Source: a virus (taxonomy: Duplodnaviria; Caudoviricetes). Taken from it: a stretch of 36,657 nt of DNA. Under the pieces are notes generated by a model. It saw only the letters and a list, made by a program, of their open reading frames with translations, did no database searches and had not been told where the DNA came from. The translations under genes were made by a program, and so were the position numbers. Shown piece by piece: positions 1 to 36,657 of this stretch. Position 1 is the stretch's first letter. Each line of letters starts with the position of its first letter. The stretch lies in IMG/VR virus record IMGVR_UViG_3300043432_000216, positions 1 to 36,657 of that record; one strand, written 5' to 3'.

Positions 1-127
1 GGTCAAAGTGGCGAACCGCTATTACGAACCGACCGCCTTCCTGATGAGCGTCACGAACTCTGACATGCTCAGCAACTGGGATGGCTTCACCCGCGTCGGT
101 TTCCCGAATGCCCTACTCGATTCCGCG
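1..127. repeat. Terminal overlap, identical to 36531-36657 (circular assembly)
   Basis: First 127 nt (ggtcaaagtg...ttccgcg) match the last 127 nt exactly. The capsid ORF reads in frame through the join. Confidence 0.97.
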
Positions 128-373
128 GGCTTCGTGGGATCTGTCAAAGGTCTACCCGTATTTGCATCCACCCAGATGCGCGACGGCTGGGCTTTGGCTT
201 TGAACCGCGAGATCGTGATGCACCGCGTGCTGCAACCCATGACCGTCAAGGGTCCGTTCCCGACCTACGGCTCGAACCACAAGTTGATCGCCGCTGAGCA
301 GTATTACTCGGAAGAGTACAACGCTTCGCTTTCGCCGATCACGAACAAGGCTGCGCACGTAGTGATTGCGTAG
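2..373 (+). CDS. C-terminal part of the major capsid polyprotein (continues 34681-36657)
   Basis: Same frame and sequence (VKVANRYYEPTAF...) as the end of the 34681 ORF; stop TAG at 371-373. Confidence 0.9.
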   Translation, partial: VKVANRYYEPTAFLMSVTNSDMLSNWDGFTRVGFPNALLDSAGFVGSVKGLPVFASTQMRDGWALALNREIVMHRVLQPMTVKGPFPTYGSNHKLIAAEQYYSEEYNASLSPITNKAAHVVIA

Positions 374-419
374 ACCCCACCCCTAACCCCTCCCCAAATG
401 AATACATTTGGAGAGGGGA
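374..419 (+). repeat. REP-like hairpin, family A (CCCC...CAAAT/ATTTG...GGGG), right after the capsid stop
   Basis: Stem CCCCTCCCCAAATG (387-400) / CATTTGGAGAGGGG (405-418); near-identical copy at 1482-1528. Confidence 0.8.
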
Positions 420-495
420 AAAGCGGAAGTTTATTTGTGCTGAGATGAATCCTGCCTTGAGTGAGCAGGTATGCCCAGCAAAGGAGAAAAATCTA

Positions 496-1479
496 ATGGC
501 AACACCTGATGTGAATTTACGAACGGGCATGATCAATGCCGCAGCGCTTTCATCCAAAGTGAGCGCGCTGGTCAATATCCCGCGCGGACCCAACAGCAAT
601 ATCTTTGTGGTTGATCCGCAAGTGGGCGTGGATACGAACGCAGGCACTTCTTTCGAGAAGCCCCTGTTGACCCTGTTGGCAGCCTACAACAAATGCACCG
701 CCAATCAGAACGACATCGTTTTGCTGGTGGGTGGTCCCACTGCCAATGCGCTGGCGGCGTCACTCGATTGGGCAAAAGGCTACACCCACTTGATCGGGCT
801 TTCGGCGGATTTGCCGGGCGTCGGTCAACGCGCGCGGGTGACTGGTTCAGCCGCAGTTGACTTGACCTACCTGATCAATTTCAGCGGCGCAGGTTGTATC
901 GTGAAGAACGTCCAGTTCTTCAATGGCGGCGATGCCGATGCGGATGCTGGCGCGGTGATCGTGAGCGGCGGACGCAACTATTTCGAGAATTGTTTCTTCG
1001 CGGGCATGGGACATGCAACCCCAGCCGCACGCGCAGGCTCATACTCGCTCAAACTTACCGGCGATGAATGCACGTTCAAACGCTGCACCATCGGCTTGGC
1101 GACCATTGTCCGTTCGGCGGCGAATGCCGAGTTGTGGATGACCGGCGAATGCAACCGTGAGAAATTCATCGATTGCGAATTCGTGAGCTGGTCCAACACG
1201 GCGGCAAAAGTGCTGATCAACATGGACTCGTCCGCAGTGCCTTACACCACGCAGTTCGAGAATTGTTTGTTCAACAACTTCAAGAGCAATAACGGCGCGG
1301 CTGGCACGTCATTGAACAACGCGATCACAGACGGCGCAACCCCGTACCATCAGATCATCCTGCGCGGAAGCAATCCGCTCGTAGGTGTGACCGGGTATGC
1401 CGATGTTGTGACGTACATATTCAGTGCTGAGCCTGTGCCGAATGCAGGTTATGGCGTGAGTGTCAATCCGACCACCTAA
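496..1479 (+). CDS. Virion protein with pectin-lyase-like beta-helix features (head decoration/head fibre candidate)
   Basis: AAGGAG at 481-486 favours ATG 496. VVDP..G.DTNAGT..KPLLTL.AA start motif and repeated F.NC.F/FKRC rungs; lies directly after the capsid gene. Confidence 0.6.
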   Translation: MATPDVNLRTGMINAAALSSKVSALVNIPRGPNSNIFVVDPQVGVDTNAGTSFEKPLLTLLAAYNKCTANQNDIVLLVGGPTANALAASLDWAKGYTHLIGLSADLPGVGQRARVTGSAAVDLTYLINFSGAGCIVKNVQFFNGGDADADAGAVIVSGGRNYFENCFFAGMGHATPAARAGSYSLKLTGDECTFKRCTIGLATIVRSAANAELWMTGECNREKFIDCEFVSWSNTAAKVLINMDSSAVPYTTQFENCLFNNFKSNNGAAGTSLNNAITDGATPYHQIILRGSNPLVGVTGYADVVTYIFSAEPVPNAGYGVSVNPTT

Positions 1480-1481
1480 GA

Positions 1482-1528
1482 ACCCCCACCCTAGCCCTCC
1501 CCCAAATGAAACCATTTGGGGGAGGGGA
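1482..1528 (+). repeat. REP-like hairpin, family A
   Basis: Perfect stem CCCTCCCCCAAATG (1495-1508) / CATTTGGGGGAGGG (1513-1526). Confidence 0.8.
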
Positions 1529-1543
1529 CTTGGAGAATGAAAA

Positions 1544-1849
1544 ATGATACGTGTGAAATACATCGGACCGAGATCACGCATCTTGAATGGCAAGCATATA
1601 TTCATGAATGAGATCTGTGAAGTGAACGAACGCCAGGCACGCTTGCTGGAAGGCGATCCGTTCTTTGTGATTTTGGATGCGTTGGATAAGGTGGAAGAGC
1701 CTGTGATGCAACCGGCTTTGTTGAAGGTGCAGGTGGTGGATGACGAACCGCTTCAGGCTCAGCCGGAAGTTGTTTCTGAACCTGAGCAGGAAAACCCTGC
1801 CCCTACGTTGCCCACAAAGGTACGAAAACCACGGAGTAAGAAGAAATGA
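1544..1849 (+). CDS. Small head-associated hypothetical protein
   Basis: GGAG RBS; acidic/Pro-rich middle and basic tail; overlaps the next start (ATGA). Confidence 0.65.
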   Translation: MIRVKYIGPRSRILNGKHIFMNEICEVNERQARLLEGDPFFVILDALDKVEEPVMQPALLKVQVVDDEPLQAQPEVVSEPEQENPAPTLPTKVRKPRSKKK

Positions 1850-2484
1850 CCAAGGCTTTAGCGGATATGGTGACTGAGTTGCAGGAGGATGTGCCTGCGG
1901 TGGATGCGGTGCCGAGTGATGCGCAGTATGAACGCGCGATCAAGGATGCGGTGGCTGAATTTTCGCGTCTGTGTGGTCTGGTGAAAAATACCACGCTCAG
2001 CATTGTATCCGGCACGGCGACCTATGCCCTGCCCGCTGATTTTTTGAAGCTGATCGAAATTGAAAATCCGTATGACTCGGAGCAGGGCGTGCTCGTTACG
2101 GCGACCGGCATTATCCCCTTCGGAGGGTTGACCCCGTTCGAGGAAGAGATCACGATCCGCAATGGCGTGCTGACGATCTACCCAACCCCGGCGTACACCA
2201 TGACACGCTATCTCGAATATAAAGCCGCGTGGGTGTTGGACGAATCGGACGAGTATCCACTGACGGACGATGAAGTGGAGATCGTGATGTTGAAGGCGAA
2301 GGAGAAGGCGTTCGAGAAGTTATTCAATGCCAACACCGGCACGGGCGGCATCAAATATTCGATCGGCAATATGTCGGTGGATAAGACCGGCGCAAGCGAT
2401 GGTTATTCCAAACGCATGTATGCGCTGCATGGTGAATTTGCAAAAGCGTGTGAAGACTATAACGGATCGGTGCAATTATGTTGA
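1846..2484 (+). CDS. Putative head-tail adaptor protein
   Basis: SG.ATYALPADF and LTIYPTP motifs typical of phage adaptor proteins; position in the head module. Confidence 0.55.
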   Translation: MTKALADMVTELQEDVPAVDAVPSDAQYERAIKDAVAEFSRLCGLVKNTTLSIVSGTATYALPADFLKLIEIENPYDSEQGVLVTATGIIPFGGLTPFEEEITIRNGVLTIYPTPAYTMTRYLEYKAAWVLDESDEYPLTDDEVEIVMLKAKEKAFEKLFNANTGTGGIKYSIGNMSVDKTGASDGYSKRMYALHGEFAKACEDYNGSVQLC

Positions 2485-2798
2485 GTGCAGGCGATTGGCA
2501 ATTGATGCGTGACCTGGCGGCACAAGTCCGCTCGGACCGTTCGCAGGATGTGGAGCTGCGACGCGGTGACACCACGCTTGATCCGCAAGAGATGCGCATC
2601 GAGGCGGTGGGACGTGGATCACGTTTGCAGAGTGATGCCGCGCGCGAATCAAAGACAGCAGTCGTGATCTTTGGTGATATCGATCTGGATATTGCCGTGG
2701 ATGATCGTTTCACTTTGGAAGAGATGTTGTTTCAAGTGGTATTCGTTAGCGTGAACCGTGATATCGATACGCAGGCAGAAGCGGTGGCGGTGCGGTGA
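2478..2798 (+). CDS. Putative head-closure/stopper protein
   Basis: 106 aa, beta-rich, DI..DDRF motif; follows the adaptor. Confidence 0.5.
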   Translation: MLSAGDWQLMRDLAAQVRSDRSQDVELRRGDTTLDPQEMRIEAVGRGSRLQSDAARESKTAVVIFGDIDLDIAVDDRFTLEEMLFQVVFVSVNRDIDTQAEAVAVR

Positions 2799-2825
2799 TG
2801 AATGCTGAATGCGAAATGATGAATA

Positions 2826-3059
2826 ATGAATGAAATACAAGACACAACGATAGAAGATAAATTGGCAAGAAAATGGTTCATCCGAAGTGCAAAAGGACAA
2901 CATGGATATGTTGCCTGGAGCAAATTGACACTATGTATTGCGGATGATCCGATTCGAGAAAAAGGAAATGTATGGTTTCAAATTAAAAAAACAAGAGATG
3001 AAGCTATTCAAAAGATAAAGCAAGAACTCAATTCTGAATTATGGTGTAATGATGAATAG
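2826..3059 (+). CDS. AT-rich hypothetical protein (moron-like insertion)
   Basis: Visibly lower GC than its neighbours; flanked by the direct repeat AATGATGAATA (2815-2825, 3048-3058). Confidence 0.6.
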   Translation: MNEIQDTTIEDKLARKWFIRSAKGQHGYVAWSKLTLCIADDPIREKGNVWFQIKKTRDEAIQKIKQELNSELWCNDE

Positions 3060-3498
3060 CGGATTTACGTGGGTTGTTTCTCCAAATGTGATTGCGGACG
3101 GGCTTGAGCGGTATGGCGAGCGGGCGCTGGTGGCTGTTCAGGCTGTAGGAAATTATTGGGGACAACAAATTCAGGATGATGCTCGCAAGCGTGTGGACTC
3201 TGAACATCTATGGGTCAATCGGACTGGCAATGCGCGCGGTGGTTTATTTTTTGCGGTAGATGGTTTTGGTTTGGAGCCTTTAGTTGGAGAAGTTGAGCCG
3301 GATGCCAAGGCTGAGATGAGTGATATTGCTATTGAAAGCGGCGATGCAAATACTTTGATCATCACGCTGGCACATACTGTTTATTATGGCAAGTTTTTGG
3401 AATTATCAAATGGCGGCACTCATGCCGTGATCATGTCAACAATGGAAAAAAATTTACCCAGCTTGGAACGATTGCTTCAAGCACAGTTTCAAGGATAA
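3049..3498 (+). CDS. HK97-gp10-like neck/tail-completion protein
   Basis: W.NRTGNAR.GL and LAH.V.YG.FLE motifs. Confidence 0.65.
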   Translation: MMNSGFTWVVSPNVIADGLERYGERALVAVQAVGNYWGQQIQDDARKRVDSEHLWVNRTGNARGGLFFAVDGFGLEPLVGEVEPDAKAEMSDIAIESGDANTLIITLAHTVYYGKFLELSNGGTHAVIMSTMEKNLPSLERLLQAQFQG

Positions 3499-3508
3499 AG
3501 GCTAAACA

Positions 3509-4777
3509 ATGCCTACACTAACACAAAGAATCAATGCGTTTTTCAACCCGGCGATCCCTGATGAAGGGGAGACTTCGATGGCGGCGGCGATCCCGGCGGA
3601 TGGCGTGTGGGATAAGCTGAAGGCAGACCGGGAACGGCTGGCGGTGATGAAGACGTGCCGTGAGATGTATGACACGGATAGCCGCGTGGAGAAGGCACAT
3701 CGGTTCTATGCGCGCGATATTGTGCGGGCAGGTTTTATCGTGAAGACCAAGGATCTCGAAGCGAAGCAGGTTGCGGATGCGTTGCAGAAGCGGCTGGATC
3801 TCAATCAAATTTTGGAAGATGCAGTGCGGCTCACGTCCAGGGATGGGGATTCGTTCTATGAAGTGGTCGTGAATGATCTGATGGAAGTATCGGATTTTTC
3901 GCGCAAGCCCACGATGCAGGTACGGCGCAACAGCAATTCAGCGGATGAGTTCAACGATCCGCTGAAGGCGTTTTGGATGAGCGGCAGCCCGTGGTATAGC
4001 GGGGAACCGCCTGCGGATGCGATCTGGTTTGCGGAGTGGCAGATGATCCAGGCGCGTTGGAAGTTTGACGGTGAATCGAGATACGGCAAGCCGATGTTCA
4101 GCGCATCCACGGCGGCATGGAAGCGCGTGGTGGATGGCGAGTTGAATGTGGCAGTGCGGCGCAAGATGGGCGGGGCGCAATTGCGGCAGCATATCGTGGA
4201 AGGTTCGGCGGCGGATGTAGAAGCCTATAAGGAAAATAATAAGGCGGCATTTGGGAAGTTGGTTGCGGTGACGGACCTATTCACGAATAAGCCAGGCTCG
4301 CTGAATGTGCATCAGGGCGATGGGAACATCGATAAGATCGGGGATGTGAATCACCATGTTGCCACGATGATGGCTTCGAGCGATGTGCCGATGGAGTTGT
4401 TGGTGTTCGGCGAAGGCTTGAATCGCGATATTTTGGGCGAGAAAAAAGAAGAGTATGAGGAGACGTTATCGCAGGGGCGCGAATGGTTGACCGCGCAAGT
4501 GATCAAGCCGCTGTTGGAACGTCAATGGTTGTTGAAGGGCATTTTACCGGCGGGCATCAATTATGAAATTATCTGGCGGACTGCGAAGCCGTTGACACCT
4601 GCGGACCTGCGCGATCTGGCTGATGGTCTGGCACGCTTGCGGGTTTTGGGTGTGAAGGAAGAAGTCATCCAATCGATCGCGGCGATGTATTTGAAGAATG
4701 TGGATGCGGAGTTTATGAGCGGTGACGGTTTCAGCGCGGAGCAGTTTGCGAAGAGTCTGCAAGGGATCAGTATTTAG
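3509..4777 (+). CDS. Portal protein (T4 gp20-like)
   Basis: 422 aa; REM...D, RDGD.F.E, YGKPM...A...WKR, NIDKIGDV.H.....DVP segments recall gp20-type portals. Confidence 0.7.
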   Translation: MPTLTQRINAFFNPAIPDEGETSMAAAIPADGVWDKLKADRERLAVMKTCREMYDTDSRVEKAHRFYARDIVRAGFIVKTKDLEAKQVADALQKRLDLNQILEDAVRLTSRDGDSFYEVVVNDLMEVSDFSRKPTMQVRRNSNSADEFNDPLKAFWMSGSPWYSGEPPADAIWFAEWQMIQARWKFDGESRYGKPMFSASTAAWKRVVDGELNVAVRRKMGGAQLRQHIVEGSAADVEAYKENNKAAFGKLVAVTDLFTNKPGSLNVHQGDGNIDKIGDVNHHVATMMASSDVPMELLVFGEGLNRDILGEKKEEYEETLSQGREWLTAQVIKPLLERQWLLKGILPAGINYEIIWRTAKPLTPADLRDLADGLARLRVLGVKEEVIQSIAAMYLKNVDAEFMSGDGFSAEQFAKSLQGISI

Positions 4778-4797
4778 AGAGTAGAGAATAGAGAGTA

Positions 4798-6000
4798 GTG
4801 ATGAGTGTGATGTTGAAGCCGATTGAGTTGAACGAGAAATCCAAGAGTGCGGAGTTGATCGCGCAGTTGGATAAGATCCCGCTGGGGCGGATGTATAACG
4901 CTTCGTTCAAGGCGGTGGTGCGGTTGCATTTGTTTTTCACAGGTAGAACACACGAGCTATTTTCACAATTCACGAAAGAGGCGAAGGCGATCATCATGGA
5001 CCAGGCGGGGAAGGACCAGGAGCTGGATGGGTCGAGTGGTTTCGCGGCGCAGAATGAGATATTGAAGATATGGGGGGATGTGTTCAAGACGTGGAGTGAT
5101 GAGTTTCAGAAGGTGCGGGTGGAGGCGGCGAGTATTCCGTTTGGGGTGCTGGCGGTGGTGCATGAGAGGATGATCGTGCCAATGCTGAATGATGAAGGCA
5201 GAATGAAGAATGAGATGCTTCGCTCCGCTCAGCATGACATAACTGAGGCAGTTCAAGACGGTGTATTCAGCCCGCAGCTTTCGGTGTTGTTGAACGCGGC
5301 GGGCGAGTGGTTGTATGGTGATAGTTTGAATCTGTCCGCGCGGGTGTGGAACATTGACCGCGAGGCGCGGGATGCGATGAACGTGGTGTTGATGAAGGGC
5401 ATTGCGAATCAGGATTCGGCTTGGAATATTGCGCAGGAGTTGGAGCAATTTTTGGGCGCGAACCAGGATTGTCCGCGATGGACTTCGACGAGGCTGTATG
5501 GCAAAACAAAAGGCGAGATCGCTTCAGGCGATACGGGGGGGCTGGTCTCAGCGCCGTGTGATGGGCGCGGCGTGGCATACAATGCGCTGCGTTTGGCGCG
5601 GACTGAAATCCAGAAAGCCCATGCCCTGGCAACGGATAAGGTCCTCGCCGCGCAGCCGTGGGTCAAACAGGAACAGATCCATTTGAGTGCGGCGCATCCT
5701 GAAACCGATATCTGTGATGAGACGGTGCAAGCGGGCGTCAACGGCGAAGGGATTTACGATGTGGGCATGATCGAATTGCCCTTGCATCCGAATTGTCTGT
5801 GCTATAAGACCGCGGTGCTGATGGATGAAGCCACGTTCACAGCTTCGTTGAAAGGCTGGATGGATGGAAGTCAGCCGTGGAGTGAGATGGATGCGTATGA
5901 GCAGATGATCGGCGGCGATGTGAATAAATCCATTATGCCGAATGCGATCAATCTGGCGGTGTGGTTGTTCGGTGACAATTTGGAGAAGTGGCTCAAGTGA
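4798..6000 (+). CDS. Minor head morphogenesis protein (Mu gpF/SPP1 gp7-like)
   Basis: RLARTE...A, DICD and LHPNCLC motifs; follows the portal. Confidence 0.8.
   Translation: MMSVMLKPIELNEKSKSAELIAQLDKIPLGRMYNASFKAVVRLHLFFTGRTHELFSQFTKEAKAIIMDQAGKDQELDGSSGFAAQNEILKIWGDVFKTWSDEFQKVRVEAASIPFGVLAVVHERMIVPMLNDEGRMKNEMLRSAQHDITEAVQDGVFSPQLSVLLNAAGEWLYGDSLNLSARVWNIDREARDAMNVVLMKGIANQDSAWNIAQELEQFLGANQDCPRWTSTRLYGKTKGEIASGDTGGLVSAPCDGRGVAYNALRLARTEIQKAHALATDKVLAAQPWVKQEQIHLSAAHPETDICDETVQAGVNGEGIYDVGMIELPLHPNCLCYKTAVLMDEATFTASLKGWMDGSQPWSEMDAYEQMIGGDVNKSIMPNAINLAVWLFGDNLEKWLK
5212..5239 (-). repeat. REP-like element TGTCATGCTGAGCGGAGCGAAGCATCTC inside a CDS
   Basis: Resembles GTCA-type REP repeats; preceded by heptamer units at 5182-5211; translated in frame as EMLRSAQHD. 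Confidence 0.55.
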
Positions 6001-6002
6001 AA

Positions 6003-6030
6003 ATGATGAATGATGAATGCGGAATGATGA
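6003..6030 (+). repeat. Heptamer tandem repeat (ATGATGA-type)
   Basis: ATGATGA ATGATGA ATGCGGA ATGATGA. Related arrays at about 2796-2835, 5182-5213, 7352-7380, 10217-10244 and 29093-29120. Confidence 0.8.
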
Positions 6031-6040
6031 AGGCAAAAGA

Positions 6041-6460
6041 ATGAGTCTTTCGGATGAAGTAAAAACCGCGCTTGAAAATAATGGCACGCTGATGGCGTTG
6101 TTGACCGGGGGGTTGCATAACAACGTGGAAGAGATCTCGCGCCAGAATACGCCGGGTGCGTTCGATAGCACTACGAAGGAGATCATGCCGTGTGCGTTGA
6201 TCAAGTATGGGACGGATACGCGGCTGAAAAGCGGACTAGCGAACTCGGTCAATTCCCCGTTGACGATTTATTTTTACCAACGCCAGGGGTATGCCGTGAT
6301 CGAAGCGGCGATGGATTTGGTCTTTACGCTGATGTCTGAAAATAAGATCGGGACCAGCGTTTGGAATATTGAGTTCGATATTGCAGTGAATCAACAGCGA
6401 GATACAGCATTGGATTGTGCGCTCGGCTCGCTTAGATTCGTCGCCAAGAGGCGGCGATAA
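6041..6460 (+). CDS. Putative tail terminator protein
   Basis: About 139 aa, immediately upstream of the tail tube gene; L...L..N..L.ALL.GG N-terminus. Confidence 0.55.
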   Translation: MSLSDEVKTALENNGTLMALLTGGLHNNVEEISRQNTPGAFDSTTKEIMPCALIKYGTDTRLKSGLANSVNSPLTIYFYQRQGYAVIEAAMDLVFTLMSENKIGTSVWNIEFDIAVNQQRDTALDCALGSLRFVAKRRR

Positions 6461-6501
6461 TCGCCAAACGGCGACGATAAATTTAGAAAAGGAGAAACAA
6501 A

Positions 6502-7347
6502 ATGGCATTAGATACCAATCCAACACCCTACGGGCTGAGCGACATCAAATTGACTTCCATCGATGGTGTAACTCAGGTGGACCTGCCTGCCGCAACGAAG
6601 CTGACCTTCAAGGAACGCATCAAATCGGCGGAAGGTGTGGGCGATGATAAGTTGTCCACGGTTGTGGCTGTACGCGAGGGCGTCGAATGGGAACTGGAAG
6701 CAACCGGTCTCCCGCTTGAGGCGCTGGCATTGATGTACGGCACCACCACAACCACAACCGGCATCACGCCGGATCAAGTGAAGACGCTCGTCCATGCGGG
6801 CGCAGTCCGCTTGCCGTATTTCAAGATCTACGGCAAGAGCCTGGGCGACGGTGATGATGACATCCATTGCATCATCTGGAAAGCCAAAGTCACCGAAGGA
6901 CTCGATGCACCGCTGGCATACGGCGAATTGCAGAAGGCAACCATCAAGGGACTGGCGATCGATGACGGTTCAAACGGGATCTTTGAATGGGTCCAGAACG
7001 AGACCGCCTCTGCCCTACCCGGAGCGACTGGCAGCCCGTCCGCGATCACATGCACGCCGGTACCTGCGGACGCCGCCACTGGCATTGACATCACCGCTGA
7101 CATCACACTGACGTTCAACAACGCACTGGCAGCAGGCGCGGAGAATGGCATCGTGCTCGTCCGTGCGGATACCGCTGCGGCAATTACCGTGGTGCGCACG
7201 ATCAGCGGCAGCCGCAAGGTGGTGACGTTGAACCCGTCCTCCAGCCTCACGGCGAACAAGCAGTATTTGATCATCGTTCCAGGCGTGACCGATATCTATG
7301 GTCAGGCTTTCGCGAACACCGTGTACGATTTCACCACGGCACCATAG
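6502..7347 (+). CDS. Major tail (tube) protein with C-terminal Ig-like domain
   Basis: Strong AAGGAG RBS; YGLSDIKL start. C-terminal P.DAATG......ITLTFN...VTLNP...L.....Y...DIYGQ.....FTT is an SbsA/Big_5-type Ig domain. Confidence 0.8.
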   Translation: MALDTNPTPYGLSDIKLTSIDGVTQVDLPAATKLTFKERIKSAEGVGDDKLSTVVAVREGVEWELEATGLPLEALALMYGTTTTTTGITPDQVKTLVHAGAVRLPYFKIYGKSLGDGDDDIHCIIWKAKVTEGLDAPLAYGELQKATIKGLAIDDGSNGIFEWVQNETASALPGATGSPSAITCTPVPADAATGIDITADITLTFNNALAAGAENGIVLVRADTAAAITVVRTISGSRKVVTLNPSSSLTANKQYLIIVPGVTDIYGQAFANTVYDFTTAP

Positions 7348-7362
7348 AACAATGATGAATGA

Positions 7363-7397
7363 TGAAGGGAGAAGGATGAATAATCCTTCTCCCTTCA
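7363..7397 (+). other. Perfect 15-bp stem-loop after the tail tube gene
   Basis: TGAAGGGAGAAGGAT / ATCCTTCTCCCTTCA with loop GAATA; no U-tract; abuts the next RBS. Confidence 0.75.
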
Positions 7398-7406
7398 GGA
7401 GAAATT

Positions 7407-7850
7407 ATGTCAAAGCAATTATTAAGTTTGAAGCAATCGGCGCAAGATAAGCGCGTGAATTTGGCGGAGTGGCGGGCAAGGCGGTTGCAGGAATTGGATT
7501 TGCCAAGCGGTTTGCATGTGAAGGTGCGGGATGTGTCGTTGACCGATCTGGCGTTGACGGGGCGCATCCCGAATACGTTGATGGATGTGATCGCGCAGGC
7601 GAACGGCGACGAAGCCAAGACGCAGGCAGCCGTGATGGATAACGCGGCGGAATTTGGGAAGATGCTGGATGTGATGACGAAGGCATGTTTGGTCGAACCC
7701 GCCATCGGCGATGTGGCAGACGCGGAGCATATCCTGTTGGAAGAAATTCCAAGCGAAGATAAGTTATTTTTGTTCAATCATTTGAATCGGGAGGCTGAGC
7801 AGATGCGCTCCTTTCGCGAAGGAGAAGCAGAACCTGCTCAGGTTGCATAA
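7407..7850 (+). CDS. Tail assembly chaperone (G)
   Basis: Lies between the tube and tape-measure genes; ELDLPSG..VKVR and ACLVEP motifs. Confidence 0.7.
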   Translation: MSKQLLSLKQSAQDKRVNLAEWRARRLQELDLPSGLHVKVRDVSLTDLALTGRIPNTLMDVIAQANGDEAKTQAAVMDNAAEFGKMLDVMTKACLVEPAIGDVADAEHILLEEIPSEDKLFLFNHLNREAEQMRSFREGEAEPAQVA

Positions 7851-8109
7851 CCAGGCGGAAGCCTACGGCAAGTTACCCAGTGAGATCATGGGACTTGAAT
7901 CCCCGTGGGGCGCGTGGCAGTTTAATGAGATCACGCTGATGGTGGGGCGGCGGGTCGAGAATAATTTGAATAAAGGCAAAGAGGCGTTCGATGGATTGGG
8001 TGATCAGCGGTCAGCGGTGAGCGGTCAACCAAGGCAATATCGAAGCGCAAAAAACAAAGTAACGAAGCGGATGAAGATCCCTGAGAATGGCATATGGCGA
8101 TCCAATTAG
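7813..8109 (+). CDS. Tail assembly chaperone extension (GT), probably reached by +1 frameshift
   Basis: The +1 frame is open from TCC_TTT_CGC (7809-7817) to 8109 (FAKEKQNLLRLHNQAEAYGKLPSE...). No clear RBS for the TTG at 7843. Confidence 0.55.
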   Translation, partial: FAKEKQNLLRLHNQAEAYGKLPSEIMGLESPWGAWQFNEITLMVGRRVENNLNKGKEAFDGLGDQRSAVSGQPRQYRSAKNKVTKRMKIPENGIWRSN

Positions 8110-9851
8110 GTAGTGCATACGGAAAAGTTGCGTTAGATGTCAAAGGTTTGCTCAGTGCAGTCATGCAGGGCAAAGCCGGTCTTGAATCTTTGGCAAGCGC
8201 GGGCGAAAATATTGGCGCAGGGATGAAGCGTGCCGGGCAAGCCATGACCATCGGTTTGACGTTGCCCATTTTAGCAGCGGGCGCGGCATCCATCAAAGCG
8301 GCAAGCAATTTTGAAGAGACAAAAAATAAAGCAGTTGTAGTATTTGGCGAAATGTCAAATAGTGTTGTTTCAAATGCCAATAAAGCCGCAACTGCATTAG
8401 GTGTAAGCAGAACTCAATATCTTGATTATGCCTCTTCGATCGGTGCCGCATTAACTGCTGGCGGAATGGGAATAAAACAATCTACAGAATTGGCTGAAGG
8501 TGCAGTTAAACATTTCGCGGACTTGGCATCTTTTCATAATGCGCGCGTGGAAGATGTTGCGGTAGCGTGGCAAAGTGCCATTCGTGGACAATATGAACCG
8601 ATCCAACGGTATTTCCCGTTCATCACAAATGAGTACATGCTGACATATGGAACCGCTAATGGCTTGGTTGATGCGAACACAGAGAAATTGACCGCCAATC
8701 AACGCGCTATTATTTTGAATGCCATTGCCCTAGATTCGAAATTAAATCCAGCAATCAACGATTTTGCGGAAACTTCTAAAGGATTGGCAAATCAGGGAAG
8801 AATAACTGAAGCTGAATTTAGAAATTTGATGCAGACATTTGGAGAAAATTTACGCCCCATTGTTGCCACCTTAATTATAGAATTTAACAAGCTATTAGAG
8901 AAATTAAATTCTCTTTCACCAGTTCAACAAAAAATGATTATCGTATTTCTGGCAATGGTGGCGGCGATGGGTCCGGTGTTGGTGGTATTGGGCACGGTGA
9001 TCTCGTTCGTATCCACTCTGATCGGTTTCACAAGCGGACTGGCTGGGATGGGCATATCTCTTGGCGCGATCGGCGCGGCGTTGGGGACGGCGGGCACTGC
9101 GATCGTGGGCGTGGGCGCGGCATCATTGCCGGTGATCGGCATTGTGCTGGCAGTGATCGCCGTGGTGGGGCTGCTGTATTGGGCATGGAAGAAAAACCTG
9201 TTCGGCATTCAGGATCTCGTGGCGAAATCGGCGGCGGGATATCGTTATGCCTGGGAACGCTTCACGAGCTGGTGGCAGGAGAACACGAAGAACGCGGGCG
9301 CGAATGTCCAGGCGACGTTTGCAAATATGGGTCCCAACATTCAAAGCGCGTTTCAACGCTTTGGCACATCGGCGAGCGCTGGCTGGAATGCGTTCATGAG
9401 CTGGCTGCGGAATGCGCTGATGCAGGCACGCAATTACATTGCGAATGCGTTCTCGAATGTGAACTGGGGCACGCTCGGCAAAAATATTTTGATGGGTCTG
9501 GCGAATGGGATGTTGCTGGGCTTGCCGAATTTATTGGTGATCGCCAAGAAGATCGCGGATTCGTTATTGAAACAGATCAAGACCGCGCTGGGTATTCATT
9601 CGCCATCGGCGGAAGCCATGAAGTTGGGCATGTTCACGGCTCAAGGCTTTCAGTTGGGTTTGCAGAAAGTTTCACCCGAAGATATGGCGCGCTCGTTGGC
9701 ACGTCCGATCACGGGCGGGAACACGTCCACACAGCAGACGATCATTCAGAATTTCGCGAGTGGTCTGACGATGCAACAGGTGCGCGGGATGATCGCAGAA
9801 AATAACGAGGCGCTGGTCAATACGATGGTGGGCGCATTAGGTGGTGCATAA
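8094..9851 (+). CDS. Tape measure protein
   Basis: Ala/Gly-rich; G..MTIGLTLPI.A.GAA motif, hydrophobic middle, C-terminal LGIHSPS. Confidence 0.9.
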   Translation: MAIQLGSAYGKVALDVKGLLSAVMQGKAGLESLASAGENIGAGMKRAGQAMTIGLTLPILAAGAASIKAASNFEETKNKAVVVFGEMSNSVVSNANKAATALGVSRTQYLDYASSIGAALTAGGMGIKQSTELAEGAVKHFADLASFHNARVEDVAVAWQSAIRGQYEPIQRYFPFITNEYMLTYGTANGLVDANTEKLTANQRAIILNAIALDSKLNPAINDFAETSKGLANQGRITEAEFRNLMQTFGENLRPIVATLIIEFNKLLEKLNSLSPVQQKMIIVFLAMVAAMGPVLVVLGTVISFVSTLIGFTSGLAGMGISLGAIGAALGTAGTAIVGVGAASLPVIGIVLAVIAVVGLLYWAWKKNLFGIQDLVAKSAAGYRYAWERFTSWWQENTKNAGANVQATFANMGPNIQSAFQRFGTSASAGWNAFMSWLRNALMQARNYIANAFSNVNWGTLGKNILMGLANGMLLGLPNLLVIAKKIADSLLKQIKTALGIHSPSAEAMKLGMFTAQGFQLGLQKVSPEDMARSLARPITGGNTSTQQTIIQNFASGLTMQQVRGMIAENNEALVNTMVGALGGA

Positions 9852-10216
9852 TGGCAGATTTTCAAATCGGATCAACTTCGAGCATGACGAACATTGAGAG
9901 CCTGGGCACGCCTTTGGAGATCCCGAAGAGCGAATATTTCCCGTATGCGCGGACGGTTACATTGGGGAACGGCGGCAAGCGCGGCGTGGGTTTCCCGATG
10001 GCAACGTGGACATTTCCGCTGTTGACGGTGGAACAGCGCGATCAACTCAAAACGTTTTGCACAGATGCTTCAGCCGCGGTGTGGATTCGCACGAAGTTGA
10101 ACGATGATACCTACGCCGATTTCACAGCGACGATGATCTGGGTGGAGAATGAACCCAGATGGTACGGTGTGAAGCAAAATTATCAGATCGTTTTTCGGCA
10201 TTTGGTGGCACTCTAA
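9851..10216 (+). CDS. Putative distal tail protein
   Basis: 121 aa directly after the tape measure gene. Confidence 0.5.
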   Translation: MADFQIGSTSSMTNIESLGTPLEIPKSEYFPYARTVTLGNGGKRGVGFPMATWTFPLLTVEQRDQLKTFCTDASAAVWIRTKLNDDTYADFTATMIWVENEPRWYGVKQNYQIVFRHLVAL

Positions 10217-10256
10217 ATGATGAACGATGAATGCAGAATGATGAATAAGGAATCAA

Positions 10257-13208
10257 ATGGCTAGAGCGATCACGTCGCCTGAGTTGGTGTTGTTGCGCGG
10301 GGATACGCAATTCACGAAGTTATATTTGGCTGTGTTTCAGCCGAACACGATCTATACCGCGCGCTTGAACGGTGTGCCTGCCTCGAATGATCGCGTGTAT
10401 CAGGTCACATATGATGGCGGTTCGGGCACGCTGGCGAATGTGAAAGCGAACATGACGATGTATGTGGGCACGGTTGCAGGCGCGTATGACCTGGGCATGT
10501 GCCGCATCCGCAAGACGCCGGGGGCGACCACATTTTATATCGGTCTCACGAGCAGCATTGCGTGGGCTGATAATGCCTATCTCACCATCGTCGATGATTT
10601 CGAGTTGGACGCCAAACACGCCACGATCGCCAGCGCCGTGCTCTCGATGGATGTGGACGTGGCTTACAGCGATCAGCATTTGGATTTCAGTCCCGTGCCG
10701 GTGTTGGGGACGCACGCCGTTGCATGGTTGGATGCGGCAACTGTGGATGTGGCATTTGACGCTTCGGACTCATGGGTGATTGATTCATCCATTTCAACCT
10801 ATGCCTGGACCGCACCGGGGTGCGCTTCGATTGCTGATGACACTACGACAACACCGACGATCACGTATGACACGCCTGGTTGTTACTCGGTGTACTGCAC
10901 CGTGACCGCGGCGAATGGCAAGTCCACGCTGGGCGTGCGGCATGTGTTCGTCTACGACCGCACGGATAATCCTCCAACCACCGTGTTTCAACTCTCGCAG
11001 TGCATTGGCGATAACCAGACGGGGGGGTGGATGTTCGACATGTCCATGCAGGCAGAAGCCTCGCTGAGCGAGATCCGCGATCGGGCGCTGGTGGTGCTCT
11101 TCGCTGAGGATTGGTATGGGACGACGAACCAGTCCATCGGTCCGGTTTTGAACCGTGAAAATATTATCTGTGTCGGGCGCATCGTGGGCGAGTCCCTGCG
11201 TTGGGATACCGAAAGCGGACTGGTCCATTTCACCGTTCAAGGTCTTCAGCATTGGCTCGGCAAGATCAAAGCCTTCCCCGTTGAAATGACGTTTGCAGGT
11301 GCGGCGGGCAGTTGGTCTGAGATGCCCGCGTTGGATGTAGATCGCGTGTTGTGGCACATTTTGTATTGGCATTCGACCGCCATCGAGACGATGGATTTTT
11401 ATCCGACGAATGACACGCGCTTTTCAACCGATGGCAAGACCATCGCCTCGAACATTTGGGGACAGTTGAACGATATCGCGTTCAGTAAGATCTTCGCCGT
11501 GCCCGGTGTGGACCGCTTCGGACGCTTGTTCATCGAGATCGATCCGCAGATGGTACCCGAAGGCGACCGCGCGTTTCCCGAAGTGATGACGATCACGGAT
11601 GCCGATTGGGAGAACGCGATCGATTTTCAGCGCAAGATCATCGATGATTGTTCGCTGATCTCGTTGAACGCGGAAGAAGTCAATTCGGGCGGTTATGCCG
11701 TCACGCGCTATAGTCTCAGCCCTGGGCATGTGCCTTTACGCTTCGGTGAGCCTGAGATGTTGGATCGCGTGTTGTGCTCGGGTCAAACGAACGCGAACAC
11801 GCTGGCGGGCTTGCTGTTGGGCTGGCGCATCAATCAATATCCCGATGTGCCGATGACCTTCGCGCAGAACAACCGCATGATCGATGTGTTCCCGCGCCAG
11901 ACGTGCGGCTGGAGTTTTGCGGCGGGCGATACACCGCGCAATGTGCCGTATGCAGGCTTATTGATCCCGCGCCGGGTGGTGTTCTATTACGAAGCCGATT
12001 CAGGCTTTTTCCATAGTGAAGTCAATTTTGAAGGCGAGACGGTCGCACAGATCAACACGAACGGCGATATCCCCGATACGAACGAGATCGACATGGAAAC
12101 ACCGCCGATCCCTTCGCTACCGAACCTGCCCGATCTGCCGATCCTTTTGCCTGGCTTGGAAGGTTTCCCGTCCGCTGAATCGGTGACGCTGGGACCGAAA
12201 CGTTTGTTGGTACATGACAAAGGCGCGACCTCGAAAGGTTTGCTCTATTCCGCGACCGCCCCCGGCGATACCGCACGCAAGTGGATCACGGTCAATGCAG
12301 GCTTGACGAGCACGCAATATCAAGACATCAACCGCGTGGTGGTCTGCCCGAATGGTGCGGTGTATGTGGGCTTCGTTGGGTCCAATTCAGCCGCCACGTT
12401 TTTGGCGCGCGCGCCGTATGTGGGTGGGACGTTCACGATCTTGCAAGATGCTACTTCACTGATGGCAACGTTTGGCGGACCGATCTACGAGCAACAGATC
12501 TGCGCGTTTGCCTGTAATCCGTTACAGCCTGAAAAAGTGATGTACATTGCCGGTTATGGTTCAGCGAAAGCCTATTATGGCGCGAACACCAGTTTCACCG
12601 AAGGCGCAACCATCTCGGGGCTGGAGAAGGGCGGCAGTTTATCCTACGGTGCAGGCGCATGGTTATTCACGTATGAAGCCTGGTCAAGCGGCGCGATCGG
12701 CAAATGGGGCACGCTTTCCGCAGATGGTTCCACCTGGACAGGCGACGCGGATGTGTGGCACTATCGTTGGAAATTCCATGTGCGCAAGGGCACAACGGGA
12801 ACCACTTATCATTACTATGATGAAGCCGGTGAAACGTTGCGCGTGGGCACAGACAATCTGACCTCTGAAGCAATTGTTGGAACGCTGGTCAAGGCGCAGG
12901 ATGGCAATGAGTTGATCGCGTTGGATACATCTGGCAGTTATTTGATGGCAAGCCATGACACCACGAACAAAGGCAAATCATCCGACGGCGGCGCAACTTG
13001 GACGGATATCAGCGCGTTGCCTTATGTTGGAAACATTTGGCGGTTCGCTTATTCGGGCGGCGTGGGTGCGGCTTCGCGCTGGGTGGCGGGCAGTTCGTAC
13101 CTGTATTATTCCGAAGATTTCGGCGTTAGCTGGGTCAACATTCAAGGCAATTTGCCTTTGCTCAGCTCGCTCTATCAAGTGGATATCATCAAGGTGTTGG
13201 CATACTAA
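10257..13208 (+). CDS. Large tail tip/hub protein with PKD-like domain and C-terminal Asp-box propeller
   Basis: FDASDS....ISTYAW...TYDTPG.Y.V..TVT (PKD); Pro-rich linker; SSDGGATW and SEDFGVSW Asp-boxes. Confidence 0.7.
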   Translation: MARAITSPELVLLRGDTQFTKLYLAVFQPNTIYTARLNGVPASNDRVYQVTYDGGSGTLANVKANMTMYVGTVAGAYDLGMCRIRKTPGATTFYIGLTSSIAWADNAYLTIVDDFELDAKHATIASAVLSMDVDVAYSDQHLDFSPVPVLGTHAVAWLDAATVDVAFDASDSWVIDSSISTYAWTAPGCASIADDTTTTPTITYDTPGCYSVYCTVTAANGKSTLGVRHVFVYDRTDNPPTTVFQLSQCIGDNQTGGWMFDMSMQAEASLSEIRDRALVVLFAEDWYGTTNQSIGPVLNRENIICVGRIVGESLRWDTESGLVHFTVQGLQHWLGKIKAFPVEMTFAGAAGSWSEMPALDVDRVLWHILYWHSTAIETMDFYPTNDTRFSTDGKTIASNIWGQLNDIAFSKIFAVPGVDRFGRLFIEIDPQMVPEGDRAFPEVMTITDADWENAIDFQRKIIDDCSLISLNAEEVNSGGYAVTRYSLSPGHVPLRFGEPEMLDRVLCSGQTNANTLAGLLLGWRINQYPDVPMTFAQNNRMIDVFPRQTCGWSFAAGDTPRNVPYAGLLIPRRVVFYYEADSGFFHSEVNFEGETVAQINTNGDIPDTNEIDMETPPIPSLPNLPDLPILLPGLEGFPSAESVTLGPKRLLVHDKGATSKGLLYSATAPGDTARKWITVNAGLTSTQYQDINRVVVCPNGAVYVGFVGSNSAATFLARAPYVGGTFTILQDATSLMATFGGPIYEQQICAFACNPLQPEKVMYIAGYGSAKAYYGANTSFTEGATISGLEKGGSLSYGAGAWLFTYEAWSSGAIGKWGTLSADGSTWTGDADVWHYRWKFHVRKGTTGTTYHYYDEAGETLRVGTDNLTSEAIVGTLVKAQDGNELIALDTSGSYLMASHDTTNKGKSSDGGATWTDISALPYVGNIWRFAYSGGVGAASRWVAGSSYLYYSEDFGVSWVNIQGNLPLLSSLYQVDIIKVLAY

Positions 13209-14458
13209 TGGCAAACTCAAATGCACGCTTGCGCAAGGCATTGAAAAAAGTCAGCCAGCCGCAGACCGGTTGGCTGGATGTGTTCCCCGCGGTGATCGGC
13301 AAGGAAGATGGCACGGTGGATACCGGCACGCCGGGCGAGATTTTCGTGCGGAATGTGTTGAACGGTCAAACACTGACAGTCCATAATGGCACAGCACCCG
13401 CGATCGCCACGTTGCAGGTGGAAGTGGGGCGGCGGGTGGAACAACCGGGCTTGTGGCAGATCAAGGGTGTGCGCGAATCGTTCAGCGTACCGGCAGGCAG
13501 AAATAATGTGCCGTATCACGCCGATCAACACACGTTCCCCGCAGCCGATACGGTGTGGGTGGATCGCAAACAAATCCTAGCGTTGACCGTGTTGGTGAGC
13601 GATGCGGCGAATACGTTGGTGAAAGTGTTCGGTGCCACGGTCCGCACGGCTACGGGTGTGGCAGTCATCGATTCGCAGGAGATCGATCTTTCATCCTATA
13701 TCCCAGCGACGGGCGCGATCTATATCAGCATCGAAAGCGATGACGCGGGCGCGCTGACGGTCCACGCGGGGGCGGGGTTCGCCGCGCCTGAGTTGGCAAC
13801 ATCTGCGGATGTGCCGGTGCCCGCAAGTGGCAAATACATGCTGGCGTATGTCCTTTTGACAGAAGGGATGCTTGAACTATCGAATGACAATATCCGTGTG
13901 CCAACGATCCTGTCATCTGGCGGCGGGGGCGGGCATACTATTCAGGATGAAGGCACGCCGCTGACTGCGCGGGCTAATTTGAATTTTGTGGGCAGTGGTG
14001 TTGCGGCTACGGACGATGCGGGCAATAATGCGACCGTCGTCACCATATCAGCAGGCGGTGCAGCGGTCGCGGATATTGGGTCAACGGCTGAAACGGTGGG
14101 CGGTTCGGTTGACAATGGCACGGCGATCACTGCCTCACGGTCTGACCATAAGCACGCGATCACAAATCCAAAATTAGATGACCTTGCCACGCCTGATGAC
14201 AATACCGATCTGAACGCGAACACTACGAATCACGGATTGCTATTAAAGGCAACCGCACCGGCAGCGAATGAATTGAATGTTGTGGGCATTGCCAACGGTG
14301 AAACTGTATATGCCAACAAGGATTTATTCAACACCACTGCACCGGCTGATCTCGCTAATACGGCTTCCAGTGGCACGGCAATACAAGCCTCACGATCTGA
14401 CCATGTGCACAAAGCACCTGATGAGTACGCCAGAACTTTTATGTTGATGGGAGCATAG
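13208..14458 (+). CDS. Tail fibre-like protein
   Basis: IQDEG.......LNFVG motif; two ASRSDHxH repeats (14117-14155, 14372-14410); Gly/Thr/Ala-rich. Confidence 0.65.
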   Translation: MANSNARLRKALKKVSQPQTGWLDVFPAVIGKEDGTVDTGTPGEIFVRNVLNGQTLTVHNGTAPAIATLQVEVGRRVEQPGLWQIKGVRESFSVPAGRNNVPYHADQHTFPAADTVWVDRKQILALTVLVSDAANTLVKVFGATVRTATGVAVIDSQEIDLSSYIPATGAIYISIESDDAGALTVHAGAGFAAPELATSADVPVPASGKYMLAYVLLTEGMLELSNDNIRVPTILSSGGGGGHTIQDEGTPLTARANLNFVGSGVAATDDAGNNATVVTISAGGAAVADIGSTAETVGGSVDNGTAITASRSDHKHAITNPKLDDLATPDDNTDLNANTTNHGLLLKATAPAANELNVVGIANGETVYANKDLFNTTAPADLANTASSGTAIQASRSDHVHKAPDEYARTFMLMGA

Positions 14459-14459
14459 C

Positions 14460-14792
14460 ATGACAACGATTACAAGAAAAAATCTTGGACAATCCGCACC
14501 AAACGCAACGACTGAAACCGATCTATATACAGTGCCCGCATCTACCAGCGCAGTGATCTCATCCCTCGTGGTATGCAATCGCGGCGCGGTGGTTGCGACC
14601 TTTCGCGTGAGTGTGGCAGTGGGCGGTGGGGCAACGGGCAACAAGGATTATCTTTACTACGATGTCTTGATCCCGCCCAACGACACTTTCATCGCAACGG
14701 TTGGCTTGACCCTGGCAGCCACGGATAAAGTTAAAGTGTATGCCAGCACTGCCAACCTATCATTAAATTTATTCGGTGAGGAAGTGTTATGA
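14460..14792 (+). CDS. Small virion/tail-associated protein
   Basis: T.LYTVPA....V.....VCN...L.LAA.D motif typical of small phage structural proteins. Confidence 0.6.
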   Translation: MTTITRKNLGQSAPNATTETDLYTVPASTSAVISSLVVCNRGAVVATFRVSVAVGGGATGNKDYLYYDVLIPPNDTFIATVGLTLAATDKVKVYASTANLSLNLFGEEVL

Positions 14793-16054
14793 CCCAATCA
14801 ATGACGCAAGGCTTGGTATTTGGTGGAAACGTTGGCATTGCAGATGGCGCGAACCTGGATGCGTTTTCGCGTTTGCGCGTCTCTTCGCCGGTGACGTTGT
14901 TTGAATCCACTTTCCGATATGATCTTGCCCCGTTGCAGTACGAGCAAATCACATCCAGTGGGACGATCTCCCATGATGCCACAGATAGCAATGCTTTGTT
15001 AGCCATCAGCGCAGCCACGGGCTTGGCAGCCATGCAATCGTATCGCTGGATACGCTATCAGCCAGGGAAATCGCAGCTTGTTTTGGTAACATTCACGTTT
15101 GGGGCGGCGGCGGCAAATGTCACACGGCGGGCAGGATTATTCTCAGCCACGAACAGCGGCGCGACGGTCACGGTCCAGAATGGGATCTATCTCGAACAGA
15201 CCGGCGCAAGCACCGTGAATTTATGTATCACGAATGCAGGCACACAGGCGGATGAAGCGATCGCGCAAGCGAGTTGGAACCTTGACCCGTTGAATGGCAA
15301 TGGTTCGAGCGGTTTGACGTTGGACCTATCCAAGTCGCAGATACTGGTAATTGATATGCAATGGCTGGGCGTTGGACGAGTGCGAGTGGGTTTCGATATT
15401 GGCGGCAAGATCATCTATGCTCATGAGTTTCGACATGCCAATGCCGTGACAGATGTTTACACTCAAACGATCACGCTTCCGATCCGCTATGAGATCTCCA
15501 CTTCAGCCAGCGCAACCGCGGATATGAAACCGATCTGCGCAGCGGTCATCTCTGAGGGCGGACAAGAGTCATCTTTGGGATATACCTTCGCATCTGAATT
15601 TACCGGGACGGCTGGAAACGGCACGCGCGTGCATCTTGGAAGTTTGCGCCCCTTCCTGACGTTCAATTCGATTGCAGTACGCTATCCCATTATCATCACT
15701 GGCATTGATTCAATTGTCACCGGTGCGAACCCGGTGCTCTTTGAGCTAGTTTTTGGAGCAACTTTTTCAGCGGGTCCAACCTGGGCAGGGGCGGCATATT
15801 CAACCTATAGCGGCGTAGAATTAACAACAGCGGGTGGAACGATTGCGACCTCTCCGATTGTAGCCAGTGCCTGGTATAACCCTGCCGCGGCGAAAGCTGC
15901 AACGGGGCAAACCAAATCGCTTGAATTGTTTTACCCAATTGCCCTGAACGCAGCGGCGGCAAATTATGCGCTTGGCACAATAAGTCTGTATGCAACCGGC
16001 ATCGGTGGAACATCAGCTTGCCGTGCCATGTTGAACTGGGTAGAGGTACGATGA
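14789..16054 (+). CDS. Virion structural protein (beta-rich)
   Basis: DAF.RLRVS.P.TLF, YQPGKSQ and ID.QWLGVG.VR.GF motifs, seen in a common phage structural family. Confidence 0.6.
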   Translation: MTQSMTQGLVFGGNVGIADGANLDAFSRLRVSSPVTLFESTFRYDLAPLQYEQITSSGTISHDATDSNALLAISAATGLAAMQSYRWIRYQPGKSQLVLVTFTFGAAAANVTRRAGLFSATNSGATVTVQNGIYLEQTGASTVNLCITNAGTQADEAIAQASWNLDPLNGNGSSGLTLDLSKSQILVIDMQWLGVGRVRVGFDIGGKIIYAHEFRHANAVTDVYTQTITLPIRYEISTSASATADMKPICAAVISEGGQESSLGYTFASEFTGTAGNGTRVHLGSLRPFLTFNSIAVRYPIIITGIDSIVTGANPVLFELVFGATFSAGPTWAGAAYSTYSGVELTTAGGTIATSPIVASAWYNPAAAKAATGQTKSLELFYPIALNAAAANYALGTISLYATGIGGTSACRAMLNWVEVR

Positions 16055-17022
16055 GTCAATCCTTTACGAGAGAAGTGCCCATTGATCCAGACGCCACGCT
16101 GGGAGGCAATAGTGATTATGTCGTTCCGTCTCAAAAAGCGGTCAAGACCTACGTCACCAATTCAGCCGAAACCGCCACGAGCCTTGGCGCAGTCATTGGC
16201 GGGGCAGCGGATGCAACGCCCAATGATACCGATAATGTAGCCACCGCTTTGACGGGGGGGGGTATTCTCAAAAAGATCACCTGGACGAATGTCAAGGCAT
16301 TTATAAAAACATATTTCGATACGTTGTATGCGGTCACTGCCAAGGGTGTGACGAATGGCGATTCTCACGACCATTTGGGCGGGGATGGCGGCACGATCGC
16401 TTATTCGTCTTTATCTACTCGCCCAGCTCTTGAGGTTAATGCAAACGATATATTTCAGGTTGCATCGCCTGGTGGTGTATCAGCTTTTGTAGGTACGATC
16501 AACGGCGCTCCATCAGGTTCAACAGTTACATATAATGTAACCAGCGGACAGGAGGGGGCAATGAAGCCTGCGTCCAGTTCTCAGCTTGGAAAGATTCGGC
16601 TATATAACACTACCCGTGGCACGCGCGCTCTAATATCAGATGTCAATACAGCTACAAATGTCATTACACTTACTGCGTCAGTTCCAGCAGGTTGGGCAAA
16701 CGGGGACACAATCACGATTGCATCAGATACGGTTAGTAGTGCCCTAAGTTGGATCGATGTTGAAATCACATCGGGACCAACTGGCAAAACCTATTTATTC
16801 CTACACTTTCAAACCCTCACAGCTTCAGCAGTTGGTGATGGTATCCGCACTCATCCGTATGAAACATTTGCAACGGCAAAATCCATTGCAATGAACTCGA
16901 TGGTATTGAACGTAACAAACAATGGAATGTTCTTGCAAAAAATAACAGGAAATGTGTTTTCTATGGCTTGGACGGGAAGTCCTACATCTATCATCGTTAG
17001 GGAAGGAGGCTATTTAGAATGA
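16051..17022 (+). CDS. Tail fibre/receptor-binding-like protein
   Basis: ATG 16051 overlaps the previous stop; NSD..VPSQKAVKTYV and HDH motifs; AT-richer C-terminus. Confidence 0.6.
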   Translation: MSQSFTREVPIDPDATLGGNSDYVVPSQKAVKTYVTNSAETATSLGAVIGGAADATPNDTDNVATALTGGGILKKITWTNVKAFIKTYFDTLYAVTAKGVTNGDSHDHLGGDGGTIAYSSLSTRPALEVNANDIFQVASPGGVSAFVGTINGAPSGSTVTYNVTSGQEGAMKPASSSQLGKIRLYNTTRGTRALISDVNTATNVITLTASVPAGWANGDTITIASDTVSSALSWIDVEITSGPTGKTYLFLHFQTLTASAVGDGIRTHPYETFATAKSIAMNSMVLNVTNNGMFLQKITGNVFSMAWTGSPTSIIVREGGYLE

Positions 17023-17348
17023 CATACACACTTTATGAAAATGGTATACTTGAACTTGATGAAATGCCAGTACCGATTGACGATGGAAATCCAGATTTTA
17101 TTATTTATCAGGCATGGCGTGCGGCAGGCAATACGCCCGTTTTAAAAACAGGCGCGGATTATCTAGCAAAATTGAACGATCAAAATACAACCCGCTTACA
17201 AATCCGCACAGAATACCAGACAACCATCACGCAGTTACAGAGCATCGAAGCGGCTACAAATCCAACCAATGCACAGGTGATTGCGGCGGTGAAATTTTTG
17301 GCAAAGACACTGAGATTATTACTCAAACTTTTAGCACGCATGATCTAA
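17019..17348 (+). CDS. Tail fibre assembly chaperone-like protein
   Basis: VPID..N.DF..Y..W...GN.P motif; follows the fibre gene. Confidence 0.6.
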   Translation: MTYTLYENGILELDEMPVPIDDGNPDFIIYQAWRAAGNTPVLKTGADYLAKLNDQNTTRLQIRTEYQTTITQLQSIEAATNPTNAQVIAAVKFLAKTLRLLLKLLARMI

Positions 17349-17367
17349 TTGAAAGGAGGTGAGACTT

Positions 17368-17520
17368 ATGTTTTTTGCATCCAAAGAGAAAGGGCAGGGG
17401 TTGGTGGAATATGCGATCATCCTGGCATTGATTGCCGTGGTGGTAATCGCCGTGATGACCGTGTTGGGCAATAAAGTCAACAACACGCTCAGCGTGATCA
17501 GCAACGCACTCCCTTCGTAA
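17368..17520 (+). CDS. flp: Flp/Fap (Tad, type IVc) pilin, 50 aa; absent from the ORF track
   Basis: MFFASKEKG|QGLVEYAIILALIAVVVIAVMTVLGNKVNNTLSVISNALPS: prepilin cleavage G, E+5/Y+6, hydrophobic helix. Strong RBS AAAGGAGGTGA. Confidence 0.92.
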   Translation: MFFASKEKGQGLVEYAIILALIAVVVIAVMTVLGNKVNNTLSVISNALPS

Positions 17521-17523
17521 GGC

Positions 17524-17557
17524 AAAACCCCACTCATTACGAGTGGGGTTTTTGTTT
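17524..17557 (+). terminator. Intrinsic terminator, probably bidirectional
   Basis: AAAACCCCACTC-ATTAC-GAGTGGGGTTTT followed by TGTTT. Confidence 0.85.
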
Positions 17558-17851
17558 CGGGCAAATCGGGTGAGTGAAGATTTGCCTATAGCGATGTGCC
17601 CCCATGGGGGACAGTTCTATAGGCAAATTGTAACCCGTTCCCGCGGGAAGGGGAACCTCAAAAGGGGGGGATTCATTCGGGGTGGGGAGATAGTAGGTGA
17701 TCGTGCCAGCGATCGCTTTATCTTCGGTCTTATAGACTTTGATCTCTTGGATGAATTCCATCAGCGCGGCGCGGACTTCGGTGGGGGATGAGTTGGTGAT
17801 GCGTTCTTGCAGGGACTTGGCGAGCTGTGTGATCTGCGCTTCGTTTATATT
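17537..17851 (-). pseudogene. Possible C-terminal remnant of a large serine recombinase
   Basis: Minus-strand frame NINEAQITQLAKSLQERITNSSPTEVRAALMEFIQEIKVYKTEDKAIAGTITYYLP recalls serine-integrase C-termini. It is preceded by an in-frame stop and has no catalytic N-terminus. Confidence 0.4.
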
Positions 17852-17877
17852 TCAATAAATTCCTTTGTAACATAGAC

Positions 17878-17906
17878 TTGACAAAAATAAAATATAGGTG
17901 TAATAT
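17878..17906 (+). promoter_or_regulatory. Putative sigma70 early promoter
   Basis: TTGACA (17878-17883), 17 bp, TAATAT (17901-17906), in AT-rich DNA upstream of the HTH gene. Confidence 0.65.
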
Positions 17907-17950
17907 CCGCGTTACATAAATTATAAATGATTGAAAATGAGGATTGAGAA

Positions 17951-18244
17951 ATGAAAGAAACATTTGAAGTAGTAAAAGCATATCGAACAGCCCGCAAACT
18001 TTCCCTGCGAAAGTTTGCAGATGAGATCAACGAAAAGCTGATCAACACCGATATTTCTCATATGACTGTTGCGCGGATGGAAGATAATGAACGACCGATT
18101 GAACCCGATATGCGCTTGCTGTTCGAGTGTATCGCAACCTATACCGATTGGCGTGCTGAATGGGCGCGAGATTGTTTGCAGTCCATGTGGCACGATTTGT
18201 TTTTAAGTGGCGTAGTTCGTGTGGAATTGCCAAAGGCTGAATAA
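17951..18244 (+). CDS. XRE-family HTH regulator (Cro-like position)
   Basis: VKAYR.ARKLSLRKFADEI....ISH.TVARME. Confidence 0.8.
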   Translation: MKETFEVVKAYRTARKLSLRKFADEINEKLINTDISHMTVARMEDNERPIEPDMRLLFECIATYTDWRAEWARDCLQSMWHDLFLSGVVRVELPKAE

Positions 18245-18255
18245 AGGAGAAAACC

Positions 18256-18345
18256 ATGTCTGAAAATAATGAAAATTGGGCTGTTGTTGAATTAATGGGT
18301 CATGTGACCATTGCTGGTCGAGTAACGAAACCAGGCGAATTGTGA
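18256..18345 (+). pseudogene. Truncated phage hypothetical gene (29 aa)
   Basis: AAGGAG RBS; MSENNENWAVVELMGHVTIAGRVTKPGEL*. The WA.VELMGH..AGRV motif normally starts longer phage proteins. Confidence 0.45.
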
Positions 18346-18477
18346 ATCGCGAATCGAGATTCGGTTCGTGCCCCTGCCACCGGAGAACCGTCCCGGCTAC
18401 GAAGCGGCAATCCGCTGGTTGCTCAAGTTGATCGAAGAAGAACAGCGGTCATCAATTAGCTCGCAAAGGAAGTTGTC

Positions 18478-18684
18478 ATGTTTGATAAAAAAATAAAGTG
18501 CGTCTCATGCAATAAGAATAAGCCTACAAAAGAAATTCGGTACACATTTAGAAACAGAGAACGATTGGCTTTATGTTCCGAATGTTGGGATGCAGCAAAG
18601 TATGTTTTAGCCGCTTTGTCCCCTGTTAACAAAGCAGATGAAGCTAGAAATCGTTGGCTTCATAGTCAACAGGGAATAAAGTGA
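18478..18684 (+). CDS. Small CxxC/CxxC zinc-finger protein (AT-rich)
   Basis: CVSC...CSEC; AAGGA RBS. Confidence 0.6.
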   Translation: MFDKKIKCVSCNKNKPTKEIRYTFRNRERLALCSECWDAAKYVLAALSPVNKADEARNRWLHSQQGIK

Positions 18685-18839
18685 GACCTTCACAAGTGAA
18701 TAACGGGACACACTGACGATCCCGTTTTCAACATCCACCCGCACGCGCCAGCAGGTGCCGGTGAGACCCACATACAAATGATGACAAACGAATGACTGCT
18801 GGCAAGCCATTATCCAATTTTTTGAAAGGACTCAATCTC

Positions 18840-19088
18840 ATGTCAAGTCAAACTGCTCTCCAATGCAAAAAATGCTCCAAGATCTGGACCCGTCGCACCC
18901 TGCTCGATGACGCCTGCCCCGAATGTAAAGGCGAGATCGTGGATATCACCCACACCGCTAAGGGACAAGAATTTCTCAGCATCATCAGCATCCCAACTGA
19001 GATCCGCACCAGCCCGATGGATAACCAACAGATCTATGCCACGGGACCGTCCAATGTCTTTTCAGTCCATGTTGGAGATCAATCATGA
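18840..19088 (+). CDS. Small zinc-ribbon protein
   Basis: AAAGGA RBS before ATG 18840; CKKC...CPEC. Confidence 0.65.
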   Translation: MSSQTALQCKKCSKIWTRRTLLDDACPECKGEIVDITHTAKGQEFLSIISIPTEIRTSPMDNQQIYATGPSNVFSVHVGDQS

Positions 19089-19303
19089 CCGACACTACTT
19101 TCTCCACCAAACAGCGTGTCACCTTCACCTGTGCATTTGATACGCGCCTCGGCGCTTACGCACTCAACCAGGGCGAAGCAGTCAAAGCCGTGAGCGATGG
19201 CAAAGGCAATTTCGATCTGTACATCGAATGGGCAGATGGCTCATTGGGTAAATACACTGCCAGCCAGATCAATCTCGTTGCTGGATACGAGGCGGTGCAA
19301 TAA
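19085..19303 (+). CDS. Hypothetical protein
   Basis: GGAG RBS; ATGA overlap with the upstream gene. Confidence 0.6.
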   Translation: MTDTTFSTKQRVTFTCAFDTRLGAYALNQGEAVKAVSDGKGNFDLYIEWADGSLGKYTASQINLVAGYEAVQ

Positions 19304-19374
19304 TGGACCCGATCTTTTTGTCATTGATTTTCATCCTCGCTTTTTTCCTACTCCTCTACATCGGATAATTCAAT

Positions 19375-20364
19375 ATGCAAACACTTCAAACTTTGTCTCT
19401 TAACGTCCCTATGTTCAACGTTCAAACGGATTGGCAAACTGAATTCGCTGTCCACGTTGCCAAGCACTACCGCAACGCCAAAAGCGCCACACTCATCCAT
19501 CAACACCTGCGCATCTTTGCAGCATGGTACGAAGCTGAATTCGGACACCCCTTCGATGCCCGCCTGCTCACGCATTACGATCTCGTCCGCTTCCGCATTC
19601 ACTCCCTCGACGAAGCCAAGGTCAAAGCCCGCACCTGGAACTCCCGCCTGTGGGCGCTCGGCATCCTATGCGACTGGCTTGGCATGTCCACCTTGCTTGA
19701 AGACATCACCGAAAAAAGCACCAACAGCGTATCCGACAAACATCGCGCCCTCACCGACAACGAATACAACCGTCTCATCCACGCCCTCGAACTGATCGCC
19801 ATGCACAAATCCCCGACCCAAGCAAAATACATCGACGCCGTGCTCGATTGGGCATCCGTCTACATCATGCTCCACGGCTTGCGCGTTGAAGAATGTTCCC
19901 ACGTCGAACTCCGCGATCTCGATATCGACCACGAACGCAGTGGATCGGTCCTCGTCCGCAATGGCAAAGGCGACAAAGAGCGGAAGGTCCCACTCAACTC
20001 CGAAGCTCGACGTGTCCTCCGCCTCTGGCGTGACGTTCGTCCTGCCTCAGCCTCCGAATCATCTTCCCCCAAATCCGATGCTCTTTCGCATTTGGGGGAA
20101 CGCGGCGCAGCCGAAGGGGGTTCGCTCTTCTGCGTCTCCAAACGCACCCTCCAGCGCAACGTGCCCACGCTGGGCGCACAGATCGGCGTCCCCGATCTCA
20201 CCCCGCACTGGCTCCGCTATACCTTCGCCAAACGCCTCGAAAAGAACGGCACGCCCCTCGAAACCATCCGCGACCTGCTCGGACACGAATCCATCGAAAC
20301 CACCAAACGCTACCTCAAATCATCCGCCGAAGAACTCCAGTCCGCGGTGGAAGGGGTGATGTGA
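19375..20364 (+). CDS. XerC/D-like tyrosine recombinase
   Basis: GLRVEE (R), GKGDKER (K), HWLR (HxxR), LLGH, TTKRY (Y); SAM-like N-terminal domain. Confidence 0.9.
20064..20121 (-). repeat. REP-like family A element inside the Xer-like CDS
   Basis: TTCCCCCAAAT...ATTTGGGGGAA stem; its reverse complement resembles the copy at 25987-26044. Confidence 0.7.
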
Positions 20365-21350
20365 TGAAGTTTTTAGAAACTGTGCGCGATGCACTTCGCA
20401 CCCATCATTACGCCTACAAGACCGAAAAGACATATATGCACTGGATCAAGCAGTACGTGCGTTTCATCAAGCCCGTTCATCCACGCGAGGCTGGGCAAGA
20501 TGGCATCAAACGCTTTTTGACTCATTTGGCAGTTGATCGGCAAGTCAGCGCAACCACGCAGAATCAGGCATTGGCGGCATTGCTCTTCTTATACAAACTC
20601 TATGGCGTTGAGATCGGTAATCTTGATATTGTCCGCGCGAAGAAATCTACCTATCTTCCTACAGTGCTCAATCACGAAGAAGCTATGCGTTTGCTTGAAC
20701 AGTTGAACGGTCAATATCGCATCATGGGGCAATTAATGTATGGTGGCGGCTTGCGTCTGATGGAATGTTTGCGTTTGCGCGTTAAAGACGTGGACTTTGA
20801 AAATCGCACCTTGACCCTGCGCGATACAAAATCAAACCATGATCGTATCACTTGCCTGCCCGAATCAGTCATCCCAGCGTTGATATTGCACCTGGCAAAA
20901 GTCAAAGCACAGCATACCGAAGACCTGGCGAATGGGCGCGGCGAAGTCGAATTACCTTTTGCTCTCGACAAGAAATATCCTAATGCGCCATTTGAATGGG
21001 CATGGCAATACATCTTCCCTGCTATGAACTTCTCCACAGATCCGCGCAGTGGGCACGTCCGCAGGCATCATGTGTATGAAACCAGTGTCCAAAAGGCGAT
21101 CAAACAAGCCGCGCGCAAAGCTGGCATTCATAAACTCGTCGGTCCGCACACACTTAGGCATTCATTCGCCACCCGTCTACTTGAACTTGGAAACGACATC
21201 CGTACCATTCAGGAGTTATTAGGACACAAAGATTTGAAAACCACCATGATCTATACCCACATTACTATGAAGGGGAGCGGAGTGATCAGTCCGCTTGATG
21301 CAGTCAATCCTCAGCGCGGTATTAAACGCACCGTTGCTGTTGAATCATGA
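20361..21350 (+). CDS. intI: Integron integrase (IntI family)
   Basis: HY...[49 protein letters not shown], the integron-specific insert (DL..G.G.V.LP.AL.KKYP.A..EW.WQ..FP...S.DPRSG..RRHH), HTLRHSFAT and [19 protein letters not shown]. Confidence 0.95.
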
Positions 21351-21357
21351 GTTAGGC
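21339..21357 (+). other. attI-like site overlapping the 3' end of intI
   Basis: GTTGAAT (degenerate L box), CATGA spacer, then GTTAGGC core (GTTRRRY, 21351-21357) directly after the intI TGA. Confidence 0.7.
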
Positions 21358-21599
21358 GCTTACTCGCCAGAAAAGGAAATGAAATGTCAAAGTCATTACG
21401 CAGTATGTCAGAGTCCGAGCGCAAGGCAGCCATTGCCCGCCGTTTGTCGTCCAATACCAAAGGTCTTGGCTATTGGGCAGCCGTTGATGCACAGGCACGC
21501 CTAACAAAGCGTGCAGTTGACGCGGCGAAGGCTGCGGCTCAACAGGTCAAATCCGATGGCGATGTGTCGCAAGGCACGCCGCGCAACTAACGCAAACCG
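21352..21599 (+). mobile_element. Integron gene cassette (248 bp)
   Basis: Starts at G/TTAGGCG and ends at the G of G/TTAGAT. Internal CGCCTAAC (21498-21505) is the exact complement of GTTAGGCG. Confidence 0.85.
21384..21590 (+). CDS. Cassette ORF, 68-aa hypothetical, reads through most of attC
   Basis: AAGGA RBS 6 nt upstream; stop TAA falls in the L' arm of attC. Confidence 0.55.
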   Translation: MSKSLRSMSESERKAAIARRLSSNTKGLGYWAAVDAQARLTKRAVDAAKAAAQQVKSDGDVSQGTPRN

Positions 21600-21605
21600 T
21601 TAGAT
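21499..21605 (+). other. attC site (107 bp)
   Basis: R'' GCCTAAC and R' GTTAGAT. Arms GCGTGCAGTTGACGCGGCG / CGCCGCGCAACTAACGC pair with two extra bases in the left arm (C and A, i.e. G and T on the bottom strand). Confidence 0.9.
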
Positions 21606-21765
21606 CAAGGATGCAACTGAGATATGGCAGGTCAACACACGGCACAGCACAGCGGTCAACGTGGGCACGCGTCCACTTGTGTATCAGTAGAAGAAAGAAT
21701 CGTAATGTTCACTTTCTACATGCGTTGTGTAGGGCGGGTACACGTCCCTGTGAAAACGGTTGGGC

Positions 21766-21793
21766 GTGTCACATAGGTAGTCTTATGTGACAA
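21766..21793. other. dif-like 11-6-11 tyrosine-recombinase site candidate
   Basis: GTGTCACATAG-GTAGTC-TTATGTGACAA; additional half-site TGTCACATA at 21853-21861. Confidence 0.5.
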
Positions 21794-21978
21794 AACCCTG
21801 CCCTATGTGCCTGTTCTTGGCGGTTAGATTGGGGCGTAAGGGGGGGATTATTTGTCACATAGTGATGAGGGGTAGGGGGGCGGGGGTGCTCGGCGATGAT
21901 CGGCGTGATTGGCAGGGCTAGCCGTGGCGGGTTGGCTCGAATATATAACAAAATTCTAGGAAAACGGGTTCTTGGCTT

Positions 21979-24900
21979 ATGACAATTATAGATGACATCA
22001 AAGCACAAATTGATCTGAGCGTTCTGGTTTCAGAAACGGCTTCTACAAAGTTGAAGAAGAGCGGAGGCGGATGGATCGGGTTTTGTCCATTCCATGATGA
22101 CAGGCACAAGCCGAGCTTAGTGGTGTATGCACCGAATGCGAAGGGGGGCTGGTATTGGAAATGCTTTTACTGCAATGAAGGCGGAAGTCAGATCGATTGG
22201 TTATTGAAGAAGAACCCCGGTTGGGATACGACTGAGGCGATCAAAAACCTGGCGACGCGGGCAGGGATCGATCTGCGGGTGGGGGATGCGAGTATCCCTG
22301 AGCGAGTGGCGGCGCAAAAGAAGCGCAGCGCTTTGCGAATTGCGATGGATGTATTTCGGCGCTGGCTATTGGGAACTTATCGGGATGGAAAAATTTCAAA
22401 AACGGGTGATGCTGCTGCTTTGAGTTATGCAATTGACCGCGGCTGGAACATGGGCGCGATCGAGAACGGCGGTTTATTGGGTTTCAGCGGGCGGGCTACT
22501 GCTGAAGAATATAAAGAGATGCGCGGCGAATTCCAAATGAACGGCATTGATCTGCTTTCGCCTGAAGCCGTGATGATCCTGGGCTTCAAGGGGAATGTGG
22601 CGGAGTGGGCAAAGGCGCGCGGCTTGGATGCGAAAGCCTTTTCGGATAATTACATCAGCGGGTTCATGGATATGCCGGGGCTGGTGTATGCGCATAAATT
22701 TGACGGCAAAATTAAATATCTTTCGATGCGTATCCTGCCCGGCTTCGATGAGAAGCGGAAGAGTCACAATCCGAATGCGGGATTGATCGGGGACCGGCGG
22801 GCATTCCGTAATTCGTTGTATCGTCATCATCATTTGGAAGGTCAAGAAAAGGGCGCGCTGCTGTATGTGGTGGAAGGGCAGGGGGACGCGAAAACTTTTG
22901 AGATGGTCGGTTTGCCAGCGGTGGCTTTGTGCGGTTCGGCATGGGAATATCTGGTTGAGAGCGGTGAGATCGACGATTGGTTGAATGATTATGAAGAGTT
23001 GATCTATGTGACGGATGCGGATGAGGCAGGGGAGAAGGTGGTGACTGGCAAGAAGAACGATTATGGAATGATGAAGGCTTTGGGCGCGATGTTGTGGGTG
23101 GGTCGGACGCCAAAGAAGACCTGGACACGCCCGGATGGTACTGAGAAGACCATCAAGGATGTGAATGACATCGCGCAATATGTGAAGGATACGAAGGCTG
23201 AAGAAAAGATCAGCAATGCACTCTATAACGAAATATCCACCAAGGCAGAGCGGATCGTGGTGATGGCGGCGCGGTTTGCGGGCACGCTAGAAGGTCAACC
23301 ACGCAAACAAATGGTTGAAAAGATCGTGCGTCCGATGATCCTATCCATACCGGAAGATCAACGTTCGGATCTGTATCGAAATCTGGCATATGCTCTTCAT
23401 CCAAATGTTGCAAAGTCGGTTGCTACTACTGACTTCAATAAATGGCTGCGGGCACAGGAAAAAAGCGCGGCGAATAATACGGAAGAAGAAACAAAACTGC
23501 CTGAGATTGAAACCTATGGTGGTTGGTACCCTGACAATGAAACAAAGAATAGTGGTTATTTGGTTGAGTTGTATTATGACCGAAAAGTAAATAAGATCCG
23601 CCTGGCGTGGGTGCATATCAAGGATTTGCAGAACAATGTGCGCGAGATCGGGCAGGGCAAGTGCTTGACGTTGGAAAATAAAATTTTGGTGCCGCCTGAA
23701 TATGACCAATTGATCCAAGAGAATATTGAACTGAATTCATCCGCGTTGAAAATGTCCACGGGCATCGGCGAGAAATTTTCGACGGGTGATCTGATCAAAC
23801 GGAGTTCTGATTTCTATAATCGTTATTTTTACACGGAAGATAAAAGCAAGTTCAAGTTCAGCGCTTCGTGGTCATTAAATACCTGGGTGCATGATTGTTT
23901 CGATACGATGAACTTTCTGAGAATGCGCGGACCGGCTGGAAGTGGAAAGTCAGATCTGGCGTATTTGGTGGGCTTGACATCTTATCGTTTCGCTGTGACG
24001 GCGGCGGTGACTACTGCGGCTTCGCATGTAGGCATGGCAAAAATCTATAACTCCACAACTTTGATGGATGAATACGACAGCATGATGAAGCGAGATGATG
24101 GAAGCATTGAAGGGTTTTTGAAGGCACGTCCAATGCGCAGGATTGCCCATGCGTTCAAAATGATGGAAGTGATGACGCCGAACGGCAAGACATTTGTCCC
24201 GAGCAATACGGCCATTTATGGTGCCACGATCTTGACCGGCTATAAACCTTTTCAAGACAAAGGTATCGAAAGCCGCTGTATGACTTTTGACCTGGCGCGA
24301 ACGGACATGCTGACACTCGATAAAAACGATTTTGAGCCTGGGTATTATCCGCCTGAATTGGAGGATGAAGCTGAGGAGATTCGGAATGCATGTCTGCGCT
24401 GGCGTTTAGAAATGTGGATGCCGCGGATCGAGTTAACGATGGAACAACGCAAGGCACATAAATTGAATGATGTGCTGGTATCAGCGCGTGAAAATCAATT
24501 ATTGCGACCGATGAAGGTCATGGCGGTTGTGCAGAATGATATGCAATTATTGGAAGATCTATTCACAATCGGGCGAGCAAATTATGAAGATGAACTGCTA
24601 CAGCTTTCAGGATCGTTTGAGGCAATGGTAATGCGGGCGGCGCTGGCTGCGGATATTGCCAAAGATTTCGCATTGGGGATCAAACCACAAGCGAGCGCAC
24701 AATATGCTGAGAGAGTGAAAGGATATGCGGAGCTGGTGCAGGTGGGAAAGTTGGGCAAATACGGAGTGGTGCGCTATATCCTGTATAAGAACCTGGCGAA
24801 GATCATGAATGAAATCTTTGACCTGGAAAGCATCGATGAGTCTGAAGACGACAAGAAGCGCCGAAAAAAGACGCAAAGCAAAACCGCTGGCGACATTTGC

Positions 24901-25152
24901 CGAGATGCCTTCAGAATGCCGGTGATGCGAACGGGGGCGGGGTTTGTGGTGATCTTGAGCCGTGAGCGCCTAGATATTGCGCGGATGCGGCTCGGTCTGG
25001 ATCGTGAACCTGAATATGATCCGAATTATGTCGAAGAGACTGAAGATGTTGAAGTTGCAAAAGAACCCGAGCCAGTTCAGGAAAAATTTGAAGATTATGT
25101 TCCATCGGCTGATGCGGTTTGGCTGGATGAACATGATGATGAGATGCAATGA
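21979..25152 (+). CDS. Primase-helicase fusion (CHC2 zinc finger, Toprim, P-loop NTPase)
   Basis: CPFHDD..PS...CFYC; VEGQGD and DAD (Toprim); GPAGSGKS Walker A and LMDE Walker B. Confidence 0.88.
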   Translation: MTIIDDIKAQIDLSVLVSETASTKLKKSGGGWIGFCPFHDDRHKPSLVVYAPNAKGGWYWKCFYCNEGGSQIDWLLKKNPGWDTTEAIKNLATRAGIDLRVGDASIPERVAAQKKRSALRIAMDVFRRWLLGTYRDGKISKTGDAAALSYAIDRGWNMGAIENGGLLGFSGRATAEEYKEMRGEFQMNGIDLLSPEAVMILGFKGNVAEWAKARGLDAKAFSDNYISGFMDMPGLVYAHKFDGKIKYLSMRILPGFDEKRKSHNPNAGLIGDRRAFRNSLYRHHHLEGQEKGALLYVVEGQGDAKTFEMVGLPAVALCGSAWEYLVESGEIDDWLNDYEELIYVTDADEAGEKVVTGKKNDYGMMKALGAMLWVGRTPKKTWTRPDGTEKTIKDVNDIAQYVKDTKAEEKISNALYNEISTKAERIVVMAARFAGTLEGQPRKQMVEKIVRPMILSIPEDQRSDLYRNLAYALHPNVAKSVATTDFNKWLRAQEKSAANNTEEETKLPEIETYGGWYPDNETKNSGYLVELYYDRKVNKIRLAWVHIKDLQNNVREIGQGKCLTLENKILVPPEYDQLIQENIELNSSALKMSTGIGEKFSTGDLIKRSSDFYNRYFYTEDKSKFKFSASWSLNTWVHDCFDTMNFLRMRGPAGSGKSDLAYLVGLTSYRFAVTAAVTTAASHVGMAKIYNSTTLMDEYDSMMKRDDGSIEGFLKARPMRRIAHAFKMMEVMTPNGKTFVPSNTAIYGATILTGYKPFQDKGIESRCMTFDLARTDMLTLDKNDFEPGYYPPELEDEAEEIRNACLRWRLEMWMPRIELTMEQRKAHKLNDVLVSARENQLLRPMKVMAVVQNDMQLLEDLFTIGRANYEDELLQLSGSFEAMVMRAALAADIAKDFALGIKPQASAQYAERVKGYAELVQVGKLGKYGVVRYILYKNLAKIMNEIFDLESIDESEDDKKRRKKTQSKTAGDICRDAFRMPVMRTGAGFVVILSRERLDIARMRLGLDREPEYDPNYVEETEDVEVAKEPEPVQEKFEDYVPSADAVWLDEHDDEMQ

Positions 25153-25477
25153 ACCACTTAATGAACATTTATGAAGCAAATGAACCTGATTCCGGTGCTA
25201 TGGGCTATGCAAAAAAAAATACGCAATATTTTTTCTTGCGTATGGTCTATTTTGCTGTTTTTAGGTTCACAAATGTTCATTTGCTTCATAAATCTTGTTT
25301 TACGAAGTCAAAACCGTGAATATGTTAGACAATTTCGTGTAACATACGCCTATTTAATGAACCTTATGAACATTTATGAAGTAAGGGTATTTAAGCGTTT
25401 TTTTGAAATAGGTCGTTTTCATGGTGGTGAATTAATGAACATGAAAACATGCGTTACTTCATAGATGTTCATTAATT
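25149..25477. other. Putative replication origin (AT-rich, ATGAAC/G iterons in both orientations)
   Basis: More than ten ATGAA(C/G)-type units at about 10-bp spacing. Perfect 19-bp inverted repeat 25167-25185/25275-25293 and 13-bp inverted repeat 25430-25442/25465-25477. Confidence 0.65.
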
Positions 25478-25487
25478 GGAAAATATC

Positions 25488-25796
25488 ATGGATAAATTTT
25501 TAAATAACAATTCTAAACCATCCACTCCTACAAGCAATGATGAGGATACGAGCCTCGCGGTTTTGCAGTTTTTGGTGCTGGCACGCGGTGAATGGACGGT
25601 GCAGGCTGCGAAAAGTCCGTTTCGGGTGGAGATGGTGACAGCGGAGCGGCGGTATTGCTTGAAGTGTTTTGGAGTGCGGGTGCATGATGTGGTGAGCGGT
25701 TTCGGTCTCGATACATCCCGCGAAAGCGGCGGGGCTACTCGACCATTAAAGAAGTTAGTGATTTGCCGGTTTTGTGGAAAGGAGCGCTACTTATGA
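25488..25796 (+). CDS. Zinc-finger hypothetical protein carrying an in-frame palindromic insert
   Basis: CLKC...H...CRFC; GLDTSRESGGATRP insert. Confidence 0.6.
   Translation: MDKFLNNNSKPSTPTSNDEDTSLAVLQFLVLARGEWTVQAAKSPFRVEMVTAERRYCLKCFGVRVHDVVSGFGLDTSRESGGATRPLKKLVICRFCGKERYL
25704..25745. repeat. REP-like family B element (42 bp)
   Basis: GGTCTCGATACATCCCGCGAAAGCGGCGGGGCTACTCGACCA; 40/42 identical to 32258-32299. Confidence 0.9.
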
Positions 25797-25885
25797 AATT
25801 CTTTGAAGGTTTGATCAATGGCTGTTTGGTGGTTCTTCCGTTCTGGTGCATTGTGATCGGGTGGTTGGTATGGAGGTTTCGATGA
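25793..25885 (+). CDS. 30-aa single-TM peptide
   Basis: AAGGAG RBS, ATGA overlap; MKFFEGLINGCLVVLPFWCIVIGWLVWRFR. Confidence 0.6.
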   Translation: MKFFEGLINGCLVVLPFWCIVIGWLVWRFR

Positions 25886-26001
25886 AGCGTTTAGCGATTG
25901 GCTTTCAGCTTTTTTGGAATCAACGGTGGAATGTTCTGGCGGGGGGCGTATTGGCGGGTGTGGTGGTGTTGATCGTGAAGTTGCTGACCCCTCTGCCCTG
26001 A
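25882..26001 (+). CDS. 39-aa single-TM peptide
   Basis: GGAGG RBS, ATGA overlap; MKRLAIGFQLFWNQRWNVLAGGVLAGVVVLIVKLLTPLP. Confidence 0.6.
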   Translation: MKRLAIGFQLFWNQRWNVLAGGVLAGVVVLIVKLLTPLP

Positions 26002-26044
26002 TGGGCATCTCCCCAAATGCGGACGAGCGCCGAATTTAGGGAGA
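25987..26044 (+). repeat. REP-like family A element
   Basis: ACCCCTCTGCCCTGATGGGCATCTCCCCAAATGCGG...ATTTAGGGAGA; double hairpin. Confidence 0.7.
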
Positions 26045-26151
26045 GAAAGCAAACACCCGCTTCGATGGTAGGAGTTTGAGGTCTTCCATCAAAACGGGCA
26101 AGTGAATTGTACACCTACATCGTGCAGGTGTGAATAAAAAAGGAGTTTGAA

Positions 26152-26394
26152 ATGACTAAGTATAGTGAAATACGTGAGAAAAAAGGGTTGTGTCTAGGGA
26201 AAGATATTCGTGGTGAGATTCGCTTTGGTTGGCAGAAATGGCTTGAACATTTTGTTGAAACCGTTGATGGATTTGGAAATCGTAATAAACCGGAATGGGT
26301 TGCGTTTGCATGGGCAGATCAATATGAACCTCCTTGTCCGCCAGAAGAAACTCCATTAAAAACCGGTGGTTTCAAACTGCGGAAAGGTAGGTAG
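26152..26394 (+). CDS. AT-rich hypothetical protein
   Basis: AAGGAG RBS; 80 aa. Confidence 0.65.
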   Translation: MTKYSEIREKKGLCLGKDIRGEIRFGWQKWLEHFVETVDGFGNRNKPEWVAFAWADQYEPPCPPEETPLKTGGFKLRKGR

Positions 26395-26396
26395 AT

Positions 26397-26849
26397 GTGA
26401 ACTTTTTAGAGATGGTAATTAAGAAGCCATGGAGCGCGGGCGCGATCTGTTTCTTCTGGATACCTCTCGGCGGTGGGGCGCTGGCGTTGGTGTATTTGGG
26501 CATCCGCTATTGGTGGATCTCGCTGGGCGCGTTCGTGCTGGTGTGCATGGTGATCGGTACGCAACGCGATGCGCGTGAGACGAAGGCGCAAATTGCCAAT
26601 GAAAATTTCATGAATGAGAGCACGCGGCGAAATAACGAATTGATCAGGCTTTTAGCGCAGATCGGCAAGCCAACCTGGGGAAATGGCGGTCAGTATTCGC
26701 CTGAAGATGAGGCGCGCTGGAAAGTGTATCTTGAGAAAGAGGCTGAATATCAAGCCTGGTGGAAGAAGACCTGTAATGAGGTGATCGAGCTGGAAGGTTA
26801 TTCGATGAGCGATGAAGAGATCCATCAGCATTTGTACGGAGGTGAATAA
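26397..26849 (+). CDS. Hypothetical membrane protein
   Basis: Two N-terminal hydrophobic segments; coupled to the next gene. Confidence 0.65.
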   Translation: MNFLEMVIKKPWSAGAICFFWIPLGGGALALVYLGIRYWWISLGAFVLVCMVIGTQRDARETKAQIANENFMNESTRRNNELIRLLAQIGKPTWGNGGQYSPEDEARWKVYLEKEAEYQAWWKKTCNEVIELEGYSMSDEEIHQHLYGGE

Positions 26850-27682
26850 TGTTCAGTGAGCCGCGGAATTGGAAGTGGATGGTGCCTGCGGCGTTGATCG
26901 CGCCGTGCCTGGTGTGTTTCAGCAAGTTGTGGAATTCTGGCACAGGAACCTGGAAGGATTGGGCGTTGTTGCCGCTGGGTTTGGCGGTGGTTCTGTTCAT
27001 AGCGACGTTGGTGAACGTTTGGGCGTATGTTGCGGAGCGTTGGTCGAATGTGTATGCCAATATTCGCACGGTGCAAAATTCCACGCCAGAGGTACGGATG
27101 TTCGAGGCGGCGAAGGGCATGCACCCGGATGCGGTGAAGGCTTTGTTGGTGCATCGCAGGACCGTGTGGCGCGTGAAATATATCCCGCTGAAGGATACGG
27201 TGGATTGGATATTGGATGAAGCGCCCAACGTCCATGCGGGGTTTGTGGATTTCGTGCTCGATCGGTCGAATGGCACATTGATGTCGAAGCGGCTGTTGAG
27301 TGAAGGCAGCAAGCAGTTTGACCCGGAAGGCATCGTGACGGATTACGAACAATATGACAACCTGGTGTGGTTGTTGAAGACGAAGCTGATGTGTACCGAT
27401 GCGTATGGAAATCAAAGCCCGAAATTCCTGCCGCCGTGGAATGTGGAACTGCTACGCAAGCGCTTCGGTTTGGATGGGGAGGGGTATCAGGTGGACGAGG
27501 AGATGAGTGAGGCGATGAAGCAGGTAGTGGCAGAACAAAGCAAGGGCGGAGCAGAAGCTACTACGAGCGTAAGGCGTGAAGCGTCTTCCGTCCCGAATGT
27601 GATCGAGCAGGCGCTGGCTGATTTGGAACAAACGTCCGCGATGAAGGCGAATGCGGCGCGTGTCTATAATTTGAAATCATAA
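26849..27682 (+). CDS. Hypothetical membrane-anchored protein
   Basis: GGAGG RBS; two N-terminal TM segments and a soluble C-terminus. Confidence 0.7.
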   Translation: MFSEPRNWKWMVPAALIAPCLVCFSKLWNSGTGTWKDWALLPLGLAVVLFIATLVNVWAYVAERWSNVYANIRTVQNSTPEVRMFEAAKGMHPDAVKALLVHRRTVWRVKYIPLKDTVDWILDEAPNVHAGFVDFVLDRSNGTLMSKRLLSEGSKQFDPEGIVTDYEQYDNLVWLLKTKLMCTDAYGNQSPKFLPPWNVELLRKRFGLDGEGYQVDEEMSEAMKQVVAEQSKGGAEATTSVRREASSVPNVIEQALADLEQTSAMKANAARVYNLKS

Positions 27683-27696
27683 AAAGGAGTATTGCA

Positions 27697-28674
27697 ATGA
27701 GTATCAATTTTGGGTTCGATATGGGAATGGGCGCGTTGAAGTTGTGGAGCGCATCTGGTGGTTTGCAGTTGGTGAGCCAGGTGGCAACGAACGGGCACGA
27801 GCATTTGATGGATGGTGTAATCGGGTTGAAGAACCGTCGCCGTCCGGTGTTGGTTCAAGGTGATTTCGGGTCTTTTTATGTGGGGGATGGGGCGCATGAG
27901 CATGGTCGCCCAGTCGAGAATTTGGACTTTGACCGTTTGACCGGCGCGCCTGAAATGCGGGTGTTGTTGTATGCGGCGCTGGCTCAATATCAGGCTGAAT
28001 ACGGTCCATTTGACGAGGCGCTCAATCTGATGGTGGGTTTGCCGTTGCAAATGATGACGGGCGACCTGGCGAAGGAATATCAGAAGGGCGTGAAGACCTG
28101 GTTGAAGGGCACGCATGAATTTACAGTGGACGGGTTCACTCATCGCATCGAGGTGGAAGATGTGAAGCAGACGTCCCAGCCGGTGGGCGCGTTGTTTGAT
28201 TATGTGCTTGATCATCGTGGGCAGATGATCGCTGAGCGCGGGTCCGCTTTGCTGGATGAGGTGGGCGTGATCAGTGTGGGCTTCAATACGGTGGAGTTAT
28301 TGGTCGTAAAGGAACGCGGAGCGCTGGAACGCTTTACGAAGGGGAATACGCTGGGTGTGCGGCGTCTGCTCGAATTGATGAACCGCGATGGTCTGTTCAG
28401 CCTGGGCGAGTTGGATGCGAAGCTGCGGGCGGGGCGTTTGAACGGTGAGTTGAAGCAAGCCATGCCGGTGTGGAGCCGCGAAGTCAACGGTGAGATCGAG
28501 AAGGTGTGGGGTGCTGCGCATCGGCGTTTTGCGAAGGTGTTGATCGTTGGTGGCGGGGCATTGCTATTGAAGGATGCGTTGACGGTGCAATTCGGGCATA
28601 AAGCATGGGCGCCGGATGACACGGTGCTGGCGATCGCGCGCGGGTTGTGGAAGTTGTCGGTGATGAAAAGATAG
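27697..28674 (+). CDS. parM: ParM/StbA-family actin-like ATPase
   Basis: DMGMGALK (phosphate 1), VGLP, SQPVGA, SVGFNTVE (phosphate 2), IVGGGA (adenosine), ARG. Confidence 0.85.
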   Translation: MSINFGFDMGMGALKLWSASGGLQLVSQVATNGHEHLMDGVIGLKNRRRPVLVQGDFGSFYVGDGAHEHGRPVENLDFDRLTGAPEMRVLLYAALAQYQAEYGPFDEALNLMVGLPLQMMTGDLAKEYQKGVKTWLKGTHEFTVDGFTHRIEVEDVKQTSQPVGALFDYVLDHRGQMIAERGSALLDEVGVISVGFNTVELLVVKERGALERFTKGNTLGVRRLLELMNRDGLFSLGELDAKLRAGRLNGELKQAMPVWSREVNGEIEKVWGAAHRRFAKVLIVGGGALLLKDALTVQFGHKAWAPDDTVLAIARGLWKLSVMKR

Positions 28675-28701
28675 CTATTAGCTTTTAGCGATTGGAGAAT
28701 T

Positions 28702-28983
28702 ATGGCAAGACATAAGAGTGCAGTCCCGAGTGAGCGGGTGCGGTTGGATGGGTATGTGGGGATGCCCATTCTCGATCCGCGCGTGCAGAAGTTTTGGGAT
28801 TGGTACACGGCGAACCGCGCGGCGCGCAAGGCGTTCCCGATGGCATTCGAGTTACTGATGGCAGCCTTAAATGGGGAACTAGGCAGCGGCGTACAGTGGG
28901 CTGTGGAATCTGGCGACGAAGAAGAGTTGCGCAAACAGATGGAAGCGGCACGGGATATTATGGCGGCGTTCGTAGTGGAGTAA
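28702..28983 (+). CDS. Small protein downstream of parM (candidate ParR-like adaptor)
   Basis: GGAG RBS; basic N-terminus and acidic C-terminus; function assigned by position only. Confidence 0.5.
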   Translation: MARHKSAVPSERVRLDGYVGMPILDPRVQKFWDWYTANRAARKAFPMAFELLMAALNGELGSGVQWAVESGDEEELRKQMEAARDIMAAFVVE

Positions 28984-29146
28984 TTATTAACCGCTAAATT
29001 GAAACGTCCATTCTTAACCGCCAAATATTTTGCGTGCGCTGGGACAGGTGCAAACAATGCGGAGGCGGTGGGATGTGGGGGAGGGGACTGGAACGATGAA
29101 GGCTGAATGTTGAGTGATGAATAGCGATCAATAAAAGGAGATTGAT

Positions 29147-29356
29147 ATGGCTACGAAGATGACATGCTTGAAGTGTAAAAAGAAATTAGAGGAGTTTCGG
29201 ATGGTGCTGACGCATGGACCGATGGGCTATCGGCGGTATGCGATGTGTCATCCGTGCGCGGATCGGTTGGGCGTGGGTGCTCCGAAGATCGGTGGACGGC
29301 AGCGGGCGAAGGCACGGTCCGCTTTTGGGCAGGGGTTGGCTGAAGGTGGAAAATGA
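29147..29356 (+). CDS. Small CxxC/CxxC zinc-finger protein
   Basis: AAGGAG RBS; CLKC...CHPC. Confidence 0.65.
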   Translation: MATKMTCLKCKKKLEEFRMVLTHGPMGYRRYAMCHPCADRLGVGAPKIGGRQRAKARSAFGQGLAEGGK

Positions 29357-29805
29357 TCGAAGTTGTGATCAACCAACTCTCTGCGGATGGGATGAAGTTC
29401 ATCAAAGCGATGAGCGATCAGGCTGTGAGTGATGCGATGATGCTGGGATTTGTGCCAGGTGCAGCGCGGGACTTGGCACAGGTCAAATGCTATGACACGG
29501 CGGCGTTGAGTCTGTTTTATGGCGAGGTGACGTTCCCAGTCCGCGGCGTGGTGGAGATCCCAGCGGGGCGCGTGGGCAAGGTCCGCAGGCTGGCGGCGTG
29601 GCGGATGGTGGAGAGTGAAGGCTATCGGATGAGCGAGATCATTGAGTTTTTGGGGCAATGGTATTTTACGCAGACGAAGCGCAAACCGCAGTATGCGTTT
29701 GTGAAGTCCCTGCCGAAGAATGTGGAACGCTTTACCGAAGTGGACGGCTTGGTTTTATTAGATGTGAATTGGTGTCTGGAAAAAACGGTGATGGTTGGTG
29801 GTTGA
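29353..29805 (+). CDS. Hypothetical protein
   Basis: ATGA overlap with the upstream gene; 150 aa. Confidence 0.65.
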   Translation: MIEVVINQLSADGMKFIKAMSDQAVSDAMMLGFVPGAARDLAQVKCYDTAALSLFYGEVTFPVRGVVEIPAGRVGKVRRLAAWRMVESEGYRMSEIIEFLGQWYFTQTKRKPQYAFVKSLPKNVERFTEVDGLVLLDVNWCLEKTVMVGG

Positions 29806-29859
29806 TCCCCTATCCCCCCACCCTTTCCCCATTGAAGAGCATCAATGGAGAAAGGGTGC
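29806..29859 (+). repeat. REP-like hairpin related to family A
   Basis: CACCCTTTCCCCATTGA (29819-29835) / TCAATGGAGAAAGGGTG (29842-29858), preceded by a C-tract leader. Confidence 0.7.
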
Positions 29860-29888
29860 AGGCGAATTTGGAATGGAAGGAAAATCTT

Positions 29889-30155
29889 ATGGCTGAAGTG
29901 AAGCAATGGCAATGTGGAAATGGTCACGTGCTTGGACAGGTGAAGCGCAATGGACGCGGTATCCGTCAGTTGTTGTTATATCGTCATGCTGTTGATATGA
30001 CGGCTGAATCACCCGAGCAAGTGGATATTATCGGTGAGATCGAGGGGACGGTGCTGCGCATCCGCTGTGATGTGGCGGGCTGTGAAGAGATTCGCACATG
30101 GGAGATTGATAAGGAAGCGGCGCAGCGGGTGATCCAAATGTACGCGGCTGAGTGA
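29889..30155 (+). CDS. Zinc-ribbon protein (candidate late regulator)
   Basis: GAAGGA RBS before ATG 29889; C.NGH.LG ... IRC....C; last gene before the late promoter. Confidence 0.6.
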   Translation: MAEVKQWQCGNGHVLGQVKRNGRGIRQLLLYRHAVDMTAESPEQVDIIGEIEGTVLRIRCDVAGCEEIRTWEIDKEAAQRVIQMYAAE

Positions 30156-30176
30156 TTTTCCGCTCTCATTAAAATC

Positions 30177-30206
30177 TTGACAATTGAGGGCTACCTAAAT
30201 TAAAAT
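30177..30206 (+). promoter_or_regulatory. Putative sigma70 promoter for the lysis/packaging/virion operon
   Basis: TTGACA (30177-30182), 18 bp, TAAAAT (30201-30206). Confidence 0.7.
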
Positions 30207-30278
30207 ATTGGTATAACTAAATAAGTTTGAATTGGCTCAGGTCCAATCTTGGTTTGGACCCTGAATCGGAAGTGAGAG

Positions 30279-30309
30279 CGCCGATGGCTTAATTGCCATC
30301 GGCGTTTTT
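30279..30309 (+). terminator. Intrinsic terminator upstream of the first late gene
   Basis: CGCCGATGGC-TTAATT-GCCATCGGCG-TTTTT. Confidence 0.85.
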
Positions 30310-30327
30310 GCATTCAAGGAGAAAAAT

Positions 30328-30660
30328 ATGTTGACTGAAATCCAATTGTTCGTGATCGCAACCGTGGCAGCCGCCATTGTGTGGACGTTGAAGCTGATCA
30401 AGGCGCAGGTCTCAGCGGGTTGGTTGACGACCGGCGTGTATGTGGTCTCATTCGCGCTGGCGTATTTCTTCGCGCCGCTGGCTGTGCCTGCCTTCCCGCC
30501 CTTCGTGGATGCGGTGACATTCGTTCAGTCATTCGTCGCCTGGACTGGCGCTTTCCTGTTGGCATTCTCGCCGTTCGTCGGTTTCGCTACGTTGGTCTAT
30601 AACACATTGCTCAAAGCCGTGCTTGAGAAATACGTCAAGCCGCTCTTCATTGCCAAATAA
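30328..30660 (+). CDS. Holin-like multi-TM protein
   Basis: AAGGAG RBS; about three TM segments; near the endolysin. Confidence 0.55.
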   Translation: MLTEIQLFVIATVAAAIVWTLKLIKAQVSAGWLTTGVYVVSFALAYFFAPLAVPAFPPFVDAVTFVQSFVAWTGAFLLAFSPFVGFATLVYNTLLKAVLEKYVKPLFIAK

Positions 30661-30664
30661 ATAA

Positions 30665-30961
30665 GTGCCACTCCATGAACCCAAAACTCGCAAACGTGTC
30701 ATCACAATTCGGCATGAGACGCCTTCGCGCCGCCGAATTGTCATTATCGTTGCGCAGACGCAGAACGCCATGGGTGAGTGGACAACCCCGATCATTACGT
30801 TCAAGGGTCCCATGACGCCTATTTTGGAAAGCGCCCGCTACGCGCGGGACGTGGGCATCGGGTTGATCGTGGCAGCTTGGACCTCTGACGAAATGATGCT
30901 GGCTGTGCATAATTCCGAGCACGAAGGCAATTCAACGAATTTGACTTTTGAAGATGAGTAA
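30665..30961 (+). CDS. Hypothetical protein
   Basis: Fills the gap in the operon; start uncertain. Confidence 0.5.
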   Translation: MPLHEPKTRKRVITIRHETPSRRRIVIIVAQTQNAMGEWTTPIITFKGPMTPILESARYARDVGIGLIVAAWTSDEMMLAVHNSEHEGNSTNLTFEDE

Positions 30962-30963
30962 TT

Positions 30964-31137
30964 ATGGTGATTCAAATCCGCGTGGTGATCGATGTGCCTG
31001 AGAAAGACAAGGAAAATTTTCAAGCCGCCATCGAAAACATTATCGAAGCGATCAAGGCGCAATTTCCAGATCTCAAGACCACGCGCATGAATTCACCGGT
31101 GACCGTAACGATCAAGGATTTGGAAAAAGATGGATAA
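30964..31137 (+). CDS. 57-aa hypothetical protein (not in the ORF track)
   Basis: MVIQIRVVIDVPEKDKENFQAAIENIIEAIKAQFPDLKTT...; fills the gap in the operon. Confidence 0.55.
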   Translation: MVIQIRVVIDVPEKDKENFQAAIENIIEAIKAQFPDLKTTRMNSPVTVTIKDLEKDG

Positions 31138-31151
31138 CTTATTGAAAGATC

Positions 31152-31541
31152 ATGAGTGCTGAAATTGATGGCATCAAAGCATTATTGGATGCCCATCTTA
31201 CCAATCTGCGCAGTGAATTGCAGCGGCTCGCGACCAATTATGACCAGATCAATGCGACTGTACAGGAAATCCAGCGCAACACGAATGTTGCCATAGCTGA
31301 GATCCGCAAAGATATCACGAGCTTGCAGAATGAGAATAGGACGCATAGCGAAGAAATCAAAGCCATCAAACAACGGATCGAGATCAATGAAGACATTCAA
31401 CAGGAAGATCGGATCAAACAAAAAGAACGGAATGATCGCGCTGATAAGAAAAGTTCAACGATCGCAAATTTATTGATCGGCGCAATTGGAACTTTTATTA
31501 CATTGGCAATTGCAACCCTATGGAAAACTTTCTTTCCGTAA
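31152..31541 (+). CDS. Coiled-coil protein with C-terminal TM (XhlA-like lysis accessory/holin candidate)
   Basis: Heptad-rich body, C-terminal hydrophobic helix, directly before the endolysin. Confidence 0.55.
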   Translation: MSAEIDGIKALLDAHLTNLRSELQRLATNYDQINATVQEIQRNTNVAIAEIRKDITSLQNENRTHSEEIKAIKQRIEINEDIQQEDRIKQKERNDRADKKSSTIANLLIGAIGTFITLAIATLWKTFFP

Positions 31542-31558
31542 AAGGAAACTTTTAGAAA

Positions 31559-32383
31559 ATGAATCTGGCTTATCCGACCGCACCGACCGCGCAACAAGTG
31601 CAGGGTTTTGGCAACTCGAACCCGGCGATGTATCCCGGCACGGGCAGGCATATGGGCATTGATATCGCGGCGAGCGTGGGCACGCCGATCTTTGCCGTCT
31701 GCCCTGGCATCGTGGATACGGCGAACCTGGTGGGCGCGCATGGCTACGGCAGGCACGTCATTCTCGAACACGGCGAATTCAAAACGCTGTATGCGCATCT
31801 GCATCGTGTCTTCGTCTATGCCGGGCAGACCGTGGAAACCGGCGCGTTGATCGGCGAGATGGGCGGAGACCCCACTGATTCGGACAAGATCGACGGCGCG
31901 AGCACCGGTCCGCATTTGCATTTTGAATTGATCCTGGATAAAGAACCGAAAGTGGATTTCGTGAAGACCGTATTGGGCTGGACGGTGGACCCGTTCAAGT
32001 ATCTATTGGAACGCTTCGCTTCGCCCCCCATTTGGATTGGTACGGTGATCGATAAAGCGGGACTCAGGGTGCGAACGGCTCCCGATAATGCGACCGGGAA
32101 AAATGTGTTGTATGCCCTTCAAAAGAATATGACCTTTGAAGTGGCTGAATTGATCTTCCCCAAAGGCGACACCTGGGCGCGCATCCGCTCGCTGCGGACG
32201 GAGTGGGTGTGTGTGAAGTATCAAAAGGCGACGTATGTGGAGCTGGCTCCGCCTACGGGTCTCGATACGCCCCGCGAAAGCGGCGGGGCTACTCGACCAC
32301 CAGAGGCAGAACAGGCAGCGCGATTGGATGAAGTGAAAAAGTTGATCGCGTACTTGGAAGCACGCGCGAAGGAATTGGTATGA
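31559..32383 (+). CDS. Endolysin: M23 peptidase plus SH3b-like domain
   Basis: HMGID, YAHL and STGPHLHF motifs; C-terminal LRVR.AP...W.RI....WV. Confidence 0.88.
   Translation: MNLAYPTAPTAQQVQGFGNSNPAMYPGTGRHMGIDIAASVGTPIFAVCPGIVDTANLVGAHGYGRHVILEHGEFKTLYAHLHRVFVYAGQTVETGALIGEMGGDPTDSDKIDGASTGPHLHFELILDKEPKVDFVKTVLGWTVDPFKYLLERFASPPIWIGTVIDKAGLRVRTAPDNATGKNVLYALQKNMTFEVAELIFPKGDTWARIRSLRTEWVCVKYQKATYVELAPPTGLDTPRESGGATRPPEAEQAARLDEVKKLIAYLEARAKELV
32258..32299. repeat. REP-like family B element inside the endolysin CDS
   Basis: Encodes GLDTPRESGGATRP; near-identical to 25704-25745. Confidence 0.9.
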
Positions 32384-33093
32384 GCGTCAGAAAAATTACG
32401 CAATTGGAATTGGAAAATTTTGCATCGGGTCTTCAGAATGCTGAAGAAGCCGATGATAAGGTTTTGCTTTCGGTTGCGGATGTGCGCGCCAAGGAAATGA
32501 TCTTCCGCAAAATGTTGATCGATACAGGCAAGATCATCGAAAGCGAAGATGTGCCTTCGTGGGCGGATGTGTATCAGCAACTTTTGAACTCGAATGTGCG
32601 TCCGCGTATTGCGGCATATGTAGCCTGGGCAACCATGCCGAAAAAATATCGCTACCCTGAGACGCAGGATAAATTGGCAACTGAAATTCTTGGCTTGACA
32701 TCCGACCGCGCGATCGCAACTTGGCGCAAGAAGTATCCCGAGATCGACATGATGATCTCGCAGCTTCAGGCTGAATCGATGTTGGAATATCGTCCCGGCG
32801 CATTCCATGCGTTGGGGAGTGTGGCGAGTGACCCGAGCTATCGCGCGAACCCTGACCGCCGTCTGTTCTTTGAGATGACGAAGGATTACACCCCACGTCA
32901 GAAGATCGAAGGCGCGGAGGGCGGTGGTGTGGGTCATAAGTTATTGGACCAGTTGAAAAAACTTCCGACCGCGCAATTGTTGGAAACGCTGGGTGCGGAT
33001 GCGATGGATTTGATGAAGGAATTGGAAGATGAGATCAGCGGTGAGCAGTTAGCTATTAGCGATCAGCCAGACGAGGAAAACAATGGCGAGTGA
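32380..33093 (+). CDS. Terminase small subunit (HTH)
   Basis: TQ.KLA.EILGL.SDRAIATWRK HTH; overlaps the start of the large subunit. Confidence 0.7.
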   Translation: MSVRKITQLELENFASGLQNAEEADDKVLLSVADVRAKEMIFRKMLIDTGKIIESEDVPSWADVYQQLLNSNVRPRIAAYVAWATMPKKYRYPETQDKLATEILGLTSDRAIATWRKKYPEIDMMISQLQAESMLEYRPGAFHALGSVASDPSYRANPDRRLFFEMTKDYTPRQKIEGAEGGGVGHKLLDQLKKLPTAQLLETLGADAMDLMKELEDEISGEQLAISDQPDEENNGE

Positions 33094-34663
33094 CGAAAAG
33101 CGCGAAGCTGTAAAACAAGAGATCCGCAGCCGGTTAATGGCTGAACGGGATTTTCTGTCATTCTGCCGCCATGTGGATAAGAAGCATCCGACCGAGGCGC
33201 GGCATGTGCAGGTATTGGCACACAAGTTGGAGCAGGTGGCGAAGTACATTTTGACCGGTGGCAAGGAAGGCATTTCGCGTTTGATGGTGTTCATGCCCCC
33301 GCGCTATTGGAAGAGTCAAACTGCTTCGCGCAAGTTCCCCGCCTGGTTGATGGGCAAGAACCCCGATCTGCGCATCATTATGACTTCGTACAATGCAGAC
33401 CTGGCATCGAAACATTCGAAGGCTGTACGTGACTTGATCATGAGCGAAGAATATTCGCAGGTATTCGGCGCGTTGTCATCTACGAAGGAGCCGGTGATGT
33501 TGGACCCTGAGAGCAAGGCGTCCGCTTCATGGGAGATCGCAGACCGGAATGGCGGGATGCTGGCGGCGGGTGTGGGCGGCGGTATCACAGGCTTCGGGGC
33601 GAATCTCTTTATTATTGACGATCCGGTCAAGGGTCGGAAAGAAGCGTCATCCGAAACGTTGCGACGCGATAACTATGAGTGGTATCGGTCCACGGCGTAT
33701 ACCCGTCTCGAAGATCATGCGGCGATCATTGTCATCATGACACGGTGGGATGTCGAAGATTTATCCGGCGAATTATTGAAGGCGATGGTAAGCGATCCCG
33801 AAGCCGATCAATGGGATGTGGTCTTTATGCCCGCGGTGGCGTTGGAAGATGATCAATATCCAAAAACGCAAGCGGAGTTCGTGGAGAATTTATTGCGCGG
33901 TGTGTTCGTGCCGATGGGGGGGGATCAATTGGGGCGCAGTGCAGGCGAACCGTTGTGGGAACAAAAACACGATGCGGACTTGTTGAAGGCGCTGGCAGTC
34001 AATATGGATGACTTTGAATTCCAGGCGCAATTTCAACAGATGCCGCGTTTGGCTGAAGGCAATTTCTTCGATGAGGATGATTTCGTGATCGTGGAGCAAA
34101 CGCCGAAGGATTTGCAGTGGTATCGCTACGTTGACCTGGCTTTGGGCAAGACGGAGCAAAGCGATTTCAACGCAACGGCGGCGGTGGCGATGGATGATGC
34201 AGGCGATATGTTCATCCGCGATATGTTGAAGGAACGCGATCTTGATCTGTTTTTGGGCAGTTTGCGCGCTTCTATGCTTTCGGATGCGGAGCACGGCACG
34301 ATCTGGGGCATTGAAGACAATGCGTTCCAGTCGTTGGTGGTCAAGCAGTTCATGGCAGACCGGGCGCTCTCGAAGATCCCGATGTTGGGGATGACGCGCA
34401 CGAGCGGCAGCGGCGATAAGACCGAATGGGCACAACCCTGGCGTTTGCGCGCGAAGCAGGGCAAGGTGAAGCTGGTGCGCGGTCCGTGGAATTTGTCCTT
34501 TATGCGGACGGCGGCTTCGTTCCCGAATGGGCGCAACGATGATGAGATCGATACGGTGAGCGGCGGGAATCAGATGATCGCAGATAACGTGAGCGGGATG
34601 GGGCACACGGCAAGCAGTGCGGCAATTGTGGTTTCGGCTGAACAGCTTTTTGCTTTCAGCTAA
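33083..34663 (+). CDS. terL: Terminase large subunit
   Basis: MPPRYWKS (Walker A-like), GGGITG.GA...IIDDP (Walker B), MTRW..ED, nuclease DLA...SD, FP.G..DD.ID. Confidence 0.93.
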   Translation: MASDEKREAVKQEIRSRLMAERDFLSFCRHVDKKHPTEARHVQVLAHKLEQVAKYILTGGKEGISRLMVFMPPRYWKSQTASRKFPAWLMGKNPDLRIIMTSYNADLASKHSKAVRDLIMSEEYSQVFGALSSTKEPVMLDPESKASASWEIADRNGGMLAAGVGGGITGFGANLFIIDDPVKGRKEASSETLRRDNYEWYRSTAYTRLEDHAAIIVIMTRWDVEDLSGELLKAMVSDPEADQWDVVFMPAVALEDDQYPKTQAEFVENLLRGVFVPMGGDQLGRSAGEPLWEQKHDADLLKALAVNMDDFEFQAQFQQMPRLAEGNFFDEDDFVIVEQTPKDLQWYRYVDLALGKTEQSDFNATAAVAMDDAGDMFIRDMLKERDLDLFLGSLRASMLSDAEHGTIWGIEDNAFQSLVVKQFMADRALSKIPMLGMTRTSGSGDKTEWAQPWRLRAKQGKVKLVRGPWNLSFMRTAASFPNGRNDDEIDTVSGGNQMIADNVSGMGHTASSAAIVVSAEQLFAFS

Positions 34664-34680
34664 TTTTTAGGAGATGAGCT

Positions 34681-36657
34681 ATGTCAAAAAATAATCGGTT
34701 TGATGAACGGATCGAAGCGCAGGTGAAATTGGAAGAACGCGAAGAGGGCAAGCCGCGCAAGATCAAAATCGAAGGTGCTATGACGGCGAATGTTGTGAAT
34801 GGCAACAAGCGCCGATATCCTGTTGAAGTGGTGCGTTTGGCGGTGGAGGAATTACGAAGCCATCTGAACGAGAGCGCTGGGCAGGGGCGTGCCATTCAAA
34901 TTCTTGGCGAGGCAGAACATCCCTCCGATAAGGGTGGGCGTCCGAACCTGCTGGAAACCGTGACGAAATGGGATGAGGTCGTGTTCGACGGAGCACGGGT
35001 CGATCTCACCGGTCGCATTGTGGAAACCAGCAAAGGCAAAGACATCCTGACCCTGATGGAAAGCGGCGTGATGCCCGGCGTGAGTTTGCGTGGATACGGC
35101 GATGGCAAGACAGTTGGTAAGGGCGACGATAAAGTTTTTGAAGTGACGGAGTTGCACATCACCGGTTTTGACCTGGTGCTGGAACCGTCGTTCGAGAACG
35201 TCGCGCAATTAGTTGAATCACAAAATCAAAATCAATCATCTATGGAGGATGACATGTCTGAAGAACTTTTGACCAAACTGCAAGAGCAGGAAAAAGAAAA
35301 GGCTGAACTCAAGCAACAGCTTGCTGAAGCCCAGAAGAAAGTCGCTGATGGCGAACAAGCCCAGGCGAAATTGGATGAGGCGCGTGTGAAGTCTGAGATC
35401 GCGGTTGCGATCGCAGAAGCCAGTAAGGATCTGCCGTTCGGCGCTGCGCTCAACAAGATGTTCGTTGATAGCCTCAGCGAAATGACCTTTGTCAACGTGG
35501 CGGATGTGAAGACCTTCGCCGAAAATCAACGCAAGCAGTTCAGCAAGATGGCGGCTGCGGGTGTGTTGAAGGGCATCGGCTTTGATGAGACCAAACGCTC
35601 TGTCAAAGTGTTGGGCGATGTGCTCGAAAATGAAACCGGCATCCCTGAGTTTGGACGCGCTGCGTTCGAGATCAGCGAATCTGTCCGCAGGCATGAAATG
35701 CGTCCGATCAAGGATCTGCGCAAGAACGAGAGCCGCGCCGCGCAGTTCACGGTGCAGTTGCTGGAACGCTTCGATAAGACCTATCAGCGCCAGTTGATGC
35801 ACGAAGCGCAGATGTTCACGGAAGCGGAAGCCGCAACCGATCTGAACCTGCCGTATTCCGTCAGCCGCGCGATCATTGCGGAAGCATACCCGAACCTGGT
35901 CGCCGCCAATGTGTTCGATATCGGTTTGATGAGTGGCAGCCCCGAGAATATTTGGTTTGAAGCCTTTGCAGGCGAGACCGGTTACACCGTGGCGATCACC
36001 GATGAAGTCGAAACCGCAGGCGCTGAGGGCACATGGTACGCCCTGGCACATGCCAACATCGTCCCCGGCACCGTGGTTGTGACGAGCAATCCCGCTGGTA
36101 CGACGTACGTCGAAGGCACTGATTTTGTGATCGATTATGAACTCGGCAAGATCAAACCGATCTCAGCCGGTGCAATCGATGCCAACGATGTGCTCGTGGA
36201 TTATGAATACAACGCCATCAGCGAAGGCGAAGGCGCTGAAATTCAGCAAGCCAAGACCACCATGAGCTACCAAACCATCACCGCCAAGGCGATGCGCGTG
36301 GCTGACAATATCAACCACGAAGCGATCATCTTCAGCCGCACACAATTGGGCTGGGATGCCGTAGCCCGCACCATGGCAAACATCATCCGTGAGACACGCC
36401 GCGTGATCGATCGTCAGTTGATCGAAAAGGCGCTGGCTTCTTCGTTGAGTGTCGCTTCCAATAGCGGCGGCACCTGGACCGCATCGACCGATGCGTGGGC
36501 GATCTTCGCTGAATACCTTGGGTATGCCAAGGTCAAAGTGGCGAACCGCTATTACGAACCGACCGCCTTCCTGATGAGCGTCACGAACTCTGACATGCTC
36601 AGCAACTGGGATGGCTTCACCCGCGTCGGTTTCCCGAATGCCCTACTCGATTCCGCG
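34681..36657 (+). CDS. Prohead protease-scaffold-major capsid polyprotein (T4 gp21/gp23-like), 740 aa when joined across the junction to 373
   Basis: AGGAG RBS. Uninterrupted frame: NGNKRRYP, GEAEHP, GVSLRGYG, FDLV.EPS (gp21-type protease), a coiled coil, then AYPNLVA..VF and TITAKAMRV...GWDA...I.RE....IDR (gp23-like). Confidence 0.88.
   Translation, partial: MSKNNRFDERIEAQVKLEEREEGKPRKIKIEGAMTANVVNGNKRRYPVEVVRLAVEELRSHLNESAGQGRAIQILGEAEHPSDKGGRPNLLETVTKWDEVVFDGARVDLTGRIVETSKGKDILTLMESGVMPGVSLRGYGDGKTVGKGDDKVFEVTELHITGFDLVLEPSFENVAQLVESQNQNQSSMEDDMSEELLTKLQEQEKEKAELKQQLAEAQKKVADGEQAQAKLDEARVKSEIAVAIAEASKDLPFGAALNKMFVDSLSEMTFVNVADVKTFAENQRKQFSKMAAAGVLKGIGFDETKRSVKVLGDVLENETGIPEFGRAAFEISESVRRHEMRPIKDLRKNESRAAQFTVQLLERFDKTYQRQLMHEAQMFTEAEAATDLNLPYSVSRAIIAEAYPNLVAANVFDIGLMSGSPENIWFEAFAGETGYTVAITDEVETAGAEGTWYALAHANIVPGTVVVTSNPAGTTYVEGTDFVIDYELGKIKPISAGAIDANDVLVDYEYNAISEGEGAEIQQAKTTMSYQTITAKAMRVADNINHEAIIFSRTQLGWDAVARTMANIIRETRRVIDRQLIEKALASSLSVASNSGGTWTASTDAWAIFAEYLGYAKVKVANRYYEPTAFLMSVTNSDMLSNWDGFTRVGFPNALLDSA
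36531..36657. repeat. Terminal overlap, identical to 1-127
   Basis: Exact match to the window start. Confidence 0.97.

Follow-up and report, generated by a model that had tools for sequence, protein, structure and literature searches.

A complete, co-oriented integron in a tailed-phage genome, with a putative attI site inside its integrase gene

Integrons are treated as bacterial platforms that phages seldom carry. A survey of 10,705 phage genomes found three complete integrons and one lone intI, and the integrons of the Vibrio phages and of P1 are pieces of host chromosomal or class 1 integrons (Qi et al., 2023; PMC9892861). The DNA analyzed here (the window, 36,657 bases in all) holds an integron integrase gene and a cassette ahead of a phage primase gene, which raises the question of whether an integron can be a phage family's own, and what it would then do. 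Because related phages carry different small genes at the same spot, we consider it likely that this co-oriented integron is the family's own device for taking up and swapping accessory genes; the family also keeps an integrase clade to itself. The central claim of the preliminary description, a complete and co-oriented integron in a phage genome, is borne out in every feature it listed, with intI and cassette on one strand. Phage integrons and co-oriented integrons were both known already; what is new is the arrangement, with the putative attI in the tail of intI, and the home in a phage lineage.

The phage genome and the parts of its integron

The window is a whole virus record, a single contig with a 127-bp terminal repeat. 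A contig of run X1 bridges both of its ends over 31,529 letters, and the genome is therefore a circle of 36,530 bp. It encodes a terminase large subunit, portal-like and head proteins, a major tail protein and a tape measure, along with a primase-domain protein, an actin-like partition protein, an M23 peptidase and a Flp pilin, and is a complete circular tailed phage. Misassembled host DNA, which the preliminary description had allowed for, is ruled out by the X1 depth, flat at 27–30 over xer, intI, cassette and primase, and by one contig from a separate study (run X2) that spans 20039-21840 with 0 differences to the window. Runs X4, X5 and X7 had small word shares, in short pieces of the window only. 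The contigs of six runs, a form of data that drops rare forms, contained no empty-site joint and no 248-bp circle. Run X3 shows a branch of 63 nt at the crossover (depth 3.3), left uncounted because it has just 30 nt in common with the window and is not assignable to this phage. The single RNA run examined gave just two 151-nt contigs, each downstream of the cassette.

To the left of the early operon, relatives have a minus-strand gene for a large serine recombinase (536–551 aa). In the window this gene is represented only by a short C-terminal match near 17560-17850, and there is no room for the relatives' leftward genes, so the usual lysogeny module has likely been lost. Judging by database names, the host is probably a member of Anaerolineales: an IntI homologue at 81% identity is named from a Chloroflexota MAG, and the CpaF on a contig with this attI has relatives at 93–96%, for which all four of the rows naming an organism, among the 120 matches listed, name Anaerolineales. 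The passages of PMC8618304 that count Chloroflexota among integron-bearing phyla do not mention phage-resident ones.

The integrase gene intI (20364..21350, plus strand) is intact and encodes 328 aa. Its ORF was listed from a GTG at 20361; homologues begin one codon later, at the ATG at 20364, which overlaps the stop of the upstream gene, and the stop codon of intI ends at 21350. The earlier call of an intact IntI with the integron-specific insertion stands: the protein scores 411 bits against NCBIfam TIGR02249 (cut-off 265), aligns over residues 2-312 to VchIntIA (PDB 2a3v; E 2e-83) with the insertion included, and has all six catalytic residues (R131, K156, H262, R265, H288 and Y297). Fold, insertion and catalytic residues are thus those of VchIntIA/IntI4 and of IntI1, to which it is 47.6% identical. 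Against eight viral homologues selected by protein, pN is 0.10–0.29 and pS 0.71–0.91; with the synonymous sites of the core saturated, such pN values indicate purifying selection on the protein. The preliminary description had noted that an inactive IntI would undo its reading; an intact gene under purifying selection points the other way.

Immediately upstream, a XerC-like tyrosine recombinase gene (19375..20364, plus strand) has its stop overlapping the intI start. It scores only 56.5 bits against TIGR02249 (cut-off 265), so it is not an IntI, and it is also found in relatives without intI; it belongs to the phage backbone, outside the integron, and likely supplies translational coupling. 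By a crude rule, 22 of the 25 intact intI genes have an upstream stop between −8 and +10 nt relative to their start. Unlike this gene, those of VchIntIA/IntI4 and IntI1 are divergent from their cassettes, have a LexA-controlled promoter and are accompanied by a Pc promoter. The typical divergent layout is not that of the window, where intI shares the strand of the cassette. Neither a sigma-70-type match in intI and attI (the cassette promoter Pc; host promoters may differ) nor a LexA-type box near intI (searched with a motif of the Gram-positive type) was found. Sigma-70-like promoter matches at 17865..17906 (plus strand), at the head of the rightward early operon, are likely the source of intI and cassette transcription; the call is a weak one, a consensus match only, since the region has five such sites where 5.3 are expected by chance. 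A GC-skew flip near 21,600 hinted at a replication origin beside the integron, and this idea was dropped when the signal proved weak in three relatives.

A single integrated cassette of 248 bp follows (21352..21599, plus strand), as the preliminary description had it: after GTTAGGC at 21351, the next GTT stands at 21599. Also confirmed is its point that R'' pairs with the upstream core, the signature of an integrated cassette, 21498-21505 being the exact complement of 21351-21358. Within the family, 52 of 68 distinct cassettes have an R'' that fully complements the upstream core, and four have one that complements their own downstream core; in several of the 16 outside the 52 the attC profile probably missed a site in between. 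The attC itself (21499..21605, plus strand) has the 107 nt first described, with R'' at 21499-21505, L'' at 21511-21518, L' at 21585-21591 and R' at 21599-21605. Its bottom strand folds with extrahelical bases as claimed, a G at position 16 and a T at position 22 (for attCaadA7, the relevant part of Nivina et al., 2016, PMC5027507, numbers them G16/T23). The departures from the textbook form are slight, one T-C mismatch beside the extrahelical G and a 7-nt L'-R' spacer, and both agree with the attC consensus of the family. Folding is modest (bottom-strand z −1.8, with 9 of 200 shuffles folding as well; top-strand z −3.4, 0 of 200). A profile built from relatives' attC arms, window excluded, scores the site at 53.6, the best of 60 shuffled windows reaching 15.5, and finds no other attC on either strand of the window; Rfam gave no match for it. 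That intI might itself be a cassette was rejected, there being no attC upstream of it and a single attC in the window.

The 3′ edge of the array is marked by backbone sequence at 21624..21776 (plus strand). Sequence like it precedes the primase gene in four relatives (L080, L095, L116, L128) and in the intI-less L006-L009, and a second cassette in 21600-21978 was rejected because the DNA there matches this pre-primase backbone of intI-less relatives. The primase-domain replication protein (21979..25152, plus strand) is the downstream neighbor of the integron.

The cassette ORF (21384..21590, plus strand) encodes 68 aa and has 46 homologues. It had no match in Pfam, PHROGs or NCBIfam, and the Atlas gave one cluster for the protein, at 0.76, which is under chance level. 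A core of about 40 aa is conserved, and the frame continues through the attC left arm and loop; cassette versions of the ORF likewise pass the left arm into differing loops. There are also free-standing versions of 41–54 aa, three viral ones among them without a nearby attC. In another phage (L137) an 81% homologue ends at the sixth of eight attC sites, among methyltransferase-like genes ahead of terminase; no IntI was found in that record, which is 64% complete. The same gene is thus both a plain phage gene and a cassette with several attC tails, which bears on the origin of cassettes.

The attI site and the tail of intI

The GTTAGGC core begins at 21351, on the base right after the intI stop, as first noted. 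What the earlier reading did not contain is an attI within the gene. From the comparisons below we infer that attI (21318..21357, plus strand) lies inside the last ten codons of intI, its conserved arm occupying the last 10–11 codons, with an L box at 21339-21345, a spacer at 21346-21350 and an R box at 21351-21357. The crossover would fall between 21351 and 21352 (G/TT, plus strand), where loci show a sharp boundary of homology past the GTT. Viral homologues found by protein search agree in their terminal residues and in the DNA there through the GTT, and past it their sequences are unrelated. AVES is the C-terminus of 107 of the best 120 database homologues (78–100% identity), a set that counts the window IntI itself. 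Pairwise comparison of nine protein-selected genes finds identical synonymous codons in 198 of 237 cases within the last ten codons, against 3423 of 7986 within the core, and none of 303 core windows matches the tail. This codon comparison shows a constraint on the tail at the DNA level, of the kind that dual coding would impose. At one locus (L131) a premature stop interrupts the intI tail and the DNA motif is retained. The conserved arm and the boundary give comparative support, over 73 loci, to an attI with a G/TT crossover beside intI. Other IntI types in these phages have different tails, with GTT 1–13 nt past the stop (L130, L136, L159, L182, L162, L185 and Virus Rctr41k).

VchIntIA/IntI4 and IntI1 end near the SPL motif, whereas the window IntI adds a tail of about 15 residues that would encode attI. 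With the stop 5′ of the cut, insertion of a cassette leaves the integrase undamaged. The result would be a self-contained platform of 1 kb in which translational coupling is built in, of use both as a tool and in basic research. The nearest parallel is in attI1, for which parts of PMC8876359 describe ORF-11 and ORF-17, frames that run through attI, end at or near the crossover and aid translation of the first cassette; there the frame is a short non-functional peptide, whereas here it is the integrase itself and any effect on translation is putative.

In layout the window resembles the “inverted integrase” or “reverse” integrons of Treponema, in which intI is transcribed toward attI and cassettes, although those, in the sections of PMC3607928 and PMC4889954 that treat them, are chromosomal and have long arrays. 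The T. brennaborense passage of PMC3607928 places a putative R box about 215 bp past intI, whereas in the window it is at the stop. The co-oriented group is described as paraphyletic in the corresponding section of Cury et al. (2016; PMC4889954); our IntI tree holds no Treponema sequence. Archaeal attI sites are said to lie “immediately downstream” of intI in the pertinent part of Ghaly et al. (2022; PMC9668308), and an overlap may occur there too. The listed titles and abstract openings of the literature searched, in which subscription papers are few, contain no description of this lineage or of an attI inside intI.

Variable arrays and loss of intI among relatives

A search with the attI pattern gave six viral and 65 metagenome stretches. 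These and the protein-selected loci, minus five duplicates and one spurious match, make up the 76 loci analyzed. At least 40 nt of downstream sequence was present at 73 of them, and among these there are 63 different first 40-mers; all start with GTT, which, unlike the bases after it, belonged to the selection pattern. Two loci (L102 and L117) are 100% identical over 4,062 nt, a stretch that takes in xer and intact intI, and part at the fourth base past the crossover. Three others (L072/L109 and L120) have a common intI deletion, match to about +884 and part within the second attC. Cassette content therefore does vary at this locus, invariance having been named in the preliminary description as an outcome that would speak against it; metagenome assemblies may mis-join at common attI and attC words, so that the apparent swapping may be inflated. 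A crossover of this kind would give phages a concrete, site-specific way to build their mosaic small-gene regions.

The placement just ahead of the primase, also in that description, holds for the window and some relatives and is not fixed. The xer-intI order is retained with other arrays in L087, L099, L102 and L116, in some through to the primase, while elsewhere intI stands before xer (L003), late in the replication region (L130, L134, L136) or after the terminase small subunit (L070). A 17-nt attC arm is present in 48 viral stretches, 36 of which have two or more attC within 3 kb on either side. IntI is nearby in nine of the 48, always on the same strand; three of these nine repeat earlier loci.

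Of 72 crudely called cassette ORFs, 14 have Pfam matches, six of them methyltransferases; the others include a GIY-YIG nuclease, zinc ribbons, a glyoxalase and a cupin, the last two both from the intI-less L101. No resistance or toxin-antitoxin family was among the 72, and the scanned ORFs of the window include no transposase or resistance family, in agreement with the earlier statement that the integron has no transposon or resistance context. The window thus lacks the transposon context and resistance cassettes that mark mobile (class 1-5) integrons. As far as these family matches show, the cargo is of phage type, DNA methyltransferases and small unknowns.

Upstream sequence reaches at least 1,050 nt at 44 distinct attI loci, where intI is intact in 25, broken in ten and not detected in nine, one of the latter (L113) carrying an intI remnant. 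The deletions have differing endpoints and keep the attI tail. IntI above cut-off was found in none of six relatives identified through xer, two of them complete genomes; two of the six carry one or two attC sites elsewhere. The integron is dispensable for the phage family. The idea of a phage-resident platform accordingly stands with an amendment, the platform being present and often broken through deletion of intI, with attI kept.

Likely role, origin and alternatives

If the integron is the family's own device, the following sequence of events may be envisaged, partly from what is known of other integrons. As no promoter was found for intI or the cassette and the intI start overlaps the upstream stop, intI would be transcribed with the early operon, in the lytic phase, so that IntI would be made while replication exposes single-stranded DNA. 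Recombination of attC with attI uses the attC bottom strand, as set out in part of PMC5027507, and cassette excision depends on replication, according to the pertinent section of PMC5371416. The substrates of IntI would be the folded attC bottom strand of a circular cassette and the double-stranded attI; cleavage at G/TT would put the cassette directly after the intI stop codon. The early-operon transcript would then extend through the new gene, and ribosomes that finish intI 33 nt ahead of the cassette ATG could serve as ORF-11 and ORF-17 do in attI1. Co-infecting or resident phages, or host arrays with the same attC family, would be the cassette sources. With integrase produced in each infection, cassettes would be excised as well, and this may underlie the short arrays, the repeated loss of intI and the retention of attI. 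A passage of PMC8876359 links constitutive integrase expression to integrase inactivation, and an operon-coupled intI fits this link. Expression from the early promoter, present activity, a gain for the phage and the origin of the cassettes are each predicted from sequence.

The same attI also occurs in host-type chromosomal DNA, in some copies with intI remnants: after Tad-comF-hpf-folE-like genes (L082), near a spermidine synthase gene (L091), and in L088 and L090. The system is therefore not phage-only. The intI-less copies among host-type genes (L082, L091, L065, L071, L079) differ in first cassette, which implies that an integrase reaches them in trans, or did so before intI was lost. The preliminary description had called the platform phage-domesticated; this holds for its present state, and the direction of origin is what these intI-less copies leave in doubt.

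They also favor, along with the several unrelated positions of intI, its frequent breakage and the published Vibrio phage cases of captured host fragments (PMC9892861), the view that a piece of a host chromosomal co-oriented integron has been picked up repeatedly, shuffled and lost, with no benefit to the phage. We judge this unlikely in view of the strong purifying selection among phage intI copies, their tight start/stop coupling to phage genes, the phage-type cargo, and the xer-intI arrangement retained across relatives at 82–88% IntI identity. Phylogeny bears on it as well. In a tree of 54 rows (partial genes, broken genes and duplicates omitted), the window IntI falls in a clade of 26 (support 100/100) made up of viral and metagenome contigs only, with 27 GTDB rows outside it and Virus Rctr41k as a long unplaced branch. 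Among 46 GTDB loci there was no close full-length homologue (best 56%) in a scan insensitive enough to miss some viral homologues at 77–83%, and this attC family was in none of 37 GTDB loci examined; given that sensitivity, a chromosomal reservoir of this IntI lineage may exist. Like the phages of Qi et al. (2023), the window has intI, attI and attC cassettes in a phage genome, in a family with DNA methyltransferase cargo; unlike them, its lineage has an IntI clade of its own, and the integron is co-oriented and embedded in an operon, with attI apparently within the gene.

Beyond the preferred reading of a family-owned device, we put forward a wider one, possible and distinctly more tentative. 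Phages would be the main home of the lineage and form a phage-to-phage exchange network, in which ordinary phage genes become cassettes by way of attC sites that overlap their 3′ ends. Phage IntI would act in trans on integrase-less attI arrays of other phages and Anaerolineales chromosomes, infection triggering the shuffling of host arrays, and a second cassette design, with the gene in the attC loop, would enter easily and leave poorly.

IntI and attI might instead insert the whole phage into an attC of a host array, replacing the serine integrase. The reduction of that gene to a C-terminal stub, where relatives have 536–551 aa, and the existence of host-type arrays with the same attC family (L101) would suit such a role, which we nevertheless hold to be quite improbable: L003 has an intact serine recombinase together with intI, the actin-like partition gene and Xer-like recombinase of the window suit a plasmid state, and no locus runs from phage genes through an intact intI into host-type DNA, several contigs ending near attI. 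Least credible of all, and very doubtful, is that intI with its internal attI moves as one selfish, cassette-like element between phage operons, since for all that the 1-kb unit is compact, stands behind many different upstream genes and encodes an enzyme able to cut secondary GTT sites (in L135 intI is cut short just before an attC), the intI starts have no common motif, attC or target duplication upstream and ordinary phage mosaicism yields the same gene-boundary junctions.

Of 50,697 INPHARED records, nine match the window IntI at E < 1e-40, all below 60% identity. One of the nine is Virus Rctr41k (GenBank KX853513), a relative of the window phage (terminase 71%, tail protein 76%). Its record is marked partial, and Qi et al. 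(PMC9892861) excluded partial records; the main text of Gambelli et al. (2016; PMC5099504) uses the word “integron” 0 times. Like the window, Rctr41k has a co-oriented IntI, a GTT one base past the stop and six attC sites of the same family. Unlike it, the IntI of Rctr41k is only 42% identical and falls outside the clade of the window; in KX853513 it is annotated xerD.

Cassettes with the gene inside the attC loop

Among the viral and metagenome loci compared with the window (designated by L-numbers), we found a second cassette design, in which the ORF is enclosed by the attC arms, that is, the gene lies inside the attC loop; an example is L003 11355-11774. Such a unit starts with a short hairpin, with AAC at its end, and a 13-nt arm. 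The reverse complement of this arm is found 370-510 nt downstream, directly 5' of the next GTT, with the ORF lying between. The design recurs in exact form in L081, L096, L097, L102, L124, L133, L201 and L202, and with 2-3 mismatches in L119, L134 and L204. The two arms covary. The partner arm is present for 10 of the 17 elements with a hairpin start, and the left arm accompanies the right arm in all four viral matches of the latter. In the circular form of the cassette, the site would close over a short loop.

Integrase deletions, integron remnants and a related integron

Independent internal deletions of intI, each keeping the attI tail, were observed in L069/L128, L072/L109/L120, L095/L113, L096, L108, L115 and L118; in L120, what is left of the gene still codes for 55 aa in which its two ends are fused. 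At L135 2048-3069, intI is shortened after the catalytic region and an attC lies directly 3', as if IntI had made an insertion at a GTT within its own gene. The window's attI is also found with no adjoining intI in host-type DNA (L065, L071, L073, L079, L082, L084, L091 and L101), and the first cassettes differ among these loci. An intI-less relative, L151, has at 3700-3800 a piece of the window's cassette gene together with the beginning of an attC left arm, apparently a decayed copy. The related phage Rctr41k (L141, KX853513.1) has an integron with six attC sites at 4680-10100 that is unannotated in its GenBank record, its integrase carrying the label xerD.

Other genes and sites in the window

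A serine recombinase stub (17560-17850, minus strand) matches the C-terminus of an enzyme that is whole in relatives, and the leftward genes that adjoin it there are absent from the window. The actin-like partition protein (27697-28674) and Xer-like recombinase (19375-20364) are family-conserved and would fit a prophage kept in a plasmid-like state. The tail module ends with a Flp/Fap pilin gene (17359-17520; Pfam score over the cut-off), which may be a moron connected with superinfection or with receptors. A repeat of 9-11 nt is present three times, in direct and inverted orientation, 5' of the primase at 21767-21862, where GC skew becomes positive; this is a possible origin or operator. Finally, a protease-like frame, from 34681, and a capsid frame wrapping over the contig ends occupy 34681-36657 and 1-373, and the match in Rctr41k is annotated as capsid and protease.
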